Position numbers and translations under genes: made by a program. From assembly GCA_046726275.1 (NCBI GenBank), contig JBKPAF010000040.1, positions 174-64,173 of the forward strand: a stretch of 64,000 bases of DNA, written 5' to 3'. This document shows, in pieces, positions 1 to 64,000 of the stretch (positions are counted from its first letter, which is position 1; each line of letters begins with the position of its first letter). Below the pieces are notes generated by a model, which saw only the letters and a program-made list of their open reading frames with translations, was not told where the DNA came from and did no database searches. This DNA is from Actinomycetota bacterium. Lineage in GTDB: Bacteria > Actinomycetota > UBA4738.

Positions 1-1
1 C

Positions 2-286
2 AAGATCGTCCGACACGTCCTGGAAGCCGAGGGGGGTTACTTGGCGGGGATAGGGGTCAAGCACAGGCCCGACGAGAAGGCCTCCCCAGAGGACGAGCTG
101 CCCCGGGTGCGCAAGGTCATTCTCCAGGCCCTGTCCGACGCGGTGGGCGTGGAGCCCGTTCGACGAGGACCCAGGGGCGGTGCCCGTTGGCCTCCCAGGT
201 ACTTCGTTCGTCGATCCGCCTGGCACGTCCTGGACCACGCGTGGGAGATCGAGGATCGATCCACTGACTCGAAGGGAGCCGCATGA
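2..286 (+). CDS. DinB-like protein, C-terminal part (gene starts upstream of window)
   Basis: Frame is open from the window edge to TGA 284-286. The tail ...PRYFVRRSAWHVLDHAWEIEDR resembles the C-terminal His-containing helix of DinB-fold proteins. The stop overlaps the next start (ATGA). Confidence 0.45.
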   Translation, partial: KIVRHVLEAEGGYLAGIGVKHRPDEKASPEDELPRVRKVILQALSDAVGVEPVRRGPRGGARWPPRYFVRRSAWHVLDHAWEIEDRSTDSKGAA

Positions 287-669
287 ACGTCATTCGAACG
301 ATCACCGTCGATTGTGCAGACGCCGGAGTCGTCGGCCGCTTCTGGGAGACAGTCCTGGGGTGGCCGCTGGAGGTGGAATCGGACGGTTCGGCGCCTTCCC
401 CCGGAGAAGCCTTCCTCCAGAATCCGACGGGCGGCCCGAACATGCTGTTCCAACGGGTGCCGGAGCCCAAGCGCGTCAAGAACCGCGTGCATCTGGATCT
501 CGGTCCCACCGACCACACCCGGGACGAAGAGGTCGCCCGCCTTGAAGGGGCCGGGGCAACGGTCGTCGGGGACCACAGGAAGGCGGACGGGACCGGCTGG
601 GTCGTGATGGCCGACCCCGAGGGGAACGAGTTCTGCGTGGAGCGCAGCGACGCCGAACGCGCGTCCTGA
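283..669 (+). CDS. VOC (glyoxalase-like) family protein
   Basis: ORF track. VDCADAGVVGRFW, FQRVPEPKRVKNRVHLDL and DPEGNEFCV are typical of glyoxalase-like domain proteins. It is a clear paralog of 19338..19781. Confidence 0.85.
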   Translation: MNVIRTITVDCADAGVVGRFWETVLGWPLEVESDGSAPSPGEAFLQNPTGGPNMLFQRVPEPKRVKNRVHLDLGPTDHTRDEEVARLEGAGATVVGDHRKADGTGWVVMADPEGNEFCVERSDAERAS

Positions 670-682
670 GGATGCCCAGCGG

Positions 683-1054
683 ATGCCCCGGCCACGCGTG
701 ACCCGCCGGCGCATCCTTGAGTTCGCCCTGCGTTTCCCCGGCGCCTTCGAGGACCACCCCTGGGAGGAGGACGTGGTGAAGGTGGGCAAGAAGATCTTCG
801 TGTTCCTGGGCAGCGAGGACTCGCCGGAGCCGGGGATGACGGTGAAGTTGGATGAGTCGCACGAACAGGCCCTGGCCGTCCCGGGCGCCCAACCGACGGG
901 CTACGGGCTCGGCCGGTCCGGTTGGGTCACCCTTCATTTTCGCGACACCACCCCACCGCTCGAGGTGCTGAAGGACTGGGTCGAGGAGAGCTATCGTCGC
1001 GTCGCACCGAAGCAATTGGTCGCGGAGCTCGACGCGCGCCCGCGCCGTCGCTGA
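683..1054 (+). CDS. MmcQ/YjbR family DNA-binding protein
   Basis: ORF track, ATG 683. FEDHPWEEDVVKVGKKIFVFLG and GWVTL segments are typical of the YjbR/MmcQ fold. Confidence 0.8.
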   Translation: MPRPRVTRRRILEFALRFPGAFEDHPWEEDVVKVGKKIFVFLGSEDSPEPGMTVKLDESHEQALAVPGAQPTGYGLGRSGWVTLHFRDTTPPLEVLKDWVEESYRRVAPKQLVAELDARPRRR

Positions 1055-1062
1055 CGGATCTC

Positions 1063-2016
1063 ATGGTCCAGAGGGGAGAGATGGAGGAAGCACCGCGGGC
1101 ACCGGGACGGCCGCTGAAGGTCGGTGTCCAGCTCCCGGAGGTGGAACGGGAGGTCCGCTGGCCGGAGCTCCGCGACATGGCCCGGGCGGCGGAGGAAGTC
1201 CGGTTCGACTCGATCTGGGTGGGAGACCATCTCCTGTACCGCGACCCCGATCGGCCGCCCACCGGTCCCTGGGAGGCCTGGTCGACGCTGGCGGCGCTGG
1301 CCGCCGTCACCGAGCGGGTGGAGATCGGTCCTCTCGTCGCGAGCGTCTCATTCCACAACCCGGCCATGCTGGCGAAGAAGGCGGCCACCATCGACGACAT
1401 CAGCGGCGGCCGGCTGATCCTCGGCTTGGGTGCGGGATGGAACGAGCCGGAGTACCGAGCCTTCGGGTTCCCCTTCGATCACCGGGTCGACCGATTCGAG
1501 GAGGCCTTCACGATCATCCGAGGCCTGCTCCGCGACGGCGAGGTGGATTTCGCCGGGCGCTATCACCAGGCTCGGGAGTGTCTGTTGTTCCCCCGACCCG
1601 AACGGACGACGGGGCCACCGCTCATGGTCGGGACGACCGGCCCTCGGATGCTCCGCCTCGCAGCCGCTCACGCCGACGCGTGGAACGCCTGGTACTCGTG
1701 GTTCGGCAATCGACCCGAGGGCATCGGTGCGGTGCGCGAGAAGGTCGACGCCGCCTGCGCCGCCGAGGGCCGGGACCCGGCAACGCTCCAGCGCACGGTT
1801 GCGGTCCTCGTCCAGACCGACCAAAGTGCGATGGCCAGGCGCGGCGGTGCCGAGGAGACGGCGCCGCCGGTGCGCGGCTCGGCGGACGAGGTTGCCGAGA
1901 CCCTCCACTCGTTCGCCAGGGAAGGCATTTCGCACGTACAACTGGTGGTGGATCCGATCACCGTCCGGTCGATCACCCGATTGGGCCCCGTCCTGGAGAG
2001 GCTGGACCGCGAGTGA
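1063..2016 (+). CDS. LLM-class (luciferase-like) F420/flavin-dependent oxidoreductase
   Basis: ORF 922..2016 trimmed to ATG 1063. LKVGVQLPE..., FDSIWVGDHL and GRLILGLGAGW are characteristic LLM segments. Confidence 0.85.
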   Translation: MVQRGEMEEAPRAPGRPLKVGVQLPEVEREVRWPELRDMARAAEEVRFDSIWVGDHLLYRDPDRPPTGPWEAWSTLAALAAVTERVEIGPLVASVSFHNPAMLAKKAATIDDISGGRLILGLGAGWNEPEYRAFGFPFDHRVDRFEEAFTIIRGLLRDGEVDFAGRYHQARECLLFPRPERTTGPPLMVGTTGPRMLRLAAAHADAWNAWYSWFGNRPEGIGAVREKVDAACAAEGRDPATLQRTVAVLVQTDQSAMARRGGAEETAPPVRGSADEVAETLHSFAREGISHVQLVVDPITVRSITRLGPVLERLDRE

Positions 2017-2729
2017 TCGACGAGGGGGACATCCAGCCGATCCTGCTCGGCCACTACACGATGCCGCAGGAGAGCAGGTTCCCGGGCCAGAAGATCGTGG
2101 TCCGCGCCTACCTGATCCATCATCCGGACCGACTCGTCCTGTTCGACACGGGGATCGCCGAGGGCCATGAGGAGGCGGAGCGCACCTACGCTCCGATCGT
2201 CAGGCGCCCGCTCCCCGAAGCCCTCGGGTCCGCGGGGTCCTCTCCCGAAGACGTCGGCGCCGTGGCCAACTGCCATTTCCACCTCGACCACTGCGGGGGG
2301 AACCCGTTGTTCCCGGATCGGCCCATCTTCGCTCAGGCTCGCGAGTACGAGGCCGCCACCGCGGGCGGTTTGGACTACACCCTGCCGAGCCTGTTCGACT
2401 TCGCCGGCGCCACGATCGAGCTCCACGACGGATACGCCGACATCGCATCGGGGCTGCGGGCCATTCCCACTCCAGGGCATACGCCTGGACACCAGTCACT
2501 GCTGGTGGAGACGCGGCAGGGCCGAATCCTCCTGGCCGGCCAGGCGGCCAACACGGCGTCGGACTTCGCCATGGCTCACTACGCGTGGCTGCTACGACGA
2601 GGGGGTTCGAGGGAGGAGGTGCCCGAGATCCCCGCATGGCTGGACACCGTGCAGGAGCTCGACGTCCGCCGGGTGCACTTCGCCCACGACCTTCTGTCGT
2701 GGGGACCTCCGCCGCCCCCGCCGGGCTGA
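2013..2729 (+). CDS. MBL-fold metallo-hydrolase (N-acyl-homoserine-lactonase-like)
   Basis: GTG 2013 overlaps the upstream stop (GTGA). The HxHxDH zinc motif appears as CHFHLDHCGG, followed later by TPGHTPGH. The upstream part of ORF 1437..2729 is Arg/Pro-rich junk. Confidence 0.8.
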   Translation: MIDEGDIQPILLGHYTMPQESRFPGQKIVVRAYLIHHPDRLVLFDTGIAEGHEEAERTYAPIVRRPLPEALGSAGSSPEDVGAVANCHFHLDHCGGNPLFPDRPIFAQAREYEAATAGGLDYTLPSLFDFAGATIELHDGYADIASGLRAIPTPGHTPGHQSLLVETRQGRILLAGQAANTASDFAMAHYAWLLRRGGSREEVPEIPAWLDTVQELDVRRVHFAHDLLSWGPPPPPPG

Positions 2730-2737
2730 CCGGGACT

Positions 2738-3670
2738 TCAAGCCGGAGCGATTTCCGGAGAGATGGCTTCGTCCTGCGCGCGGGTTGCCCGGTGCACGAC
2801 GACACCCACCGCCAGCACGGCCATCACCCCGCCGACGATCGACAGCGCGGGCAGCGGCTCGCCCAGAAAGATCATGGCCGCGACCGCGGCGATCACCGGC
2901 TCGGCCAGGATCAGCAGGGACGAGATGGACACGTCCACCTGGGCGTGCGACCAGGCCAGGAGGGAGTGCCCCGCCTGGGCCGTGGCCACGAATAGGATCA
3001 GCCACAGGAAGTCCTGCCACCGGACCGCGAAGCTCTGCCCGGAAAGCAGCGCAACCGGCGTGACGACGACCGCAGCAACGATGGTCACGGCGGTCATGTA
3101 CTCGAGGGCCCGGATCTCCTGCCGGATGCGCTTGGACAGAAGCCAGTACGTCGTCCACGCGAAGAGCGCCGCGACCGCCCACAGGTCCCCCTCCAGACTC
3201 CACACCGGCGTCCCGCTCGAGCCCACGACGACGAGTGCCACCCCGCCCAGAGAGACCGCCGTCCATGCCACGTCGTGCGCCGTCACCTGCTCGCCGAACA
3301 TCGGGCCAGCCACCAGCAGCGTGAGGGCCGGCTGGAGCGCCGCCACGATCAGTACGTCGGCCACGCTGGTCAGTTTCAAAGCCGTAAAGAAGAAGCACAG
3401 GTTGGCGCCGAACAGGATGCCGCTGGGAATCGTCCTACGAAGGATCGGCCACGAGAGTCGCCGGCCCATCACCAACAGGAGGGCGACCATGAGCACCGCC
3501 CCCAACCAGAGTCGGTAGAAGGCGAACACCAGCGCCTCGAGCTGGCTGATCTTGATCACGACGTTCATCACCGAGAACGCCGCGATGGGACAGATGACCG
3601 CCAGCACGCCGCGCCTGGTCGCCCTGGGCTTTCTGGTCGGGACCGAGTCGGAACCGGGCTCTGTCACCAC
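2738..3670 (-). CDS. EamA/DMT family transporter
   Basis: ORF track (GTG start). The protein is hydrophobic throughout, with two EamA-like halves. Confidence 0.85.
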   Translation of the reverse strand: MVTEPGSDSVPTRKPRATRRGVLAVICPIAAFSVMNVVIKISQLEALVFAFYRLWLGAVLMVALLLVMGRRLSWPILRRTIPSGILFGANLCFFFTALKLTSVADVLIVAALQPALTLLVAGPMFGEQVTAHDVAWTAVSLGGVALVVVGSSGTPVWSLEGDLWAVAALFAWTTYWLLSKRIRQEIRALEYMTAVTIVAAVVVTPVALLSGQSFAVRWQDFLWLILFVATAQAGHSLLAWSHAQVDVSISSLLILAEPVIAAVAAMIFLGEPLPALSIVGGVMAVLAVGVVVHRATRAQDEAISPEIAPA

Positions 3671-3789
3671 TGAAAGGCATTGTGACAGTCACGCGGGTTC
3701 GCGCTCCAAGAGCCCAGCTCGCCGAGGTGGCGGCGACCGCGCCGCCGTCATAGGGTCAGCGCCACCACCACCAGCGAGAGGGAAGGGCC

Positions 3790-4255
3790 ATGCCGAAGGT
3801 CGAGTTCGACATCGAAACGACGGTCCCTGCCGAGCAGGTTCTCAAGAGCCTGATCGACTTCTCGGAACGGCGTCCGGAGATCTGGCCGGGGATCGATCCC
3901 AGCCAGTACGAGGTGTATTCGGTCGGAGAGACCGAGGCCGACGTAAAGGAAGGCTCGAGGATGCCCGGCGCGACCATCTGGGCCAGGGAGCACTACGACT
4001 GGTCGACACCGGGCACGGTGAGGTGGACCGTTCGGGAGAGCAATTTCTCGGCCCCGGGGAGCTACGTCTCGGCCACGGTGACGCCGAAGGACGACGGCGG
4101 CAGCCGCATCCACGTCACCTGGGATCGGACCGGGACGTCCTTCATCGGGCGAGTGGGCCGTCGCCCTGATCAGCTTGACGAAGGGGAAGCCGGTCGCCGA
4201 CTCGATGAGGAAGGCCCTGGAAAAGATGGAGCCCTCCTCGGGCACGCAGACGTAG
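3790..4255 (+). pseudogene. SRPBCC (polyketide cyclase/START-like) protein, apparent +1 frameshift near 4153-4157
   Basis: ATG 3790 gives an SRPBCC-like N-terminus (MPKVEFDIETTVPAEQVLKSLIDFSERRPEIWPGI...). That frame then runs stop-free to 4977 as the antisense of msrA. The next frame gives a plausible C-terminus, AVALISLTKGKPVADSMRKALEKMEPSSGTQT, with TAG 4253-4255, for a normal total length of about 155 aa. Confidence 0.55.
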
Positions 4256-4269
4256 GGCTCAGCCGGACG

Positions 4270-4791
4270 TCACCGGGCTGCAGGGATCAGTCCGAGCTCC
4301 TCAAGCGTTCGCGTCGGCACGACGTGGCAGTAGGGCTCGTGACCGTTCTTCTCGTAGTAGGCCTGGTGATAGCCCTCGGCCGGATAGAAGACGGTGAGGG
4401 GTCGGATCTCCGTGGCGATGGGCTTGGTGAACCGGCCCTGGGCTCGCTCACGGGACGCCTCCGCCGCAGCCTGCTGCTCCGGCGAGTGCGTGAAGATCGC
4501 GCTTCGATACTGGTCGCCGATGTCGGGTCCCTGCCGGTTGACCTGTGTCGGATCGTGCATCGCCCAGAACACGTCGAGCATCTGGTCGAATGTCACCCGC
4601 TCGGGGTCGAACGTCACCTGGCAGACCTCGGCGTGCCCGGTGGTGTGCGAGCACACCTCCTGATAGGTGGGGTTCTCGGTGACGCCGCCGCTGTATCCGG
4701 ACTCCACGGCCACCACCCCGGGGACGCGGCGAAAGACATACTCCACGCCCCAGAAGCATCCCGCCCCGAACGTCACCTTCTCCTCGGCCAT
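4270..4791 (-). CDS. msrA: peptide-methionine (S)-S-oxide reductase
   Basis: [18 protein letters not shown] active-site motif. ATG 4791 is preceded by GGGGAGGG. The ORF track allows a start up to 4836. Confidence 0.9.
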
Positions 4792-4873
4792 GTCACCCTC
4801 CCCGTGAATCGACAACGGCTGTTCTCGTCCCACCATAGTCGCAGGCCGGAGAAAATCGGGCCCGCTTGGGGCT

Positions 4874-5473
4874 TCAGAAGGCCCGGCGGCGTTCCCGGAG
4901 GCGGGCGAGGACGTCGAGGATCCGCTGGTTTGGGGGCGTGTCGGCCACGTGCCGGTTCCGGTGAGCCATCCGGATGAGCCCCTCCGTGTCCACCACGAAC
5001 GTCCCCGGCATCTGCATGAACTTGCCCCCCTTCAGGCCGCGCTGGATCGTCTGCCTGTGCAGGTTCGCTCGGAGGAAGGGGAGGGCCGTCCTGGGCCCGA
5101 CCACCTGCGCCGGACGGGCCTTCGAAAGGCCATACGCACGATAGGCCGAGCGGTCGGGGTCCACCAGGCACTCGAAGGGATGGTCCATCCGGCGGGTGAA
5201 GGCGACCGCGTCTGAAGGGGTTCCCTGGCCGATGAGGACGATCCCGGCCCCAGCGTCCTCGAATCGCTCACGGTCCTTCTTCAGCCCCACGACCTGGGAC
5301 TGGCAGAACGGGCACCCGAAATAGCGAAGGAACACGACGACCGCCGGCTCCCGTTGCCAGCAGTCGGACAGCGTGGCCTCCCGGGCAGCCATGTCCAGGA
5401 GCGACACGTCCGGGGCGGGGTCGTCCAGGCCCGGTCCCTTGACACCTGGCCCCCGGATCTCCGGTGCGGTCAA
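4874..5473 (-). CDS. peroxiredoxin-like (AhpC/TSA, redoxin) family protein
   Basis: ORF track. Thioredoxin-fold with FGCPFCQ (CxxC) and an N-terminal APDVSLLD...LSD pattern. Confidence 0.8.
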
Positions 5474-7317
5474 TCGATCTCCATGGGCGCAGGCTCAGGC
5501 TCGGCCACGGCCCGTCGCATGGCGGCCGCGAAGGGGTCCTCCCCGACCCCCACGATCGGCAAACGGAAGGTGAAGGTGGAGCCGACGCCGACCTGCGTCT
5601 CGATCTCTAGCGCGCTCCCGTGCAGCTCGAGGATCTCCCCGGCGAGAGCCAGCCCCAGACCGAGGCCCTTCGTCCGGGCGGTCAGATCCCCCCCACGGAA
5701 GAACCGTTCGCCGAGGTGGAAGACCTCCTCCTCGGGGATCCCCGGCCCGTTGTCCTGGACGGCCACCACCGCGGTGCCGTCATCACTCCGAGCCGAGATC
5801 AGGACGTGCGTCCCCAGGGGAGTGTGCTTGGCCGCGTTCGACAGGAGATTCTCGATCACCCGCTCGATGAGGCCCTGATCCGCCTCGACAAGCAGGAGCT
5901 CCTCGGCTAGCACTTCGAGCGGCCGCTCCTTGAACAGGGGAGCCAGCCGCATCGCCACCTGGGCCACGAGCGCTCCCACGTCCGTCGGCTGCTTGGCCAC
6001 GTTCTGGCCCTCCGCCCCCAGCCGGGCGAAATCCAGGAGGGACGCGATCAGGCCATCGAGCGCCTTGGCGTTCCTGTTCATGGCCTTCAGGAGTTGCAGA
6101 CGCACGGTGTCGTCCAGGTCGGCCCATCGTTGCTCCAGGGTCGTTCCGGACCCCATGATCACGGTCAGGGGGGTGCGGATCTCGTGGGACGCGGTGGCCA
6201 GGAAGTCGTCCTTCAGGCGGTCGAGCTCCTCAAGCCGTTCCACCGTGTGCAGCGTCTCCTCGAACCGCTGGGCGTTCTCCACCGCCAGCCCGACCTGTCC
6301 GGCCAGGAGCTGGAACGCCTCGGCCTCGGCCTCCGGGATGGCCCGGCCGTCGCGCCTCGCTCCCAGCAGGGCTCCGGCGAGCCAGCCGTCCAGCCACACG
6401 GGGCTCGCGATCAGGGCATGGAACCCGGCGTCGAGGAGCGGCTGGGCCACATCCTCTGGGGCGGTGTGCGCCTCGTCGAGGATCACGGCCTCCCCGGTCG
6501 CGCGGACCAGCCCCGGAACGTCCCCGGTCGCAGAGTGCGTGGCCATGACGTAGTCGTCCGGAAGCCCTCGCGGATGCGTGACCACGAACGTCTCGGTCTC
6601 GTGATCGAACATGCAGACGGCGGCCGCGTCGAACCCGAGCCCGATGACGCTGTCGACGAAGCTCGCCATGACGGCGTCCTTGTCGAGCGTCATCTGACGG
6701 GCCGAGGCCGCCACCTCCGAGAGGACCGTCGCCCACCGCTCGGCCCGGTACCGCTCCTGCTGCAACGAGTCGATGTGGCCGAGGAGCTGGGCGGCCAGGA
6801 AGCTGACCAGCAGCGCCACGATCGCGAGGACCCCGCACCGGAAGAAGACCGTCGCCGCGCTGATGTCCCAGCCGGTCAGCAGGAGCACGCCGAGGTAGCA
6901 AGCGAAGGTGAAGAGGAGCAATGCGACCTGGCCGCGGGGCGGATAGGCGGCCCCGAAGAAGACTGTGGTCAGGGCGTAGAGGACGAACATCTCGGACTGG
7001 CCGCCCCCCGTGAACCCCACCGCCACGGTGATCAGCAGGATGTCCAGGACGGACCAGGCGTAGAGGGTCTTGACCCCGAGGTCGGTCGTGAAGAGGCGCT
7101 TCCATGGCAGGAGCAGGACTCCAATGGCGCCCAGGGAGGCCGAGACGATGACGGCGACGTAGGCGACGTCGTGGATCGTGCCGTGGCCGGGGAGGAGCCG
7201 AAACAGGATCAGCAGGAGCAACGCCAAAACGGTCGCCTGCAGACCGGTGCGGACGGCGCCCAGCCGGTAGGAGACCAGTGGCTCCGTGTGCGTGTTCGTG
7301 TCGAGCATGCCCCTCAC
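5470..7317 (-). CDS. sensor histidine kinase (multi-TM N-terminus, GAF, HisKA, HATPase_c), no adjacent response regulator
   Basis: ORF track. H-box FLATASHEIRTPLTVI and G-boxes DNGPGIPEEE / GLGLGLALAGE are present, with a GAF-like middle region ending in ENAQRFEE. An alternative ATG lies at 7308. Confidence 0.85.
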   Translation of the reverse strand: MRGMLDTNTHTEPLVSYRLGAVRTGLQATVLALLLLILFRLLPGHGTIHDVAYVAVIVSASLGAIGVLLLPWKRLFTTDLGVKTLYAWSVLDILLITVAVGFTGGGQSEMFVLYALTTVFFGAAYPPRGQVALLLFTFACYLGVLLLTGWDISAATVFFRCGVLAIVALLVSFLAAQLLGHIDSLQQERYRAERWATVLSEVAASARQMTLDKDAVMASFVDSVIGLGFDAAAVCMFDHETETFVVTHPRGLPDDYVMATHSATGDVPGLVRATGEAVILDEAHTAPEDVAQPLLDAGFHALIASPVWLDGWLAGALLGARRDGRAIPEAEAEAFQLLAGQVGLAVENAQRFEETLHTVERLEELDRLKDDFLATASHEIRTPLTVIMGSGTTLEQRWADLDDTVRLQLLKAMNRNAKALDGLIASLLDFARLGAEGQNVAKQPTDVGALVAQVAMRLAPLFKERPLEVLAEELLLVEADQGLIERVIENLLSNAAKHTPLGTHVLISARSDDGTAVVAVQDNGPGIPEEEVFHLGERFFRGGDLTARTKGLGLGLALAGEILELHGSALEIETQVGVGSTFTFRLPIVGVGEDPFAAAMRRAVAEPEPAPMEID

Positions 7318-7416
7318 ACAATCCTCGGCGTGCGAAACGGACGCTATAGCACCGGGAGGAGCCCGGAAAGCAGAAACCGCCGGAACCCGGAGGCCCCAGC
7401 GGCTTCTGAACTCAAT

Positions 7417-7445
7417 ATTTTAGTCGCGGCCTCGAGTGGAGTCAA
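7417..7445 (-). promoter_or_regulatory. sigma-70-like promoter candidate upstream of the sensor kinase
   Basis: The minus strand reads TTGACT (7445-7440), a 17-nt spacer, then TAAAAT (7422-7417). It sits in a locally AT-richer patch about 100 nt upstream of the kinase start. Confidence 0.4.
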
Positions 7446-7479
7446 GCCTGAACGGGCCGCGGATCGCCGCGAACCGAAT

Positions 7480-7899
7480 TCAGCGGCCTGACTGGTGGCC
7501 GTCGATCAGGCCGTAACGGACCATCTCCACGGCGATGCATCGGTTCTCCACGTAATCCAGGCCGGCGTCCTGGGCGATCCGCCTCGCTTCGTCCGAGGAG
7601 ATGCCGAGTTGGAGCCATACCGCCTTGGCGCCGATGGCCACCGCCTGCCGGACGACCTCAGGCGTCTCAGCCGAGGGGCGGAACACGTTGACCAGATCGA
7701 CGGGCTCCCGGATGTCCTCGAGCCTCCGGTAGACCTTCTCCCCGAGCAGGAGGTCCGCGTAGGGATTGACGGGGATGATCCGGTAACCGGCCATCTGCAT
7801 CTGCATGGGAACGCGCCCCGCTTCCTTGTGGGGATACCTGGAGATGCCAACCACAGCGATCACCTTCGACCGTCGCAGGATCGTCTTCGGGTCAGCCAT
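7480..7899 (-). CDS. CoA-binding protein (YccU-like)
   Basis: ORF 7480..8133 trimmed to ATG 7899. IAVVGISRYPHKEAG...GYRIIPVNP...VDLVNVFRP is a typical CoA_binding_2 domain. Confidence 0.85.
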   Translation of the reverse strand: MADPKTILRRSKVIAVVGISRYPHKEAGRVPMQMQMAGYRIIPVNPYADLLLGEKVYRRLEDIREPVDLVNVFRPSAETPEVVRQAVAIGAKAVWLQLGISSDEARRIAQDAGLDYVENRCIAVEMVRYGLIDGHQSGR

Positions 7900-7955
7900 G
7901 GCGCGCCTCACGCCTCGCACCGTTCTCGATGGAACGATACCCTCCGGCCCTCGGA

Positions 7956-8594
7956 CTAGTTGAGCGAAGGGTCGGGAGGCATGGTCGATAGGAGTGCGAA
8001 CCTGCCTCCCTTCCGAAACAAGACTTCGCTCCACAGCTTCTCCGGTTCGGGAGTGAACACGTCCTCCTCGAGAGCGGGCTCGATGATCCAGGATCCGATC
8101 TCGAGTTCTGCCTCGAGCTGGCCCTCGCCCCACCCCGCGTAGCCGGCGAATACCCGAGCCCGGCGGATGCCGTCCCGCTGCTTCCCGTCCACCTCGCCCA
8201 TCAGGAACCCGATGGAACCGAACACGATCAACCCGGCGAAGTCCGGGTGCTCCACGTCCGCCAGGACGACCGCCGACTCCGGCTGGACCGGACCACCCAC
8301 GAACACCGGGTCGCTGGGATCCACGAGATCAACGAGCACAGGCGCTGCGTCACCGACGGACACGGGGGCGGGTCGGTTGAGCACCACGCCCAGCGCGCCC
8401 TCATCATTGTGCTCACCGACCAGGACGACCGTGCGCCTGAAGTTGGGATCCATCAGGCTCGGGTCGGCGATCAGGAGCTGCCCCCGCAATCGGTCCACGG
8501 TCCCACTTTCCCTAGATCGGCTTCCGATCACGAGGATAGGATTAGCCGACCGGGCCTGCACGGGGAAGTCCGGACGCCCCACCGAAGGAGGCAA
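7956..8594 (-). CDS. YqgE/AlgH family protein (UPF0301)
   Basis: LLIADPSLMDPNFRRTVVLVGEHNDEGALGVVLNRP is the family signature. The true start may be GTG 8498, which is preceded by GGGAAAG. Confidence 0.85.
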   Translation of the reverse strand: MPPSVGRPDFPVQARSANPILVIGSRSRESGTVDRLRGQLLIADPSLMDPNFRRTVVLVGEHNDEGALGVVLNRPAPVSVGDAAPVLVDLVDPSDPVFVGGPVQPESAVVLADVEHPDFAGLIVFGSIGFLMGEVDGKQRDGIRRARVFAGYAGWGEGQLEAELEIGSWIIEPALEEDVFTPEPEKLWSEVLFRKGGRFALLSTMPPDPSLN

Positions 8595-8732
8595 CCATAG
8601 TTCAGTTGCGACCCGACCCCAGCCTCTACCCTTCGCCCAGGATGGCCGCAGAGGGTCAGGTCGCCTCGACGCGCTCTGGGCCGTCGCGCTGATCGTGGCC
8701 GCCGTCCCGGTCCTTCTCGCCTAGGGTCCCGG

Positions 8733-10682
8733 GTGCGGGCTCGGGCGCGGCTTCTGGTGCTCTTGGGGCTGGTCGGCTGCTCCGTCGTTACTGCGACGCA
8801 GGGAGGCAGTACAGCCTTCGCTCAGGCAGCCGACGAAAGGATCACGGCCTACCACATCTCCATCGACATCCAGCGAGAGGGTTGGATCGTCGTGACTGAG
8901 CGGATCGCCTACGACTTCGGCTCGAGCCAGCACCACGGCATCATCCGCAATATCCCGGCGCGATTTCGCTACGACGACCGGTCCGACCGCGTGTATCCGC
9001 TGCGGGTCCTCTCGGTCGTCGGCTCGCCGGGCACCCCCGACCAGTACGAGGTCATCAAGAGCGGGAGCGACGTCCAGATCAAGGTCGGTGATCCCGATCG
9101 CACGATCTCTGGCGAGCACAGCTACACGCTGACCTATCGCGTAGACGGAGCCCTCAACGGCTTCGCCGATCACGACGAGCTTTACTGGAATGCCGTCGGC
9201 ACGGAGTGGGGCGTGCCGATCGAAGACGTCGACGTGGAGGTGCGAGCCCCGACCTCGCTTCAGCGGATCGCGTGCTTCGCCGGCCCTCTAGGCTCGAACC
9301 GTCCGTGCGCGACGAGCGACCTGCAGGGGGACACCGCCACCTTCGCCCAGCCGGGACTCAATCCCTACGAGGCCATGACCGTCGTCGTCGGCTTCCCCGC
9401 CGGGGTGGTACCGACTCCGAGGCCCATCCTCGAGGAGCGGTGGAGCCTGGCCCGGGCCTTCTCGGCCACGCCCGTAGCCTTGGGTGTCGCGGGTGGGCTG
9501 CTGGCCCTCCTGCTGGCCGGGGTGGGCTACCTCCTGTGGGCCAACGGGCGAGACCGGCGCGCCATCGGGTCCCCCATCGACATCGCGTATGCCACCTCGC
9601 ACGAAGGCGAACAACCGGTCCCTCTCTTCGAGCAGGGCACGTACCCGGTCGAGTACGCCCCGCCCGATGACATCCGGCCCGGCCAGGTCGGGACCCTCAT
9701 CGACGAGGTGGCCAACCCCCTGGACGTCACCGCGACTATCGTCGACCTCGCCGTGCGTGGATATCTCCGCATCGAGGAGCTCCCCAAGCGTTGGTTCCTG
9801 GGCAAGCCCGACTGGCGGCTGGTCAAGTTGAAGGAAGCCGACCAGGGGCTGATCACGTACGAGCGGCTGCTGCTGGACGGCTTGTTCGAGGACGCCGACG
9901 AGGTGGGTGATGACCTGTTCATGGAGGAAGGGGACGAAGCCTCGACCGACGAGACCGAACTCGACGACAGCAGCGCGGCGCCGGCCCGGCCGGACCTTCC
10001 CGAGGCGACCGTGCCGAGCGAACCGGGGATCGCCGAGGTGAAGCTCTCCGCCCTGCGCAAGCGGTTCGGCCTGCGCCTGCGACGGATCCAGGACGCTCTT
10101 TACGCCGACGCCGTCAAGCGGCGCTGGTTCGCGGGGCGCCCCGACAGGATCCGCGCACGATGGCACACCATCGGCTTCGTCGTTCTCGCCGTGGGAGTCG
10201 GCCTGGTGTGGCTCGCCGCCGCGAGATCCCATCTCGGCCTCATCCCGATCCCTCTCGCGCTGGCCGGGCTGGTGCTCGTTTGGGCTGCCCGGTGGATGCC
10301 CAGGCGCACCCCGAAGGGCACGGGGTTGGTTCGCCGGGTCCTCGGATTCCGAACCTACATCGAGACGGCCGAAGCCCATGAGGCCCGGTTCCAGGAGCGG
10401 GAGAACATCTTCTCGACCTACCTTCCGTACGCCGTCGTCTTCGGCTGCACCGAGAAGTGGGCCCACGCCTTCGCCGGGATCGACGGACAGGTCCCCTCCA
10501 CGGCCGGGTGGTACGTGGGCGCCTATCCGTTCAACGTGGGGAGCTTCACGTCCTCGATCGACCACTTCTCCTCGGTCGCCGCGGGGACCATCACCTCGGC
10601 CGCCGCGACCGGCTCCAGCGGATTCGGGGGCGGGGGGTTCTCAGGCGGTGGCGGGGGTGGTGGTGGGGGCGGCTCGTGGTGA
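8733..10682 (+). CDS. DUF2207 domain-containing membrane protein
   Basis: ORF track (GTG). It has a signal-like N-terminus, central TM segments, and the characteristic Gly-rich C-terminus SSGFGGGGFSGGGGGGGGGGSW. Confidence 0.8.
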   Translation: MRARARLLVLLGLVGCSVVTATQGGSTAFAQAADERITAYHISIDIQREGWIVVTERIAYDFGSSQHHGIIRNIPARFRYDDRSDRVYPLRVLSVVGSPGTPDQYEVIKSGSDVQIKVGDPDRTISGEHSYTLTYRVDGALNGFADHDELYWNAVGTEWGVPIEDVDVEVRAPTSLQRIACFAGPLGSNRPCATSDLQGDTATFAQPGLNPYEAMTVVVGFPAGVVPTPRPILEERWSLARAFSATPVALGVAGGLLALLLAGVGYLLWANGRDRRAIGSPIDIAYATSHEGEQPVPLFEQGTYPVEYAPPDDIRPGQVGTLIDEVANPLDVTATIVDLAVRGYLRIEELPKRWFLGKPDWRLVKLKEADQGLITYERLLLDGLFEDADEVGDDLFMEEGDEASTDETELDDSSAAPARPDLPEATVPSEPGIAEVKLSALRKRFGLRLRRIQDALYADAVKRRWFAGRPDRIRARWHTIGFVVLAVGVGLVWLAAARSHLGLIPIPLALAGLVLVWAARWMPRRTPKGTGLVRRVLGFRTYIETAEAHEARFQERENIFSTYLPYAVVFGCTEKWAHAFAGIDGQVPSTAGWYVGAYPFNVGSFTSSIDHFSSVAAGTITSAAATGSSGFGGGGFSGGGGGGGGGGSW

Positions 10683-10683
10683 G

Positions 10684-11922
10684 CTACCGGGCTGGGGTGC
10701 GCCACAGCGAGGCCATCACCCGCATGATCGATCCTGCCAGGCGATCCAGGCCCGCGGCGGTCAGGTGGACGCCGTCGCTCGTCCGCACCAAATGCTGCTC
10801 GCCCGAGGAGCCCGGAAGGTAGGCGGAGTAGCCGCCGCCCGGCCCGGCGAAGAGATCCCACGAGTCGGAGTAGAGGACGCCGGGATGCTTGGCCGCCTCT
10901 ACCCGGAACAAGCCGTTGATCGTCCGCATGGACTGAGACCGCCACGTCGTCGCCATGGGCGGCATCCCGACCCAGATCAGGGGCCGCCCCGACGCCGAAA
11001 CCTCTGCCATGACCCGGCCGACCCGCTGGCGGTACAGCCTCTTCCACTCCGACGTCCCGAACCGGACGCCGTGACCCTTGGCCAGGAAGGCCTGGGCATC
11101 GTTGGCCCCGAAGGCGGCGACCACGACGTCGGGCTCGAAGTCATGGATGTCGACTGCTATCTGGTAGGTCCAGTCGAAGTAGTCGGGGCGAGCCAGGCCG
11201 GTTGACTGCCTGGCGTCGGTCTCCAGCACGAAGGACTTCCGACCCGATAGGGCCCGGCCGAGCCCGATGGCCAGATCCTCACCGATGGAGTCCCCCACGG
11301 CTAGAACGCGAAGGGGATTGGACCTGGTCGGTCGGTGGACGAGGGGTCCGGTGAAGGCGGGCGTCGAGGGTGAGGGTAGGGATTTCGCTGGAGGCCGGAC
11401 ACCGGCGTCAGGAGAGAGGGGCGGAGACGGGGCCGGGAGCGGGACCGAGGGGGGCAGAGGGCCCAACCGGTCGAGGCCCGTCGCCCTGAGCAGAGGAGGT
11501 GGGGGCTGCGGCCCGTGAGCCCTCCCGAGGGCCGCATCGATGCCCGACTCGATCCTGTCCAGCCCGAGCACCGCGCTCATCCGGGCGAGCGGCCGAAGCA
11601 CGACGAGGGCGGCGCTGCGCCGCATCCCCAGCGGCGAGCTCTCTGCGGACCGCAGCAGCGAAGGGGCTGCCAGGAGCCCCCAGAGCAGGAAGCACGTCAA
11701 GCCGATGACCAGCACCCGCCCGGCCGGGCCTACGTGCCGGCCCGGCCGGTCCGGGTGCGGTCTCCCCGCCAGCGACGGCTTCGGGTTCGCGGTTCTGCCG
11801 GTGTCGCGCGTTCCCGAGGTCGACGTTCTTCCTGGCCTGGGGACCTCAGGGCCGCGCCACGGAGGGAATGGCCGACCCTGGGGTTCGGGAGGGATTCGGG
11901 CGGGATGGGTCCGGATGGCCAT
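10684..11922 (-). CDS. SGNH/GDSL-like hydrolase (DUF459-type) with Pro-rich N-terminal region and one TM
   Basis: ATG 11922 lies 3 nt after the MBOAT stop. The C-terminal domain carries LAVGDSIGEDL ... AAFGANDAQ ... DGVHLT (SGNH blocks). Confidence 0.75.
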   Translation of the reverse strand: MAIRTHPARIPPEPQGRPFPPWRGPEVPRPGRTSTSGTRDTGRTANPKPSLAGRPHPDRPGRHVGPAGRVLVIGLTCFLLWGLLAAPSLLRSAESSPLGMRRSAALVVLRPLARMSAVLGLDRIESGIDAALGRAHGPQPPPPLLRATGLDRLGPLPPSVPLPAPSPPLSPDAGVRPPAKSLPSPSTPAFTGPLVHRPTRSNPLRVLAVGDSIGEDLAIGLGRALSGRKSFVLETDARQSTGLARPDYFDWTYQIAVDIHDFEPDVVVAAFGANDAQAFLAKGHGVRFGTSEWKRLYRQRVGRVMAEVSASGRPLIWVGMPPMATTWRSQSMRTINGLFRVEAAKHPGVLYSDSWDLFAGPGGGYSAYLPGSSGEQHLVRTSDGVHLTAAGLDRLAGSIMRVMASLWRTPAR

Positions 11923-11925
11923 GGG

Positions 11926-13350
11926 TCAGAACCTGAAATAGATGAAAGGAGCCACGCCCTGCGGCCCCAACGTCGTGATGGCGAACAGGGTCCCGGCCAG
12001 CACGATGCCCTGGGCGGCCGGGCGAAGCTCAGAGAAGCCGTCCTGGACCCTCGACGGCAGATTCTTCGGGATGTACTGAGCACCGATCCCGAGGGCGATC
12101 ACCGCGACGACCAGCGGGGTCACGGCGGGGGCAGGTCCGAAGGCCGTCACCAGACGGGTGAGCAGCTGGAAGGCCGTTCCGATCGAGTCTGATCGGAAGA
12201 ACACCCAGCCCAGACACACGAGATGGAACGTGGCCACCCGCTGGACGACGCGGTCAGTGGGCGCGTCGGGAAGCTCGGACAGGCCCCGGTTGACCCTGCA
12301 GGCACGCCGCCAGTGGCCGGCCACCTGACCGAAGCCGTGCAGGGCACCCCAGGCCACGAAGGTCCACCCGGCGCCGTGCCACAGGCCACCCAGGACCATG
12401 GTGATGAGGATGTTGCGGTAGGTCTGAGACCTGGATCCCTTCGACCCGCCCAGGGGGATGTACACGTAGTCCCTCAACCAGCGCGAGAGGGTCATGTGCC
12501 ACCGCCGCCAGAAATCCTGCAGCGATCGGGCGGTGTACGGAGCGTTGAAGTTCTCCGGGAAACGAAACCCCAGCAGCAGGGCGATCCCGATGGCGATGTC
12601 CGTGTACCCGCTGAAGTCGGCGTAGATCTGCACGGCGTAGCCGTAGATGGCGAACAGGATCTCCAGGGCAGAATGCTGGCCCGGGGCCCCGAACACCGGA
12701 TCGACGATGGCCGAGGCCAGGAAGCTCGAGATCACGACCTTCTTGAAGAGGCCGGCGAAGATCAAGTAGGCAGCTCGCGAGTAGTCGATCGTGCGGGGGT
12801 CACGGCGCCTACGGATCTGGGGAAGGAGCTCGTGGCCCCGCACGATCGGACCGGCCACCAGGTGGGGGAAGAACGACAGGTACACCGCGAAGTCGAGCCA
12901 TCCCGCGGGCTCGATCTGCTCTCGGTACACGTCGACCACGTGGCTGATGGCCATGAACGTGAAGAAGGAGATGCCCACGGGCAGGATGACCTGCATCAAT
13001 GGGATCGGTGCGCTCAGGCCGAGGGCGTGGAGCGTGTTGTCCAGGTTGAGGCTGAGGAACCCGTAGTACTTGAACCACACGAGCAAGCCCAGGAGGGACG
13101 AGATCGTCGCCCCCAGGATCCAGCGCTTCGCCCGAAGGCTTTCCGTCCGGTTGACGGCCGCGGCGCCGGCCTGCGCCGTGACTGTGGCGGCCCCCAACAG
13201 GAAGATGTAGTGCCAGTTCCACCAGCCATAGAACACGTAGCTGGCGACAACCATAAAGGTCTTCCATAGCTTTGGATGGGGATTGAGCAGCCAGTGCCCT
13301 AAGAAGACGATTCCGAAGAAGATGCCGAAATCGATGGTCGGAAACAGCAT
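11926..13350 (-). CDS. MBOAT family O-acyltransferase (AlgI/DltB-like)
   Basis: ORF track. A polytopic membrane protein with FWRRWHMTLSRWLRDYVYIPLGGS and the conserved His region (LWHGAGW). Confidence 0.9.
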   Translation of the reverse strand: MLFPTIDFGIFFGIVFLGHWLLNPHPKLWKTFMVVASYVFYGWWNWHYIFLLGAATVTAQAGAAAVNRTESLRAKRWILGATISSLLGLLVWFKYYGFLSLNLDNTLHALGLSAPIPLMQVILPVGISFFTFMAISHVVDVYREQIEPAGWLDFAVYLSFFPHLVAGPIVRGHELLPQIRRRRDPRTIDYSRAAYLIFAGLFKKVVISSFLASAIVDPVFGAPGQHSALEILFAIYGYAVQIYADFSGYTDIAIGIALLLGFRFPENFNAPYTARSLQDFWRRWHMTLSRWLRDYVYIPLGGSKGSRSQTYRNILITMVLGGLWHGAGWTFVAWGALHGFGQVAGHWRRACRVNRGLSELPDAPTDRVVQRVATFHLVCLGWVFFRSDSIGTAFQLLTRLVTAFGPAPAVTPLVVAVIALGIGAQYIPKNLPSRVQDGFSELRPAAQGIVLAGTLFAITTLGPQGVAPFIYFRF

Positions 13351-13588
13351 TTCCGAGCCCCTATCGTTGGCACAGCTTCCGGGCGATCCCTGCCGGTCAG
13401 GCGGGTGGGCCGCGCCTCATGCAGGGCCGGGCGAGGGCGAACCCTCCCCCCGACCAACGGGGAAGGGCCGCATCCTAGCGCGATTCGTTGATCGTGTATA
13501 GCCCGGACTTTTCGTTTTCCAACGTCCGCCTCGTAAGCTTTGTGTATAAGGGGCCGTGTTGCGAGCCGCCCTCTCGGCGGAGGTAGTG

Positions 13589-15004
13589 ATGGCTGATCAA
13601 GGAGCAGGGACGAGGTTGGAGTCCGACAGTATGGGCACGATCGAGGTGCCGTCCGACAAGTACTGGGGGGCGCAGACCCAGCGCTCGCTGCACCACTTCT
13701 CGATCGGGGGCCCCACCGAGCTGATGCCCACCGAGGTCGTTCGGGCGTTCGGCATCCTCAAGAAGGCCTGCGCCTTGGTCAACATGGACCTCGGCAAGCT
13801 CCCGCGCGAGAAGGGTGAGTTGATCGTGCGGGCGGCCGACGAGGTCATCGAAGGAAAGCTCGACGAGCACTTTCCCCTCTACGTCTGGCAGACGGGGTCG
13901 GGCACCCAGTCGAACATGAACGCCAACGAGGTCATCTCGAACCGCGCCATCGAGATGGCCGGCGGCGAACTCGGATCCAAGAGGCCCGTCCATCCGAACG
14001 ACGACGTGAACATGTCGCAGTCGTCGAACGACACGTTTCCCACCACCATGCACATCGCCGCCGCCCAGACGGTGGTGCAGACGCTCCTTCCCGCGGTCCG
14101 GAGCCTTCGCGACTCACTGGCGAAGAGGGCCGAGGAGTTCTCCGACATCGTGAAGATCGGCCGGACGCACCTCCAGGACGCCGTGCCGCTCACCCTGGGA
14201 CAGGAGTTCTCCGGGTACGTCGCCCAGCTCGACGCCGACCTCGAGCGGATCGAGCGAGCTCAGCCGGGCCTCTACGAGCTGGCCATCGGGGGGACCGCGG
14301 TGGGGACCGGGCTGAACTCTCCGAACGGCTTCGGCGAGAAGGTAGCCGCCACGATCGCCGAGCTGACCGGCCTTCCTTTCGTCTCGGCGCCGAACAAGTT
14401 CGCCGCGCTGGCGGCCCACGACGCCCTGGTCGATGCCCACGGAGCCCTCCGGACCCTCGCCGTCTCGCTGATGAAGGTCGCCAACGACCTCCGGTGGCTG
14501 GGTTCGGGACCCAGGTCGGGCCTGGGAGAACTGGAGCTGCCCGAGAACGAGCCAGGGTCGTCGATCATGCCGGGCAAGGTCAATCCGACCCAGTCGGAGG
14601 CCATGACCATGGTGTGCTGCCAGGTCTTCGGCAACGATGTGGCCATCACCGTGGCGGGCTCGCAGGGAAACTTCGAGCTGAACGTGTTCAAGCCCGTAAT
14701 GATCAGGAACTTCCTCCATTCCACCCGGATCCTCGCCGACGTGTGCCGCACGTTCCGCGAGTTCTGCGTGGAGGGCCTGAAGCCGAACCTGGAGCGGATC
14801 GCCGACCTGGTGAACAACTCGCTGATGTTGGTCACGGCCCTCTCGCCCAAGATCGGCTACGACAAGGCCGCCGAGATCGCCAAGAAGGCCCACCAGGAGG
14901 GCAAGACCCTCAAGGAGACCGTGCTCGAGCTGGGCTATCTCACCGAGGCCGAGTACGACGAGGCCGTCCGTCCGGAGAAGATGGTCGGTCCGGACCCGTC
15001 GTGA
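13589..15004 (+). CDS. fumC: class II fumarate hydratase
   Basis: ATG 13589 is preceded by GGAGG. The [16 protein letters not shown] signature is present and the similarity pattern to FumC runs the full length. Confidence 0.95.
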
Positions 15005-15062
15005 GAGTGGCTGGTCGACTCGCAGCGGTTACAGCACACGGAAGGTCGGGAGCGGTGAGCTT

Positions 15063-16382
15063 CTACCCCGCTGGCACCGTGAACGCGTACAGATCGCCGT
15101 TTGCCCCCGTCACATACACCGATCGCTCCGTAACGGTGGGCGTGGAGATCCCCTGCCAGGTCCCCAGAACTCGGCTGGTCCATATGGGCCGACACGCCTC
15201 GCGGGCTCGACATGAAGCAGGAAAGGCCAGGAGACGGTCCGTCGCAACGAAGACCAACTCGCCGCCGACCGCTGGAGCGGGAAGGAAGGACGCCTTCGAC
15301 CCGGGGACCTCCGCAGTCCACAGTGGCTGGCAGGCCGCGCCACCCGAGCCGCAGGAAGCCGAGAAGGCGTAGAGCCGATCCGCACCCACGTAGACGATTG
15401 CGCCCGACCCGGCCACGGTCGGCGCGGTATATCCGAACGGAGGCCTCCAAGTCCAATCGGGCTCACACACCGAGCCCCTCGTTCCGCACGAAACGGGGAA
15501 GGCGTACAGGTCCCCGGCGCCGTGGTGTACGAATACCCGACCATCGGCCACAACCGGCGACGACAACGCTCCTCCATGTGGGCTCGTCCACAGGGGCTCA
15601 CAGGCCAAGGCGGTTGTGCCGCAAGACGCGGGGTAGGCGCGAAGCCCCTCGAGCTCGTTGGATAGGACGAGCCCCTCATGGATCACGGGAGGCGAGAAAC
15701 CGCCAGGGCCGGCGCCGTGCCACCTCGGGCGACACGTCCCACCTCGGGCCACGCACGAGACGGCGAAGGCGTATGGGCCGGACCTGCTGTTCACGTAGAT
15801 CAGGCCGCCAGACACGACAGGGGCGGAGAAGCCGTTGATATCGCCCGGTAACGGATCGACCCGGCCGATTGGCTGGCAGGCCGATCCATCGGTGGCGCAT
15901 TTCGCGGGGAAGGCGAAGAGAGCCCCGCCACTCACGTACACCATCCCATCCGACACCGCAGGTGAGGAGAGAGCCCTCTCGTACCCAGTGACCCCGACCC
16001 AGAGCGGGCGGCACGGTCGGCTGGCCGGCGCGCAGGATGCCGGGAAGGCGTACAGGCGGTTCGAGGACACATACACGACCCCGCCCTCGACTACCGGCGC
16101 CGATCGGTTCACCGGTCCCTTTATGGAGGCGCTCCACCCCAGCTCGAGGCCAGAGATGTTCATCGGGTTGATCGGAGCGTCCGGACGAGAGTCCATCCGG
16201 GCCCGCAGAGCGATCAGAGCTCCCGAGGTTCCGGCCGCAGCGACAGTCAGAGCCAGGAGGGCCGATGCGATCTGCCGATTCCTCTGTCGCCGGGCGCGCA
16301 GACGAGCGAGCCGCTCGAACCCTCCTCGATCGGGTCGCAGCTCACTGCGGCGATCCTCCAGCATGCTTCGGACGTCACTCAT
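15063..16382 (-). CDS. membrane-anchored PQQ-like beta-propeller repeat protein (possible ECF sigma partner)
   Basis: A short cytoplasmic N-terminus and one TM (IASALLALTVAAAGTSGALIAL) are followed by eight repeats of the type SxPvV.dG.vYV....LYAFpaSC. The start overlaps the sigma gene stop by 8 nt. Confidence 0.8.
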   Translation of the reverse strand: MSDVRSMLEDRRSELRPDRGGFERLARLRARRQRNRQIASALLALTVAAAGTSGALIALRARMDSRPDAPINPMNISGLELGWSASIKGPVNRSAPVVEGGVVYVSSNRLYAFPASCAPASRPCRPLWVGVTGYERALSSPAVSDGMVYVSGGALFAFPAKCATDGSACQPIGRVDPLPGDINGFSAPVVSGGLIYVNSRSGPYAFAVSCVARGGTCRPRWHGAGPGGFSPPVIHEGLVLSNELEGLRAYPASCGTTALACEPLWTSPHGGALSSPVVADGRVFVHHGAGDLYAFPVSCGTRGSVCEPDWTWRPPFGYTAPTVAGSGAIVYVGADRLYAFSASCGSGGAACQPLWTAEVPGSKASFLPAPAVGGELVFVATDRLLAFPASCRAREACRPIWTSRVLGTWQGISTPTVTERSVYVTGANGDLYAFTVPAG

Positions 16383-16956
16383 CGATCTCTCCGATCGCCT
16401 TTCTCAGCGCATGACGTCCTTGAGACGCGAGCTTCCGGACAGTGGCCGGCGTGACGTGCAGAACCTCGGCCGCCTCGTTCGTGGTGTAGTCCAGCAACTC
16501 CGTCAGCACGACCGCTGCCCTCTGTCGCCTGGTGATCGAGGCAAGCCCACGATCCACGGTGTGGCGGGCCAGGCTCACCTCGTCCTGGTCGGAGCCCGAG
16601 AGCTTTCTCATGAAACGCTTGGCCGCCACCTTGGCACGCCTCCGACGCATGCGGAAGGCATTGAGGGCCGTTCGGTAAAGGTAACCGGTCGGGTTCTCGA
16701 GCGATCGGACGTGATCCCATCGCTCCCACAACTTCAGGAAGGCTTCTTGTGTGAGTTCCTCCGCCTCGTTCCTGTCTCCCGTCATCAGACACATGGCCCC
16801 GAACAGACGCGACTGCTCCGTTTCATAGAACTCCCTGAAGTCCAGCACCGTGACGTCGGACCGGCTCGCCTCCTCGCCGAGGTCCGGTCTGGAGCTCGGC
16901 GCCTTGCCCTCGGTTCGGGTCGGACCCTGTAGTGGACTGGCAATCACCCTTGTCAT
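16375..16956 (-). CDS. ECF-type RNA polymerase sigma-70 family factor
   Basis: ORF 16375..17043 trimmed to ATG 16956. Region 2 (AEELTQEAFLKLWERW) and region 4 (ITRRQRAAVVLTELLDYTTNEAAEVLHVTPATVRKLASQGR) are present. Confidence 0.85.
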   Translation of the reverse strand: MTRVIASPLQGPTRTEGKAPSSRPDLGEEASRSDVTVLDFREFYETEQSRLFGAMCLMTGDRNEAEELTQEAFLKLWERWDHVRSLENPTGYLYRTALNAFRMRRRRAKVAAKRFMRKLSGSDQDEVSLARHTVDRGLASITRRQRAAVVLTELLDYTTNEAAEVLHVTPATVRKLASQGRHALRKAIGEIDE

Positions 16957-17610
16957 GAATGCTCGAAGTTTCCACTTCGTGAATGCCAGCCACCAAACTT
17001 TTCCATTTCCGGCCCGTGGTTGCGTTTGGGCTGTGCCGAGCATTCATGCCGCATGAGCCATGTCCCGGCGGGAAATGCTGACCCAGGCCGTAACTCCGCC
17101 GTACTCCCCCACGAGCTGGAGTCGATCGAGACGCCGTCGGGCCTGGGGAGACTGGTCCGCAGTGGGGGTCGCGTCGTGGGTGTCATCGTGCCTCTGTGGC
17201 TCGGGTTGGCCGTCGCGGCCGGCGTCCTCGTCCCGGGTGGAGGGTCTGGCGGGCTCCACCACCCTCGCGGGGCAGTACCTCTCAAGAGTGAGCGGTTCAC
17301 CCAACTTCCTCCAGTCGCCATGAACCGGGCCGCCCAGATCCATCCGAATGGAACTGTTGACCTTTCCTGCATCGATGGAGCCTGGCGATGGATCACCGGG
17401 CTGGATGCTGGTCTCCTCCGTCCACAAGACGTGGCTCGGCGTGGAATCCACGCGCCCGCCAGGAAGCGGATCGTCATGATGGTCTGGACGGAACTGACCA
17501 CCCAGACGTTCTGGCACGGCCATCTCGGTGCTCTGAGACTGGCCAAGCAGCAGGTCCACGCTTTGTGCGCGCGAGCACGTCCCACTTCACCCGTAACCCA
17601 GAGCTGACCG

Positions 17611-18210
17611 TCAGGCCCCGAGGGAGAAGAACCCGATCCTGCGGTAGCGGCCGCCCGAGCGGAACAGGACCTTGCCCAGGTAGCGGCCGGGAGCGATCTG
17701 AACCAGCTCGTCGAGGATGTGGCGGATGAGCATCGGGTTAGCTTCGAAGTCGTAGTCGATCTTGAGCACGCTCACGTCGGCGTCGATCTTTCCCCGGCCA
17801 ACGCAGGTTCGAAAGGGGAAGGCCTCGAGGCGGTCCCCTCGCGCGACTTCGGGTCGGTGTCGTGGGAACAGCGTCCACAACCACACCCTCGTGGCCGTGG
17901 TCGGCGTGAACCGGTTCAGCCCGGTTCCCGTGGTCGGGCTGAAGGTCTTCCCCAGCCACGGCATCCAAAGCTGAGCGATCCTCATGACCACCGCATCCCA
18001 CGGGCCCCACGTGGAGGTCGCCAGCAGGCGGCCCGTCTGGAATCCGGACGGCGTCGGGTCCGGCTCGACCCCCGATGAGAACAGCGCATCCATGCGCCGG
18101 ATGACCTCCGCCCGGTTCCGCCCGGGGATCAGTCGGTCGGCCAGCCCGTCGAGCTCGTCCGATCGATCCCGGGTGTCCCCGACGTGATCCTCGGCCCCTT
18201 GTTGCGCCAT
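17611..18210 (-). CDS. conserved hypothetical protein (tentatively GXWXG/DUF4334-like layout)
   Basis: ORF 17611..18450 trimmed to ATG 18210. The composition is coding-like, and the segments WLGKTF and VLKIDYDFEANPMLIRHILDELVQIAPGRYLGKVLFR look like a conserved domain. No family could be assigned confidently. Confidence 0.55.
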   Translation of the reverse strand: MAQQGAEDHVGDTRDRSDELDGLADRLIPGRNRAEVIRRMDALFSSGVEPDPTPSGFQTGRLLATSTWGPWDAVVMRIAQLWMPWLGKTFSPTTGTGLNRFTPTTATRVWLWTLFPRHRPEVARGDRLEAFPFRTCVGRGKIDADVSVLKIDYDFEANPMLIRHILDELVQIAPGRYLGKVLFRSGGRYRRIGFFSLGA

Positions 18211-18262
18211 GCCCCACCCCCCGCGGATGCTAATCGGTCGCGGTAGCCCGGAGGTACTCCAA

Positions 18263-18844
18263 ATGAGGGAAAAAACGGGTGGGCCACCAGGGCCTTCGGC
18301 GGCGAATCCGGGAGCACCCGGCGAAGAGATCGGCGTGCTGGTCGATGACCGGGACGAGGTGGTGGGTACCGCGCCGCGGAGCGCGATCCGGGCCAAGAAC
18401 CTGCTCCATCGGGGTGTGGCCATCGCCGTCCGGAACCCGGCGGGCCACATCTACGTGCATCGCCGCACGCCGGGCAAGGACGTCTTCCCCGGGATGTACG
18501 ACATGGTGGTCGGGGGGATGGTGGCGGCCGGAGAGTCCTACGAGGAGGCGGCCCGCCGCGAGCTCTCCGAAGAGCTGGGCGTCGAGCCGGCCGAGATCAC
18601 CTCGGTTCTGAAGCATCTGTACAAGGGAGATCGGAACAACGCGTGGATCTCTTTGTACGAGGTGCCCTGGGCCGGACCCATCCGCCACCAGGAAACGGAG
18701 ATCTCGTGGGGCGCCTACATGACGGTGGACGAGATCGTGGCCAAGCTCGACGAATGGCCGTTCGCGCCGGATCACCTCGAGGTGTTCGAGCGCTATCTGT
18801 CGTCACGGGCTCGCGGCTCAGCCCACGGTGGCCGAGCGACCTGA
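18263..18844 (+). CDS. NUDIX hydrolase
   Basis: Nudix box GGMVAAGESYEEAARRELSEELGV. ATG 18263 is preceded by GGAGG at an 8-nt spacing. The ORF track start is 18209. Confidence 0.85.
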   Translation: MREKTGGPPGPSAANPGAPGEEIGVLVDDRDEVVGTAPRSAIRAKNLLHRGVAIAVRNPAGHIYVHRRTPGKDVFPGMYDMVVGGMVAAGESYEEAARRELSEELGVEPAEITSVLKHLYKGDRNNAWISLYEVPWAGPIRHQETEISWGAYMTVDEIVAKLDEWPFAPDHLEVFERYLSSRARGSAHGGRAT

Positions 18845-18916
18845 GGCTCCACTCACCTCGCTCGCCCCGTATCATGCGGACCTGTCGAGGCCCGCGGTGC
18901 TCGGGAGGGGGACATC

Positions 18917-19318
18917 ATGGCCGACGCACGGATGGGCGCCTTTGCCGGGGTCCCACTGTTCGCGCGGGTGCCCAAGCGGCATCTGCGAACGATCCTCAAT
19001 CGGATGGAGGAATACGAGTACGAGGATGGCGCCACGATCCTCAGAGAGGGCACACATGGAGAGGTGCTGTTCGTGTTGCTCCAAGGCGAGGCGCGCGTCG
19101 TGCGCAGAGGGCGGACCGTGGCGCGCCTTCGCGCCGGTGACTTTTTCGGCGAGATCGCGGTCCTCGACCGGAGGCCCCGAACGGCCAGCGTGATCGCCGC
19201 CTCCCCCGTTCGTTGTCTGACGCTCCACCGGGAGGATCTGCGCAAGGTGGCCACCGACGAGCCGAGTGTGGCCTGGACCCTCCTGGGGACGCTGGCATCG
19301 CGGTTCCGCGGCGACTGA
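18917..19318 (+). CDS. stand-alone cyclic nucleotide-binding domain protein
   Basis: ORF track. GDFFGEIAVLDRRPRTASVIA is the canonical cNMP-binding phosphate-binding cassette. There is no fused output domain. Confidence 0.85.
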   Translation: MADARMGAFAGVPLFARVPKRHLRTILNRMEEYEYEDGATILREGTHGEVLFVLLQGEARVVRRGRTVARLRAGDFFGEIAVLDRRPRTASVIAASPVRCLTLHREDLRKVATDEPSVAWTLLGTLASRFRGD

Positions 19319-19337
19319 AGGGCTGAGCTCCGCGGCA

Positions 19338-19781
19338 CTACTGGACGCAGAACTCGTTCCCTTCCACGTCCTGCATGACCACCCAGTATTCCCCGAACTC
19401 CGAATCGACCTCACCCGGCCGGACGACGGCGGCCCCCTCGGCCTTCAATCGCTCCACCTCTGTATCGACCCGCCGGCGCCGCTCGTCCGCCGGCGTCGCC
19501 CGGCCGCCACTCACATTGAGGTCGAGGTGGACGCGGTTCTTCACCGTCTTCGGCTCGGGCACGCGCTGGAAGTAGATCCGGGGCCCTTTGCCTTCCGGGT
19601 CCACGACCGCGCCGGCCGAGTTCCAGCGATCCTCCGGAACGTTCATCGCTCGGAGGAAGTCCTCCCAGCTCCCATACCCATCGGGTGGATCCTGCTCCTT
19701 GTAGCCGAGCGCGGCGGCCCAGAAGGTCATCATCCGGTCCGGGTCCGCGCAGTCGATCACGACCTGGATATCGGTGGCCAT
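19338..19781 (-). CDS. VOC (glyoxalase-like) family protein
   Basis: ORF 19338..19898 trimmed to ATG 19781. FQRVPEPKTVKNRVHLDL and DVEGNEFCVQ mark it as a paralog of 283..669. Confidence 0.85.
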   Translation of the reverse strand: MATDIQVVIDCADPDRMMTFWAAALGYKEQDPPDGYGSWEDFLRAMNVPEDRWNSAGAVVDPEGKGPRIYFQRVPEPKTVKNRVHLDLNVSGGRATPADERRRRVDTEVERLKAEGAAVVRPGEVDSEFGEYWVVMQDVEGNEFCVQ

Positions 19782-19875
19782 CGCCGTTCTCCCTTCCCTG
19801 GGCGATCCGGGGACGATGACATACCCTAGCGACAGGGCACGCCCAAGGTCGGTGAGTGCCGGAGAGGGGGCCGCG

Positions 19876-20268
19876 GTGATCACGAAGGCGAACACCATCG
19901 GGATCTACGTGAGTGACCAGGATCGCGCCCTTGACTTCTACACGCAGTTGCTGGGGTTCGAGAAGCTGCGGGACGAACCTATGGGCGATCCCAGCGCATC
20001 GGACACCAGATGGCTGGTGGTGGCGCCCAAGGGTGCCGACACCCCTTTCGTCCTCTACACGCCCCCAGGAATGGAGGGGCGGATCGGGGGGTTTTCGAAC
20101 ATCGTGTGGGACACCGACGACATCCAGGCCACGTACGGCGACCTCGCCGCAAGAGGAGTGGAGTTCACCCAGCCACCCGCCAGGCAACCGTGGGGCTGGT
20201 GGGCCCAGTTCAAGGACCCCGACGGCAACGAGTTCGGCCTCCACCAGTCGGCGAGTCGAGAGCCATGA
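19876..20268 (+). CDS. VOC family protein (glyoxalase/bleomycin-resistance fold)
   Basis: GTG 19876 is preceded by GGAGAGGGGG. IGIYVSDQDRALDFYTQLLGF ... FKDPDGNEFGL are present. Confidence 0.8.
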   Translation: MITKANTIGIYVSDQDRALDFYTQLLGFEKLRDEPMGDPSASDTRWLVVAPKGADTPFVLYTPPGMEGRIGGFSNIVWDTDDIQATYGDLAARGVEFTQPPARQPWGWWAQFKDPDGNEFGLHQSASREP

Positions 20269-21668
20269 GCTCGACTGCCACCGACGTCAAGGTCGAGGAG
20301 GCAGCGGTTGCCGCTCTCGAGGGCACGTTCAGGGGACAGGTCGTCCGACCCACGGACCCGTCCTACGACGAACACCGCCGGATCTGGAACGGATCCATCG
20401 ATCGGTTTCCCGCGCTGATCGCTCGGTGTGCCGGCGTGGCGGACGTGATCGAGGCGGTGCGATTCGGACGGGACACCGGCCTTCGGACCGCCGTCCGAAG
20501 CGGAGGCCACAGCTTCCCCGGCCAGTCCGTGTGCGACGGCGGGCTGGTCATCGACCTGAGCCTGATGAAAGGGGTCCGGGTCGATCCCGAAGCGCACACG
20601 GCCCGGGCTCAAGCGGGCGTTCTCCTCGGAGAGCTCGACCGCGAGACGCAGGCCTTCGGGCTGGCCGTGCCGGCGGGGATCGTCACCCACACTGGTCTCG
20701 CCGGCCTCACGCTGGGCGGGGGGATCGGCTGGCTGATGAGGAAGTACGGCCTGACCGTGGATCAGCTCGTGTCGGTGGACCTGGTGACGGCGGACGGCGA
20801 GCTCGTGAAGGCGAGCGAGAGGGAGAACCCCGATCTGTTCTGGGGAGTGCGGGGCGCCGGCGGAAACTTCGGGATCGTCACCGAGTTCGAGTTTCGCCTC
20901 AATCCCCTGGGACCGACCGTTCTGGCCGGCCCGATCTTCTGGCCCATGGAGGAATCAGCGAGCGTCCTGCGGTTCTACCGCGACTGGATCACGGACGTGC
21001 CGGACGAGCTCACGACCATCGTGGTCCACCGCATGATGCCGCCGCTTCCGGCCGTCCCACCGGACCTCCACGGGGTGCCCGTCGTCACGGTGATCTGTTG
21101 TTATGCCGGGCCCGTCGAAGAAGGTGAGCGGGTGGTCCGCCCGATGAAGGAGTTCGGAACGCCCCTCCTCGACCTGTGCCAGCCCAAGCCGTTCGTGGAA
21201 CATCAGTCGATGTTCGACCCTTCTTTTCCCAACGGTTGGTGGTACTACTTCCGATCCTGTGACATCGCCGAGCTTTCGGACGAGGTCATCGACATCGTGT
21301 CCGACCGGGCTCCGCGGATGACGTCGCCGCTCACGGCGTTCCCCATCTTCCACCTGGGGGGCGCCATCTCACGCGTGGGCGAGGACGAGACGGCGTTCAA
21401 TGGGCGTAGCTCAGGGCACACGATCAACATCAACGCCACGACCGCGACCAGTGAGGGGTTCGAGGAAGAACGGGAGTGGTCGCGAAGCTTCTGGACGGCC
21501 CTCCAGCCGTATCACACCAGCGTGTACGTGAACTTCCTCATGGACGAGGGCGAGGACCGGATCCGCCAGGCTTACGGGTCCGAGCGGTACGACCGCCTCA
21601 AAGGTCTGAAGCGTCGCTACGACCCGGAGAACTTCTTCCGCCTGAACCAGAACATCCCCCCGACGTAG
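20265..21668 (+). CDS. FAD-binding oxidoreductase (FAD_binding_4 + BBE-like C-terminus)
   Basis: ATG 20265 overlaps the upstream stop (ATGA). VRSGGHSFPGQSV, GGGIGWLMRKYGL and the C-terminal YDPENFFRLNQNIPP are present. Confidence 0.9.
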   Translation: MSSTATDVKVEEAAVAALEGTFRGQVVRPTDPSYDEHRRIWNGSIDRFPALIARCAGVADVIEAVRFGRDTGLRTAVRSGGHSFPGQSVCDGGLVIDLSLMKGVRVDPEAHTARAQAGVLLGELDRETQAFGLAVPAGIVTHTGLAGLTLGGGIGWLMRKYGLTVDQLVSVDLVTADGELVKASERENPDLFWGVRGAGGNFGIVTEFEFRLNPLGPTVLAGPIFWPMEESASVLRFYRDWITDVPDELTTIVVHRMMPPLPAVPPDLHGVPVVTVICCYAGPVEEGERVVRPMKEFGTPLLDLCQPKPFVEHQSMFDPSFPNGWWYYFRSCDIAELSDEVIDIVSDRAPRMTSPLTAFPIFHLGGAISRVGEDETAFNGRSSGHTININATTATSEGFEEEREWSRSFWTALQPYHTSVYVNFLMDEGEDRIRQAYGSERYDRLKGLKRRYDPENFFRLNQNIPPT

Positions 21669-21669
21669 C

Positions 21670-22461
21670 TTGTCCGGCGACTTCGTGTTCGACCGGGACA
21701 CGTCGGTCTCGCCCGCGGGGCCGGGCCGGTGGCGGGCCCAGGTCGACCCCAAGTGGAACATCGCCGGCGCGCCCAACGGCGGATACCTGATCTCGATCGC
21801 GCTCGGCGCCATCGCGGGCACCGTTCCCCATCCAGACCCGTTGGCCGTGTCGGCGCACTTCCCCATGCGCACCGAGGCGGCGGAGGCCGACATCGCGGTG
21901 GATCTGGTTCGAGCGGGACGGGCCCACTCCACCGCCGCCGCGCGCCTGGTCCAGTCCGACCAGACGCGCCTCCACGTCGTGGCGACCTTCGGAGACCTGG
22001 GCGGCATCGAGGGACCGACCCTCGTGCGGGAGTCGCCTCCCGTGTTCCCCTCCCCCGGAGACTGTGTTCCGGCCCGAGGCCCGGTGGCTCCCGACTTCAT
22101 CGGGCAGTTCGATTTGCGGCTCACGCCGGACACGGCGGCGTGGGCGATCGGGAAGCCGAGCGGGGTGGCGGAGATGTGCGGCTGGATCCGGTTCGCCGAC
22201 GGGCGTGAACCGGACCCCAAGTCTCTGGCCATCTTCGCCGACTCGTTCCCGCCCACGGTGTTCAACGTGGGTCCGGCCGTGTGGGTGCCGACCCTGGAGC
22301 TGACCGTCCACGTACGCGGCCGGCCGGCTGCGGGGTGGCTGCAATGCCGGTTTCAGACCCGCTACCTGATTAAGGGCTATCTCGAGGAAGACGGGGAGAT
22401 CTGGGATTCGCGCGGCCGGCTCGTGGCCCAGTCCCGACAGCTCGCCCAGGTCAGGACGTGA
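21670..22461 (+). CDS. acyl-CoA thioesterase-like (double hot-dog, 4HBT_3-type) protein
   Basis: ORF track (TTG start). WNIAGAPNGGYLISIALGA and a C-terminal GYLEEDGEIWDSRGRLVAQSRQLA pattern are present. Confidence 0.75.
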   Translation: MSGDFVFDRDTSVSPAGPGRWRAQVDPKWNIAGAPNGGYLISIALGAIAGTVPHPDPLAVSAHFPMRTEAAEADIAVDLVRAGRAHSTAAARLVQSDQTRLHVVATFGDLGGIEGPTLVRESPPVFPSPGDCVPARGPVAPDFIGQFDLRLTPDTAAWAIGKPSGVAEMCGWIRFADGREPDPKSLAIFADSFPPTVFNVGPAVWVPTLELTVHVRGRPAAGWLQCRFQTRYLIKGYLEEDGEIWDSRGRLVAQSRQLAQVRT

Positions 22462-22464
22462 CCG

Positions 22465-22869
22465 CTAGGCCTGGTCCTCCTGGTCGAAATCGAGCGAGCA
22501 CGAGTTGATGCAGTACCGGAGGCCGGTCGGAGCTGGTCCGTCGTCGAACACGTGACCCAGGTGCCCCCCGCAGTTCTTGCAGGTCACCTCCGTCCGGACC
22601 ATCCCGTAGCTGGTATCCGTGTGGAGCTCGACGCGCTCCCGATCGGCGGGTTCGGTGAAGCTGGGCCATCCGGTTCCCGAGTCGAACTTCGTGTCCGATC
22701 GAAACAGCTCGGCGCCGCATCCCGCGCACCGGTAGGTGCCGTCGTCGTGGAGGTTCCAGTACGCCCCCGTGAACGCCCTCTCGGTGCCCTTCAGGCGGAG
22801 CACCTCGTACTGTTCGGGGGTGAGACGCTGCCGCCACTCCTCTTCGGTGTTCGGGATCTGCTTCTGCAT
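22465..22869 (-). CDS. msrB: peptide-methionine (R)-S-oxide reductase
   Basis: Two CxxC pairs ([25 protein letters not shown]) and GWPSF are present. ATG 22869 is preceded by GGAAAGGAAGG. Confidence 0.9.
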
Positions 22870-22946
22870 GCTCACGCCTTCCTTTCCTTGACCCATCCGG
22901 GGCCCTCCAGTCGCTAGAACAGCTCCGAACGCGACGGTGTTCCGGA

Positions 22947-24137
22947 TCAGCCCGTCCGGTCTCCATCGAGGTAGCGGAGGGCGAGGGCCGCGTACAGCGC
23001 GATGCCATTGGCCATGGCCGGCTCCTCGACCATCATGCGGTTCGAGTGGTTGGCCGGCGGGTTGGGATCGTCCGGTGGGGCCACCCCCAGGTCCAGCATG
23101 GCGCCGGGGACCCGCTGCAACACGTAGGAGAAGTCCTCCGAGCCCATCACCGGGTCGTCCATGACCTTGACCAACTCGTCCCCGAGGAGGTCCCTGGACA
23201 CGCCGAGGGCGAACTCGGTCATCGCCTCGTCGTTCACCGTGGTGGGATAGCCGGGATCGACGACCAGCTCGGCGCTCATCCTGTGCGCCGAGGCCACACC
23301 CTCGATCACTTGGCGGATGTTCTCGAGGACGAATTCGCGATTCTCCTCCGAGAGGGTGCGGACGGTTCCTTCCATGGCGGCCACTTCCGGTATGACGTTG
23401 TTCGTGGATCCCGCGTGGATGCTGGCGATGGTCACGACCGCCGGGTCGAACACGTCCACCTTTCGCGTCACCATGGTCTGCAGGGCCTGGACGATCTCGC
23501 AGGCCACCGGCACGGGATCCTTCGCTCGATATGGTGCGGAAGCGTGGCCGCCCTGACCCGTCACCGTTGCCACGATCTTGTCGGAGGAGGCCAGGAGCGG
23601 CCCGGACCTGGTGTGGATCTCCCCGGCCGGAAGGTAGGAGACGACGTGCAAGGCGAACGCCGCTGAAGGCGGCGCGCCCCCGTCGAGCAGCCCCTCCTCG
23701 ATCATCAGCCTGGCCCCGTGGTAGCCCTCCTCGCCCGGCTGGAACATGAACAGCACCGTCCCGCTCAGCTCGTCGCGATGTTCAACCAGGAGCCTGGCGG
23801 CCTGAAGAAGCATCGCCACGTGGGTGTCGTGACCGCAGGCGTGCATCGCCCCGTCGACCTCCGACGCGAAGTCCAGCCCGGTGTCTTCGGGCATGGGGAG
23901 GGCATCCATGTCGCCCCGGAGCAAGATGGTCGGGCCTTCACGTCTACCCTCGAGCGTCGCGGTGACCCAGGTGGCCCGCGTGCCCGTACGGATCTCGAGG
24001 GGCAAGCCCTTCAAGGCATCGAGGACGACCTGCTGCGTCTGCGGAAGGTCGAGGCCGATCTCCGGATGGCGATGGATGCGACGGCGAACCGCGATCGCTC
24101 CGTCGAGCAGCGCCTGAGCCTCGTCGAGAAGGGTCAT
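22947..24137 (-). CDS. M20D family amidohydrolase (N-acyl-amino-acid/hippurate hydrolase-like)
   Basis: ORF 22947..24389 trimmed to ATG 24137, which overlaps the MOSC stop (ATGA). [21 protein letters not shown] and MHACGHDTH are present. Confidence 0.9.
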
Positions 24138-24922
24138 GACCTCGTCTCCTTTCCATCGATGAGCTCGGCCTCGTCGCCGAGGGCGATCGTCCCCACCTGG
24201 AGCACCTCGGCGTAGACCCCGAAGTTGATGTCTCGGTCGGGCGTGACCCCTCGGTACGAGGCGATGACCTTCAGCGTGTCGAAGTCCTTCACACCTGTCT
24301 GGGGATCGAGGGTGGTGACGACACACCTGGGGATGGGACCCCCCACCTCGACCACGGCCTGCCCGAGGCGAAGGTGCCGCCCGGCCCACGTGTCCTCTTC
24401 ATGGGGTTCGCATCCGGACAGCTCAACGAGCATCCGGAACCTCCCCGAATCGAGCGGACCCGCATGCCCCGCTCGGCGGGCCAACTCCTCGGCCGACGCG
24501 CTCGACACGAGCGACACCGGCGTCTCGTCGTTCGCCGCCCCCGGTCGGTCCGGCCGGACCACCAGCACGGGCCTGCCGACGAACGCCGAGACGGCCTCGG
24601 CCCAGGGTCCTTTCAACGCTCTCCCCGTGACCGCCCGCCCGTAGAAGCTGGTGACGACGGGCTCACCGAGCGCCGTCGAATCGCCCTCCACGGATGCCCC
24701 ATCGGGGAAGGTCAGGGCCAACCATTCCCTGGACGGGTCATACGCCGAGGTGATCTGCATCAGCGATCCGTTCTTGCCCGTCGAGACGAGGCGGCCATCG
24801 GTCTCCGCCAGATAGAAGCGGCGATTCTCGACCACGCCGAACGGCTCCAATCGGATCCGCTCGGGATGTTGGAGCGCCATCGACTTGACCGGCGCGATCG
24901 AGAGTCGAGCCACCGCTCGCAT
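24134..24922 (-). CDS. MOSC domain-containing protein (MOSC_N + MOSC)
   Basis: ORF track. LSIAPVKSMA at the N-terminus and the C-terminal IPRCVVTT segment with the conserved Cys. Confidence 0.85.
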   Translation of the reverse strand: MRAVARLSIAPVKSMALQHPERIRLEPFGVVENRRFYLAETDGRLVSTGKNGSLMQITSAYDPSREWLALTFPDGASVEGDSTALGEPVVTSFYGRAVTGRALKGPWAEAVSAFVGRPVLVVRPDRPGAANDETPVSLVSSASAEELARRAGHAGPLDSGRFRMLVELSGCEPHEEDTWAGRHLRLGQAVVEVGGPIPRCVVTTLDPQTGVKDFDTLKVIASYRGVTPDRDINFGVYAEVLQVGTIALGDEAELIDGKETRS

Positions 24923-25043
24923 GGATGCTCACGGTACCAAGGAGGAGACCGGGTGAGCTCGAGAAGCAGCGCTCTGGCCTGGGCATTTGCGCAGATCCAA
25001 TCCCATTCGATATCCTTCGAACGCCTGATTCGGAAAGGATCGA

Positions 25044-26147
25044 ATGGTCATGGCGACCCGAGTGATGGATCTCACGGGAGCGAGGTCCCGGGTGGGAGTG
25101 GACGTGGTCCCTTCTACCAGCGTGGAGTTCCTGATGACTCTGACCAAGTTCAGCATGGAGGGGAGCAGGGAGACCTTCGAGGACGGATCGACCTGGTTTG
25201 ACGAAGTTCGAACGAAGACGTCCCCGGAGCTTCTAGCCGCCCTGGCCGCCGTGAACGGCAAGGCCGGAGTCGGATGGGGAAGCCTGGCCGGGCCGCCGCT
25301 CGGTGTCGCCCTCCAACGGCCCTCCGACCACACCGTCTCGGAATTCCTCCGTCGCATGGAGGCGCTGCCTCCTCGGGAGCTGTGGTTGATCCTGGCCGGG
25401 TACTACATCCCGCCGTTGCGGGAGGAGGTGGGGAGGGAGGACTTCCTACGGGCCGCAGAGGGGGACACTTCCTCGCGAAGCGCCATCTTGGATGCCGCTC
25501 GCAAGTGGGAGGACGAAATGGAGGAAGAGCCGCCCCTCATGTACCTCTCGGCGGAGCAGCTCAAGAATCACATCTTGACGGCGCTCAAGCTCTGGCATCG
25601 GGAGGTCTTCGCGGAACGCGAGGAGGAGGTGACCGTAATCCTCGAGCGGGACGCGGCGGCCAAGCGAGCCCTGGCGGCGACGACGACTCCGGAAAAGCTG
25701 ATCGAGATCGCCACGAATGGGATCGAGTTCCGCGGCGAGCGGTGGGTTCGGCGAGTGGTCCTCCTCCCCCATGTCGCCATGCGCCCCTGGAACGTGTCTT
25801 CCGCGTGGGAGGACCGGTGGATCATCTGCTACCCGGTGGCGGACGAGAGCCTCGGAGACGACCGGACCGCGCCCCCGCCCCGCATGCTGAGGTTGTACAA
25901 GGCCTTGGGCGACGAGAAGCGGCTCCGGATCCTGAAGCGATTGGTCTCGGGCCAGGCCACTCTCCAGGAGCTCGCCGATTCCGTGGGCCTCGCGAAGTCC
26001 TCCGTCCACCACCACATGGTGATCCTCCGGTCGGCCGGCCTCGTCAAGGTGACCGAAGACATCCCGTGGCTGTACACATTGCGAACCGACACCATCCCCG
26101 AGGCGTCGGGCCTGCTAGCGAACTTTCTCGAAGGAGTCAGGTCGTGA
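25044..26147 (+). CDS. ArsR-family transcriptional regulator with large N-terminal domain (DUF5937-like)
   Basis: The C-terminal wHTH is LYKALGDEKRLRILKRLVSGQATLQELADSVGLAKSSVHHHMVILRSAGLV. It is preceded by an uncharacterised domain of about 270 aa. Confidence 0.8.
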   Translation: MVMATRVMDLTGARSRVGVDVVPSTSVEFLMTLTKFSMEGSRETFEDGSTWFDEVRTKTSPELLAALAAVNGKAGVGWGSLAGPPLGVALQRPSDHTVSEFLRRMEALPPRELWLILAGYYIPPLREEVGREDFLRAAEGDTSSRSAILDAARKWEDEMEEEPPLMYLSAEQLKNHILTALKLWHREVFAEREEEVTVILERDAAAKRALAATTTPEKLIEIATNGIEFRGERWVRRVVLLPHVAMRPWNVSSAWEDRWIICYPVADESLGDDRTAPPPRMLRLYKALGDEKRLRILKRLVSGQATLQELADSVGLAKSSVHHHMVILRSAGLVKVTEDIPWLYTLRTDTIPEASGLLANFLEGVRS

Positions 26148-27496
26148 AGAGCGAACGCAGCCGGAGCCTGTGGCGTCACCCGGACTTCATGAAGCTATGG
26201 ACCGCGGAGACCATCAGCCAGCTCGGGACCCAGGTGACCCTCCTGGCTCTGCCGCTCACCGCGATCCTCATCCTCAAGGCGTCGCCGTTCCAGGTCGGCC
26301 TGCTCGGCACTGTGGAGTTCCTGCCGTTCATCCTGGTCGGGCTGCCTGCGGGCGTCTGGGTGGACCGGCTTCGGCGCAAGCCGATCCTGATCGCCGGTGA
26401 CCTCGGCCGGGTGGCCGCGCTCGCCTCGATCCCCATCGCCTACGAGCTGGGCGTACTGCACATCGGACAGCTCTACGTCGTGGCGTTCGTCACCGGCGTG
26501 TTGACGGTGTTCTTCGACGTCGCCTATCAGTCCTATCTGCCCTCACTGGTCGAACGAGACCAGATCGTCGACGGGAACGCCAAGCTGGAGATCTCCCGGT
26601 CCGGCGCTCAGCTCGCCGGGCCCGGCATGGCGGGGGCCCTGATCGAGATCCTCAAAGCGCCGGTGGCCATCCTCGCCGATGCGATCAGCTTCCTGGGGTC
26701 GGCGATCTTTGTGTTCCTCATCCGAAAGCCGGAGCCTCCCGTCGAGCGCCACTCCACGGACGGGAGCAAGCCGAAGATGCGGTCGGAGATCCTCGTCGGA
26801 CTCCGCTACGTGTGGCGACACCCTCTGCTCAGGCCGATCGCGTTCTGCACCGCGACCTCGAACTTCTTCGGCTACATCGCGCAGGCCGTGCTGTTGATCT
26901 TCGTGGTCCGGCAGCTCGGGTTGTCGGCCGGCGAAGTGGGCCTGGCGTTCTCGATCGGCAACATCGGGTTCCTGCTCGGAGCGTTCGTCTCTGGCCGGGT
27001 CGCCCGCATCGTCGGCCTCGGCAGGACCATCGTGGGGTCCGCGATGACTTTCGGGCTGGCGTTCCTGCCGGTACCGCTGGCAACGAGCGACTCGATCTTC
27101 CCGATCCTGGTCCTCACGATGCTGATCGGCGGGTTCGCCAACGTCCTGTACAACGTCAACCAGGTCAGCCTCCGACAGTCCATCACCGCTGAGCGGATGC
27201 AGGGGCGCATGAACGCCACCATGCGATTCATGGTGTGGGGCACGATCCCTCTGGGGTCGTTCGTCGGCGGCGTATTGGGCGGTGTGATCGGTCTGAGGCC
27301 GACGCTGTGGGTCGCGGCCATCGGCACTCTTCTGGCGTTCGTCCCCCCCTTCCTGTCACCGGTCCGGAAGCTGGAGCGGATCCCGGACATGCCGAGCAAG
27401 GAGCCTGGGGTCGCGGAGGCGCTCGCCACGACCGGCGATGGACTGGTCGAGCCGGTGGAGGTCCCCCGTCCCGTCTCCGAGCCGACCCGGGACTGA
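26144..27496 (+). CDS. MFS transporter (EntS/MFS_3-like)
   Basis: GTG 26144 overlaps the ArsR stop (GTGA). WRHPDFMKLWTAETISQLGTQV is followed by a polytopic hydrophobic profile. Confidence 0.85.
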   Translation: MKSERSRSLWRHPDFMKLWTAETISQLGTQVTLLALPLTAILILKASPFQVGLLGTVEFLPFILVGLPAGVWVDRLRRKPILIAGDLGRVAALASIPIAYELGVLHIGQLYVVAFVTGVLTVFFDVAYQSYLPSLVERDQIVDGNAKLEISRSGAQLAGPGMAGALIEILKAPVAILADAISFLGSAIFVFLIRKPEPPVERHSTDGSKPKMRSEILVGLRYVWRHPLLRPIAFCTATSNFFGYIAQAVLLIFVVRQLGLSAGEVGLAFSIGNIGFLLGAFVSGRVARIVGLGRTIVGSAMTFGLAFLPVPLATSDSIFPILVLTMLIGGFANVLYNVNQVSLRQSITAERMQGRMNATMRFMVWGTIPLGSFVGGVLGGVIGLRPTLWVAAIGTLLAFVPPFLSPVRKLERIPDMPSKEPGVAEALATTGDGLVEPVEVPRPVSEPTRD

Positions 27497-27509
27497 TAGG
27501 GGTGCCGGC

Positions 27510-27680
27510 CTGGCCAAGCTGATCTACTCGGCGATCACCTCGCTCGACGGCTGTGTCGCGGACCAGGACGGCAACTTCGCCTGGGCTGAGCCGGACGAGG
27601 AGGTGCACACGTTCGTCAACGACCTTCAGCGTCCGGTGGGCACCCTCCTCCTCGGGCGACGCATGCACGAGGTATTGGTT
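27510..27680 (+). pseudogene. 5' fragment of a dihydrofolate-reductase-family (RibD C-terminal domain) gene
   Basis: LAKLIYSAITSLDGCVADQDGNFAWAEPDEEVHTFVNDLQRPVGTLLLGRRMHEVL matches the first ~55 aa of this ~180-aa family. CTG occupies the usual Met position, and the similarity ends at about 27680. Confidence 0.55.
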
Positions 27681-27793
27681 ACCGCACGACGTAGCGGTCC
27701 TCGGGCTCAGGCCGGGCGGAGGCGACTCCGCCACGATCTCCGCTAGCCTGTTTCCCGGACCGGTCGATCTTGCTCCGGAGGAAACGAGGTCTC

Positions 27794-29221
27794 ATGCTAT
27801 CGGCGTTCCGGGGAGGAGGAGGGGGTCGCACGCCTGCCATGCCCGACGCTGCGCCCGTCACCCGGGCGGCCATCATCGATCGGAGGAGGGGCACGCCTCG
27901 CGTCGGGGTGGTCCTGGCCGCAGGGCGGTCAGAACGCCTCCGCCGGCACACCGGGGGCCGGTCGAAGCTCCTTCTCCGCCTGGGCGGGCTGCCCCTGATC
28001 GAGCGGGCCATCCGAACCCTCCTGGCAAACGATCTCGAGCGCGTCGTGGTCGTCGTGGGGCACCAGGGGGACGCCGTCGCCGCGGCTGCCCGCCGCGTCG
28101 CTCCCGACCGGGTGCAGATCGTCCGAGCCATCGATTGGGCGAGAGGAAACGGGGCTTCTCTGTCGGCCGCCGAGGGCGTCCTGCGCGGGGAGGATCTGTT
28201 CGTCCTCCTGTGCAGCGATCATGTGTTCGCTCCGGACGCTCTTGACGGGCTCATCCGGGCGGGGGGGCCGGCCGTGCTCGTCGATCCCTCGCCCGAGGCG
28301 GACGCCTGGGGGGAGGGCACCCGGGTCCACGTCGAGGGTCACCGGGCTGTCGCCTTCGGCAAGGACCTGGACGACCCGCCCATCGATTGCGGAGCGTTCC
28401 TTCTCTCCCCCGACATCTTCGCGGCGGGGCGGCGGGGCGCCGCCGACGGCGACCATTCCCTGGCCGGGGCGGTCACGCGCCTGGCCGCCACGGTGCCGGT
28501 CAAGGCCGAGCCGATCCCCGCGGAGAGCTGGTGGCAGGACATCGACACCCCGGAAGACCTTCGCAGGGCCCGGCGCCTGCTTCGGCGGTCCCTGACCAAG
28601 AGCACCGACGGTCCGGTCTCCCGCTACCTGAACCGTCCGATCTCCACTCGCTTGTCCATGGCCCTGGCTCCCCTCCGACCCTCGCCCAATCTCGTGTCGT
28701 GGGTCGCGTTCTTCATCGGGATCGTCGCGGCCAGCCTGCTGGCGGCAGAACGCCCGTTGATCGGGGGACTCCTCGTCCATCTGCACTCGGTGCTCGACGG
28801 CGTCGACGGTGAGTCCGCCAGGCTCCAGATGCGCACGAATCCCCGCGGAGCCAGGCTTGACAACCTGCTCGATCGCATCGTCGATGCCGCGATCGTGGCG
28901 GGACTCGGCTGGTGGGTCGCCTACAACTGGTTCAGCCCTCGGACCATCCTGCTGCTCGCCGCGATCGGGGCGGCGTGGGGGCTCCTCGCGCAGGCAGGAA
29001 AGGAACGCTCAACCGTTCTGGGCCTTCCCGCGTCCACGGAACGCCTCCTCGGCTATCTCCTTGGAGGACGGGATGGGCGGCTGTTCCTGGTCACGGCGTG
29101 GGCCGTGCTCGGCCATCCGATGGTCGCCCTGATGGCGTTCTCGGTGGCGTGGGTGGCCAGCGTGGCGATCCGGGTTCTCCTGGTCAGGCGACTGGCCCTC
29201 GATTCGGCCACCACCGCCTGA
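27794..29221 (+). CDS. bifunctional nucleotidyltransferase / CDP-alcohol phosphatidyltransferase, IPCT/DIPPS-like
   Basis: The N-terminal half has VVLAAGRSERL ... GNGASL ... WQDIDTPEDLRRARRLL. The C-terminal membrane half has DGVDGESAR-x8-G-x3-D-x3-D at 28796-28873. Other possible starts are 27770 (TTG) and 27839 (ATG). Confidence 0.8.
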   Translation: MLSAFRGGGGGRTPAMPDAAPVTRAAIIDRRRGTPRVGVVLAAGRSERLRRHTGGRSKLLLRLGGLPLIERAIRTLLANDLERVVVVVGHQGDAVAAAARRVAPDRVQIVRAIDWARGNGASLSAAEGVLRGEDLFVLLCSDHVFAPDALDGLIRAGGPAVLVDPSPEADAWGEGTRVHVEGHRAVAFGKDLDDPPIDCGAFLLSPDIFAAGRRGAADGDHSLAGAVTRLAATVPVKAEPIPAESWWQDIDTPEDLRRARRLLRRSLTKSTDGPVSRYLNRPISTRLSMALAPLRPSPNLVSWVAFFIGIVAASLLAAERPLIGGLLVHLHSVLDGVDGESARLQMRTNPRGARLDNLLDRIVDAAIVAGLGWWVAYNWFSPRTILLLAAIGAAWGLLAQAGKERSTVLGLPASTERLLGYLLGGRDGRLFLVTAWAVLGHPMVALMAFSVAWVASVAIRVLLVRRLALDSATTA

Positions 29222-29230
29222 GGGCGGCGC

Positions 29231-30346
29231 TCAGGAACGAGCGCCCACGTCGATCATCGGAGACGATTCGTCCGCCGACCCCGGCTCCTTCCTCCACCCC
29301 CGCTTCCGGCGCCATGCGACGTAGGTGAGGGCGCCGATCGGAATCTGGATGTAGTACGTGAGGAAGCGAAACACGAGGACGGCCGCGATCGCCTCGGCCC
29401 GGTCGGCCCCGGCCAGCACCAGCCCGGCCACGTATCCGAGTTCGGCGAGCCCGACGTTGCCCGGGATGATCGGGACCGAGGAGGCGAGCCGCACGAGAGC
29501 GAAGACCGCGAACGCCTGGGCCCAGTTCACCTCCGCGTCGGAGACGCCGATGAAGCGCAGGCTCATCAGCAGCACCACGTAGATCGACAGGTGGCTGACG
29601 ACGGTGGCCAGGGTGAGGAAATGCCACCGGCGACGAAGCAGGCTGATCGTCTGGGCCCGGAACCGCACCGCCTTCGCGCCCCAACCCTCCACCGGAGGCT
29701 TCCTGAATGCCCGTCGAAGGAACGAGACCACCCGTTCGGAGGCGACGCCGAGCTGCTCGGCGAATCGGTCCCGCCAGAGGCTCAGGCCGATCCCGAGCGT
29801 GACCACGACCAGGATGGTCACCCCGATCACCGCCGACGTCACGAGGGCATCGTCGTGGTCGCCGTGGATGGCCAGGATGACCAGGGCGAGCACCGGCAAC
29901 ACCAGCCGAAGCACGTAGTTCCAGAAGCCGGTAACCAGCGCCTGGAGGGCGATGTCCGAGCGGCGGAACCCCCAGGAGCGGAACATGGCGTACGAGACGC
30001 CGACCGCGACGGCGCCCCCGCCCGGAACCGTCATGGCGACGGAAGTGGACGACTGATTGACCACGGCGGCCTTGGCCACTGACAGGCCAGGCATCCCCGC
30101 CATCGTCACCGGCCAGTAAGTCACGATGTTCCAGACAGTGGCCAGGGCGAGGAGTGCGTACTGCGCGGCCGTCATCGACCGGATCGAGGCCCACACCTGG
30201 CCGAGGTCCGCCAACTGGGGAAGCACCAGAAGGAACACCCCCAGTACGACGGCCGCGAACAACAGGATCTGCGCGGCCCGGCCCAAGCGTCTCCTCTCCC
30301 GGCTTCTCGCCGCGGAGGGATCAGCGGGTTCGCCTTCCGGACTCAT
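29231..30346 (-). CDS. UPF0104 / lysylphosphatidylglycerol-synthase-TM-region (flippase-like) membrane protein
   Basis: ORF 29231..30778 trimmed to ATG 30346. It is polytopic, and IIPGNVGLAELGYVAGLVLAG is typical of this family. Confidence 0.8.
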   Translation of the reverse strand: MSPEGEPADPSAARSRERRRLGRAAQILLFAAVVLGVFLLVLPQLADLGQVWASIRSMTAAQYALLALATVWNIVTYWPVTMAGMPGLSVAKAAVVNQSSTSVAMTVPGGGAVAVGVSYAMFRSWGFRRSDIALQALVTGFWNYVLRLVLPVLALVILAIHGDHDDALVTSAVIGVTILVVVTLGIGLSLWRDRFAEQLGVASERVVSFLRRAFRKPPVEGWGAKAVRFRAQTISLLRRRWHFLTLATVVSHLSIYVVLLMSLRFIGVSDAEVNWAQAFAVFALVRLASSVPIIPGNVGLAELGYVAGLVLAGADRAEAIAAVLVFRFLTYYIQIPIGALTYVAWRRKRGWRKEPGSADESSPMIDVGARS

Positions 30347-30439
30347 CCGCGTTCCATCATCGGGCCCCGGAGCATGGTCCAGCAAGAGAGCACCCACCGC
30401 CACGCTCCCGCCGCCGGGGGGGACTACAATCTCGAACAC

Positions 30440-32521
30440 ATGTTCGGCACAACCAGTCGCGGCCTCCCTGCCGCCCTCGCCCAGCCGGCATGGGCCGAGG
30501 GGCTCAATGCCCGACAGCTCGAAGCCGTCACCTCGGACTCGAGGACCACGCTGGTGGTGGCCGGGGCCGGGACGGGCAAAACGCTGACCCTTGCCTGCCG
30601 GGTGGCCCATCTGATCGAACGAGGAGTTCCCCCGGCCCGGCTCCTGCTCCTCACGTTCACCAGGCGGGCGGCTGGCGAGATGCTGGAGCGAGCCCGGCGC
30701 ATGACCGGCGAGGCCTCCACGTCGCAGGTCTGGGGAGGCACGTTCCACGCGATGGCCAACCGTCTCCTCAGGATGCACGGCCGCACGATCGGCGTCCGCG
30801 CCGACTTCACAGTGATGGACCAGGCGGACGCCGCGGACGTGATGAACCTGATCAGGGACGACCTCGGGTTGGCCCGGAGGGAACGGCGATTCCCGCGAAA
30901 GGACACGCTCGCGGCGATCTACTCGAGAACCGTCAACACGGCCGTCCGGCTTGCGGAGGCGATCGACCGCTGGTTTCCCTGGTGCCGGGACGACGTCAAG
31001 GAGATCGGCGCGATCTTCCAGCTGTACGTGGAGCGGAAGCGCCGACAGAACGTGCTCGACTACGACGACCTACTCCTCTTCTGGGCCGCACTGGCTCGTT
31101 CCCAGTCGTCGGGCGGATCCCCACCGCTCTTCGACCACATCCTCGTGGACGAATACCAGGACACCAACGCGATCCAGGCCGAGATCCTCCGCCACATCGC
31201 CCGAGACGTGAGCCTCATGGTCGTCGGAGACGACGCCCAGTCCATCTACTCGTTCCGGGCCGCGACCGTCCGCAACATCCTGCAGTTCGCGCAGGACTTT
31301 CCCGGGGCCAGGGTGGCCAAGCTCGAACAGAACTACCGTTCGACACCGTACATCCTGGCCGTCTCGAACGCGGTCATCGCCCTCTCCCCGGAGCGCCACG
31401 AGAAGACCCTGTGGTCCGAACGCCCCGCGGGGCGACGGCCCGAGCTCGTCACCTGTCTCGACGAGGCCGAGCAAAGCGAGGCGATCTGTCGCCGGGTCCT
31501 CGAATACAGGGAGGCGGGCATCCTCCTCAAGCGGCAGGCCGTCCTGTTCCGCGCGGCGCACCACAGCGACGTGTTGGAGGTCGAGCTGTCCCGCCGAAAC
31601 ATCCCCTTCGTCAAGTACGGGGGCCTGAAGTTCCTGGAGGCCGCCCACGTGAAGGACGTCCTTGCCGTCCTGCGGATCCTCGAGAACCCCTATGACGAGG
31701 TGAGCTGGTTCCGCGTCCTGCAGCTCCTGGACGGAATGGGTCCGTCGTCAGCCCGCAGGTTCATGGAAGACCTGGGCGTCCGGCAGGGAGTTGGTTCCGA
31801 GCCGTCTCCGCTCCGCCGGTTGCTCGATGGGCCTCCGGATGTTTCGCCTCCCGCCGCCCCGGGCGTGAGATCGCTGCGAAGCACCCTGCACGACTGCGTG
31901 GCGTCGGGTGCGGGCGCCGCGGAGGAGATCGAGAGGATCACCCTGTTCCTGGAGCCGGCGCTCGTCAGCCGATACCGCAATCCTCGCGAGCGGATGCGGG
32001 ACCTCGAGCAACTGGCCCTGTTGGCGGGCGAATATCCGAACCGCGCCCGGTTCCTCACCGAGCTCACCCTCGATCCACCCTCCTCGACCAGCGACCTCGC
32101 CGGACCGCCCTTGCTGGACGAGGACTACCTCGTCCTCTCCACGATCCATTCGGCGAAAGGGCTCGAGTGGGAAGTCGTCCATGTCATTCACGCGGCCGAC
32201 GGCATGATCCCTTCCGACATGGCGACCGGGAGCGCAGAGGAGATCGAGGAAGAGCGGCGGCTTCTCTATGTCGCCATGACGCGGGCCAGCGAAGCCCTCC
32301 ACGTGTACTTCCCGCTGCGGTACTACCACCGGCCGCGCGGCCTCGAGGACGGGCACAGCTACGCGCAGCTCACCCGGTTCCTTCCCCGCTCGATCCAGGA
32401 TCTCTTCGGCCGCAGCACCGAACATCGAGCGGCGGACGCGGACGCTGATCCTTCTCCCACCGCGACGATGGGTTCAGTGGCGGCTGTGGACGAGTTCCTC
32501 ACCGCCCTGTGGCGTGACTAG
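30440..32521 (+). CDS. UvrD/Rep/PcrA-type ATP-dependent DNA helicase
   Basis: ATG 30440. Walker A is AGAGTGKTLTL, followed by LLTFTRRAAGEM, VDEYQDTN, YRST, a late TIHSAKGLEW and LLYVAMTRA. Confidence 0.85.
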   Translation: MFGTTSRGLPAALAQPAWAEGLNARQLEAVTSDSRTTLVVAGAGTGKTLTLACRVAHLIERGVPPARLLLLTFTRRAAGEMLERARRMTGEASTSQVWGGTFHAMANRLLRMHGRTIGVRADFTVMDQADAADVMNLIRDDLGLARRERRFPRKDTLAAIYSRTVNTAVRLAEAIDRWFPWCRDDVKEIGAIFQLYVERKRRQNVLDYDDLLLFWAALARSQSSGGSPPLFDHILVDEYQDTNAIQAEILRHIARDVSLMVVGDDAQSIYSFRAATVRNILQFAQDFPGARVAKLEQNYRSTPYILAVSNAVIALSPERHEKTLWSERPAGRRPELVTCLDEAEQSEAICRRVLEYREAGILLKRQAVLFRAAHHSDVLEVELSRRNIPFVKYGGLKFLEAAHVKDVLAVLRILENPYDEVSWFRVLQLLDGMGPSSARRFMEDLGVRQGVGSEPSPLRRLLDGPPDVSPPAAPGVRSLRSTLHDCVASGAGAAEEIERITLFLEPALVSRYRNPRERMRDLEQLALLAGEYPNRARFLTELTLDPPSSTSDLAGPPLLDEDYLVLSTIHSAKGLEWEVVHVIHAADGMIPSDMATGSAEEIEEERRLLYVAMTRASEALHVYFPLRYYHRPRGLEDGHSYAQLTRFLPRSIQDLFGRSTEHRAADADADPSPTATMGSVAAVDEFLTALWRD

Positions 32522-33933
32522 GGGGCAGCTCCTCGATCGAGCTCACGCGCGGCCGATCGGATGATCTCCACGGCCTCCTCGATCCGGTCGCGATGCGTCC
32601 GGTGGGAGAGGATGCACGCCCGGATGACGAACCGGCCCTCGATCAACGTGCTCGAGAGGAACACCCGCTTCGACTCGTTGATCCGTTCCAGGAGCGCGCG
32701 GTTGAACTCGTCTGCGTCACCGGTCGCAGGGCGATAGCGGAAGGCCACGACGGACAGGTCGGGTTCCCACGGCAGCTCGAATCCGGGCGAGTCCGCCAAC
32801 GCTTGGTAGAGGTGCTGCGTGAGGTCGAGCTTCTCGTTCAGCGCCGACCGGAACGCGCCGACGCCGTGCAGCATGAGCGGAAGCCATACCCGGAGGCCTC
32901 GGAAATCGCGGGAGAGCTCGGGAGAGTAGTCGGCGAAGTTGGGGATCTCTTCCTCGGGGGCCAGGTCCTGAAGGTAATCGGCCCCGACCTGGTGGGCGTC
33001 GCGTAGTCGTTTGCCCTCCCGGACGAGGAGGCTCCCCGTGCCATACGGAAGGAACATGCCCTTGTGCGGATCCAGGGTGATGGAGTCGGCCTCCGCGATG
33101 CCGTCGAAGAGGCGACGTCCCCGATCCGTGAGCTGGAAGAAGCCGCCGTATGCCCCATCGACGTGCAGCCACAGATCCTCTTCCCTGGCCACCCGGGCGA
33201 TCTCCGCGATGGGGTCGACCCTTCCAGTGTTGGTCGTCCCCGCGCTGGCGACGACGCAGAACGGCCGCAGCCCCCGGTCCCGGTCATCGCGGACCATCGC
33301 CTCCAGCCGATCGACGTCCATGGCCAGATCGGAGGTCGTGGGAACGATCCGGACGGCCGCGTGCGGAAACCCCGCGAGGATCGTTGCCTTCGCGACCGAG
33401 GCGTGCGCCTGGTCGGTGACGTATAGCGTTCCCCGGGCCGGGTCCTCGCCGAGATGGACGTGACGCCCGGTCACCACGGCCGAGAAGTTGGCCATCGATC
33501 CGCCCGACGTGAGGATCCCCCGGGCCTCGTCCGGGTAGTCGAACAGATCGCACAGCCACCGGATCACGTCCTGCTCCATCTGGACGAATCGGGGAGCGGC
33601 GTGCCACACGCCGACGTACCGGTTCACCCCGCACGCGAGGAAGTCCGCCAGAGCCGCCGCGAAGAGTCCACCGCCCGGGATGTAGGCGAGATATCCGGGT
33701 CCGGCGGTGTTGAATCCCTTGCGAGCTCCCGCTTCGACCGCTTCGAGGAGCGACGGGAACGGGTGGCCGTCATCCGACGGGACCTCGCGAGTCCCGTCCA
33801 GTTCGCGGAGATCGAGGTCCGAGGCCGGAGCAGCCGGAAGCGCTTCAATGAATCCGCCAAGGAACATGAGGGCGGCCTCGCCCATGGCCCGCATCTCTTC
33901 GAGGGAAGGCTCCAAGGGATAGCGCTCGTCCAT
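32518..33933 (-). CDS. pyridoxal-dependent (group II) amino-acid decarboxylase
   Basis: ATG 33933. The PLP-lysine motif is ITLDPHKGMFLPYG. Its stop overlaps the helicase stop in a shared CTAG (32518-32521). Confidence 0.85.
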   Translation of the reverse strand: MDERYPLEPSLEEMRAMGEAALMFLGGFIEALPAAPASDLDLRELDGTREVPSDDGHPFPSLLEAVEAGARKGFNTAGPGYLAYIPGGGLFAAALADFLACGVNRYVGVWHAAPRFVQMEQDVIRWLCDLFDYPDEARGILTSGGSMANFSAVVTGRHVHLGEDPARGTLYVTDQAHASVAKATILAGFPHAAVRIVPTTSDLAMDVDRLEAMVRDDRDRGLRPFCVVASAGTTNTGRVDPIAEIARVAREEDLWLHVDGAYGGFFQLTDRGRRLFDGIAEADSITLDPHKGMFLPYGTGSLLVREGKRLRDAHQVGADYLQDLAPEEEIPNFADYSPELSRDFRGLRVWLPLMLHGVGAFRSALNEKLDLTQHLYQALADSPGFELPWEPDLSVVAFRYRPATGDADEFNRALLERINESKRVFLSSTLIEGRFVIRACILSHRTHRDRIEEAVEIIRSAARELDRGAAP

Positions 33934-33946
33934 GGCCGACAAGTAT

Positions 33947-33985
33947 GGAACGAAAAATTCCCGCTTCGTTCCCGCGAAGGCGGGA
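33947..33985. promoter_or_regulatory. nested inverted/direct repeats in the divergent intergenic region
   Basis: GGAACGAA (33947-54) and TTCGTTCC (33965-72) are perfect inverse complements separated by 10 nt. They overlap a hairpin TCCCGC-GAAG-GCGGGA (33970-85). TTCCCGC occurs twice. Confidence 0.25.
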
Positions 33986-34089
33986 CCGGCGAGAGTAGGC
34001 TAGTCGCCCGTCCCCCAGGTGGCGTATCGATTGCCCCCCATCCTCCGAGTAGCCTCGTGCGCCCCGGCGGCGGAAAGAGGAGGTGTGCC

Positions 34090-35193
34090 TTGCCCACTCG
34101 CCCCGAGCGCCAACGACGCGACGTGCCGAGATCCTCGAGCCTGCGGACGCGACTGATCCTCCTGGTGCTCCTCGCTTTCGTCCCGGGTCTCGTGCTCCTG
34201 CTCTCCTCGGGGCGGGTGATCGACACGCGCCAGACGGTCATCACACTCGCCGCACTGGTTGCGATCGCGATCGCGGGGGCTGCCGCCGACCTGTTCATCG
34301 TTCGCAGAGCCCGAGCGCTCGTGGAAGCCACTAGGCGAGTGGAAGCAGGCGACTTCACGGCCCGGACCGGTCCGCCCTACGGACGAGGAGAGCTCGGAGC
34401 ACTCGGTAGGGCGTTCGACGAGATGGCGATGGCGCTGCAACAGCGCCAGCGCGAGGCAGAGCGTGCCAAGGCAGAGTTCCAGGCCAACCTCGTCGTGCTG
34501 CAGGCGAGCGATGAGGAACGACGTCGCCTGGTGATCCACCTGACGCAGGCCCAGGAGCAGGAACGCGGACGGATCGCCTCGGACATCCACGACGACTCCA
34601 TCCAGGCGATGACCGCGGTGAGCATCCGTCTGGAGACCTTGCGCAGGCGGCTGACGGATCCGGAACAGCTCCGGGTCCTGGAAGAGCTCGAGGAAACGGT
34701 GGTCCTGTCGATCGCCAGGCTGCGCCACCTCCTCTTCGAGCTGAGGCCGCCCGTCCTGGACCGGGAGGGGCTGGCCCCGGCGCTTCGGGTCTATCTCGAC
34801 GAGCTCAGCAAGGAGACGCGCCTGTGGTACGAGATCGACAACCAACTCACGGTGGAGCCTCCCCCGGAGACTCGCCGGATCCTGTACCGGATCACCCAGG
34901 AGGCGCTGACGAACGTGCGCAAGCATGCCCACGCCCGGCGCGTGATCGTGTCGCTGCACGAGGAGGAGCGAGGCTTCCGGGTCCGGGTTCGAGACGACGG
35001 CCAGGGATTCGTCATGAAGGAACCCGAGGAGCAGGCCCCCGGCCACCTCGGATTCACCGCGATGCGCGAGCGGGCGGAGATCGCGGGTGGCTGGTGGCGG
35101 GTGGCGAGCGCACCGCAGGCGGGCACCACCGTGGAGTTCTGGGTCCCGGCCCGGCGCGCCCGGCGGGTCCAGCGCCATGAGGCCACTCGATGA
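34090..35193 (+). CDS. sensor histidine kinase (TM, HAMP, HisKA_3, HATPase_c)
   Basis: TTG 34090 lies 6 nt after GAGGAGG. The HAMP-like segment is GELGALGRAFDEMA, the H-box is RIASDIHDDSIQ, and LGFTAMRERAEIAGG follows. Confidence 0.8.
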   Translation: MPTRPERQRRDVPRSSSLRTRLILLVLLAFVPGLVLLLSSGRVIDTRQTVITLAALVAIAIAGAAADLFIVRRARALVEATRRVEAGDFTARTGPPYGRGELGALGRAFDEMAMALQQRQREAERAKAEFQANLVVLQASDEERRRLVIHLTQAQEQERGRIASDIHDDSIQAMTAVSIRLETLRRRLTDPEQLRVLEELEETVVLSIARLRHLLFELRPPVLDREGLAPALRVYLDELSKETRLWYEIDNQLTVEPPPETRRILYRITQEALTNVRKHAHARRVIVSLHEEERGFRVRVRDDGQGFVMKEPEEQAPGHLGFTAMRERAEIAGGWWRVASAPQAGTTVEFWVPARRARRVQRHEATR

Positions 35194-36377
35194 GCCCGAT
35201 CCGAGTCCTGATCGCCGAGGACGAGCCGGGTGTACGGCACGCGCTCTCTGAGCTCATCAGCGGCGAGTCGTCGTTCGAGCTCGTCGGGGCGGCCGGTCAC
35301 GCCGTCCAGGCCGTGGAACTCGCGCAGGCACACCACCCTGACGTCGCGCTCGTCGACGTGAAGATGCCGGGAGGCGGGGGGCAGCGGGCGGCCATGGGCA
35401 TCAAGTCGTACTCCCCCCAGACGAGAGTCCTGGCCCTGTCGGCGTATGACGATCGTGGCAGCGTCCTGGAGATGGTCCGGGCGGGCGCGGTGGGATATCT
35501 CGTCAAGGGGAGCTCGCCCAGGCAGATCCTGGAGGCGATCCGAGCCACCGCCCAAGGCCAGGGCGCGCTGTCGGCGGAAGTCGCGGCAGACGTGATCCAG
35601 GAGCTGGCAGGACAGCTCAGGCGGGAGGAGGAACAGGCCCGCCATCACGGCGAGCAGATGAGCTCCATCAGACGGGTTCTTGGAGGGAAGGGCATCGCCA
35701 TGGTCTTCCAACCCATGGCCGATCTGCGGACCCGTGCCATCGTGGGATTCGAGGCGCTGGCCAGATTCGACCTGGATCGCTGGCGGGCCCCCGAGGCCGC
35801 GTTCCGGGAAGCCGGCCAGGTGGGACTCCTGGTCGACCTGGAGCTGGCCGCCATCCGCATCGCCCTCAGCCAGATCGAACGGCTTCCGAACGGCGCGTTC
35901 CTGTCCCTCAACCTGTCTCCGGCCACTGCGATGTCGGAGCTGTTCCTGGGCCTGGCCCTCTCCGGGCCCTCCGACCGGGTCGTCATGGAGATCACCGAGC
36001 ACGCCCAGGTGGACGACTATGCCGCGCTCAACGACGCCGTGGCGAAGCTCAGGGACCACAAGGTTCGCCTGGCGATCGATGACGCCGGCGCGGGCTTCGC
36101 CAGCCTCCAGCACATCATTCGGTTGAACCCGGACTTCATCAAGCTAGACATCGCGCTCACCAGAGGCATCGACGACGCTCCCGTCCGGCGCGCCCTCGCC
36201 ACGGCGTTGATCTCCTTCGCGTCAGAGATCGGAGCCTCGATCATCGCCGAAGGGATCCAGACCAAGGGCGAGTTCGACACCCTCCGAGCCCTGGGCGTCC
36301 CGTTCGGCCAGGGCTTCTACCTCGCCCCACCCGCCGAACTCCCCCTTTTCGGGTATTCCTTCCCGTCCAAGGTCTGA
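35190..36377 (+). CDS. response regulator with receiver + EAL (c-di-GMP phosphodiesterase) domains
   Basis: The ATG overlaps the kinase stop (ATGA). REC shows IRVLIAEDE ... DVALVDVKMPGGGG ... GYLVKG. EAL shows GFEALAR, LSLNLS, MEITEH, AIDDAGAGFAS, IKLD, AEGIQT and GQGFY. Confidence 0.85.
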   Translation: MSPIRVLIAEDEPGVRHALSELISGESSFELVGAAGHAVQAVELAQAHHPDVALVDVKMPGGGGQRAAMGIKSYSPQTRVLALSAYDDRGSVLEMVRAGAVGYLVKGSSPRQILEAIRATAQGQGALSAEVAADVIQELAGQLRREEEQARHHGEQMSSIRRVLGGKGIAMVFQPMADLRTRAIVGFEALARFDLDRWRAPEAAFREAGQVGLLVDLELAAIRIALSQIERLPNGAFLSLNLSPATAMSELFLGLALSGPSDRVVMEITEHAQVDDYAALNDAVAKLRDHKVRLAIDDAGAGFASLQHIIRLNPDFIKLDIALTRGIDDAPVRRALATALISFASEIGASIIAEGIQTKGEFDTLRALGVPFGQGFYLAPPAELPLFGYSFPSKV

Positions 36378-36473
36378 CTTATGGTCCTCCGGATTCCCCC
36401 GCCAGACGCGGTCTCGAATCGTACGGACGTCGAGCCATGGTGGGCCGCACTCCGAAAGCGAGGAAGCCGCGCG

Positions 36474-36917
36474 GTGTCCATTCGAGTCCTTGTCGCCGAA
36501 GACGCGCCGGTCGTCCGGACGGCGCTGGCCGCTTTGATCTCGGCCGATCCCGGCCTGGAGCTCGTCGGGACGGCGGAGGACGCCGTCGAGGCGATCGAGC
36601 TGGCCAGGGTCACTCGGCCCGACATCGCCATCGTCGACGTGAGGATGCCCGGCGGTGGGGGGTCCCGGGCCACCCGCGAGATCCTCTGGCACTCCCCCGA
36701 GACCCGCGTGCTGGCGCTGTCGGCTCGGCCCGAGCGTGACTGCGTCCTCGAGATGCAGGCGGCCGGAGCGGCGTGCTACGTCCTGAAGGGGACGCCCGCC
36801 CAGGAGATCCTGCGGACCATTCGGAGCTGCGCCGCGGACGCCCGCCGCGCGCCGGGCGCCTCAGGCAGGACCCCGGCGCCGTCCCGCCTCCTCCAGTCTC
36901 CCTGGGTCTCTGCCTGA
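36474..36917 (+). CDS. single-domain response regulator (receiver only)
   Basis: GTG 36474 lies 7 nt after GAGGAAG. IRVLVAEDA ... DIAIVDVRMPGGGG ... CYVLKG make it a paralog of the preceding REC. The ORF track start is 36381. Confidence 0.7.
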   Translation: MSIRVLVAEDAPVVRTALAALISADPGLELVGTAEDAVEAIELARVTRPDIAIVDVRMPGGGGSRATREILWHSPETRVLALSARPERDCVLEMQAAGAACYVLKGTPAQEILRTIRSCAADARRAPGASGRTPAPSRLLQSPWVSA

Positions 36918-36924
36918 GCCGAGC

Positions 36925-36944
36925 TCCCCCGGCGGGGGATTTCT
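36925..36944 (+). terminator. candidate intrinsic terminator after the REC gene
   Basis: TCCCCC-GGC-GGGGGA stem-loop starting 8 nt after the stop, followed by TTTCT. Confidence 0.35.
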
Positions 36945-36957
36945 GGGGGTTCCCCCC

Positions 36958-36975
36958 GTACCTCGTATCAGGTAC
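36958..36975. promoter_or_regulatory. perfect palindrome GTACCT-N6-AGGTAC upstream of cbs
   Basis: Read directly at 36958-36975. It has the 6-N6-6 dyad symmetry typical of dimeric repressor operators. Confidence 0.25.
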
Positions 36976-37002
36976 GCTATCGCTCCGCTACGTGCGGTCC
37001 CA

Positions 37003-37115
37003 GCCGGCGACCACCCGGCCATCGGGCCGGGAGAGCCCGCTCGGCGGTGGCCCGACGGTCGTCCGGCATGGGAGGACACCGGGCAGTCCTCCCTGCCGGA
37101 CCCCTTCTTCCGGAG
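37003..37115 (+). promoter_or_regulatory. structured 5' leader of cbs (candidate riboswitch/attenuator, class unassigned)
   Basis: A closing helix GCCGGCGACC (37003-12) / GGTCG-T-CCGGC (37057-67) encloses CCCGGCC-ATCG-GGCCGGG (37014-31) and CCGC-TCG-GCGG (37037-47). It is followed by GGAGGAC-N8-GTCCTCC (37071-92) and CCGGA...TCCGG (37096-37113), which overlaps the GGAG SD. Confidence 0.3.
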
Positions 37116-37123
37116 CGCAAGCG

Positions 37124-38509
37124 ATGGATGTGATGGATACCTTCCTCGATGCGGTCGGCAACACGCCCCTGGTCCGGCTGCACAACATCACCCGAGGCCT
37201 TCGAGCCACCGTCTTGGCGAAGCTCGAGATGCTCAATCCCGGCGGGAGCGTGAAGGACCGGATCGGCCTGCGGATGATCGAGGCGGCCGAGCGTGCGGGG
37301 GTGCTCAGGCCGGGGGGCACCATCATCGAACCCACCTCCGGCAACACGGGTCATGGCCTTGCCATCGCCGCAGCGATCCGCGGCTACAAGTGCATCTTCG
37401 TGATGCCCGACAAGATGAGCCAGGAGAAGGTGGCGCTGCTCAGGGCGTACGGGGCCGAGGTCGTCATCACGCCCACCGCTGTTCCTCCTGAGTCGCCGGA
37501 GTCCTACTACCGCGTCGCCGACCGGCTGACCGAGGAGATCCCTGGCGCCTTCCAGCCGAACCAGTACTTCAACCAGGAGAACCCTCGAGCGCACTACGAG
37601 ACGACCGGGCCGGAGATCTGGGAGCAGACCGAGGGGCGGCTGGACGTCCTGGTCGCCGGGGTGGGTACGGGAGGGACGATCACCGGGGCCGCGCGGTACC
37701 TCAAGGAACGCAAGCCTTCGGTCACGGTGGTCGGTGCGGATCCGGAGGGGTCCCTGTTCTCCGCCGTCGAGGGGGAAGAGGCGCGACCGTATCTGACCGA
37801 GGGCATCGGCGAGGACTTCTGGCCCGAGACGTTCGACCCGACGCTGGTGGACCGGTGGGTCCGGGTTTCCGACCGCGACTCCCTGCTCACCGCCCGGGCC
37901 ATCACCCGGCAGGAGGGCATCCTCGTGGGTGGGTCGTCCGGGACGGCCATGTTCGCCGCGCTCACCGTGGCTCGGGAGCTTCCGGAGGACGCCCTCGTCG
38001 TCGTGATCTTCCCGGACACCGGGCGCAACTACCTCTCCAAGGTCTACTCGGAGTCGTGGATGCTCCAATACGGATTCCTCGAGCGGGAAGAAGCGATCCG
38101 CGTGGAGGAGATCCTCTCGGCCAAGCATGGAGAGATCCCGCCTCTGGTCTCCGTCGGCGCCCACGAGAAGGCTCGACAGGCGGTCGACCGACTCCAGGAG
38201 TACGGGATCTCGCAGGCCCCGGTTGTCCGCGAGCCCACGCTGGAGGTAAGCGCCTTCGTCGGTTCGATCCGCGAGAGGACGCTGCTCGACCGGATCTTCC
38301 GCGACCCCGACTCCCTCCAGGCGGACGTCGCCGAGGTCATGGCCCCGCCGTTCCCGATGGTCGAGTTCGACGACCCACTCGAGACGGCGTTCGCCGAGCT
38401 TCAGCACGCTCCCGCCGTCATCGTGGCCAAGAATGGGGAGGCGCTCGGCATCCTCACCCGGGCCGACCTGCTGGAGTTCCTGGCTCACCGCGAACGCGCG
38501 AGGGCGTGA
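37124..38509 (+). CDS. cbs: cystathionine beta-synthase (PLP domain + tandem CBS domains)
   Basis: ATG 37124. NPGGSVKDRIG, PTSGNTGHGLA and GVGTGGTITG are present, with two CBS motifs at the C-terminus. Confidence 0.9.
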   Translation: MDVMDTFLDAVGNTPLVRLHNITRGLRATVLAKLEMLNPGGSVKDRIGLRMIEAAERAGVLRPGGTIIEPTSGNTGHGLAIAAAIRGYKCIFVMPDKMSQEKVALLRAYGAEVVITPTAVPPESPESYYRVADRLTEEIPGAFQPNQYFNQENPRAHYETTGPEIWEQTEGRLDVLVAGVGTGGTITGAARYLKERKPSVTVVGADPEGSLFSAVEGEEARPYLTEGIGEDFWPETFDPTLVDRWVRVSDRDSLLTARAITRQEGILVGGSSGTAMFAALTVARELPEDALVVVIFPDTGRNYLSKVYSESWMLQYGFLEREEAIRVEEILSAKHGEIPPLVSVGAHEKARQAVDRLQEYGISQAPVVREPTLEVSAFVGSIRERTLLDRIFRDPDSLQADVAEVMAPPFPMVEFDDPLETAFAELQHAPAVIVAKNGEALGILTRADLLEFLAHRERARA

Positions 38510-38522
38510 TCTGGCTTCCTCC

Positions 38523-39431
38523 ATGAGAGTTCTGGGAGTCGATGTCTCGCTGGGGCGTGGCCTCGACGTGGTGCTGCTCGAGGACACGGTGGTCAAGGAG
38601 ACGTGGACACGACTGGGGCCTCGCGCCCTGACTGAGCTTCTCTGGGCGCACCGTCCCGACGCCGTCGCCATCGACTCGCCGCCGGCTCCAGGAAAGGGCC
38701 TCCTGCGGGACGAAGCCGAACGATCGGTGCTTCCGGTGCCACCTCCCCCCGGGAAGCACCTCGCCCGCCGAGTCGCCGAGTACGAGCTGTCCCGGCGGGG
38801 GATCGGGTCCCACCAGACCCATTACGAGGAGACCAGGCTGTTCTCCTGGATGACGGCTGGGTTCGAGGCCTTCGCCGCGGCCAGAGAGGGCGGGTACGCC
38901 GCGTATCTGGGCCGGGGCCGGGCGAGGCGAACGGCGCTCGAGGTGTTTCCCTATGCCTCGTACGTCGCACTCTCCGGTTGCCTGTCCCCCGGCCGCCGGT
39001 GGCGGGTCCCTTGGCGGCGCGCCGTTCTGGCCGAGGCGGGACTGGGCGGCCTCCCCGAGCTCGCGGTGATCGACGTCCTGGACGCTGCTTGTGCGGCCTT
39101 CACCGCAGCCCGTTTCCTCGAAGGGGATGGGTCGTTCGTGGGCGACCCGCGTGAAGGGGTCATCGTCCTTCCGGTATCGCGCCTGCAGGACCACTACCGC
39201 CGATGTGCCCCTCCCGACCTGCCCATCCACCCCGCCAGCCGGGTCGAGGCGCCAAGGCTGTGCGAGTGCGGCTGCGGGCGGCCGGTGCGCCGGCGGTTCC
39301 TGCCGGGGCATGACGCCAGGCTGCGGGCCCGGCTGGTGAAGGACGCGAGAGCGGGCGTGGCCGCTCGGCGCGAGCTCGCTCGGCTAGGCTGGACCCGAGC
39401 GCTCGACGCGCTCGACGCCGAGGAGGACTGA
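38523..39431 (+). CDS. DUF429 domain protein (predicted RNase-H-like fold) with C-terminal CxCGCG...PGHD motif
   Basis: ATG 38523. MRVLGVDVSLGRGLDVVLLED ... AIDSPP ... DVLDAACAAFTA is followed by the tail CECGCGRPVRRRFLPGHDARLRARL. Confidence 0.65.
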   Translation: MRVLGVDVSLGRGLDVVLLEDTVVKETWTRLGPRALTELLWAHRPDAVAIDSPPAPGKGLLRDEAERSVLPVPPPPGKHLARRVAEYELSRRGIGSHQTHYEETRLFSWMTAGFEAFAAAREGGYAAYLGRGRARRTALEVFPYASYVALSGCLSPGRRWRVPWRRAVLAEAGLGGLPELAVIDVLDAACAAFTAARFLEGDGSFVGDPREGVIVLPVSRLQDHYRRCAPPDLPIHPASRVEAPRLCECGCGRPVRRRFLPGHDARLRARLVKDARAGVAARRELARLGWTRALDALDAEED

Positions 39432-39437
39432 CGACCG

Positions 39438-40565
39438 ATGCGATTCGAGACCCGGGCCATCCACGCCGGCCAGGAACCCGAGCCCGCGTACGGGTCAGTG
39501 AACGTCCCGATCTACCAGACCTCGACGTACGCCCAGGAGGCGGTGGGCAAGCACAAGGGGTATGACTACGCCCGCACCGGCAACCCGACCCGGACCGTGC
39601 TCGAGACGGCCATGGCCGCGCTGGAGGAAGGCTACGGGGGGTTGTGCTTCGCCTCCGGGATGGCCGCCGAGTCCACGTTCTTCTGCCTACTGAGGACGGG
39701 CGACCACGTCGTCATCGCCGACGACGTGTACGGCGGCACCTACAGGCTGGTGGCAAGAGTGCTCGCCCCGGCCATGGGGATCGAGTTCGACACGATCGAC
39801 CTGACCGACCTGGAAGCCCTGAAGAAGGCGATGCGCGACGAGACCCGGGTGGTGTGGGTCGAGACCCCCACCAATCCCCTCCTCAAGATCATCGACATCG
39901 CGGCGGTGGCCGAGGTCGCCCACGACGCGGGCGCCTGGTGCGTGGTCGACAACACGTTCGCCTCCCCCTACCTGCAGCAGCCGATCAGTCTGGGTGCCGA
40001 CGCGGTGATCCACTCCGCGACCAAATATCTGGGCGGCCACTCCGATGTGGTCGGCGGGGTGATCGTGACCACGGCGGCGGAGATGCACGAGCGGCTCGCG
40101 TTCCTGCAGAACTCCCTCGGCGCGGTCCCGGGACCCCAGGACTGCTTCCTGGTCCTTCGAGGACTGAAGACCCTCGCCCTGCGCATGGAGGCGCATTCTC
40201 GCAACGCGGCCAGGGTCGCCGAGTTCCTGGACGGCCACGAGCGAGTGAAGCGGGTCTACTATCCGGGCCTTCTTTCCCATCCAGGCCGAGACATCGCCGC
40301 CCGGCAGATGCGGGAGTTCGGCGGGATGGTCTCGTTCGAGACGCACGACGAGGAATCGGCCCTGGACGTATGCCGGAAAACGCAGCTCTTCTTCCTGGCC
40401 GAATCCCTGGGTGGGGTCGAGTCGCTGATCGAACATCCCGGGCGGATGACGCACGCCAGCGTTGCCGGGTCGCCGCTGGAGGTTCCGCCGAACCTCGTGC
40501 GGCTGTCGGTGGGGATCGAGCATCCCGACGACCTCCTGGAGGACCTGGCCCAGGCGCTTGCCTGA
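39438..40565 (+). CDS. cystathionine gamma-synthase/gamma-lyase family PLP enzyme
   Basis: ORF track. YARTGNPTR and the PLP-lysine motif HSATKYLGGHSDVVGG are present. Confidence 0.9.
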   Translation: MRFETRAIHAGQEPEPAYGSVNVPIYQTSTYAQEAVGKHKGYDYARTGNPTRTVLETAMAALEEGYGGLCFASGMAAESTFFCLLRTGDHVVIADDVYGGTYRLVARVLAPAMGIEFDTIDLTDLEALKKAMRDETRVVWVETPTNPLLKIIDIAAVAEVAHDAGAWCVVDNTFASPYLQQPISLGADAVIHSATKYLGGHSDVVGGVIVTTAAEMHERLAFLQNSLGAVPGPQDCFLVLRGLKTLALRMEAHSRNAARVAEFLDGHERVKRVYYPGLLSHPGRDIAARQMREFGGMVSFETHDEESALDVCRKTQLFFLAESLGGVESLIEHPGRMTHASVAGSPLEVPPNLVRLSVGIEHPDDLLEDLAQALA

Positions 40566-40590
40566 CCCCTCTGAGATCGAGCCGGCCGCG

Positions 40591-41949
40591 GTGCCGCCCC
40601 CAAGCTGGCGGGAGGTGTTCTCCGGCCGCCTCGGGCGCCTGACGTTCGGCCTGTTCCTGCTGGAGGTGCTGGCCGCCGTGCAGATCCTGGTGGTGACGGC
40701 CGTCATGCCGGCCATCACCCGAGAGCTCGGGGGCCTCCATCTCTACGGTTGGGCTTTCAGCGCATCGGGCCTTGCCACCGTAGTGGCCATCCCCCTGACC
40801 GGGCAGGCCGTCGACCGACTGGGGCCGGCGCGGCCCCTTGCGCTGATGCTCGGCGTGTTCGCGGCGGGCACCCTTCTGGCCGGCCTCGCCCCCACGATGC
40901 CCGCGTTCGTCCTCGGGCGCTTCCTTCAGGGGGCCGGCGCGGGGGCCCAATATGCCGTCGGCCTCAGCACCGTGGCGAAGACGTACCCGCCGGATCATCG
41001 GCCTCGGGTCCTGGCTCTGCTCGCCGCCGCTTGGATCGTTCCCGGGCTGCTCGGGCCCTCCTACGGCGCCCTGCTGGCGACCACGGTCGGATGGCGGTGG
41101 GCCTTTCTGTCCCTGCTCCCTCTTCTCGCCGTGGCCTCGTGGCTGGTGTTTCCCGGCCTGGCCGAGCTGCCCCGGACGGCGTCGGAGGAACGCCTGGACA
41201 TCGTCCGGCCGATCCTGCTGTCGCTCGGCGCGGCGGCGGTGTTCGTCGGCCTGACGCACTTCTCGGTGTGGTCGGCACCCCTGGTGATCCTCGGGGTGGC
41301 CGTCGCAGCTCCGGCCCTCCGCGGCCTCGTGGCGAGAGGAACGGAGCTGGCCAAGCCCGGCCTCTCGTCTCCCCTGGCCGCCGGCTTCCTGATGTCGGTG
41401 AGCTTCTTCGCCGTAGATGGGTTCGTTCCCCTCATGCTCACGCGGGTCCGTGGCCTCTCCATCGCGCTGGCGAGCCTCGTGGTCACCTTCGCCACGGTGA
41501 GCTGGTCCCTCGGAACGCTGTGGCAGGCCCGCGTGGCGGGAAGGCTCTCCAAGGGATTCCTGGTCCGGGCGGGGGCGCTGGCAATGGCCGCGGGCGCGGC
41601 TGGTGTGGCCGTGGGGCTGCTCGATGTCCCCCTGGTGATCCCTTTCGTCTCGTGGACGATCGCGGGTGTTGGGATGGGGGTCGCGTATCCCACCGTCTAC
41701 CTGGTCACGATGGAACGAGCCGGGCAAGGAGCCGAGGGCCGAGCTGTGGCCCTGATGCTCCTGATCGACTCGCTGGGCGTCGCAGTGGGAACCGGCCTGG
41801 CAGGGAGCGCGGTGGCCCTCGCCGAAGCCGCCGGGGCCGGGCTCTCCGTCGGGCTCACGGCAACGTTCGTGCTCGCCGTGGTGGCTGCGATCGGCCTGGC
41901 CGCAGTTTCCCCCAAGCTCGAGACCAACCCCAGACCATCGCCCAGCTGA
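40591..41949 (+). CDS. MFS transporter
   Basis: ORF 40462..41949 trimmed to GTG 40591, after the upstream stop. It has a polytopic profile and the loop motif GQAVDRLGPARP. Confidence 0.75.
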   Translation: MPPPSWREVFSGRLGRLTFGLFLLEVLAAVQILVVTAVMPAITRELGGLHLYGWAFSASGLATVVAIPLTGQAVDRLGPARPLALMLGVFAAGTLLAGLAPTMPAFVLGRFLQGAGAGAQYAVGLSTVAKTYPPDHRPRVLALLAAAWIVPGLLGPSYGALLATTVGWRWAFLSLLPLLAVASWLVFPGLAELPRTASEERLDIVRPILLSLGAAAVFVGLTHFSVWSAPLVILGVAVAAPALRGLVARGTELAKPGLSSPLAAGFLMSVSFFAVDGFVPLMLTRVRGLSIALASLVVTFATVSWSLGTLWQARVAGRLSKGFLVRAGALAMAAGAAGVAVGLLDVPLVIPFVSWTIAGVGMGVAYPTVYLVTMERAGQGAEGRAVALMLLIDSLGVAVGTGLAGSAVALAEAAGAGLSVGLTATFVLAVVAAIGLAAVSPKLETNPRPSPS

Positions 41950-41971
41950 CTCGCCAGCCCGAGGCTCTCCT

Positions 41972-42136
41972 TCAGCTCTTGGAACGCTTGAGGTAGGCGA
42001 CCAGCGAGGTGCCTCCGGCGGGCGTCTGCTGGTCCACGACGCTCACCAGCTCCCAACCGTCATCCCCGAAGTTGTTGAGGATCTCTCCCGGATTGTGGGG
42101 AAGAAGCGGCGCTACGAAATACTCCCACTGCTGCAT
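41972..42136 (-). CDS. DUF4177 domain small protein (54 aa, below the ORF-track cutoff)
   Basis: My own translation gives MQQWEYFVAPLLPHNPGEILNNFGDDGWELVSVVDQQTPAGGTSLVAYLKRSKS. ATG 42136 is preceded by GGGAGGGG. The WEY ... GWELVSV ... AYLKR pattern is typical of DUF4177. Confidence 0.65.
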   Translation of the reverse strand: MQQWEYFVAPLLPHNPGEILNNFGDDGWELVSVVDQQTPAGGTSLVAYLKRSKS

Positions 42137-42172
42137 CGATCCCCTCCCTTTCTCCCATGGACAAGACGCGGA

Positions 42173-42766
42173 TCAGGCTGATACGGCCCCGCTCTGGCCG
42201 AGCAGCTCGAACAGGGACCACAGGATGCGCGCCGTGGCCCCCCAGATCACATGGCCATCCACCTGGTACGCGTAGGTCTGGAACCTGATCCCCTCGTGCT
42301 CGAACTCGGACTCAGCGCCATTGGCCATGAGTTCGGCCAGGGGAAACTCGAGCACGTCCGCGATCTCCTCCGGACTCGGGGTGAACCGCGGGTCCTCCTT
42401 CAGGAATCCGACGAAGGGGACGATCAGGATGCCCGTGACCCGCGTGTGAACCGGCGGGAGAGCCCCCACCAGCTCGACGTCGGCGGGTGCCAGGCCGAGC
42501 TCCTCCTCCGCCTCGCGCAGAGCGGTCGCCGAGGCAGCCTCGCCTTCGTCGGCCAGGCCTCCGGGAAAGGAGATCTCTCCGGCATGCCTGGAGAGCGTGT
42601 CCGTTCGCTTGGTGAAGACCAACCTCGGGGTCGGCGTGGAGACCAGGACCGGGACCAGGACGGACGCGAGCGCCGTGTCGGGCGGCACGGTGGTCCTCGG
42701 GGACGACACGAGCAACGAAGGTAGAGCCTCGCTCAGTTCCTTCGAGGAGTACATCGGCGGATCCAT
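42173..42766 (-). CDS. CoA pyrophosphatase-type NUDIX hydrolase
   Basis: ORF track. HAGEISFPGGLADEGEAASATALREAEEELGL (Nudix box) has the preceding L-x-FTKR pattern of NudL-like enzymes. Confidence 0.85.
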   Translation of the reverse strand: MDPPMYSSKELSEALPSLLVSSPRTTVPPDTALASVLVPVLVSTPTPRLVFTKRTDTLSRHAGEISFPGGLADEGEAASATALREAEEELGLAPADVELVGALPPVHTRVTGILIVPFVGFLKEDPRFTPSPEEIADVLEFPLAELMANGAESEFEHEGIRFQTYAYQVDGHVIWGATARILWSLFELLGQSGAVSA

Positions 42767-42811
42767 AGTAGACGCGGGGCTCTGAGGGCGGGCCCCGACT
42801 TCGGCCGTATC

Positions 42812-43168
42812 ATGGGGGACGTGGAAACGACGGCTTCGGCCCAGACCATCGCGGTGACCGAACGCGCAGCGGAGAAGGCCATCGAGCTGGCCCGACGAGA
42901 AGGCTACGCCGAGCCCCTCCTACGGCTGCGGGTCACCGCCGGCGGGTGCTCAGGGTTCTCGTATCGGCTGTCGTTCGAACGCGATCCTTCTGAAGGCGAT
43001 GCCGTCGTCGAGGCACATGGACTGAGGGTGATCATCGACGGCAAGAGCCTCCCCATCGTGGCGGGATCCACGTTGGAGTTCAGCGACGCAATGCTTGGAG
43101 GCGGGTTCAAGGTGAACAACCCGCAGGCGGTTCACGAATGCGCGTGCGGGGAGTCCTTCGCGATCTGA
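42812..43168 (+). CDS. erpA: HesB/IscA-family iron-sulfur cluster insertion protein
   Basis: ORF track. GGCSGFSY and the C-terminal CACGESF motif. Confidence 0.9.
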   Translation: MGDVETTASAQTIAVTERAAEKAIELARREGYAEPLLRLRVTAGGCSGFSYRLSFERDPSEGDAVVEAHGLRVIIDGKSLPIVAGSTLEFSDAMLGGGFKVNNPQAVHECACGESFAI

Positions 43169-43201
43169 CCGCCCCTGCTCCCGGCCCGACCCGGGTTCCG
43201 A

Positions 43202-43876
43202 TCAGGCCCGCACGTTCCTGAGGCCGCCGAGGCCCTTGACGTCCAGCAGGTGCATCTCCATCTCGGCCCAGGGCGACCGGACCTCCGCGGAGGCCATGAC
43301 CGACGACCACAACCGGTCCGGGAGCTCTCGGTCCATTCCGGCATCGAACACGAAGTCCCAGGTGGAGCCCCCGAGGAAGTCTGCCTTCACGCTCGCCGGT
43401 GCCTCGGCGTTGGTGGTCAGCAACTCGTACCCAGATCGGTCTTCGGCGTAGCCCGGCAGCCATCGCCAGAACCGCGGGGGCGCCGCGAGCAACACGGCTC
43501 CCTGCTCGACGGCGCCCTTCTGCCGGGCCACGGTCATCTTGAGCATGTCCTCGATGGCGCCGTTGGCGAACCCGGCATGATCCTCGCTCCGAGGATGCCA
43601 CTGGATCTCGATGGCCAGCTGCGGCACGCGCGTCTTCGCGGCGACGATGACGTCGGTGGGCGACCCGAGGGGACCGGAGCCCAGGCTCGCCTCGGTCGAG
43701 ACCAGCTCCGCCCGGCCGAACTGGAGGGCCTTTCGAAGGGACGACCTGAGATCCGCCTCGAAGGCCAGCTTGGTGGCCGGAGCCGAACGCGCCGCGAGCC
43801 CCAGGTGGTTCATGAGGGCCTGCACCTCGCCGGCGGCGGCCAGGAGGGCCGCTTGGATCGCCTCAGGTTCGAGCAC
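43202..43876 (-). CDS. hypothetical protein, no family recognised
   Basis: The frame has strongly GC-biased third codon positions. GTG 43876 is preferred over the ORF-track start 43990, which would lie 3 nt from the divergent gene. Confidence 0.55.
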
Positions 43877-43992
43877 GTGATCCGTCCCGGTGGCGCACGG
43901 GTGTGGAGCGTAGCAGGCCCGGAGGGTCCGGAAATGGCGCCCTGATCGGCGGAAATCCGCTTCTCGGATTTCGCCACCTATACTTTCCACCG

Positions 43993-45204
43993 ATGCCGTC
44001 CTCCGCCGACAAGACCCAGTGGCGGGATCTATACGACGAGGTCGTCACGACGGGCTTGTGCACCGGGTGTTCCGCCTGTGTCGTGGTGTGCCCGTTCCAC
44101 GTCCTGGGCTACGAGAACGATCGTCCGTTCCAGCTCGAAGATGGGGAGCCCAATCACTGCACGCATGGGGACAAGGGCTGCGACATCTGCACTCGGGCTT
44201 GTCCGCGGTTTCGGGAGTGGGAGCCCGAACTGGATCGGATGCTGTTCGGTCGCACCCGCCTGCCGGAAGAAGTCATCGGCGTCCACCAGGACGTCGTCCT
44301 GGCCCGTGCCACCGAGCCCCGTGTTCTGGCGCAGGGACAGGACGGCGGGGTCGTTTCGGCCCTGCTCATCTGGGGGTTGGAGACGGGCCAGATCGACGGT
44401 GCCCTCACGTCGAAGCTCTCAGAGGACCGAGCATGGGACGCCGAGCCCGCGGTGGTCACCGACGCCGAGGGCGTCCTGGCCACGGCCGGCTCCCGGTACA
44501 CCTATTCGGCCAACCCCCTGGCCCTGGTCAAGGCGGCCGAGATGGGTCTGTCCAAGGTGGCTCTGGTGGGGATGTCCTGCCAGGCCAGCGTCACGGGCGC
44601 CCTGGAGGCCCGCCGGGTCAACAAGTGGCGGCGCCGGATCGCCTGGACGTTCGGTCTGCTGTGCTCGAAGTCCTTCACGTACGACGGCCTCATGGTGCAG
44701 ATCGCGCAGAACGAGCTCGGGATCGATCTGGACGAGCTGATCAGGGTCAACGTGAAGGGAAAGCTCCTCTTCTACACGAAGGACGGGCGCGAGCTCACCT
44801 ACTCACTGAAGAAGTCCCACGCCTACACGCGACCCGGCTGCCTGATGTGCCCGGACTTCGCGGCCGAGCATGCGGACCTGTCGTTCGGGGGGCTCGGACA
44901 GAGCGACGGATGGACGCTGACGGTGATCAGGACGGATCTCGGCGACAAGATCTTCAAAGGGGCGTACGCCGCCGGGGTCATCGACTATCGGCCCGGCAGG
45001 GAGGACCCAGATGCCCTGGCCCTCATGGACAAGCTGGCCGCCCACTCCCGCCGGCGCTGGCCCCGGGACGAACTGCCGGCGGCCTGGTCGGGGCCGGGAG
45101 TCGTGCCAAACGGTCAGGGGGATGGGGCGTCCGGGGACGGTCATGCTCCCCCGCCGGCGACCGTCGATCGGGACCTGAAGTCTTCGGCTACTCCGGAGCG
45201 GTGA
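43993..45204 (+). CDS. coenzyme F420 hydrogenase/dehydrogenase beta-subunit family protein (FrhB/FdhB-like) with N-terminal 4Fe-4S motifs
   Basis: ATG 43993. [12 protein letters not shown] and CDICTRACP clusters, [10 protein letters not shown] and AGSRYTYS blocks are present. Confidence 0.85.
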
Positions 45205-45517
45205 AGTTCGACACGAAGGCGTGGTCCTTGTCGACAGGACCGACCTGGGCGGCGCCACCGGGAGAGCCGATCCCACTGACGTCTTCATTGAAGAACTCGG
45301 CATTGATCGGCGTGTAGTTCTTCCACTCAGCCGGGACGTCGTCCTCGTAGAAGATCGCTGTTACGGGGCACACGGGCTCGCACGCACCGCAGTCGACGCA
45401 CTCGTCCGGGTGGATGTACAGCATCCGGCCGCCCTCGTAGATACAGTCCACCGGACATTCGTCGACGCACGCCCGGTCCTTGACGTCGATGCAGGGTTCG
45501 CAGATCGTGTAGGTCAT
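45188..45517 (-). CDS. fdxA: 7Fe (3Fe-4S/4Fe-4S) ferredoxin
   Basis: ATG 45517. [27 protein letters not shown] ... [12 protein letters not shown]. Its 3' end overlaps the convergent FrhB-like gene by 17 nt. Confidence 0.9.
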
Positions 45518-45558
45518 CCGATAAACCCCTTTCTCACCGTGTTGACCGTGTAAATAGG

Positions 45559-45586
45559 AGTTTACCCGGACAGGCCCCCGGCGCAA
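45559..45586 (-). promoter_or_regulatory. promoter candidate for fdxA
   Basis: The minus strand reads TTGCGC (45586-81), a 16-nt spacer, then TAAACT (45564-59). It lies about 45 nt upstream of the fdxA start. Confidence 0.25.
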
Positions 45587-45619
45587 CCCCACGCCCGGGA
45601 GTCGACACCGAGACGGGTC

Positions 45620-46585
45620 CTACCGCTCCAGGGCGGGAGATGGCGCAGCCGCGAGAACGGTCCCCAGAACGGAGGAAAGCGTCTCTAGAGCTGCCACCGG
45701 ATAGCAGAGGACGACATCGGCGCCGGCCTCCCGGAACGCGGCGAACCTGGCCAGGGCTTCCTTCCGGCCTCCGGTCACCGTCACCGCGCGGACGAGCTCC
45801 TCCGGAATCTCGCCAGGATTCCCACCGGTGAATGCGTCTGCAGCCTTCGACGCTTCCCGCCCCAACCCCATGAGCCCGAACTGCCGACGGTAGTTCGGGA
45901 ACGAGGCGTACAGTCCCGTCATCCTCCGAAGTGCCTCCATCGCTACGGGCTCTTCCACGCCGAGGCACGCTCGGACGTAGACGGCGATGGTCACTTCGGT
46001 CGGGTCCCGGCCACTCCGCTCCGCCCGCTCGACCAGGATGCGTTTGGCGGCAGCCACCCGCTCGGGCGTGCACCAGTTGAGGAGCACCCCGTCCGCCACC
46101 TCCCCGGCCAACCCGATCATGCTGTCCCCGAGGGCGCCTAGCCAGACTGGAGGAGGGGAATAGGGGGATGAAAGCCCGAGCCGGAAGCCGCGGGCACCGA
46201 AGAGATCATCTCCCTCAACGAGCTCACCCGACAAAGCCCGTTTGACCACCCGGATGTACCGCCGAACCACTTCCCTGACCCCGCCGGTTCCCATCCGCTC
46301 GACCGCCCTCGGATCCCCCGTCCCGATCCCGAGGATCATGCGCCCCCCCGAGAGGTCGTGGACGGTCGCCGCGGCCATGGCCAACGTGGTGGGAGCTCGC
46401 GAGGAGACCGTGACTACCCCGGTCCCGAGCGCCATCCGCGTGGTGGCCATGGCGAACCCGGTCAGGGTGGAGAACGCTTCCCGGCCGGCGATCTCGGGGA
46501 CGAACACGGCGTCGAATCCCGTGTCCTCGGCGGCCTCCACCACCTCGAGCAGGTCGTGCCAGGGAAGTGCGTCCCGGAGCACCAC
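45620..46585 (-). CDS. LLM-class F420-dependent oxidoreductase
   Basis: ORF track (GTG). GFDAVFVPE and GRMILGIGTG are present. The N-terminus looks slightly short, so the true start may be non-canonical and further upstream. Confidence 0.85.
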   Translation of the reverse strand: MVLRDALPWHDLLEVVEAAEDTGFDAVFVPEIAGREAFSTLTGFAMATTRMALGTGVVTVSSRAPTTLAMAAATVHDLSGGRMILGIGTGDPRAVERMGTGGVREVVRRYIRVVKRALSGELVEGDDLFGARGFRLGLSSPYSPPPVWLGALGDSMIGLAGEVADGVLLNWCTPERVAAAKRILVERAERSGRDPTEVTIAVYVRACLGVEEPVAMEALRRMTGLYASFPNYRRQFGLMGLGREASKAADAFTGGNPGEIPEELVRAVTVTGGRKEALARFAAFREAGADVVLCYPVAALETLSSVLGTVLAAAPSPALER

Positions 46586-46620
46586 CCCGGTCCGGCCGGT
46601 AACGGAGCTCTTGAGTTTGG

Positions 46621-46857
46621 TCAGCGGTCGAAGCGGCGAGGACCGCGGTCAAGCACCTCGACCTTCGACCCGGGGACCCGGCGCCACCTGGGGTTCGGGC
46701 CGAACAGCGCGCGCTTGACCCGCCAATACACAAGGGCTGCGATCAGGGCGACACCGAGAAACAGACCGAGAGCCACACCGACCGCGATCTTCAGCGCCAG
46801 AAACAGACCGCCGGTCGCGGCCAGGACGATCAACAGCATCAGGATGAGCAGAGCCAC
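46621..46857 (-). CDS. small membrane protein (two hydrophobic helices, basic tail)
   Basis: ORF track. MALLILMLLIVLAATGGLFLALKIAVGVALGLFLGVALIAALVYW. No family was recognised. Confidence 0.5.
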   Translation of the reverse strand: MALLILMLLIVLAATGGLFLALKIAVGVALGLFLGVALIAALVYWRVKRALFGPNPRWRRVPGSKVEVLDRGPRRFDR

Positions 46858-46917
46858 CCCTTCAGTGTACGTCGGCGCGCCGAAACGGTGGCACTTGCGT
46901 GCGCCTACCGAGCGGGT

Positions 46918-47664
46918 ATGAAGACGGTGATGATCTACATCGGGACGAGCGGCTGGCAGTACGACTGGTGGAGGAAGTCCTTCTACGCTGGAGCGCCCAA
47001 GCGGTTGTGGCTTCAGCTGTACGCGTCTCGATTCCCCATCGTCGAGGTCAACAACTCCTTCTATCAGCTTCCCAAGGAGGAAACCTTCCGCCGGTGGAAG
47101 GCGGAATCACCTCCGGGTTTCCTGTTCGCGGTCAAGGCCAGCCGCTACATCACACACATCCGCCGCCTCCGGGACTGCGAGGAGCCGGTGAAGCTGTTCT
47201 GGTCCCGCGCCACACATCTGGGGGGCAAGCTCGGACCCGTTCTCTTCCAGTTCCCACCCAACCTCGGGAAGGAAAAGGAGAGGCTCCGCGAGTTCCTGCC
47301 TCATCTGCCGCGTGAGATGCGGGCGGCGTTCGAGTTCCGGCACGAATCATGGCGCGACGACGACGTGCTGGGATTGCTCGACCGCGCAGGGGCTGCGTGG
47401 GTCCTGGCGGACAGGCCGGGTTGGAGGGTGCCACTGCTGGTGACCGGAGGATGGTCCTACATCCGGTTCCATCAGGGGCACGCCGACGATCCAGGGTACT
47501 CGCGGCGCAAGCTGCAGACGTGGGCTGGCAGGATCGCCGACCTGGACGTGAAGGACGTGTTCGTCTTCTTCAACAACGATCAGTCGGGCGCGGCTCCTCG
47601 CGACGCCGAGACGCTGGCTCGACTCCTTACCGGCAGGGGTCTGGACGTCGTCGCAGCGGGTTGA
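46918..47664 (+). CDS. DUF72 domain-containing protein
   Basis: ATG 46918. IGTSGWQYDWW, VEVNNSFYQLP and VLFQFPPN are DUF72 signatures. Confidence 0.85.
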   Translation: MKTVMIYIGTSGWQYDWWRKSFYAGAPKRLWLQLYASRFPIVEVNNSFYQLPKEETFRRWKAESPPGFLFAVKASRYITHIRRLRDCEEPVKLFWSRATHLGGKLGPVLFQFPPNLGKEKERLREFLPHLPREMRAAFEFRHESWRDDDVLGLLDRAGAAWVLADRPGWRVPLLVTGGWSYIRFHQGHADDPGYSRRKLQTWAGRIADLDVKDVFVFFNNDQSGAAPRDAETLARLLTGRGLDVVAAG

Positions 47665-47725
47665 GTTGTCCTCTCGGCTCCGACGAGAATCGGTGCATGG
47701 CGGCGGTCAGGATCGGGATCGGCTG

Positions 47726-48733
47726 ATGCCGGGCGTCCCGGTGAGCCGGGCGTGGGAGCCTTCCTACGCGGGAGCGGGGGCCACGTTCACCAAGCTCCCC
47801 CTGGCCCTGAACACCCAGGATCTCTCCGGGGTCGACGCGGCGATCGTGGGGGCTCCGATGGACGAGGCGGTGAGCAACCGGCCGGGAGCCCGGTTTGGCC
47901 CCCGAGCCATCCGTCTGGCTGATTACAACGGCCCACCGCCCCGTCCTCACATGGATCTGGGCGTCGATCCGTTCGACGTGCTGACCGTGGTGGACTACGG
48001 CGACGCGGAGGTGACCCCGGCCGACCAGGTCCGGAGCCACGAAGCGATCCGGCGGATCGTGGGCGAGGTGTGCGCGGCTGGTGCCGTCCCGATCGTGCTG
48101 GGAGGCGACCATTCCATCGCCCATCCCGACGTCGGAGCGGTGGCCGACCACCTCGAGCCCGGGAGGAGCCTTGGCCTGGTCCACTTCGACGCCCACGCCG
48201 ACAACGCTGATGACGTCTGGGGCGTCACTCGTTCACACGGGACGCCGCTGCGCCGTCTGGTCGAAGAAGGTTCGCTGGAGGGTCGGAACATCGTCCAGGT
48301 CGGGCTCCGTGGTTACTGGCCCGGCCCGGAAGAGTTCGAGTGGGCACGACGGCAAGGATTCCGGTGGCACCTGATGGACGAGATCACCGAGCGCGGTATG
48401 GACGCGGTGGTGGATGACGTGGTGGCGGTGGCGAGGGGCTGGGACGCGATGTTCCTGTCCTTCGACATCGACGTGTGCGATCCCGCATTCGCCCCGGGTA
48501 CCGGCACCCCGGAGCCAGGCGGCATCACCGCCCGGGAGGCCCTTCGCGCGGTCCGCCGGCTGGCGCACGAGGTCGGGTTCGCCGGGATGGAGGTCGTGGA
48601 GGTCTCCCCTCCCTACGACCAGAGCGAGATCACGGCCTATCTGGCGAACCGGCTGGTCCTGGAAGCGCTCTCGGGGCTGGCACTGCGCAGGCTGGGACGC
48701 GATCCTCGGCCCGAACGGTCCTCACCCCGATGA
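47726..48733 (+). CDS. agmatinase/ureohydrolase (arginase family)
   Basis: ATG 47726. The Mn-binding blocks GGDHSIA, HFDAHAD and SFDIDVCDPAFAPGTGTPEPGG are present. Confidence 0.85.
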   Translation: MPGVPVSRAWEPSYAGAGATFTKLPLALNTQDLSGVDAAIVGAPMDEAVSNRPGARFGPRAIRLADYNGPPPRPHMDLGVDPFDVLTVVDYGDAEVTPADQVRSHEAIRRIVGEVCAAGAVPIVLGGDHSIAHPDVGAVADHLEPGRSLGLVHFDAHADNADDVWGVTRSHGTPLRRLVEEGSLEGRNIVQVGLRGYWPGPEEFEWARRQGFRWHLMDEITERGMDAVVDDVVAVARGWDAMFLSFDIDVCDPAFAPGTGTPEPGGITAREALRAVRRLAHEVGFAGMEVVEVSPPYDQSEITAYLANRLVLEALSGLALRRLGRDPRPERSSPR

Positions 48734-48833
48734 AGCCGCTCCTTCGGACCGCCTTCATCGCCAGGGGGAACGAAGCAGCCTGATCCGCTCCGCTTCGCTC
48801 CGCGGGGCTGCTTCCCCCCTGGACCCCCGTAGG

Positions 48834-50240
48834 TCAGCCGGCCAGCTCTGCGCAGAACTCCCCGAACGCGTCGACGTAGCGTCGGATGTCTTCCTCCGTG
48901 TGCTGGACGCTGATCGTCCACTGCTCCTCGTCGCCGGGGGTCATGAAGATCCCCCGGTTCACCAGCCACGGCCAGGACGCCGCGAACAGATCCGGGTTGC
49001 ACTCGAGGAAGTCCCGGTAGTTGGTGAGGGGTTCGGGTCGATAGGACACACAGCCCTTGGCCCCCATATCGACTGCGTTGGCCGGGATCGCGAACTCCTG
49101 GATGGCCCGCCGGCAACCATCGGCGAGCAGCGTGCCGAGCTTCCCGAGGTGGTCGTAGGCGGACGGGGTGAGAATCTCGGTCAGCGCCACCAACCCCGCC
49201 GTGCTCGACAGCGGGTTCCCGTTGAAGGTCCCCTGCTGGGCGGTGCCCCGGGTCACCACCTCCATGATCGACGCCTTCCCTCCGAACGCCCCGATGGTGG
49301 TCCCGCCTCCCATGGCCTTGGCGAAGCACGCGAGGTCCGGCTCGACCCCGAACTTCTCGATCGCGCCCCCGGCGGCGATGGTGGCCCCGGACTTGACCTC
49401 GTCGAAGACCAGCGCGACCCCATGCTTCGTGCACAGCTCGCGAACCTTCTCGAGATACCCCGGCCGGGGAGGGACCAGGCCGATGTTCATCATCACCGGC
49501 TCCATGATCAGCGCGGCGATGTCAGTGCCCCGCTCGGAGAGGACGTGGTCCAGCGCCGCGGCGTCGTTGAATGGCACGATCAAGGTGAGCTCCGTGAGCG
49601 CGGAAGGCACGCCTTTGGACGTGGGGATCGTCCGGTAGACGTCACCGGCCGAATCGGCCGCTTCCCCGGTGATCCTCTCCTTGATTCCCAGGACGTCCGC
49701 CTCGGGCACCACCGAGAACAAAACGGTGTCGTGGTGACCGTGGTAGGAGCCTTCGATCTTCAGAACGATGTCCCGTCCCGTCGCGGCCCGGGCCACCCGG
49801 AGGGCGTCCATGGTCGCTTCGGTCCCTGAGTTCACCAGGCGCACCCGTTCGAGGCGAAAACGCCGGCACAGCTCCTCCGCGAGGGCCACGGTGGTCTCCG
49901 TGGTCACGGCGAAGTGCACACCCTTCCTGACGGTCTCGGAAACGGCCTCGACGATCTTGGGGTGGGCGTGGCCCACGAGGTTGACTCCAAAGCCGCTGTG
50001 AAAGTCCACGTACTCGGTGCCGTCCACATCCCAGACCCTCGAGCCCAGGCCGCGTGCCAGGTACACGGGATACGGATCGCCGGCCTGGAAGTTGGACGAC
50101 ACACCCATCGGTAGGACACGGGAGGCGCGCTCGAACAGGGCCGCCGAACCGGGCGTCCGGGCGACGAGCCGATCTGCTTCCCGGGCGGAGACCTCCCTGG
50201 CCCGAGCCGTCATGCGCTCCGTGTCCACCTGCGCTTTCAC
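48834..50240 (-). CDS. class III (omega) aminotransferase, HemL/putrescine-aminotransferase-like
   Basis: GTG 50240 lies 5 nt after GAGGAGG. NSGTEATMDALRVARAATGRD and FDEVKSG (PLP Lys) are present. Confidence 0.85.
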   Translation of the reverse strand: MKAQVDTERMTARAREVSAREADRLVARTPGSAALFERASRVLPMGVSSNFQAGDPYPVYLARGLGSRVWDVDGTEYVDFHSGFGVNLVGHAHPKIVEAVSETVRKGVHFAVTTETTVALAEELCRRFRLERVRLVNSGTEATMDALRVARAATGRDIVLKIEGSYHGHHDTVLFSVVPEADVLGIKERITGEAADSAGDVYRTIPTSKGVPSALTELTLIVPFNDAAALDHVLSERGTDIAALIMEPVMMNIGLVPPRPGYLEKVRELCTKHGVALVFDEVKSGATIAAGGAIEKFGVEPDLACFAKAMGGGTTIGAFGGKASIMEVVTRGTAQQGTFNGNPLSSTAGLVALTEILTPSAYDHLGKLGTLLADGCRRAIQEFAIPANAVDMGAKGCVSYRPEPLTNYRDFLECNPDLFAASWPWLVNRGIFMTPGDEEQWTISVQHTEEDIRRYVDAFGEFCAELAG

Positions 50241-50266
50241 AGAACCTCCTCTGCCCACCGGACTGG

Positions 50267-51124
50267 TCAGGTACGCCGGCGCTGAACGACTACCGTCAGC
50301 AGGGCCAGCAGCACTCCCATCACGAAGATAAGCGTTCCCATCACGTTCACCTGAGGCGGCACCCCGAATCGGGAGGCCCCGTACACCCACAGCGGAAACG
50401 TCGAAACCTGGCCTGCGTTGAAGGCCGTGACCACATAGTCGTCGACTGACAGGGCTGCCGCGAGCGCGGCCGCGGCCAGGATCCCCGGAAAGATGAGGGG
50501 GAAGGTGACCTTCCAGAATGTGACCCACGGCGTCGCCCCGAGGTCCTTCGCCGCTTCCTCCCATTCCCTGTTGAACCCATGGGTGCGGGCCTTCACCGTC
50601 ACCACGACGAATGAGATCGTGAACATGATGTGCGCGATGAGGATGGTCTTCATGTCCCGCGGGATGCCCAGCGTGATGAACAGCGCGAGCAGCGAGGCCC
50701 CCATCACCACCTCCGGCGTCGCCATGGGAAGGAAGATGAACAGGTTGGTCGAGCCCCGGCCCTTGAAGCGATAGCGGGTCAGAGACAGGGCGATCAGCGT
50801 GCCCAGCGCGGTGGCCACCAGGGTGACGACCGCGGCCACGAACAATGAGTTCTTCAGGGCCTCAGCCAGCGCGGGAATCTGGAGCAGCCTGCGGTAATGA
50901 CGGAGCGTGAATCCCTGCCAGGTGAAGTTGAACCTGCCCTTGATGTCGTTGAATCCGAACAGGATCATCACGCCGATCGGCAGGAACAGATAGGCGATCA
51001 CCACGCCCGTGTAGATGGGCAGGAACAATCCTCTCCGCCGGGGCTTCCGTGGAGTGGGGGCCGGCCGACGGAGGTGGTTCGGCTCGGCGACCGCGACCTG
51101 CCCGGAATCCGTGGCCCGGCTCAT
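50267..51124 (-). CDS. ABC transporter permease (PotC-like)
   Basis: ORF 50267..52321 trimmed to ATG 51124, which overlaps the upstream stop (ATGA). EEAAKDLGATPW is the EAA loop. Confidence 0.85.
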   Translation of the reverse strand: MSRATDSGQVAVAEPNHLRRPAPTPRKPRRRGLFLPIYTGVVIAYLFLPIGVMILFGFNDIKGRFNFTWQGFTLRHYRRLLQIPALAEALKNSLFVAAVVTLVATALGTLIALSLTRYRFKGRGSTNLFIFLPMATPEVVMGASLLALFITLGIPRDMKTILIAHIMFTISFVVVTVKARTHGFNREWEEAAKDLGATPWVTFWKVTFPLIFPGILAAAALAAALSVDDYVVTAFNAGQVSTFPLWVYGASRFGVPPQVNVMGTLIFVMGVLLALLTVVVQRRRT

Positions 51125-51999
51125 CCGGTCAGTTCCTCCGTCCCGAGGACCCGTGCGTACACAAACACCCCGACCAGGATCGCCGCCATCAGGATGAACG
51201 AGACTGCGGCGCCCTCGGGATAGTCGTTGCTGATCAGCATGCGCCGCTGGATCACGTTGCCGATCATGGTGGTGTTCGTGCTTCCCAGCAGCGTAGCGTT
51301 GATGAAGTCCCCGACCGCCGGGATGAACGTGAGGAGGGATCCCGCGAACACCCCAGGCAGGGAGAGCGGGAGGGTGATCTTGAAGAAGGCCACCGCTCGG
51401 CTCGAGTAGAGGTCGCCTGCGGCCTCGAGCAGGCTCCGGTCCAGTTTCTCCAGCGACGCGTAGAGCGGAAGCGCCATGAAGGGCAGGAAGTTGTAGACGA
51501 GTCCCGACACCACCGCGACGGGGGTCGCCAACAGCCGGAAGTCGCCGGGCACCAGATGGAATTCCTTGAGGGTCCCCAGGATGAATCCCTGGTCGGCCAG
51601 GATGAACCTCCAGGAGAGCGTCCGGATAAGGAACGAGACGAAGAACGGCAGGATCACCATGAACAGCAGCGCGTTCTTCCACCGGCCGCCGTAGACGGCG
51701 ATGAAGTACGCCAGAGGGTAGCTGATCAGCAGACAAGCGCCGGTGACGATCAGTCCGTACTGCAGGGACCGGATCATCTGAACGGAGTACTTGGAGAAGA
51801 CGTCCGCGTACGTCGCCCAGTGCCACGTCAGGCTGTATCCGCGTTCGAGCGAGCCGGTCTGCAGAGAGATGAAGAACATCTGGATGGTCGGCACGGCGAA
51901 GAAGATGACCAGCCACAAGATGCCCGGTGCCAGCAGGGCGTATGGGACGAGCCTGGTCCGCCTCCGGCCAACGCGAGAAGCAGCGACCGTGGTAGCCAC
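51121..51999 (-). CDS. ABC transporter permease (PotB-like)
   Basis: ORF track (GTG). LEAAGDLYSSRAVAFFKITLP is the EAA loop. Confidence 0.85.
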   Translation of the reverse strand: MATTVAASRVGRRRTRLVPYALLAPGILWLVIFFAVPTIQMFFISLQTGSLERGYSLTWHWATYADVFSKYSVQMIRSLQYGLIVTGACLLISYPLAYFIAVYGGRWKNALLFMVILPFFVSFLIRTLSWRFILADQGFILGTLKEFHLVPGDFRLLATPVAVVSGLVYNFLPFMALPLYASLEKLDRSLLEAAGDLYSSRAVAFFKITLPLSLPGVFAGSLLTFIPAVGDFINATLLGSTNTTMIGNVIQRRMLISNDYPEGAAVSFILMAAILVGVFVYARVLGTEELTG

Positions 52000-52008
52000 G
52001 CGGAACCG

Positions 52009-53268
52009 TCAGCCCTGGATCAGCGGGTCGAAGGAGTCGTGCCAGTCCTGCTCTTCCTGCTCGTCCAGGACCTTGTAAGTGAACGTATTGGCGAGCATCT
52101 CGCTCGACGGCCACACGAGGTCGCTCTCGCTGACGGCCAAGAGAGACTCGTCCTCCTTGGCGTCTTCGGCGATCAGCTCCCTCACTCCCTTGACCGGCGA
52201 CTCGTACCAGACGAACTCGGTGATTCCCTTGGCGATCTCCGGCCTGTAGGCGAAGTCGATCCAGGCGTGCGCGTCCGTGGGGTGCTCGGCCAGCATGGGG
52301 ATGGCCATGTTGTCCGACCACCGGTTCCCGCCCTCCTCCGGAACGACGAACTCGAGCTCAGGCGTGTCCACCTTGAGCGCGTTCACGTCCCCGGACCATG
52401 CCATGGTGATCCATAGGTCCCCCGTAGCCAGCGGGTCGGTGTAGTCGTTGCCGTAGTAGCCGCGGACGATGCCCGCGTCCTTCTGCTCCTGGAGTTTCGC
52501 GAAGGCCTGGTCGACCTGTTCATCGGTGGCCTTGTCGGGGGGGCGGACCCCGTTCAGCAGCAGCGCGAACTGCACCGAATCCCGCATCTCCGAGAACATG
52601 CCGATGTGCCCCTTGAAGGCGGGGTCCCAGAGGTCGGCGATCTTGGTGATGGGCCTCTTGGTCAGTTTGGGGTTGTACCCGATCCCGGTGATCCCGGCGG
52701 CCCACGGGTAGCTGTGCTTGTTGTCGGGATCGAACCAAGGGTTGCGGAACTTGTCGTCCAGGTTGGCGGTCGCGTTGGGGAGGTTCTCCTGGTGCAGCTC
52801 CTGGATCCACCCCAGACGGATGAGCTTGGCGATCATCCAGTCGGTCATAACGATGATGTCCCAGCCGGTGGGCTGTTGTGCAGAGAGCTGCTGGCGCAGG
52901 TCCGTCCCGAAGAACTCATCGTTGTCGTTGATGTCCTCCTTGTAGGTGGGAGTGATCCCGTTCTCGGACTTGAAGGCGTCCAGGGTCGCGCTCTTCCCGT
53001 CTTCCAGATCCAGGTACAGCGGCCAGTTCGCCACCTGGACCACCCCGGCCTTCGGCGGCAGCGGCGAGGGTGTGGGGGTCGCGGTCGGCGATTGCGTGGT
53101 GTTCCCGGTGCCACTCACTCCGCAGGCCGCGAGGAAGGCCGAAAGCCCCACGGCGCCGGCCCCGGTCCCCGCATACCTGAGCACGTCCCGGCGGGAGAAC
53201 CGCCGCTCCAGCATCGCTCGGAGAACGGCCGAATCCTCAGTCGGCTTGTTGTGGGTGGTGCTGGTCAT
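52009..53268 (-). CDS. polyamine-type ABC substrate-binding lipoprotein (PotD/PotF-like) with Tat-like signal
   Basis: ATG 53268 follows GGAGGAGGAG and overlaps the ATPase stop (ATGA). It has an RRDVLRYAG twin-Arg region and the lipobox FLAAC. Confidence 0.85.
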
Positions 53269-54425
53269 AGCTCCTCCTCCCCCTCGCTCAACGGCGCGGA
53301 TGGTCGTACGACGAAGGTGTGCTCGGGGCGCCACAGGAGGCGCACCTGCTGGCCCGGGGCGGGGATCGATTCCGCCCCGAGGTTCTGCGCGTACACGGTC
53401 AGCGTGTGATCGCCTGGACCGTCGATGGTGAACTGATGGCTCACGCCGACGAAGGTGGCCATGCGAAGCGTGCCGGTCACCGAGTTCCACCCCGTCGGGG
53501 ACTCCCCCGTGTCGCGTTCCAACCGGATCTTCTCCGGCCGAACTCCGACCTTCACCCCGGTCATCTGACCGTTCAACCGCTCCGACGGCACCGTCAGCAT
53601 CGAGCCGGTCTGCAGTTGGATGGTGGCCATGGCCCCGTCTCGTCGCGTGACCTCTCCGTCGAGGAGGTTCGACGCCCCCAGGAAACCCGCGACGAACTCG
53701 GTGGCGGGGTTCTCGTACATCTCTTCAGGGGCCCCGATCTGCTCGATCTCCCCGGTTCGCATCACCGCGATCCGGTCGGACATCGTCATGGCCTCTTCCT
53801 GGTCGTGGGTCACATACAGGAACGTGATGCCGACCTCCAGCTGGATCCTCTTCAGCTCAAGCTGCATCTGCTTGCGGAGCTTCAGATCCAGGGCGCCCAG
53901 GGGCTCGTCCAGCAACAGGACCTTCGGCCGGTTGATCAGCGCGCGGGCCAGGGCCACCCGCTGCTGTTGCCCTCCCGAAAGCTGGGACGGTCTGCGCCGC
54001 TCGAATCCCGGGAGGTCCACCAGGCGAAGGGAATCCCCAACTCGCTCCTGGATCTGGGTTTTCGGGACCTTCTTCCGCCGAAGCCCGAACGCCACGTTTT
54101 CGAACACGGTGAGATGCGGGAAGAGGGCGTAGGACTGGAAGACGGTGTTGACGTCGCGGCGGTAGGCGGGGAGGTCGGTGACGTCTCTCCCCCCCAGGAA
54201 GATAGTGCCTTGGGAGGGCTCCTCGAACCCACCGATCATCCGCAGGGTCGTGGTCTTTCCGCAGCCGGATGGCCCGAGCAGGCTGAAGAACTCTCCGCGT
54301 TCGATGTCCAGCGTCAGGTCATCGACCGCGGTGACGTCTCCGAACCGTTTGGTCACCCGGTCGAGCCGGACGTCCGCTTCGGCCACGTACTGCTCTCCTC
54401 TGCGGGGGCTACCGCTTCGCTGCAT
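53265..54425 (-). CDS. ABC transporter ATP-binding protein (PotA-like)
   Basis: ATG 54425. Walker A is GPSGCGKTT, the signature is [13 protein letters not shown], Walker B is LLLDEP, and a TOBE-like tail follows. Confidence 0.9.
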
Positions 54426-54645
54426 GAGCCCCCGCGCCCCACCCTCTTGATCGAGACGCATTGAATCACGGAGCAGCCGGTAGGGCCGCCATGTGCTGCA
54501 CGCTAGCCTGTCGGGAGACGCCGACGGCACGTCCTCTCGGCCAAAAGCCGTTTGTACGCTTTGTACAGGTGGGCGAGTAGGGAGACCAGGACGCCCCCGG
54601 CCGGCGGTGCCACCGGTCCGAACCACGTCCTACAGTGGGGTCGCC

Positions 54646-55806
54646 ATGGTCGAGAGATCCGCCTATCCCGAGAACGGCATGGGCGGGAGCGCTCTTCGGG
54701 CCGTCAGCGACGCGGTTTTGGCCATCGCGGCCGAACGTTCGGTCGAGCACGTCCTACAGAAGATCGTGGACTCGGCGAGGGGCCTGGTGCGTGCCCGATA
54801 TGCCGCGCTCGGAGTCCCCGATGGCGAGGGAGGCTTCTCGCAGTTCATCGTGTCCGGCATCAGCGACACGACTCGGGAGGCGATCGGCGAGCTCCCCCGC
54901 ACGCACGGGCTGCTGGGCGCCATGCTGGAGGACCCCGGCCCGATCCGCCTTCGGGACATCAAGAGCCATCCGGACTTCCGAGGCTGGTGGCCTGACCACC
55001 ATCCGAAGATGCGGTCGTTCCTGGGGGTTCCTCTCGTCTCCAGGGGAGCGATCATCGGCGCGTTCTACCTGGCCAGCAAGATCGGGGCCCGGGAATTCAG
55101 CCGCGACGACCAGGAGCTGGTGGAGGTCCTCGCCGCCCACGCGGCGATCGCCATCGAGAATGCCCAGCTTCTCGAGCGCAGCCGGGAGCTTACGGTGATG
55201 GCGGAGCGCAACCGGCTGGCCCGGGACCTGCACGACTCCGTCACACAGACGCTGTTCAGCGCGGTGTTCACGGCCGAGGCGGCAGCCGAGCTCCTCGAGC
55301 GGGATCCTCCCAGGGCGAAAGCCGAGGTGCGAAAGCTTCAGGAGCTGGCCAAGGCGGCCGTGCGGGAGATGCGCGCGCTGGTGTTCGAGCTGCGGCCGGC
55401 CGAGATCGAGGTCGAAGGGCTCGTTCCGACCCTGCGCAAGCACATCGGCGTGCTTCGCCGCGTCCACGGGGTGGACGTCGTTCTCAACGTCGAAGGGGCA
55501 CGACGATTGCCGCTTGGGGCCGAGCGAGAGCTCTACCGGATCGCCCAGGAAGCGATCCGGAACGCCCTGCAGCACTCGGGAGGAAGCAGGATCTCGGTCG
55601 AGATGACGATTCGGGATTCCGTGGTCAGTCTCTGCGTGAGCGACGACGGCGTCGGATTCGATCCCGAAGCCCCACAGGTCCGAGGACGACACCTCGGCCT
55701 CACCTCCATGATGGAGCGGGCGGGCCTGCTCGGTGGCGAGCTGCACATCGAGTCGGCTCCGGGGTCGGGGTCGAAGGTCTGGCTGGAGGCTCCGGTCGGT
55801 GGCTGA
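54646..55806 (+). CDS. GAF-domain sensor histidine kinase (GAF, HisKA_3, HATPase_c), cytoplasmic
   Basis: ATG 54646. A GAF region ends in [10 protein letters not shown], followed by the H-box [15 protein letters not shown] and [14 protein letters not shown]. Confidence 0.85.
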
Positions 55807-55837
55807 TCGACGGGGCCGGGCTGGCCGGGGTCCTCAA

Positions 55838-56485
55838 GTGCGGGCGGACAGGATCGAGGTCCTGATCGCCGACGACCATCCGGTCGTCCGTCATGGGCTC
55901 CGGGCGTTCCTCCAGTTGCAGGAGGACTTCGACATCGTCGGCGAGGCCGGGGACGGCCACGAAGCGGTGGCCGAAGTCCAGAAGCTGCGACCGGACGTGG
56001 TCCTCCTCGACCTTGTGATGCCGAACCTTGACGGCATCGACGCGATCAGGCAGATCCGCCAGGCCAGCCCCGACACGAAAGTAATCGTCCTCACCACATT
56101 CGCCGACGACGAGAAGGTCTTCCCCGCGGTGAGGGCAGGGGCCGCCGGCTACCTGCTGAAGGACGTCGAGCCGAAGGAGCTGGTCGATGCGATCCGCACG
56201 GTCCATCGGGGAGAGGGTCTGCTTCACCCCCGGGTCGCCTCAAAGCTGATGAGCGAGTTCGCCGGGGAGCACGAGCGGGCGGACACGTTCGAGGCCCTGA
56301 CCGACCGGGAGAAGGAGGTGCTCCGGCTCATCGCCCGGGGCATGTCGAATCGGGAGATCGCGAGGGAGCTCGTGCTCTCGGAGAAGACCGTGAAGACCCA
56401 CGTGAGCAACATCCTGGCCAAGCTTCGCCTGGCCGACCGGACGCAGGCGGCGCTGTACGCCGTGAGGAATCGGCTGGTCGACTAG
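55838..56485 (+). CDS. NarL/LuxR-family response regulator
   Basis: GTG 55838. REC shows [10 protein letters not shown] ... [11 protein letters not shown] ... GYLLKD. The LuxR HTH is [40 protein letters not shown]. Confidence 0.9.
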
Positions 56486-56599
56486 CCCCCGCGTTCGGGG
56501 TCTCCTCCCACAGTCTCACCGTTCTCCGACGCATTGCCGATGCCGGGATGCGCCTCCAGGACGATGCGGGCCCAGCGGGTCTCGGTTACCGTCCAGGGA

Positions 56600-57622
56600 A
56601 TGCGATACCGACTTCTCGGCCGGAGTGGGCTGCGGGTGTCCGAGCTGGCGCTCGGCACGATGACCTTCGGCGAAGACTGGGGCTGGGGCGCGTCCAAGGA
56701 AGAGAGCCGCAAGATCCTCGATCGGTACGCAGAGGCCGGCGGCAACTTCATCGACACGGCAAACAACTACACGGACGGGACGAGCGAGCGCTTCCTCGGG
56801 GAGCTCCTGAGCACCGACCGCGATCACTTCGTCCTGGCCACGAAGTACTCGCTCACCGAGCGGCGGGAGGACCCCAACTTCGGTGGGAACCACCGCAAGA
56901 ACCTGATCCGGTCGCTGGAGGGAAGCCTTCAGCGACTGGCCACCGACCGTGTGGACCTGTTGTGGCTGCACATGTGGGACGGAATGACGCCGGTGAGCGA
57001 GGTCCTCCGGACGATGGACGATCTGGTGCGGGCGGGCAAGGTGCTGTACGTCGGGTTCTCCGACACGCCCGCGTGGGTCGTTGCTCAGGCAGTGACCGAG
57101 GCGGAGGTGCGTGGCTGGGTCAGGCCGGTCGGCATCCAGGCCCCCTACAGCGTGCTGGATCGGGGGGTGGAGCGGGACCTCCTGCCCATGGCCCGGGCGA
57201 ACGAGCTGGGTGTGACCGTGTGGGGGATGCTTGAAGGCGGCACGCTCACGGGCAAATACCGAGCTGCTGACCGCGGCCCCGCCCGCTACGAAGGAGCTTC
57301 GGAGAAGGAGCTTGCGGCGGGAGACGCCGTCGCCGAGCTGGCCGAGGAGGTCGGCCGGTCGCCGGCGCAAGTTGCCATCGGGTGGATCCGAGCCCGCCGA
57401 GATCTGGCCCAGATCATCCCCATCCTGGGTGCTCGAACCGTCGACCAGCTCGACGATGCGCTGGGCGTCCTGGAGGTCGAACTGACCGAAGATCAGGTCC
57501 GTCGGCTGGACGACGTGGCCCCGATCGACCTCGGGTTCCCCCATTCGTTCCTCGCTTCAGACCACGTGCGGGGGCTGATCTTCGGCGACACGTATCCCCT
57601 GATCGAGAACCACCGCACCTGA
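56600..57622 (+). CDS. aldo/keto reductase
   Basis: ATG 56600. MRYRLLGRSGLRVSELALGTMTFG and GNFIDTANNYTDGTSE are present. Confidence 0.9.
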   Translation: MRYRLLGRSGLRVSELALGTMTFGEDWGWGASKEESRKILDRYAEAGGNFIDTANNYTDGTSERFLGELLSTDRDHFVLATKYSLTERREDPNFGGNHRKNLIRSLEGSLQRLATDRVDLLWLHMWDGMTPVSEVLRTMDDLVRAGKVLYVGFSDTPAWVVAQAVTEAEVRGWVRPVGIQAPYSVLDRGVERDLLPMARANELGVTVWGMLEGGTLTGKYRAADRGPARYEGASEKELAAGDAVAELAEEVGRSPAQVAIGWIRARRDLAQIIPILGARTVDQLDDALGVLEVELTEDQVRRLDDVAPIDLGFPHSFLASDHVRGLIFGDTYPLIENHRT

Positions 57623-57696
57623 GCTAACCGGCGGCCAGCAGGCGATCGCCAAAGAGGAGCACGAGGAACCACCAACGGCGCGACGGCCGGTTGACC

Positions 57697-58851
57697 TCAG
57701 GACGTACTGGAATCGGGTGGGGGAACAGGTGTCTCGGCCGACACTCGCTCGAGGCGTTCGGCCAAGTGGGGCAGCCGAATACCGTTCGGGACCCATGCCA
57801 CTACCGGCAGGACCTCGGGGCAACGCTTCCTTGCCGCCCGACGAGCCTCTCCGGGGCTGACCCCAGTGCCCAGCAGCTCCCCATCCCAAAGTGCCACGAA
57901 CGAATCACCCGAGAGAGACGCACCCTGTTCGCGGATCCACCGCAGCGAATGTCGGAGCTGCGCCGCCTCTTCTTGCGACGGGGGCCCTGCCGCCTCGCCG
58001 GCCAGGCCTCTCCGATACTCCAGGACCGACCGCTCACCCCCTAAGCGTCGTCGCGAAGCCAGGTAATGCAGGGCCATCAGTGGACCGAGCGCCGCCATCG
58101 AGGGCACCCCAGTGGTGATAACGCCGGCAGAGACGAGGACGAAGAACACGGTGACCGTGGTGAGACCGAGGCAACCGGCGATCCACGCGGAGACCTTGCC
58201 GAACGCCTTGTACGAGACGAGGGTCCACAGGGTGAGCATCAACACGTCCCCCAGGCCGATCGGCGCACTGCTGGAGCCGTGTCCCCAGGAGAGGATCGGG
58301 GCCAAGGGGAGAGTACGCACCCGGGCGAAGAACTCGACCATGATCGGCAGCGTGATGGTGGCCACGAAGTCGTACACGGCCAGCGCGACACCGAACACCG
58401 CGACGTCTCTGGCTCTCATCCCGTTCTGCACGTACAGGTTGCAAACACCCACCACGCCGGCGGCGATAACCAGGTCATTCAGGGCGACGAAGACATGGAA
58501 CCCGGACCCGGACTGCCCGACGGCGTGGGCCACGATCACGTCCGCGACGACGATCGACGCCGCGGCGAGGAGCGGAATTGGGCGGGGAAGAACAGGGGCG
58601 AGAGTGAACTGGAGGACCGCCACGAAGACCATCCCCAGAACGACCGTTACCAGCCAGGTGGGCACCTTCAGGTACAGAGGGGGCAGAACCACCACCGCAA
58701 GCATCATGAACACGACATCTCTCAGGTTGTAGCGACCCACCGGTGGCCTGGCGATCCGCACGGTCCGAAAGTAGAGATGGGCGACGGCGATCGTCGCCAC
58801 GATCAGCGCTCCGACGACCAGAATGTTCACGGCGCTCGGGCTCGGCCTCAT
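57697..58851 (-). CDS. 9-TM membrane protein with YD / GLGD / PAL-like motifs plus ~115-aa soluble C-terminal domain (candidate GxGD intramembrane aspartyl protease)
   Basis: ORF track. The ATG overlaps the ligase stop (ATGA 58848-58851). Y160-D161 is in the 6th hydrophobic segment, G199-L-G-D202 opens the 7th, and P250..AALGPL258 is in the 9th. The CDS call is firm. The function is inference. Confidence 0.7.
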   Translation of the reverse strand: MRPSPSAVNILVVGALIVATIAVAHLYFRTVRIARPPVGRYNLRDVVFMMLAVVVLPPLYLKVPTWLVTVVLGMVFVAVLQFTLAPVLPRPIPLLAAASIVVADVIVAHAVGQSGSGFHVFVALNDLVIAAGVVGVCNLYVQNGMRARDVAVFGVALAVYDFVATITLPIMVEFFARVRTLPLAPILSWGHGSSSAPIGLGDVLMLTLWTLVSYKAFGKVSAWIAGCLGLTTVTVFFVLVSAGVITTGVPSMAALGPLMALHYLASRRRLGGERSVLEYRRGLAGEAAGPPSQEEAAQLRHSLRWIREQGASLSGDSFVALWDGELLGTGVSPGEARRAARKRCPEVLPVVAWVPNGIRLPHLAERLERVSAETPVPPPDSSTS

Positions 58852-60317
58852 TCGGCACTCCTCAACGGACGATGGCCGTTGTACCGAGCGAACGTCACCT
58901 CACGAAGGTCCGCCCGCACGGGCACCATCGGCGGCATGGTGACAAGCTCCTCGTGAAGATGAAGCGCGCGGAGCGGCAGCCCCTGCTCCGCCGCCCGCGC
59001 CTCGAGCCGCCGGGCGAGGCCCGCGCTTTGTCGGCGGACCAGGACGTGGAGGTCGACGCCGTCGCCAGCCGGATTCGCCGCATAGCGTAACGGCAAGGGG
59101 AGCTCCCGCTCGGACTCCAGGAGATCCAGGAAATCCCGGGTGAACAGGCGCCTGCCGTCGGCCTCCACGCTCATCCCCGCCTTGCCCAGCACCGAAGAGG
59201 CTGCGGGCATGGCCCGAAGCTCGCACGTCAACGCGTCCTGGTCGAGGGCACGGACGACGTCTCCGGTGACATAGCGGAACAGCAGGGTCGTCTCCCGATA
59301 CGGGAAGAACGGCGTTCCTACCAATGTGCCCGCCTGCCCCGGAGCGACGGCACGATAAGAATCGAGGTCCAGGACTTCCGCCAGACCCTGCTCCGGGGTG
59401 AGATGGATGTGTCCCTGGCTGCACGTCAATCCGCCCATCGGAAAGATCTCGGTCATCAGGTACCCCTCGACCACGGGCGCTCCGAACAGCTCCTCCGCTC
59501 GCATCGCAAGTCCCCGGGACAGGACCTCTCCTCCGCACACGATGCGCTCCAAGCCGAAGTCGCCCGGCCCGTACCCCAGGCGTTCGCCCGCATCAACCAG
59601 GGCGCCCAGGTAGCTCGGATACACGGTCAGCACGCTGACCTGCGGTTTCTTCCCCGGCAGGTGCACAGGAGCAGCCAGCCTCGACAGGGACACTTCTGGC
59701 TCGATCTGACCGACCGGGCAGCACGCGGTGCCGATCAACTGGCATCCCTCGATGGTGATAAGCACTGCGATGGAAGCCCGCGAGCTGATGCTTACCTGGA
59801 GCACGTCCTCGGGCCCGTAGGCCATCGTGACCAGCGAGGCAATGGCTCCCAAAGCGATCCCGATGTCGATCTCGTACTTCGAGAACCACACTGCGGTTGG
59901 GTGACCTGTTGTCCCCGTTGTGAGAGCGAGGAACGTGGGCCTGGCGTTTCGGCTCACGAAGGACTCGGGCATGGCCCGGAGGTCTTCCTTCGGGGTCACC
60001 GGCAGCTCGGCCAGGCCATCCAGGTTCACATCATCCGGAGAGAGTCCGATCCGATCGAACAGCTCCCGGTAATAGGGCGTCGACTCGTATGCCATCCGGG
60101 CCATCCCGCGGAGTCTTCGCTCGTTCACCAGCCGGCGAGACTCGGGTGAGAGCCCGCCGCCCCGAAGGAGGTCGACCTGCTCCCGGTCGAGCGGGCCGAA
60201 TTCCGCCTGCGTGGCCAGGATGTCCTGGATCAGTCGGTGAAGGTCCGCGACGCGGATCCGCTTACCGAAAGCCAGCGAGAGACCGTATCGAAGCTGGGTT
60301 AGCGCCGTCTCGAGCAT
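58848..60317 (-). CDS. phenylacetate-CoA ligase / coenzyme F390 synthetase-like adenylate-forming enzyme
   Basis: ORF 58848..60389 trimmed to ATG 60317. TTGTTGHPT (AMP-binding P-loop), GYLMTE and YVTGDVV blocks are present, with a PaaK-like length and layout. Confidence 0.8.
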   Translation of the reverse strand: MLETALTQLRYGLSLAFGKRIRVADLHRLIQDILATQAEFGPLDREQVDLLRGGGLSPESRRLVNERRLRGMARMAYESTPYYRELFDRIGLSPDDVNLDGLAELPVTPKEDLRAMPESFVSRNARPTFLALTTGTTGHPTAVWFSKYEIDIGIALGAIASLVTMAYGPEDVLQVSISSRASIAVLITIEGCQLIGTACCPVGQIEPEVSLSRLAAPVHLPGKKPQVSVLTVYPSYLGALVDAGERLGYGPGDFGLERIVCGGEVLSRGLAMRAEELFGAPVVEGYLMTEIFPMGGLTCSQGHIHLTPEQGLAEVLDLDSYRAVAPGQAGTLVGTPFFPYRETTLLFRYVTGDVVRALDQDALTCELRAMPAASSVLGKAGMSVEADGRRLFTRDFLDLLESERELPLPLRYAANPAGDGVDLHVLVRRQSAGLARRLEARAAEQGLPLRALHLHEELVTMPPMVPVRADLREVTFARYNGHRPLRSAE

Positions 60318-60404
60318 GGCAGGCGATGCTCCACCGTGAAGGGACCGATGCCCCGGTGGAGCGTGAGGGTCCGAACTCCGCCGAGGCACCGGGCCAAGAG
60401 CGCT

Positions 60405-60423
60405 CTCCCCCCTGGGGGGGAGG
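60405..60423 (-). other. G/C hairpin (8-bp stem, 3-nt loop) between the small ORF and the ligase gene
   Basis: CTCCCCCC (60405-12), TGG, GGGGGGAG (60416-23), read directly. There is no U-tract, so it is not a canonical intrinsic terminator. Confidence 0.3.
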
Positions 60424-60433
60424 GTCAGACGGA
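60422..60433. repeat. 12-nt direct repeat copy 1 (AGGGTCAGACGG)
   Basis: An exact copy of the same 12-mer occurs at 60566-60577. The two copies bracket the small ORF and its SD. Confidence 0.6.
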
Positions 60434-60439
60434 GGCCGT

Positions 60440-60514
60440 CAGACCTGGTGGTACATGACCGATGTCAAAGCGCTCAACGCGAACTTCACGTACTCGCGAG
60501 CAACTCTGAGCATC
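60440..60514 (-). CDS. candidate 24-codon ORF (MLRVAREYVKFALSALTSVMYHQV) upstream of the ligase operon
   Basis: ATG 60514 lies 8 nt after AGGAGG within GGAAAGGAGGTG, with TGA at 60440-42. It has no homology support and may be a leader peptide or fortuitous. Confidence 0.25.
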
Positions 60515-60565
60515 AGAGGCACCTCCTTTCCGGGATGGGAGGCGGCCGACTACTCTGGTAGCACA

Positions 60566-60577
60566 GGGTCAGACGGC
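60566..60577. repeat. 12-nt direct repeat copy 2 (AGGGTCAGACGG)
   Basis: See copy 1. It lies 18 nt downstream of the ALDH stop on the minus strand. Confidence 0.6.
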
Positions 60578-60594
60578 GGTCAAATCCTCACCGT

Positions 60595-62019
60595 CTACAA
60601 GGGGACGTTCGAAAGGACCATGATCCTCGGCTCGGTCATCTCCTCCATCGCGTACCGTAGCCCCTCTCGCCCGTACCCAGATTCCTTGGAGCCTCCATAC
60701 GGCATCTGGTCCGCTCGGAACGCGGACATGTCGTTCACGATCACCCCGCCCACCTCGAGCTCGCGGTGGGCCAGCATGGCTCGCTCGATGGATGACGTGA
60801 ACACCCCGGCCTGAAGCCCGTAGGGCGTGCTGTTCACCTCGGACAGTGCTTCCTCGAACGTCTGGTATGGCTGAACGGTGATGACTGGCCCGAAGACCTC
60901 CTCGCACCGCACCTTCATCTCCGGCGTGGTGTTCGCCAGGATCGTGGGGACGTACACCGGTCCTTCCCGGCGGCCTCCCGTCAGGAGCTCGGCGCCCTGG
61001 GCCACCGCCTCGTCGACCCATACCTCCACCCGTTCCACGGCGCCCGCATCGATCAGCGGCCCCACGTCCACCGTCGGATCCATGGGGTCCCCCACCTTCA
61101 AGCTTTCCACCTGCTTGACCAGCCTGGCGACGAAGTCGTCGTAGACCTCGGACTGGATCAAGACCCGCTGCACCGAGATGCAGGACTGCCCGGCCTGATA
61201 GAAGCCGCCGATGGCGATCCGCTGGGCGGCGTGATCGAGGTCGGCGTCGTAGTGCACGATGACGCCAGCGTTGCCGCCGAGCTCGAGCGTGACGTGCTTT
61301 CGCGGATCCAGGCCCTTCAATCTCCACCCGATTCCGGAGCCGGTGAACGTGAACTTCTTGAACCGGCGATCCTCGACCAGCTTCTGGGCCCGTTCGCTCG
61401 AGATGGGCAGGACCGAGAGCATCCCTTTCGGCAGGTCCGTCTCGTCGAAGAGCTCGGCCAGGGCCAGCGCTCCCAGAGGGGTCACCCCGGCGGGCTTCAC
61501 CACGATGGGGGCTCCGACCGCCAAGGCCGGAGCGATCTTGTGCGCCACGAGGTTCACCGGGAAGTTGAACGGGGAGATCCCGATCACCGGACCGAACGGA
61601 AACCTCCGGACGATGCCGGCGCGGCTGCCCAGGCTCGGCTCGGTGTCCAGCGGCAGGAACTCCCCTCCGAAGCGGCGCGCCTCCTCGGCGGCCCACCGAA
61701 ACGTTGAGACCGACCTGCTCACCTCGACCTTGGACCACTTGATGGGCTTGCCGCCCTCCCGCGCGACGATCTCGGCGATCTCGTCCACCCGCTCGCCGAT
61801 CCGGCGCGAGATGTGCATCAGGCCCTCCGACCGGGCGTGGGTCGGCAGATGCCTCGACTCTTTGAAGGTCCGGGCGGCGCTGGAGACGGCTTCCTCCACG
61901 TCGGCGTCCGTGGGAACGCCCAGTTCGGCCACCACACTTCCGTCCCAGGGGCTCTTGACCTCCAACGTCCCCTGGCCGGTCCGCCAATCCCCTGCGATGT
62001 AGTAGGGCTTCGCCGTCAT
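60595..62019 (-). CDS. NAD(P)-dependent aldehyde dehydrogenase
   Basis: ORF track. FPFGPVIGISPFNFP, ELGGNAG and YQAGQSCIS (catalytic Cys) are present. Confidence 0.9.
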   Translation of the reverse strand: MTAKPYYIAGDWRTGQGTLEVKSPWDGSVVAELGVPTDADVEEAVSSAARTFKESRHLPTHARSEGLMHISRRIGERVDEIAEIVAREGGKPIKWSKVEVSRSVSTFRWAAEEARRFGGEFLPLDTEPSLGSRAGIVRRFPFGPVIGISPFNFPVNLVAHKIAPALAVGAPIVVKPAGVTPLGALALAELFDETDLPKGMLSVLPISSERAQKLVEDRRFKKFTFTGSGIGWRLKGLDPRKHVTLELGGNAGVIVHYDADLDHAAQRIAIGGFYQAGQSCISVQRVLIQSEVYDDFVARLVKQVESLKVGDPMDPTVDVGPLIDAGAVERVEVWVDEAVAQGAELLTGGRREGPVYVPTILANTTPEMKVRCEEVFGPVITVQPYQTFEEALSEVNSTPYGLQAGVFTSSIERAMLAHRELEVGGVIVNDMSAFRADQMPYGGSKESGYGREGLRYAMEEMTEPRIMVLSNVPL

Positions 62020-62035
62020 CGATAGAGGCCCTCGT

Positions 62036-63493
62036 TCAGTCGATCGCCGCCATCACGTGCTTCATGTTCGTGTACTCCTCGATCGAGTAGATCGACATGT
62101 CTTTCCCGTATCCACTCTGTTTGTAGCCCCCGTGCGGCATCTCCGGAGTGAGAGGGATGTGGGTATTGATCCACACGGTTCCGAACCGGAGCCTCCGGGC
62201 GGCGTTCAGGGCCCGGCCCACGTCTCGGGTCCAGACCGATGCAGCTAGTCCGTACTCGACGTCGTTTGCCCACGAGAGCGCCTGTCCGTCGTCGTCGAAC
62301 CGCTGGACGGTCACGACCGGACCGAACACCTCGCGCTTGACGATCTCGGCGTCCTGTCCCACACCGGTGATCACGGTGGGCTTGAAGAAGAAGCCCGGCC
62401 CCTGGATCGGCTCCCCGCCCGTGAGGATCCTGGCCCCGCCCGCCCTGGCCCGGTCCACGAAGCCGCTCACCCGTTCGAACTGCTCCTTCGACACCACCGG
62501 GCCCATCTCCGTGTCGTCCTTCTGCGGGTCCCCCACGACCAGCGCCTCGACCGCCGGTACGAGGTTCTCGAGGAGGGCGTCGTAGATGCCGGGCCCCGCC
62601 AGGACCCGCGTGGCGGCCGTGCAGTCCTGTCCGGAGTTGAAGTACCCGGCGATCTTGATCCACTCCACCGAGGACTCCAGGCTCGCGTCGTCGAAGACGA
62701 TGACGGGAGCCTTGCCGCCCAGTTCCAGGTGCACTCGCTTCAGGCTGTCGGCGGCGGCGCGGGCAACCTCCTTTCCCGTCGTGACCTCGCCGGTGAGCGA
62801 CACCATGCCCACGTTCGGATGCTTGACGATGGCGGCGCCGGCCGGCACGCCGTCACCCGTGATCACGTTGAAGACGCCCGGCGGGAAAATGTCCGCGGCC
62901 AGCTCGGCCACGCGAAGCAGGGAGAGCGGAGTCCATTCGGAGGGCTTGATCACGACGGTGTTGCCCGCCGCCAGCGCCGGGCCGAACTTCCAGATGGCCA
63001 TCCACAGTGGATAGTTCCAGGGCGCGATCAGCCCCACGACCCCGATCGGCTCACGCCGCAGCATGCTGGTGTACATAGTGGAGTCGGCCTTGAAATACTC
63101 GCCGGCCGCTCGGCCCTCCATGACGCGGGCCGCGCCGGCGAAGAATCGCACGTGGTCGGTCATGACCGGCATCTCGTCCTGCATGACCGAACCGAACGGC
63201 TTGCCGACGTTCTCGGACTCGATCCGCCCGATCTCCTCGGCGTTCGCGTCGATGGCGTCGGCGAGCTTCAGCATCATCGCCTGCCGTTCACCCGGCGTGG
63301 TGTCGAACCACACCTCGTCGAACGCCCTGCCCGCGGCGGCGACGGCTCGATTCACGTCCTCCTCGGTTCCACGGGGAATCTCCGCAATGACCTCGCCGGT
63401 GGCCGGATTGACGACCGGGAGCGATTCATCTCCCGCGGAATCGACCCATTCGCCACCGATGAACATCTCGTGCCGCTTCACCGAAGTCGCCAT
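62036..63493 (-). CDS. aldehyde dehydrogenase (aminobutyraldehyde/betaine-aldehyde dehydrogenase-like)
   Basis: ORF track. [23 protein letters not shown] and FNSGQDCTA are present. Confidence 0.9.
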
Positions 63494-63609
63494 GACGCCC
63501 TCCAGTCCCGTCTGGACCTCGAGTTCTCAAGGCTATCCCTTCGGCGAGGGCGTGGCGATGCGAAAACGCCCAAGCGCCGCGGCGCGTTTGTACGGGGGGA
63601 ACAAGCCTC

Positions 63610-64000
63610 CTAGGAGGTCTCGTCGTCCTCCCGGTCGGTGATCTGCTCCTCCGTGGGATCCTCCGGCTCGGCGGCTTCGTCGCTCGAGATGAACTCGGGG
63701 ATCATGATCTCGAAGCCTTCCGAGCGGCCGAGCAGATCGTCGGCCTGAGGGTCCTCGCCTGTCGTGCTCAGGGACAGGTCCACCACGTCCTCAGTCGGAT
63801 ACGCGGCCTGGGCGACGGCCATGGCCACTTCGAGCTGCTGGACCACGGTCACCATGTGTTCCTTCGTGGCCTGCAGCTCGGCTACCACAGCGTCGCGACT
63901 CGCCGTGAGCCCGCCGAGCACCCGGTCCCGGTCGGACTCGGCCTGACGGAGGACCTCCATGGCCTGCTGACGCAGGCGCTCGGACTCGGCCTCTGATTCG
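63610..64000 (-). CDS. coiled-coil protein with acidic C-terminus (possibly DivIVA-like), 5' end outside window
   Basis: The frame stays open upstream of ATG 63960 to the window edge (...ESEAESERLRQQAMEVLRQAESDRDR...). It has heptad-like Glu/Arg/Gln-rich composition. Confidence 0.45.
   Translation of the reverse strand, partial: ESEAESERLRQQAMEVLRQAESDRDRVLGGLTASRDAVVAELQATKEHMVTVVQQLEVAMAVAQAAYPTEDVVDLSLSTTGEDPQADDLLGRSEGFEIMIPEFISSDEAAEPEDPTEEQITDREDDETS

What the first reader, a model, noticed from the sequence alone, without database searches (positions are those of the whole stretch)
27794..30346. IPCT/DIPPS-like bifunctional enzyme (di-myo-inositol-phosphate type) convergent with a flippase-like UPF0104 membrane protein
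The 27794-29221 product fuses a sugar/inositol-phosphate nucleotidyltransferase domain to a CDP-alcohol phosphatidyltransferase membrane domain. The first domain shows VVLAAGRSERL, GNGASL and WQDIDTPEDLRRARRLL. The second carries a perfect extended motif D-x2-D-G-x2-A-R-x8-G-x3-D-x3-D (DGVDGESARLQMRTNPRGARLDNLLDRIVD, nt 28796-28873). The linker DGPVSRYLNRPISTRLS mirrors the architecture of the archaeal/thermophile bifunctional CTP:inositol-1-phosphate cytidylyltransferase / DIPP synthase, which makes the thermoprotective solute di-myo-inositol phosphate. Finding it here suggests either DIP-type compatible solute synthesis, which would imply a thermophilic or stress-adapted host, or an undescribed polar head-group pathway. 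The gene sits beside a truncated gene and ends 10 nt from a convergent LPG-synthase-TM/flippase-like protein, which could work with it.
Basis: partly seen in the sequence, partly recalled or inferred. Interest (0 to 1): 0.6.

Follow-up and report, generated by a model that had tools for sequence, protein, structure and literature searches.

The report
Soil actinobacterial IPCT/DIPPS-type inositol-phosphate synthase
This gene really encodes a complete two-domain enzyme of the family that makes the stress-protective solute di-myo-inositol phosphate, but it belongs to a divergent, untested branch common in uncultured soil actinobacteria, so it does not show a heat-loving host, and its link to the neighbouring flippase-like gene looks like inherited gene order.

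Summary
Window 27794-29221 (+) encodes a 475-aa fusion of a cytidylyltransferase domain and a 6-TM CDP-alcohol phosphotransferase domain. It aligns end to end with A. fulgidus IPCT/DIPPS (4MND: HMMER E 3e-47, Foldseek E 9e-23). The D-x2-DG-x2-AR-x8-G-x3-D-x3-D signature is intact at nt 28796-28873. It also has the RxxR plus TM6-Arg pair that binds the phosphate of inositol phosphate in PIP synthases.

The gene belongs to a well-supported clade ("A"). This clade is present in 66 of 151 genomes of its own order, mostly soil MAGs, and is 32-40% identical to the Rubrobacter enzymes. In Rubrobacter and marine-type relatives the gene sits beside inositol-phosphate synthase (MIPS). In clade A it stands alone. 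MIPS is present elsewhere in nearly every genome of the order, so its presence is uninformative.

The convergent LPG_synthase_TM gene (29231-30346) is adjacent only in one subclade, which also shares the UvrD and MFS neighbours. Across the order the two families do not co-occur (Fisher p = 0.51).

Most likely function: CTP + inositol-1-P gives CDP-inositol, then DIPP, then DIP. A CDP-inositol-dependent lipid head-group route remains possible.

Side finding: the closest relatives carry tandem duplicates with reciprocal domain inactivation.

The parts
27794..29221 (+). IPCT/DIPPS-type bifunctional gene (P0001, 475 aa). The ORF opens at TTG 27770. An alternative start is ATG 27839 (M16).
   Evidence: full-length homology to 4MND (E 3.4e-47; Foldseek E 9e-23, TMt 0.73). 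AF2 model pLDDT 84.7, pTM 0.81.
27899..28591 (+). Cytidylyltransferase (IPCT-like) domain, residues ~36-266. Motifs: LAAGRSERL, K58, GNG118-120, DH142-143, EGT174-176, D198xG200, WWQDIDTPED.
   Evidence: 2xme E 1.4e-20; 4jd0 T. maritima IPCT E 2.9e-12. (2xme TMt 0.86, 4jd0 TMt 0.84). (residues conserved across clades A and B).
28601..28675 (+). Linker and juxtamembrane helix, DGPVSRYLNRPISTRLS, residues ~270-294.
   Evidence: DG..SR..NR..S is conserved in Af DIPPS, AF2299, Rubrobacter and clade A. Helix 274-294 in the model.
28676..29218 (+). Six-TM CDP-alcohol phosphotransferase (DIPPS-like) domain, residues ~295-475. No extra C-terminal TM helices.
   Evidence: helices 298-317, 321-344, 350-379, 382-409, 426-438, 442-474..
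28796..28873 (+). CDP-AP signature D335-x2-D338-G-x2-A342-R343-x8-G352-x3-D356-x3-D360.
29069..29080 (+). RxxR motif (R426-D-G-R429). Together with R460 in TM6 it matches the Arg pair that binds the acceptor phosphate in PIP synthases.
   Evidence: aligned with Af RDER, Rubrobacter RDVR, AF2299 RDFR and the genome's own PIPS-like RLER; absent in the genome's own PgsA and ClsA. PMC4634129.
29226..29245 (.). Perfect 7-bp hairpin (GGCGCTC-AGGAAC-GAGCGCC) spanning the 9-nt gap between the convergent stops. Possible bidirectional terminator.
   Evidence: Read directly from the sequence. The consensus scan did not list it because it has no T-tract.
29231..30346 (-). Convergent LPG_synthase_TM / flippase-like (UPF0104) membrane protein (P0002, 371 aa).
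   Evidence: PF03706, 69.4 bits, profile 3-302 of 302. (TIGR00374 at 40 bits, just under its 43.2 cut-off). No PDB sequence match. A paralogue lies on C63.
27510..27680 (+). Remnant (first ~55 codons) of a RibD_C/DHFR-family gene.
   Evidence: RibD_C positions 2-49 of 197. (CTG at the start position; the sequence diverges after ...RRMHEVL).

Best explanation
P0001 is a catalytically competent, membrane-bound bifunctional enzyme of the IPCT/DIPPS type. The cytoplasmic N-domain condenses CTP with L-myo-inositol-1-phosphate, supplied by the genome's PadR-linked ino1/MIPS gene on another contig, to give CDP-inositol. The fused 6-TM CDP-alcohol phosphotransferase domain then transfers inositol-phosphate onto a second, phosphorylated polyol acceptor. 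This acceptor is most probably another inositol-1-phosphate, giving di-myo-inositol-phosphate-phosphate (DIPP). One of the two IMPase-family phosphatases in the genome would dephosphorylate DIPP to DIP. In this non-thermophilic soil actinobacterial lineage DIP would serve as a general compatible solute against desiccation, osmotic or heat stress.

Shown: the architecture, the fold, the intact catalytic and acceptor-site residues, and the presence of supply genes. Inferred: the identity of both substrates, the phosphatase, and the physiological role. The neighbouring flippase-like gene is most likely unrelated and is kept there by synteny.
For: - End-to-end alignment with Af IPCT/DIPPS 4MND (E 3.4e-47, residues 38-468). 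It is also the top structural match for the AF2 model (E 9e-23), followed by T. maritima and A. fulgidus IPCT and by AF2299.
- The best NCBIfam hit is the IPCT/DIPPS equivalog, over the full length (213.6 bits). The Rubrobacter enzyme reaches only 255 bits against the same 580-bit cut-off. Relatives of that query are named R. xylanophilus, R. taiwanensis and R. calidifluminis. Rubrobacter accumulates DIP (PMC6741124).
- 52 of the 70 positions that are >=90% conserved in the MIPS-linked group (Rubrobacter, small genomes, Af) are identical and conserved in clade A. These include all signature Asp/Gly/Ala/Arg residues.
- The RxxR motif and the TM6 Arg are shared with Af DIPPS, Rubrobacter and the genome's own PIPS-like protein, but not with its PgsA or ClsA. 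These arginines bind the phosphate of inositol phosphate in PIP synthases (PMC4634129).
- There are only six TM helices. Six TMs are typical of CDP-APs with soluble acceptors (PMC4634129).
- The genome has MIPS, two IMPase-family genes, and a separate PIPS-like gene for conventional PI.
- In tandem duplicates of close relatives, one copy keeps only the cytidylyltransferase residues and the other keeps only the CDP-AP residues. Both activities are therefore retained together, as expected for one pathway.
Against: - No biochemical data exist for any clade-A member.
- Clade A is separated from all characterised or MIPS-linked members by a long branch (0.51 + 0.63 substitutions per site). Identity is only 29-40%.
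- Clade A genes are never next to MIPS, against 11 of 11 in the other group. They also lack the DUF4202/HD-like gene seen in some cassettes, which is absent from this genome.
- Some positions conserved in the DIP-type group differ consistently in clade A: G46S, N112A, L264R and Y401A.
- A CDP-AP enzyme that uses CDP-inositol with a lipid acceptor is known. This is the Rhodothermus enzyme of Jorge et al. 2015, cited in PMC9246714 but not readable here. I could not place it in the tree.
- DIP has been reported only from thermophiles and hyperthermophiles, whereas these hosts look mesophilic.
Confidence: 0.55

Rival explanations
1. The enzyme is a CDP-inositol-dependent lipid or envelope head-group synthase. 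The N-domain makes CDP-inositol. The membrane domain transfers inositol-phosphate to a membrane alcohol such as diacylglycerol, an ether glycerol or another lipid. The neighbouring LPG_synthase_TM protein then flips the product to the outer leaflet.
For: - There is a precedent for CDP-inositol as a lipid head-group donor in Rhodothermus, and a predicted NTP-transferase + CDP-AP inositol-lipid cluster in Bacteroides/Prevotella. That cluster often has a 'lysylphosphatidylglycerol synthase'-like gene (BT_1521 homologue) nearby (PMC9246714).
- P0002 homologues lie directly convergent to the gene in at least 16 genomes of two families of the order.
- Clade A has lost the MIPS linkage typical of solute cassettes.
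Against: - Adjacency is limited to one subclade and comes with wider synteny involving UvrD and MFS.
- The genes are convergent, so they are not co-transcribed.
- There is no co-occurrence across the order (p = 0.51).
- The Arg pair for a phosphorylated soluble acceptor is conserved.
- There are no extra TM helices.
- The genome already has a PIPS-like gene for PI.
Confidence: 0.2
2. The enzyme makes a different soluble phosphodiester. The chemistry is the same but one substrate differs. One example is glycero-phospho-inositol (CDP-inositol + glycerol-phosphate, or CDP-glycerol + inositol-1-P). Another is an unknown polyol-phosphate activated by the N-domain.
For: - Clade-specific substitutions occur at positions otherwise conserved in DIP-type enzymes, including the nucleotide loop (AAGxG to AAGxS) and Y401A in the membrane domain.
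- A long branch separates clade A from characterised enzymes.
- AF2299, a structural relative, prefers soluble donors such as CDP-glycerol (PMC4634129).
- The tandem second copy in relatives has an AF2299-like layout: a decayed N-domain with an active CDP-AP domain.
Against: - The best matches for the N-domain in sequence and structure are the two solved inositol-1-phosphate cytidylyltransferases.
- Most pocket-lining conserved positions are retained.
- No positive evidence points to another substrate.
Confidence: 0.2
3. The gene is a non-functional relic at a rearranged locus, lying beside a truncated gene.
For: An upstream RibD_C remnant shows local gene decay.
Against: The ORF is intact. 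All 38 key residues checked are conserved in single-copy relatives at 48-66% identity. The model is confident. GC content is normal.
Confidence: 0.03

Closest known systems
Archaeoglobus fulgidus bifunctional IPCT/DIPPS (PDB 4MND; IPCT domain 2XME/2XMH)
   Same: Same domain order, linker helix, six-TM CDP-AP domain, complete signature motif, RxxR and TM6 Arg. HMMER E 3.4e-47 over residues 38-468 and Foldseek E 9e-23.
   Different: Only about 29-33% identical. Bacterial, high-GC, apparently mesophilic host. Clade-specific changes G46S, N112A and Y401A. Scores 213.6 bits against 637.6 for Af on NF041135.
Rubrobacter IPCT/DIPPS (R. xylanophilus, R. taiwanensis, R. calidifluminis). The genus accumulates DIP.
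   Same: Same phylum and same fused architecture. 37-40% identity. Also below the NCBIfam cut-off (255 bits).
   Different: The Rubrobacter gene is adjacent to MIPS. The window gene is not. The two lie in different, well-separated clades.
AF2299 of A. fulgidus (PDB 4O6M): a CDP-alcohol phosphotransferase with an inactive cytidylyltransferase-like domain
   Same: Same two-domain fold. E 1.7e-17 on the membrane domain. RxxR present.
   Different: The window protein keeps an intact cytidylyltransferase domain. The tandem second copy in relatives (L007, L008, L010) is the one that resembles AF2299.
CDP-inositol-dependent inositol-lipid routes: the Rhodothermus marinus ether-lipid synthase (Jorge et al. 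2015) and the predicted Bacteroides vulgatus/Prevotella cluster (Heaver et al. 2022, PMC9246714)
   Same: An NTP-transferase plus a CDP-AP enzyme, with an LPG-synthase-like gene nearby in some loci.
   Different: In those systems the two enzymes are separate genes clustered with MIPS and a HAD hydrolase. Here there is one fused gene, no HAD, and no MIPS nearby.
MprF flippase domain / UPF0104 (YbhN) family, PF03706
   Same: P0002 matches the full profile.
   Different: It has no synthase domain and falls below every NCBIfam equivalog cut-off. Its substrate is unknown.

Membership tests
Bifunctional IPCT/DIPPS (EC 2.7.7.74 / 2.7.8.34) | N-terminal inositol-1-phosphate cytidylyltransferase-type domain | tested here: met
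   NTP_transf_3 E 3e-18; 2xme E 1.4e-20 (TMt 0.86); 4jd0 E 2.9e-12 (TMt 0.84). Key residues conserved.
Bifunctional IPCT/DIPPS (EC 2.7.7.74 / 2.7.8.34) | C-terminal six-TM CDP-alcohol phosphotransferase domain with the full D1xxD2GxxAR...GxxxD3xxxD4 signature | tested here: met
   D335, D338, G339, A342, R343, G352, D356, D360; six TM helices.
Bifunctional IPCT/DIPPS (EC 2.7.7.74 / 2.7.8.34) | Fusion in this order through the conserved DG..SR..NR..S juxtamembrane helix, alignable end to end with a characterised member | tested here: met
   (4MND residues 43-453 against query 38-468). (NF041135 profile 3-418 of 419).
Bifunctional IPCT/DIPPS (EC 2.7.7.74 / 2.7.8.34) | Residues expected to bind a phosphorylated inositol acceptor (RxxR plus TM6 Arg) | tested here: met
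   The assignment rests on analogy with PIP synthase R153/R191 (PMC4634129), not on a DIPPS-substrate complex.
Bifunctional IPCT/DIPPS (EC 2.7.7.74 / 2.7.8.34) | Score above the NCBIfam equivalog cut-off (NF041135, 580 bits) | tested here: not met
   213.6 bits. The model is Thermococcales-centred. Rubrobacter scores 255 bits and a MIPS-linked small-genome member 304 bits, so both also fail, while Af scores 637.6. This criterion therefore discriminates poorly.
Bifunctional IPCT/DIPPS (EC 2.7.7.74 / 2.7.8.34) | Genomic linkage to inositol-1-phosphate synthase, as in Rubrobacter and other bacterial cassettes | tested here: not met
   No MIPS within +/-6 kb in any of 22 clade-A loci, against 11 of 11 in the other group. 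MIPS is on contig C78 with a PadR gene.
Bifunctional IPCT/DIPPS (EC 2.7.7.74 / 2.7.8.34) | Inositol-1-phosphate supply and a candidate DIPP phosphatase in the genome | tested here: inconclusive
   MIPS is present, but it is present in 143 of 151 genomes of the order regardless of this gene. Two IMPase-family genes are present, but that family rings in all 14 control genomes.
Bifunctional IPCT/DIPPS (EC 2.7.7.74 / 2.7.8.34) | Formation of CDP-inositol and DIPP; DIP accumulation | not testable with these tools
   Needs enzyme assay and NMR or LC-MS.
Phosphatidylinositol-phosphate synthase (PIPS; NF045883) | Score above the equivalog cut-off; stand-alone ~200-aa CDP-AP using CDP-DAG | tested here: not met
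   52.3 bits against a 170 cut-off. The protein is fused to a cytidylyltransferase. The genome has a separate PIPS-like gene, L004, at 107 bits.
CDP-inositol-dependent inositol-lipid clusters (Rhodothermus / Bacteroides vulgatus type) | Separate NTP-transferase and CDP-AP genes clustered with MIPS and a HAD hydrolase | tested here: not met
   Single fused gene. Neighbours are MFS, a RibD_C remnant, LPG_synthase_TM, UvrD and a PLP decarboxylase.
LPG_synthase_TM / flippase-like (PF03706), for the convergent gene | Full-length match above the Pfam gathering score | tested here: met
   69.4 bits against 33.4; profile 3-302 of 302.
LPG_synthase_TM / flippase-like (PF03706), for the convergent gene | Functional coupling to the IPCT/DIPPS-type gene (conserved linkage and co-occurrence) | tested here: inconclusive
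   Adjacent in at least 16 genomes of families f1 and f4, forming one subclade. That subclade also shows broader synteny. There is no co-occurrence across the order.

The most novel reading that the evidence does not exclude
Clade-A enzymes do not make the solute DIP. Instead they use CDP-inositol to put an inositol-phosphate head group on a membrane lipid or envelope component. This would be a Kennedy-type second route to inositol lipids in Actinomycetota. In the window's subclade the product would be moved across the membrane by the adjacent flippase-like protein. The tandem 'half-dead' duplicates in sister genomes would then be a heterodimeric version of the same machine.
Probability: 0.17. 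Interest if true: 0.6.

Novelty: new member of a known kind. Interest (0 to 1): 0.35.

Why it matters
DIP is regarded as a hallmark solute of life at high temperature. The title of Goncalves et al. [quoted passage not shown] If this intact enzyme branch, carried by almost half of a widespread soil actinobacterial order, really makes DIP, the solute would be a general stress protectant in ordinary soils, for example against drying. Gene-based inference of thermophily from IPCT/DIPPS would then be unsafe. If it makes something else, it marks an undescribed inositol phosphodiester or lipid. Either outcome can be tested with one heterologous expression experiment. Annotation pipelines already label these genes IPCT/DIPPS (JGI names), so the identification itself is not new.

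Tried and rejected
- **ROK kinase neighbour.** A 'conserved ROK-kinase neighbour' suggested by ORF clustering was an artefact of overlapping wrong-frame ORFs in high-GC DNA. A ROK gene follows the gene only in L050.
- **Growth temperature from proteome.** The IVYWREL fraction is 0.406, which predicts about 45 °C. I rejected this as evidence. The ORFs were crude stop-to-stop segments, and high GC inflates Arg, Val, Leu and Glu.
- **MIPS as support.** MIPS is near-universal in the order (143 of 151), so its presence is uninformative.
- **Co-occurrence.** Genome-level co-occurrence of the P0001 and P0002 families gave no association. Paralogy in the PF03706 family limits this test.
- **DUF4202/HD-like phosphatase.** This gene is found next to the gene in L062 and L067-L069. 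It is absent from the genome by tblastn at E <= 0.01.
- **Papers.** Nogly 2014 (4MND structure), Rodrigues 2007 and Brito 2011 are not held, and I did not read Jorge 2015 (known only from its citation in PMC9246714). DIPPS-specific pocket residues and the Rhodothermus lipid synthase could therefore not be compared.
- **Single-protein genome scan.** The single-protein scan of genome contigs found only 4 close loci. Wider sampling came from the genome search instead.
- **Promoter and terminator scan.** It found nothing above chance.
Full report
**1. What is in the sequence**

The window is a 64-kb stretch at about 67% GC. It is contig C40 of a 2.54-Mb, 102-contig, 88%-complete genome. The close relatives that carry a record title are called Actinomycetota or Actinobacteria bacterium MAGs. 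Their isolate and scaffold names suggest soil ('SMAG_...', '..._16_40cm_scaffold'); that habitat reading is my inference.

Pfam finds NTP_transf_3 at residues 38-157 and CDP-OH_P_transf at 298-381. The signature D335-x2-D338-G-x2-A-R-x8-G352-x3-D356-x3-D360 lies at nt 28796-28873, as stated.

The gene stops at 29219-29221. The convergent gene 29231-30346 (-) stops 9 nt away. It encodes a 371-aa full-length LPG_synthase_TM (PF03706) protein, P0002. A perfect 7-bp hairpin (29226-29245) spans the junction.

Upstream, after the stop of an MFS gene, 27510-~27680 encodes only the first ~50 residues of a RibD_C-family protein, with CTG in place of a start codon. Two small corrections apply. The gap is 9 nt, not 10. 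The start is uncertain: residues 1-31 are predicted disordered and homologues align from about residue 30-36, so ATG 27839 is an alternative.

**2. Homology to IPCT/DIPPS**

P0001 aligns end to end with the solved A. fulgidus bifunctional IPCT/DIPPS (query 38-468 against chain 43-453 of 4MND, E 3.4e-47). Its N-domain aligns with the isolated A. fulgidus and T. maritima inositol-1-phosphate cytidylyltransferases. Its membrane domain aligns with AF2299 and with PIP synthases.

An AlphaFold2 model built on 30 homologues has pLDDT 84.7 and pTM 0.81. It shows a Rossmann-like domain, a juxtamembrane helix (274-294), six TM helices and nothing after TM6. Foldseek against the PDB returns 4MND first (E 9e-23, TMt 0.73), then T. 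maritima IPCT 4JD0 (TMt 0.84), AF2299, and A. fulgidus IPCT 2XME (TMt 0.86).

In NCBIfam the best hit, and the only full-length one, is the IPCT/DIPPS equivalog NF041135. It scores 213.6 bits over profile positions 3-418 of 419. Archaetidylinositol-phosphate synthase scores 66.9 and PIP synthase 52.3.

The 580-bit cut-off of NF041135 is not met, but this is not informative. The Rubrobacter enzyme scores 255 bits and a MIPS-linked member from a small actinobacterial genome scores 304, while A. fulgidus scores 637.6. The Rubrobacter query's relatives are named R. xylanophilus, R. taiwanensis and R. calidifluminis. Rubrobacter accumulates DIP (PMC6741124). From memory, Rodrigues et al. 2007 demonstrated the activity of the R. 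xylanophilus enzyme; that paper is not held here.

**3. Not an ordinary phospholipid synthase**

The genome carries three other CDP-alcohol phosphotransferases. They score as PgsA (117 bits, above cut-off), a ClsA-type cardiolipin synthase (146 bits) and a PIPS/AIPS-like enzyme (107 and 114 bits). Conventional phospholipid and PI synthesis are thus accounted for without P0001.

**4. Distribution and phylogeny**

More than 1,200 metagenomic proteins match P0001. Many are already named by JGI as 1L-myo-inositol 1-phosphate cytidylyltransferase / CDP-L-myo-inositol myo-inositolphosphotransferase.

Among species-representative genomes, homologues at E <= 1e-20 occur as follows:

| Sample | Genomes with a homologue |
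|---|---|
| Phylum | 34 of 401 |
| Own order, all genomes | 66 of 151 |
| Own order, high-quality genomes | 43 of 91 |

A maximum-likelihood tree of 35 sequences splits them into two groups separated by branches of 0.51 and 0.63 substitutions per site, each with 100% SH-aLRT support.

- **Clade A** holds the window gene and the members from its own order, plus a few from other families of the phylum. They are 48-66% identical to P0001.
- **Group B** holds A. fulgidus, Rubrobacter and members from 1.3-1.8-Mb actinobacterial genomes. They are 32-40% identical to P0001.

In all 11 actinobacterial group-B loci (Rubrobacter and the small genomes; no genomic context was available for A. fulgidus) an inositol-1-phosphate synthase gene is directly adjacent. 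The Rubrobacter neighbour was confirmed against Pfam PF07994 and PF01658. Four of these loci also have a DUF4202/HD-like gene next in line. None of the 22 clade-A loci has MIPS within 6 kb.

**5. Residue-level comparison**

Of the 70 alignment columns that are >=90% conserved in group B, 52 are identical and equally conserved in clade A. These cover the following features:

- the nucleotide loop, the Lys, GNG, DH, the D.G and W.D.D motifs of the cytidylyltransferase;
- the DG..SR..NR..S linker;
- the whole CDP-AP signature;
- an RD.R motif.

Consistent clade-A differences are G46S (AAGxG becomes AAGxS), N112A, L264R and Y401A.

An alignment of the membrane domains shows that the RxxR motif (R426-D-G-R429) and an Arg in TM6 (R460) are shared with Af DIPPS, Rubrobacter, AF2299 (the RxxR only; the available AF2299 fragment ends before TM6) and the genome's own PIPS-like protein. 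The genome's PgsA and ClsA lack them. In PIP synthases these two arginines coordinate the phosphate of the inositol-phosphate acceptor and are essential. Six-TM CDP-APs are those with soluble acceptors, whereas lipid-acceptor enzymes such as CEPT1 carry extra helices (PMC4634129).

This favours a phosphorylated, soluble acceptor such as inositol-1-phosphate. The argument is by analogy only. I could not read the DIPPS structure paper.

**6. Supply genes**

The genome has one MIPS gene (C78:1932-3062) directly downstream of a PadR-type regulator. It also has two IMPase-family genes. Neither fact is discriminating. MIPS is present in 143 of 151 genomes of the order, whether or not they carry the P0001 homologue. 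IMPase-family proteins are found in all 14 control genomes.

**7. The flippase-like neighbour**

P0002 homologues lie convergent and immediately downstream of the P0001 homologue in L006-L010, L048 and L051. By coordinates, the same holds in at least 16 genomes of families f1 and f4. In the tree these members form one subclade with 99% support, so the arrangement arose once.

The same loci also share the UvrD helicase, and partly the PLP decarboxylase and MFS genes, with the window. The adjacency is therefore embedded in general synteny. In families f2, f3 and f5, and in L013, the P0001 homologue has no such neighbour.

Across the order the two families are independent. The counts are 41 genomes with both, 25 with P0001 only, 48 with P0002 only and 37 with neither (odds ratio 1.26, Fisher p = 0.51). 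Paralogy in PF03706 blurs this test, and the genome itself has a second copy on C63.

The parallel with Bacteroidetes keeps a lipid reading alive. There, an LPG-synthase-like gene often sits near inositol-lipid clusters, including the predicted NTP-transferase + CDP-AP route (PMC9246714). Even so, the evidence here fits inherited gene order better than functional coupling.

**8. An unexpected side finding**

In the closest relatives (L007, L008, L010, L080) the gene is tandemly duplicated between the upstream genes and the flippase-like gene. Reading 20 cytidylyltransferase and 18 CDP-AP key positions (alignments) gives the following picture.

- **Copy 1** (62-66% identical to P0001) keeps every cytidylyltransferase residue. 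It has lost the catalytic D356 and D360 (to G or N, and N) and sometimes D335.
- **Copy 2** (42-44% identical) has a decayed N-domain: GNG, DH and WW.D.D are lost and there is a deletion of about 40 residues. Its CDP-AP signature (D..DG..SR...G...D...D), RxxR and TM6 Arg are intact. This layout resembles AF2299. Copy 2 could be read in L007, L008 and L010 only; in L080 it is cut off by the contig end.
- **Single-copy members**, including the window gene, keep both sets of residues.

This reciprocal subfunctionalisation shows that both activities are under selection and are kept together. That is what one expects if they form one pathway.

**9. Host temperature**

Nothing indicates thermophily. 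The clade is common in MAGs whose record names point to soil. A crude proteome-composition estimate gave about 45 °C, but it is unreliable for high-GC stop-to-stop ORFs. Predicted DIP genes in cold hadal Thaumarchaeota (PMC7265257) already show that the family is not confined to hot habitats.

**10. Verdict**

The gene is a genuine, intact member of the IPCT/DIPPS architecture family, in a divergent and biochemically untested actinobacterial clade.

- **Most likely (0.55):** it makes CDP-inositol and then DIPP, which a phosphatase converts to DIP, used as a general stress solute.
- **Rival (0.2):** a CDP-inositol-dependent lipid or envelope head-group transferase.
- **Rival (0.2):** a synthase for a different phosphodiester solute.
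- **Rival (0.03):** a non-functional relic.

The identification matches what annotation pipelines already assign. Earlier notes of this scan on sister genomes reached the same view; these are not independent evidence. I rate it a new member of a known kind, of modest interest. The testable question is whether DIP is made in ordinary soils. The tandem half-inactivated duplicates are a small bonus.

Noticed in passing
L007:5962-8739, L008:3778-6842, L010:7899-10987, L080:3199-4903: Tandem duplicates of the IPCT/DIPPS-type gene show reciprocal domain inactivation. Copy 1 keeps all cytidylyltransferase residues but has lost CDP-AP catalytic Asp D3 and D4 (and sometimes D1). Copy 2 has a decayed N-domain but an intact CDP-AP signature, an AF2299-like layout. 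Copy 2 is readable in L007, L008 and L010 and is cut off by the contig end in L080. The window genome has only the fully intact single copy.
   Followed up: partly
window 27510-27680: Remnant of a RibD_C/DHFR-family gene. It matches profile positions 2-49 of 197, has CTG where the start codon should be, and sits directly after the MFS stop codon. It marks a deletion or rearrangement just upstream of the gene.
   Followed up: partly
window 29226-29245: Perfect 7-bp GC-rich hairpin (GGCGCTC-AGGAAC-GAGCGCC) across the 9-nt gap between the two convergent stop codons, with no T-tract. Possibly a bidirectional terminator.
   Followed up: no
L062:4827-7891; L067, L068, L069 (about 5420-8420 in each): Actinobacterial genomes of 1.3-1.8 Mb carry a compact three-gene cassette: MIPS, IPCT/DIPPS, and a ~200-aa HD-motif (DUF4202-like) protein. 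The third gene is a candidate for the missing DIPP phosphatase. It has no homologue in the window's genome.
   Followed up: partly
P0178, 770 aa, on a 266-kb JGI contig; P0194-P0217, ~627 aa (one of them named Bathyarchaeia): Longer architectures occur in the same family. One has HAD-hydrolase domains fused to IPCT/DIPPS, a possible three-step single polypeptide. A 627-aa form is abundant in metagenomes.
   Followed up: no
G000:C78:1932-3638 (L072): The genome's only MIPS gene is preceded, on the same strand and abutting it, by a PadR-family regulator. From memory this is the arrangement of mycobacterial Rv0047c-ino1. It is a housekeeping context rather than a solute-cassette context.
   Followed up: no
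window 32518-33942 (-) and 30374-32521 (+): A UvrD-type helicase and a group II PLP-dependent decarboxylase are syntenic with the IPCT/DIPPS-flippase pair in relatives (L010). They are useful as synteny markers, and no functional link is apparent.
   Followed up: partly

Follow-up and report, generated by a model that had tools for sequence, protein, structure and literature searches.

A candidate bacterial module of a mini-peptide, a PaaK-family ligase and a putative protease of presenilin/SPP fold

A mini-peptide, a PaaK-family adenylate-forming ligase and a membrane protein of presenilin/signal peptide peptidase (SPP) fold are encoded side by side in the window, a stretch of 64,000 nucleotides of Actinomycetota DNA. 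We judge the chances to be evenly balanced that these genes constitute a self-contained module, apart from polyamine catabolism, in which the membrane protein acts as a protease. A literature search found no description of a system that unites a presenilin-like protease, a ligase and a mini-peptide. An earlier sequence-only reading had noticed the ligase and the membrane protein and had guessed at the processing of a peptide; the small gene found here 5′ of the ligase gene gives that guess a concrete candidate.

Fold, motifs and topology of the membrane protein

The membrane-protein gene (57697–58851, minus strand) encodes 384 residues, named 'hypothetical protein' in RefSeq, which are read here as a nine-TM protein of presenilin/SPP fold, a putative GxGD di-aspartyl protease with a C-terminal soluble domain. 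An AlphaFold2 model computed with no templates (pLDDT 84.8) contains nine long helices (residues 7–30, 43–62, 65–84, 92–111, 116–142, 147–167, 200–217, 219–241 and 251–270) and a short helix at 170–178. In the model, YD160–161 lies within helix 6, GLGD199–202 opens helix 7 and VPSMAALGPL (249–258) spans the start of helix 9, which confirms the nine segments and the motif placement previously proposed. The codons assigned to D161 (58369–58371, minus strand) and D202 (58246–58248, minus strand) are likewise recovered by arithmetic from the ORF start. Residues P250–P257 (P-S-M-A-A-L-G-P; codons at 58081–58104, minus strand), at the start of TM9, are the putative counterpart of the PAL motif in the hhalign register.

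Foldseek comparison of this model with the PDB placed presenilin-1 (PS1), SPPL2a or archaeal PSH structures at all of ranks 1–16, each with a probability of 1.00 and with TM-scores of 0.56–0.70 on the target; the next match had a probability of 0.08. A placement in a transporter or other non-protease family was also looked for, and the structure search gave presenilin, SPP and PSH only. As modelled, the membrane protein has the presenilin/SPP fold.

Sequence searches did not recover this kinship. The membrane part of the window protein had no match in Pfam or NCBIfam, nor did that of 29 and 111 relatives in Pfam at E-values up to 10; the A22 models PF01080, PF04258 and PF06550 matched neither the window protein nor the 111 relatives within the same limit. 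Placement with presenilin, SPP and PSH came from Foldseek; the Pfam searches for A22 and A24 found no model. Searches of PDB sequences with phmmer and profile hmmsearch matched no presenilin, and the only matches there, to chitinases (E 2.4, 30 residues), were dismissed as chance. Profile–profile alignment by hhalign brought all three motifs into register with SPP at P 0.011 and a probability of 3.9%, the SPP profile comprising 12 vertebrate sequences of low diversity because vertebrate HM13 alone occurred among the best 120 homologues. In this register, D161 pairs with SPP YD219, D202 with SPP GLGD265, P250 with the proline of SPP QPAL and P257 with SPP's second proline (LVP). Alignment to human PS1 alone covered 16 columns around GLGD only, in which the D202 segment is matched to PS1 GLGD385. 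Kinship to presenilin and SPP is thus visible at the level of fold and motifs only.

Conservation was assessed over 111 diverse homologues with 25–53% identity and a mean column identity of ~28%. Residue D161 is retained in 108/111 and D202 in 109/111 (each in at least 97%), Y160 in 101/111 (Phe in 8 more), G199 in 110/111, G201 in 104/111, and P250 and P257 in 107/111 each. The TM9 motif across the family is P[VA]MxxLGP, with position 252 occupied by Met in 79/111 and by Leu in 14/111. The spacing of 41 residues between the aspartates, earlier described as near SPP-type, is 41–43 residues in 103/111. The presenilin/SPP-style signature proposed from the single sequence is therefore upheld by motifs kept in 91–99% of the homologues and by a fold that matches A22 structures.

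Further invariants are specific to the family, namely D45, RPPxG, NLxxQxG and LPxAP. The sole residue invariant in 111/111 homologues is D45 (codon 58717–58719, minus strand), which follows the RPPxG motif of loop 1 and lies outside the classical motifs, and one or both aspartates are lost in a few members (P0128, P0146 and P0173). Together with the absence of an A22 relationship in sequence searches, these observations would suit a protein that descends from the presenilin fold yet is catalytically inert or non-proteolytic, for instance a channel or a ligase-anchoring scaffold, in which the motif resemblance is a relic. Such a descent is nevertheless distinctly improbable, as the aspartates, the GxGD glycines and the TM9 prolines are kept in 94–99% of homologues at ~28% mean column identity, which argues for selection on the catalytic apparatus itself.

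The GxGD proteases known from bacteria are prepilin peptidases of the A24 family (see reference 25 in PMC2947513), and a resemblance to them had been suggested for the window protein. This suggestion gained no support: Pfam Peptidase_A24 matched neither the window protein nor its 111 relatives at E-values up to 10, and the top 50 Foldseek matches, of which A22 structures fill ranks 1–16, include no A24 structure. As the peptides described below also lack a prepilin G/F-type leader, and the neighbourhoods hold no pilus or pilin-like genes, a type IV prepilin-peptidase-like enzyme acting on pilin-like substrates is barely credible.

Lysine and arginine residues average 8.7 when summed over loops 1, 3, 5 and 7 and the C-terminal segment; the corresponding sum for the opposite side, made up of the N-terminus with loops 2, 4, 6 and 8, is 2.1. 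This charge distribution predicts an SPP-like N-out/C-in orientation, and the C-terminal soluble domain is predicted to be cytoplasmic. The tail of about 115 residues that the earlier reading could not place in a family is present, forming a small β-β-α-β domain (~271–384) in the AlphaFold2 model, and now has a tentative placement as DUF5678-like. The assignment covers residues 318–355 (57787–57900, minus strand) and draws on the fold elements of the model and a below-threshold Pfam match (12.1 bits against a threshold of 23.2; E 0.18); DUF5678 was matched at the aligned position in 15/111 homologues, with a best E of 3.5e-6. Some members of the family carry a DUF5678 or cupredoxin tail.

The ligase and its linkage to the membrane-protein gene

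The gene for the PaaK-family adenylate-forming ligase (489 aa) occupies 58848–60317 on the minus strand. Its start is taken as the ATG at 60317 instead of the GTG at 60389, because homologues begin at a conserved MLxTALxQLRYG. The protein matches the Pfam AMP-binding model PF00501 with 36.3 bits (cut-off 29.9) and, in PDB sequences, PaaK1 2y27 with an E-value of 1.4e-17 (query residues 66–365, chain residues 28–322); an N-terminal helical region precedes the PaaK-aligned stretch. An AlphaFold2 model (pLDDT 90.4) found PaaK1, BT_0428, AjiA1, NatL2, ClxA and HCL as its best Foldseek matches, PaaK1 at E 2e-27 with a TM-score of 0.76 on the target. On its AMP-binding domain and modelled two-domain fold, the ligase is a member of the ANL superfamily, in the PaaK-like structural subfamily.

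Like PaaK1 (2y27), NatL2 (6tm4), AjiA1 (6wuq), ClxA (9s45) and HCL (6hdw), the ligase adopts the two-domain ANL/PaaK fold, with TM-scores of 0.72–0.78 on these targets. Unlike them, it has ~20% identity to the family, the N-terminal helical region, invariant residues peculiar to its own subfamily (C299, H303, H305 and C365) and a constant place beside the membrane-protein gene. It was far under every NCBIfam equivalog cut-off, and identity with the phenylacetate–CoA ligase PaaK was rejected (TIGR02155, 71.4 bits against 646.3; NF041878, 90.6 against 700). The gene is never found beside paa genes, and its RefSeq name, 'phenylacetate--CoA ligase family protein', is probably misleading. NatL2, AjiA1 and ClxA are PaaK-family enzymes that form esters or amides without CoA.

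The ligase stop and the membrane-gene start codon share bases, and the overlap previously given as ATGA is seen as gaATGAgg; as read from this overlap, the membrane gene is translationally coupled to the ligase gene. The pairing holds across genomes. The ligase gene lies directly 5′ of the membrane gene, on the same strand, in 34/34 loci found via the membrane protein; the two loci anchored on the ligase both contain the membrane gene and the peptide (2/2), and the pair occurs in one plasmid locus. Loci span three phyla, namely Actinomycetota, Chloroflexota and one Brocadiaceae genome, with Streptomyces among the hosts, one copy being carried by a Streptomyces plasmid. The membrane-protein family is sporadic: at 50% identity, a set of 1.8 billion representatives contains ~560 clusters of it.

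In the window, the neighbouring genes agree with the original description and encode two aldehyde dehydrogenases, a class III aminotransferase, a PucR regulator and a PotA-like ABC ATPase. Their reading as a polyamine-catabolism cluster that encloses the pair stands as a description of place, but the cluster is an incidental neighbour, since no other flanking gene is conserved. All-against-all ORF clustering of 32 loci found nothing conserved besides the module itself, and in particular no conserved exporter; an AfsR/SARP-like regulator accompanies the module in 9/32 loci. On this result we rejected a functional tie between the module and the genes for polyamine and aldehyde metabolism beside it. 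PADLOC defence models matched neither the ligase nor the membrane protein, and a known anti-phage system was accordingly rejected.

The mini-peptide gene

A gene for a 24-residue peptide, MLRVAREYVKFALSALTSVMYHQV, lies 5′ of the ligase gene at 60439–60513 on the minus strand (stop TGA, 60439–60441). It is preceded by a Shine–Dalgarno site, GGAAAGGAGGTG (60520–60531, minus strand; direct reading), whose GGAGG core ends 8 nt before the peptide ATG. With this gene, the unit reaches beyond 60317, the boundary drawn in the earlier reading. An HMM of the peptide, derived from 21 loci, matched the ORF at E 6.5e-12 and had no second match in the window; among 9281 six-frame segments its matches adjoin the module only. 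Homologous genes, of 22–34 aa and in 1–5 copies per locus, occur in ~32/35 distinct loci, the two or three loci in which none was detected being short contigs. Nearly all are preceded by GGAGG-type sites. The gene is not called by RefSeq and is systematically missed.

In the peptides, a basic N-terminus leads into a short hydrophobic helix, rich in Ala, Ser, Thr and Gly, that closes with a conserved Phe and is followed by a variable tail of 3–13 residues; the N-terminal two-thirds are conserved. Net charge over the N-terminal part is +2.5, and the hydrophobic stretch of ~14–17 residues after a K/R-Y motif is short for a true TM helix. Substitutions include Lys to Arg, Tyr to Phe or His, and Ser to Ala or Gly. 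Searches of NCBIfam and Pfam matched the peptides to no precursor family, and a below-threshold match to Vta1_C was ignored. The peptide-motif pattern also matches the ligase N-terminus (LRYGxS); homology between the two is not claimed, as the peptide HMM gives ligase N-termini no score.

As far as its sequence can tell, the peptide fits a type II membrane mini-substrate, and we infer that it is a candidate substrate or precursor for the membrane protein. The operon layout appears RiPP-like, with short precursor genes beside processing enzymes and with conserved and variable parts in the peptide. PaaK-family enzymes of known substrate use small aryl or alkyl acids, the peptide homologues have no invariant nucleophilic side chain, and their conserved part outweighs the variable part, as it would in a structural partner. 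These features would favour a ligase and a membrane protein that act on a small molecule or lipid, for example an aromatic or fatty acid that is activated and then transferred or processed at the membrane. In that case the small ORF would encode an accessory membrane subunit of the complex or its regulator, comparable to the small partner proteins of other membrane enzymes. Such an arrangement is unlikely in view of the conservation of both catalytic-type aspartates in presenilin-type motifs, a motif set for which we know of no non-protease function. Moreover, several loci (L002, L015, L016, L026 and L028) hold 2–5 diverged tandem peptide copies, which is unusual for a stoichiometric subunit, and variable tails with a terminator-like hairpin resemble the architecture of precursor genes.

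The hairpin, CUCCCCCCCAGGGGGGAG (60405–60422), forms part of a structured spacer (60332–60445, minus strand) that separates the stop codon of the peptide gene from the start of the ligase gene and has a minimum free energy of −65.8 kcal/mol and a z-score of −2.64. In other loci, hairpins directly 3′ of the peptide stop have a mean z of −2.3, with values below −1.64 in 12/21. The spacer is likely a partial terminator or processing site. A simple terminator scan misses it because it has no T-run: the scan returned two sites only, both inside coding regions and no more than in shuffled sequence. A promoter scan of 57500–60700 found no sigma-70-type site.

A stable hairpin after an ORF that lies directly 5′ of the ligase gene in most loci is also the layout of an attenuator. 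The small ORF could on that basis be a translated leader (uORF) or attenuator, with the protease serving a housekeeping, SPP-like role on unrelated membrane proteins or signal-peptide remnants. This is very improbable: the position of the peptide gene varies between 5′ of the ligase and 3′ of the membrane gene, and in at least eight loci (L012, L013, L015–L018, L029 and L031) it follows the membrane gene or is encoded on the other strand. Its amino acid sequence is conserved across phyla, each copy has a strong Shine–Dalgarno site, and copies may be multiple; a housekeeping role is moreover ill-suited to so sporadic a family and to the plasmid-borne copy in Streptomyces.

Proposed mechanism and relation to known proteases

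If the peptide is indeed a substrate, it would reside in the membrane as a type II protein with its N-terminus in the cytoplasm. The cytoplasmic ligase would dock on the cytoplasmic face of the protease and spend ATP on activating a carboxylate, so that an amide or ester can be formed on the peptide; the likeliest carboxylates would be that at the C-terminus of the peptide itself and that of a small acid. The di-aspartyl protease would then cleave the peptide inside its hydrophobic helix, so that its conserved N-terminal segment, a 'leader/anchor', is separated from the variable C-terminal one. The latter would pass out of the cell without the help of a dedicated exporter and may act as a small signal or antimicrobial peptide. 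It is possible, and put forward here tentatively, that the module represents a new class of bacterial peptide maturation and export, in which a ligase modifies a membrane mini-peptide and a presenilin-fold protease releases it in place of a transporter.

Close parallels exist with SPP/SPPL proteases (MEROPS A22B; human HM13, and SPPL2a 9k92/9k93). SPP cleaves type II substrates without the need of partner proteins (PMC2947513). The window protein shares with this group the nine-TM fold (TM-score 0.64–0.70 on SPPL2a), YD in TM6, GLGD opening TM7, and a proline at the start of TM9 with a second proline 7 residues on; its N-out/C-in orientation is predicted to be the same, and the candidate peptide is predicted to be type II. 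In contrast with SPP, the family is bacterial and not eukaryotic, its homology is undetectable by sequence (PF04258 and PF06550 negative; hhalign as above), its TM9 motif is P[VA]M and not PAL, and it has its own invariants, a ligase gene alongside and a mini-peptide in most loci.

The archaeal presenilin homologue PSH/MCMJR1 (4HYG; TM-score 0.66 on the target, at a Foldseek probability of 1.00) is the prokaryotic model enzyme, an intramembrane protease of the di-aspartyl GxGD type that stands alone and has the fold modelled for the window protein. It belongs to recognised A22-type families, carries YD and GxGD on adjacent TM helices, and has no known physiological substrate (PMC2947513). The window family differs in being bacterial, in being missed by A22 models, in its 41–43 residues between the aspartates and in the co-encoded ligase and candidate substrate. 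Presenilin-1 of γ-secretase gave the best Foldseek E-value (8oqz_B, 3.5e-05), with GLGD aligned to PS1 G382–D385. Presenilin has the opposite orientation, cleaves type I substrates, requires nicastrin, APH-1 and PEN-2, and is endoproteolysed in a long TM6–TM7 loop (PMC2947513); none of these features is seen in the window system.

Among peptide pathways, TMcin of Staphylococcus aureus involves a membrane-resident RiPP precursor, TmcA, that is cut by the intramembrane protease TmcP (PMC13252029). The window system, as proposed, would similarly mature a ribosomal peptide in the producer's membrane by an intramembrane protease of the same cluster. However, TmcP is a zinc protease of the S2P clan (DUF3267) and not an aspartyl GxGD enzyme, the TMcin cluster encodes an ABC exporter, a disulfide-forming protein and an escort protein but no ligase, and TmcA is a far longer precursor whose leader alone has 45 residues. 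In the agr system (AgrD/AgrB) and for the enterococcal pheromones that Eep cuts from signal peptides, a membrane-embedded peptidase frees a short, species-variable peptide from a small precursor whose amphipathic or hydrophobic segment associates with the membrane. AgrB is a cysteine peptidase and Eep belongs to the S2P family, and neither pathway is known to involve an ATP-dependent ligase.

To our knowledge, descriptions of presenilin/SPP-type proteases come from eukaryotes and archaea, and the bacterial GxGD proteases described to date are prepilin peptidases; PMC2947513 is consistent with this. A bacterial presenilin-fold family that is invisible to sequence models widens the known range of the fold. 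For natural products, the genes represent an unannotated three-gene peptide module in actinomycetes, sometimes beside SARP-type regulators. Co-encoding of a candidate substrate of 22–34 residues makes substrate recognition by a presenilin fold approachable with three small genes in a genetically tractable host. If the proposal is true, no presenilin-fold protease before this one would have had a natural substrate that is defined genetically and encoded alongside it.

Fold and catalytic motifs of the membrane protein

The 384-aa membrane protein is encoded at window positions 57697–58851 (−) and the 489-aa ligase at 58848–60317 (−), exactly where the sequence-only reading had drawn the two ORFs. 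An AlphaFold2 model of the membrane protein, built from 29 homologues without templates (pLDDT 84.8, pTM 0.73), comprises nine long helices and a short helix (170–178), followed by a soluble tail. In this model, residues Y160-D161 lie within helix 6 (147–167), G199-L-G-D202 opens helix 7 (200–217) and the stretch V249-P-S-M-A-A-L-G-P-L258 covers the beginning of helix 9 (251–270). The model thus reproduces the proposed layout of YD in the sixth segment, GLGD opening the seventh and a Pro/Ala/Leu-rich stretch in the ninth, and the codons of D161 and D202 also lie where they had been assigned.

Foldseek comparison of the model with the PDB returned human presenilin-1 (PS1; gamma-secretase), human SPPL2a and the archaeal protease PSH (4HYG) at ranks 1 to 16, with probabilities of 1.00 or 0.99, target-normalised TM-scores of 0.56–0.70 and a best E-value of 3.5e-05; rank 17 was an unrelated soluble protein (probability 0.08). 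A confident placement in a transporter or other non-protease family would have spoken against the protease proposal, but PS1, SPPL2a and PSH account for all of the top 16 matches and no transporter occurs among the top 50. A24 prepilin peptidases are likewise missing from these 50 PDB matches, which argues against the alternative that the protein is an A24-type peptidase.

The membrane domain of the window protein was placed by neither Pfam nor NCBIfam, that of 29 or 111 relatives was not placed by Pfam at E-values up to 10, and neither phmmer nor a family profile placed it against all PDB sequences. Using hhalign, the 111-sequence family profile aligned with PS1 alone (query sequence matching 5a63_B in the PDB over its full length) only across the iGLGD segment, which paired with KLGLGD385. 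Against a shallow profile of 12 aligned SPP sequences, drawn from retrieved SPPs that all carry PF04258, a single 160-column alignment with weak statistics was obtained (P 0.011, probability 3.9%). In its register, YD161 corresponds to SPP YD219, GLGD202 to SPP GLGD265, P250 to the Pro of QPAL and P257 to the SPP Pro seven residues on. At the level of sequence, this alignment, despite its weak statistics, puts all three motifs where the fold match predicts. From the model, it is very likely that the membrane protein adopts the presenilin/SPP fold; it carries the catalytic motif set, and it is assigned to no existing sequence family. The resemblance in fold would reflect either extreme divergence or convergence.

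Searching with a word index recovered just 29 homologues, each annotated as hypothetical. Among 1.84 billion cluster representatives, an exhaustive search with a profile detected 561 members with E ≤ 1e-3, of which 191 reached E ≤ 1e-30. Conservation was counted in an alignment of 111 near-full-length members (25–53% identity to the window protein). The two aspartates, whose invariance among orthologues had been named as a check, are retained in 108/111 (D161) and 109/111 (D202) sequences, and the surrounding motif residues are similarly kept: G199 in 110/111, G201 in 104/111, Y160 in 101/111 (with Phe in eight more), and P250 and P257 each in 107/111. The aspartates are 41–43 residues apart in 103/111 homologues. 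The family signature reads LxxYDxxAT in TM6, GLGDLL in TM7 and P[VA]MxxLGP in TM9, with further invariants in an RPPxG loop motif, N125, N138, Q142-x-G144 and LPxAP. Three homologues carry residues other than Asp at the motif positions, namely P0128 (E161), P0146 (Q161 and E202) and P0173 (E161 and V202). A rival, less likely reading, in which the membrane protein is a non-catalytic scaffold derived from the presenilin fold, could draw on these three sequences; the frequencies at which the motif residues are kept speak against it, and the protein is probably proteolytically active.

The sole residue retained in all 111 members is D45 (codon 58717–58719), which exceeds the catalytic-type aspartates in conservation. 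It is preceded by the near-invariant RPPxG motif (R35–G39, 58735–58749) of loop 1, which is predicted to be cytoplasmic. We know of no D45 counterpart in presenilin or SPP, and D45 could serve in ligase docking or in regulation.

Across the 111 sequences, the summed mean number of Lys and Arg residues is 8.7 in loops 1, 3, 5 and 7 plus the post-TM9 segment, versus 2.1 in the N-terminus plus loops 2, 4, 6 and 8. Because of this difference, the positive-inside rule, the only basis used, predicts an N-out/C-in topology. SPP has the same orientation, whereas that of presenilin is the reverse. SPP cleaves type II substrates and does not need partner proteins (PMC2947513). In the predicted topology, the TM6–TM7 loop, which is modelled with a short strand pair just before GLGD, would face outward, and the C-terminal tail would be cytoplasmic. 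This tail, which the sequence-only reading could place in no family, resembles DUF5678 in 15/111 relatives (best E-value 3.5e-6); the window protein itself stays below threshold (E 0.18). In two homologues, a C-terminal cupredoxin/plastocyanin-like domain replaces the DUF5678-like tail. A weak Copper-bind ORF lies 1.3 kb downstream of the module in one locus (L007).

The ligase and its linkage to the membrane-protein gene

The two genes meet at gaATGAgg, where the ligase stop overlaps the start codon of the membrane-protein gene, as expected from the translational coupling proposed for them. An alternative, GTG-initiated ligase ORF extends to 60389. Since ligase homologues begin at a conserved MLxTALxQLRYG, the ATG at 60317 is, judged by this sequence conservation, the true start.

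The ligase scores 36.3 bits for the AMP-binding domain of Pfam (cut-off 29.9), has a conserved ATP-binding motif, TTGTTG, and falls far under all NCBIfam equivalog cut-offs (for example, 71 versus 646 for PaaK); its homologues are labelled 'phenylacetate--CoA ligase family protein' in public annotation. Among PDB sequences, PaaK1 matches it best (1.4e-17; query residues 66–365, chain residues 28–322), and a helical N-terminal region precedes the PaaK-aligned stretch in this subfamily. The AlphaFold2 model of the ligase (pLDDT 90.4) resembles PaaK1, BT_0428, AjiA1, NatL2, ClxA and 2-hydroxyisobutyryl-CoA ligase, with target TM-scores of 0.72–0.78. Within the PaaK family, NatL2, AjiA1 and ClxA form esters or amides directly, and a CoA thioester is therefore not the sole possible outcome. 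Residues C299, H303, H305 and C365 are invariant in the subfamily, forming a C-x3-H-x-H segment with a distant Cys (GGxxCxxGHxH ... CEL). PaaK1, when aligned, lacks these histidines. These Cys and His residues could provide a metal site or the site of a covalent (thioester) intermediate.

Homologous loci were assembled from six membrane-protein homologues, a scan in which a single genome represented each species and the window's own copy, giving 34 loci. They span Acidimicrobiia, Solirubrobacteraceae, Streptosporangium, Nonomuraea, Embleya, Kitasatospora, Actinacidiphila, Chloroflexia, Anaerolineales, Ktedonobacterales, Thermomicrobiales and one Brocadiaceae MAG. The ligase gene is immediately upstream of the membrane-protein gene on the same strand in 34/34 loci. 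Two further loci were reached from the other side, through distant ligase homologues in Streptoverticillium reticulum (40% identity) and Streptomyces sp. AM 4-1-1, and in both a membrane-protein gene follows with an overlapping start. The co-occurrence of the pair across genomes, on which the proposed partnership depended, thus extends to every locus of both sets.

All-against-all clustering of the flanking ORFs of 32 non-redundant loci revealed no conserved exporter and no conserved neighbour beyond an AfsR/SARP-like regulator. This BTAD/NB-ARC/TPR protein of ~1000 aa recurs in 9/32 loci of Actinomycetota and Chloroflexota (L006, at 7057–10059, and L010, L020, L021, L022, L027, L028, L030 and L031). 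Genes of polyamine-catabolism type do surround the window copy, as had been described, but given this clustering result the aldehyde dehydrogenases, aminotransferase, PucR regulator and Pot-like transporter are incidental neighbours. A GAF/HisKA_3 histidine kinase and a LuxR-type response regulator are paired at 54493–56485; between them and the window module, on its downstream side, lies an aldo-keto reductase gene in convergent orientation. With homologous ORFs in only one other locus each (L025, L017), the link of this pair to the module is unsupported.

One copy of the module resides on a 174-kb linear plasmid of Streptomyces sp. NBC_01324 (L037, NZ_CP108387.1 76124–78758), where RefSeq annotates the membrane-protein gene as hypothetical and leaves the peptide gene uncalled. 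Phage-type integrase and IS66-family genes lie a few kb from the module in L007, and DarT and Macro-domain genes lie ~1.5 kb downstream of it in L036. Together, these contexts suggest that the module is horizontally mobile. One Acidimicrobiia MAG carries the whole module twice, on different contigs (L008 and L009) with identical peptide sequences; the module was either duplicated recently or doubled in the assembly.

A small peptide gene in the module

The sequence-only reading described a two-gene unit; the pair stands, and a third component upstream of the ligase had been missed. In locus L002, three tandem genes of 33–34 aa are called upstream of the ligase, and a similar small ORF occupies this position in the window and other inspected loci. 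The window gene runs from ATG 60513 to a stop at 60439–60441 (−), encodes MLRVAREYVKFALSALTSVMYHQV and is preceded by GGAAAGGAGGTG. An HMM built from 21 peptides was searched against 9281 six-frame stop-to-stop segments, covering every locus and the whole 64-kb window. It matched solely beside the module (E between 1e-12 and 1e-3, with a further copy at 0.015 and a weak match at 0.11), and nothing else among these segments scored better than E 2.8. By this HMM, the gene is missing only from L020 and L023, which are short or truncated contigs, and the match in L011 is weak; three further loci, including the 174-kb Streptomyces plasmid, also carry it.

Peptide genes are found either ahead of the ligase or, in eight loci or more, immediately after the membrane-protein gene; in one of the latter loci they are on the opposite strand. 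Copy number ranges from one to five per locus, with two to five diverged tandem copies in L016 (5951–6847; five copies, downstream of the putative protease gene), L002 (3958–4374), L015 (4551–5150), L026 (3046–3252) and L028 (2971–3187). A GGAGG-type Shine–Dalgarno site precedes nearly all copies at the proper distance.

The peptides follow the consensus M-x-K-x-x-x-R-Y-x-[KR]-Y-[AV]-L-[SA]-x-L-[SA]-x-[VI]-[GA]-F, succeeded by 3–13 variable residues. The N-terminal part has a net charge of +2.5, and the best 12-residue hydropathy averages 1.9. For a membrane span, the hydrophobic stretch is short. Tails end in Asn (10/33), Gln (5/33) or Ser (5/33), and several actinobacterial tails contain Cys. 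The peptides matched no Pfam or NCBIfam family, and no occurrence of their motifs was found in the literature searched. From the charge distribution, they are predicted to be N-in, the type II orientation that SPP-type enzymes accept.

In most loci a stable hairpin lies 3′ of the peptide stop (mean z −2.3 against shuffles; 12/21 below −1.64); some stems reach 14–16 bp, with a T-run after one of them. The peptide–ligase spacer of the window folds at −65.8 kcal/mol (z −2.64). Such hairpins would also suit the rival reading of the small ORF as a mere attenuator, which the multiple copies and the peptide genes located after the membrane-protein gene make unlikely. A strongly translated short gene followed by a partial terminator and enzyme genes is a familiar bacteriocin/RiPP operon layout. 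The peptide gene is very likely a genuine component of the conserved three-gene module.

The N-terminal helix of the ligase, MLETALTQLRYGLSLAF (60276–60317), and the peptide, MLRVAREYVKFALSALT, share [KR]-[YF]-[AG]-L-S at residues 10–14 from the initiator Met. As ligase N-termini are not scored by the peptide HMM, the resemblance may have arisen by chance; mimicry or a common docking site is a further possibility.

Proposed pathway and relation to known systems

The peptide is the candidate substrate of the putative protease, slightly more likely so than not. Cleavage within its Ala/Ser/Thr/Gly-rich helix would part the conserved N-terminal portion, a presumed anchor that also serves in recognition, from the variable C-terminal portion. 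Because the TM6–TM7 loop and active-site entrance are predicted to face outward, the variable portion would be released extracellularly, which would account for the lack of a conserved exporter. The ligase, placed in the cytoplasm, would activate a carboxylate with ATP. The most economical candidate is the C-terminal carboxylate of the peptide, or the new C-terminus formed by cleavage, since the termini are the sole chemically invariant groups across peptide homologues; alternatively, the ligase may load a small acid onto the peptide. Any specific ligase chemistry is somewhat less likely than not. Less probably, the module could instead serve a small-molecule or lipid pathway in which the peptide is a subunit.

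SPP/SPPL proteases are the nearest enzymes, having the motifs and, as predicted, fold, orientation and partner-independence in common with the membrane protein. The nearest prokaryotic example is archaeal PSH, whose natural substrates are unknown (PMC2947513). In concept, the nearest pathway is that of TMcin, in which an intramembrane protease cuts a membrane-resident RiPP precursor; it differs in using a zinc S2P-clan protease, in having an ABC exporter and in lacking a ligase (PMC13252029). In the literature searched, no paper linked presenilin-type proteases to gene clusters of bacteria, to precursor peptides or to ligases of the PaaK type. The membrane protein is rated, on its modelled fold, as a putative GxGD intramembrane protease of a new bacterial family in a new fixed genetic partnership, and the whole module may, more tentatively, represent a type of pathway not previously described.
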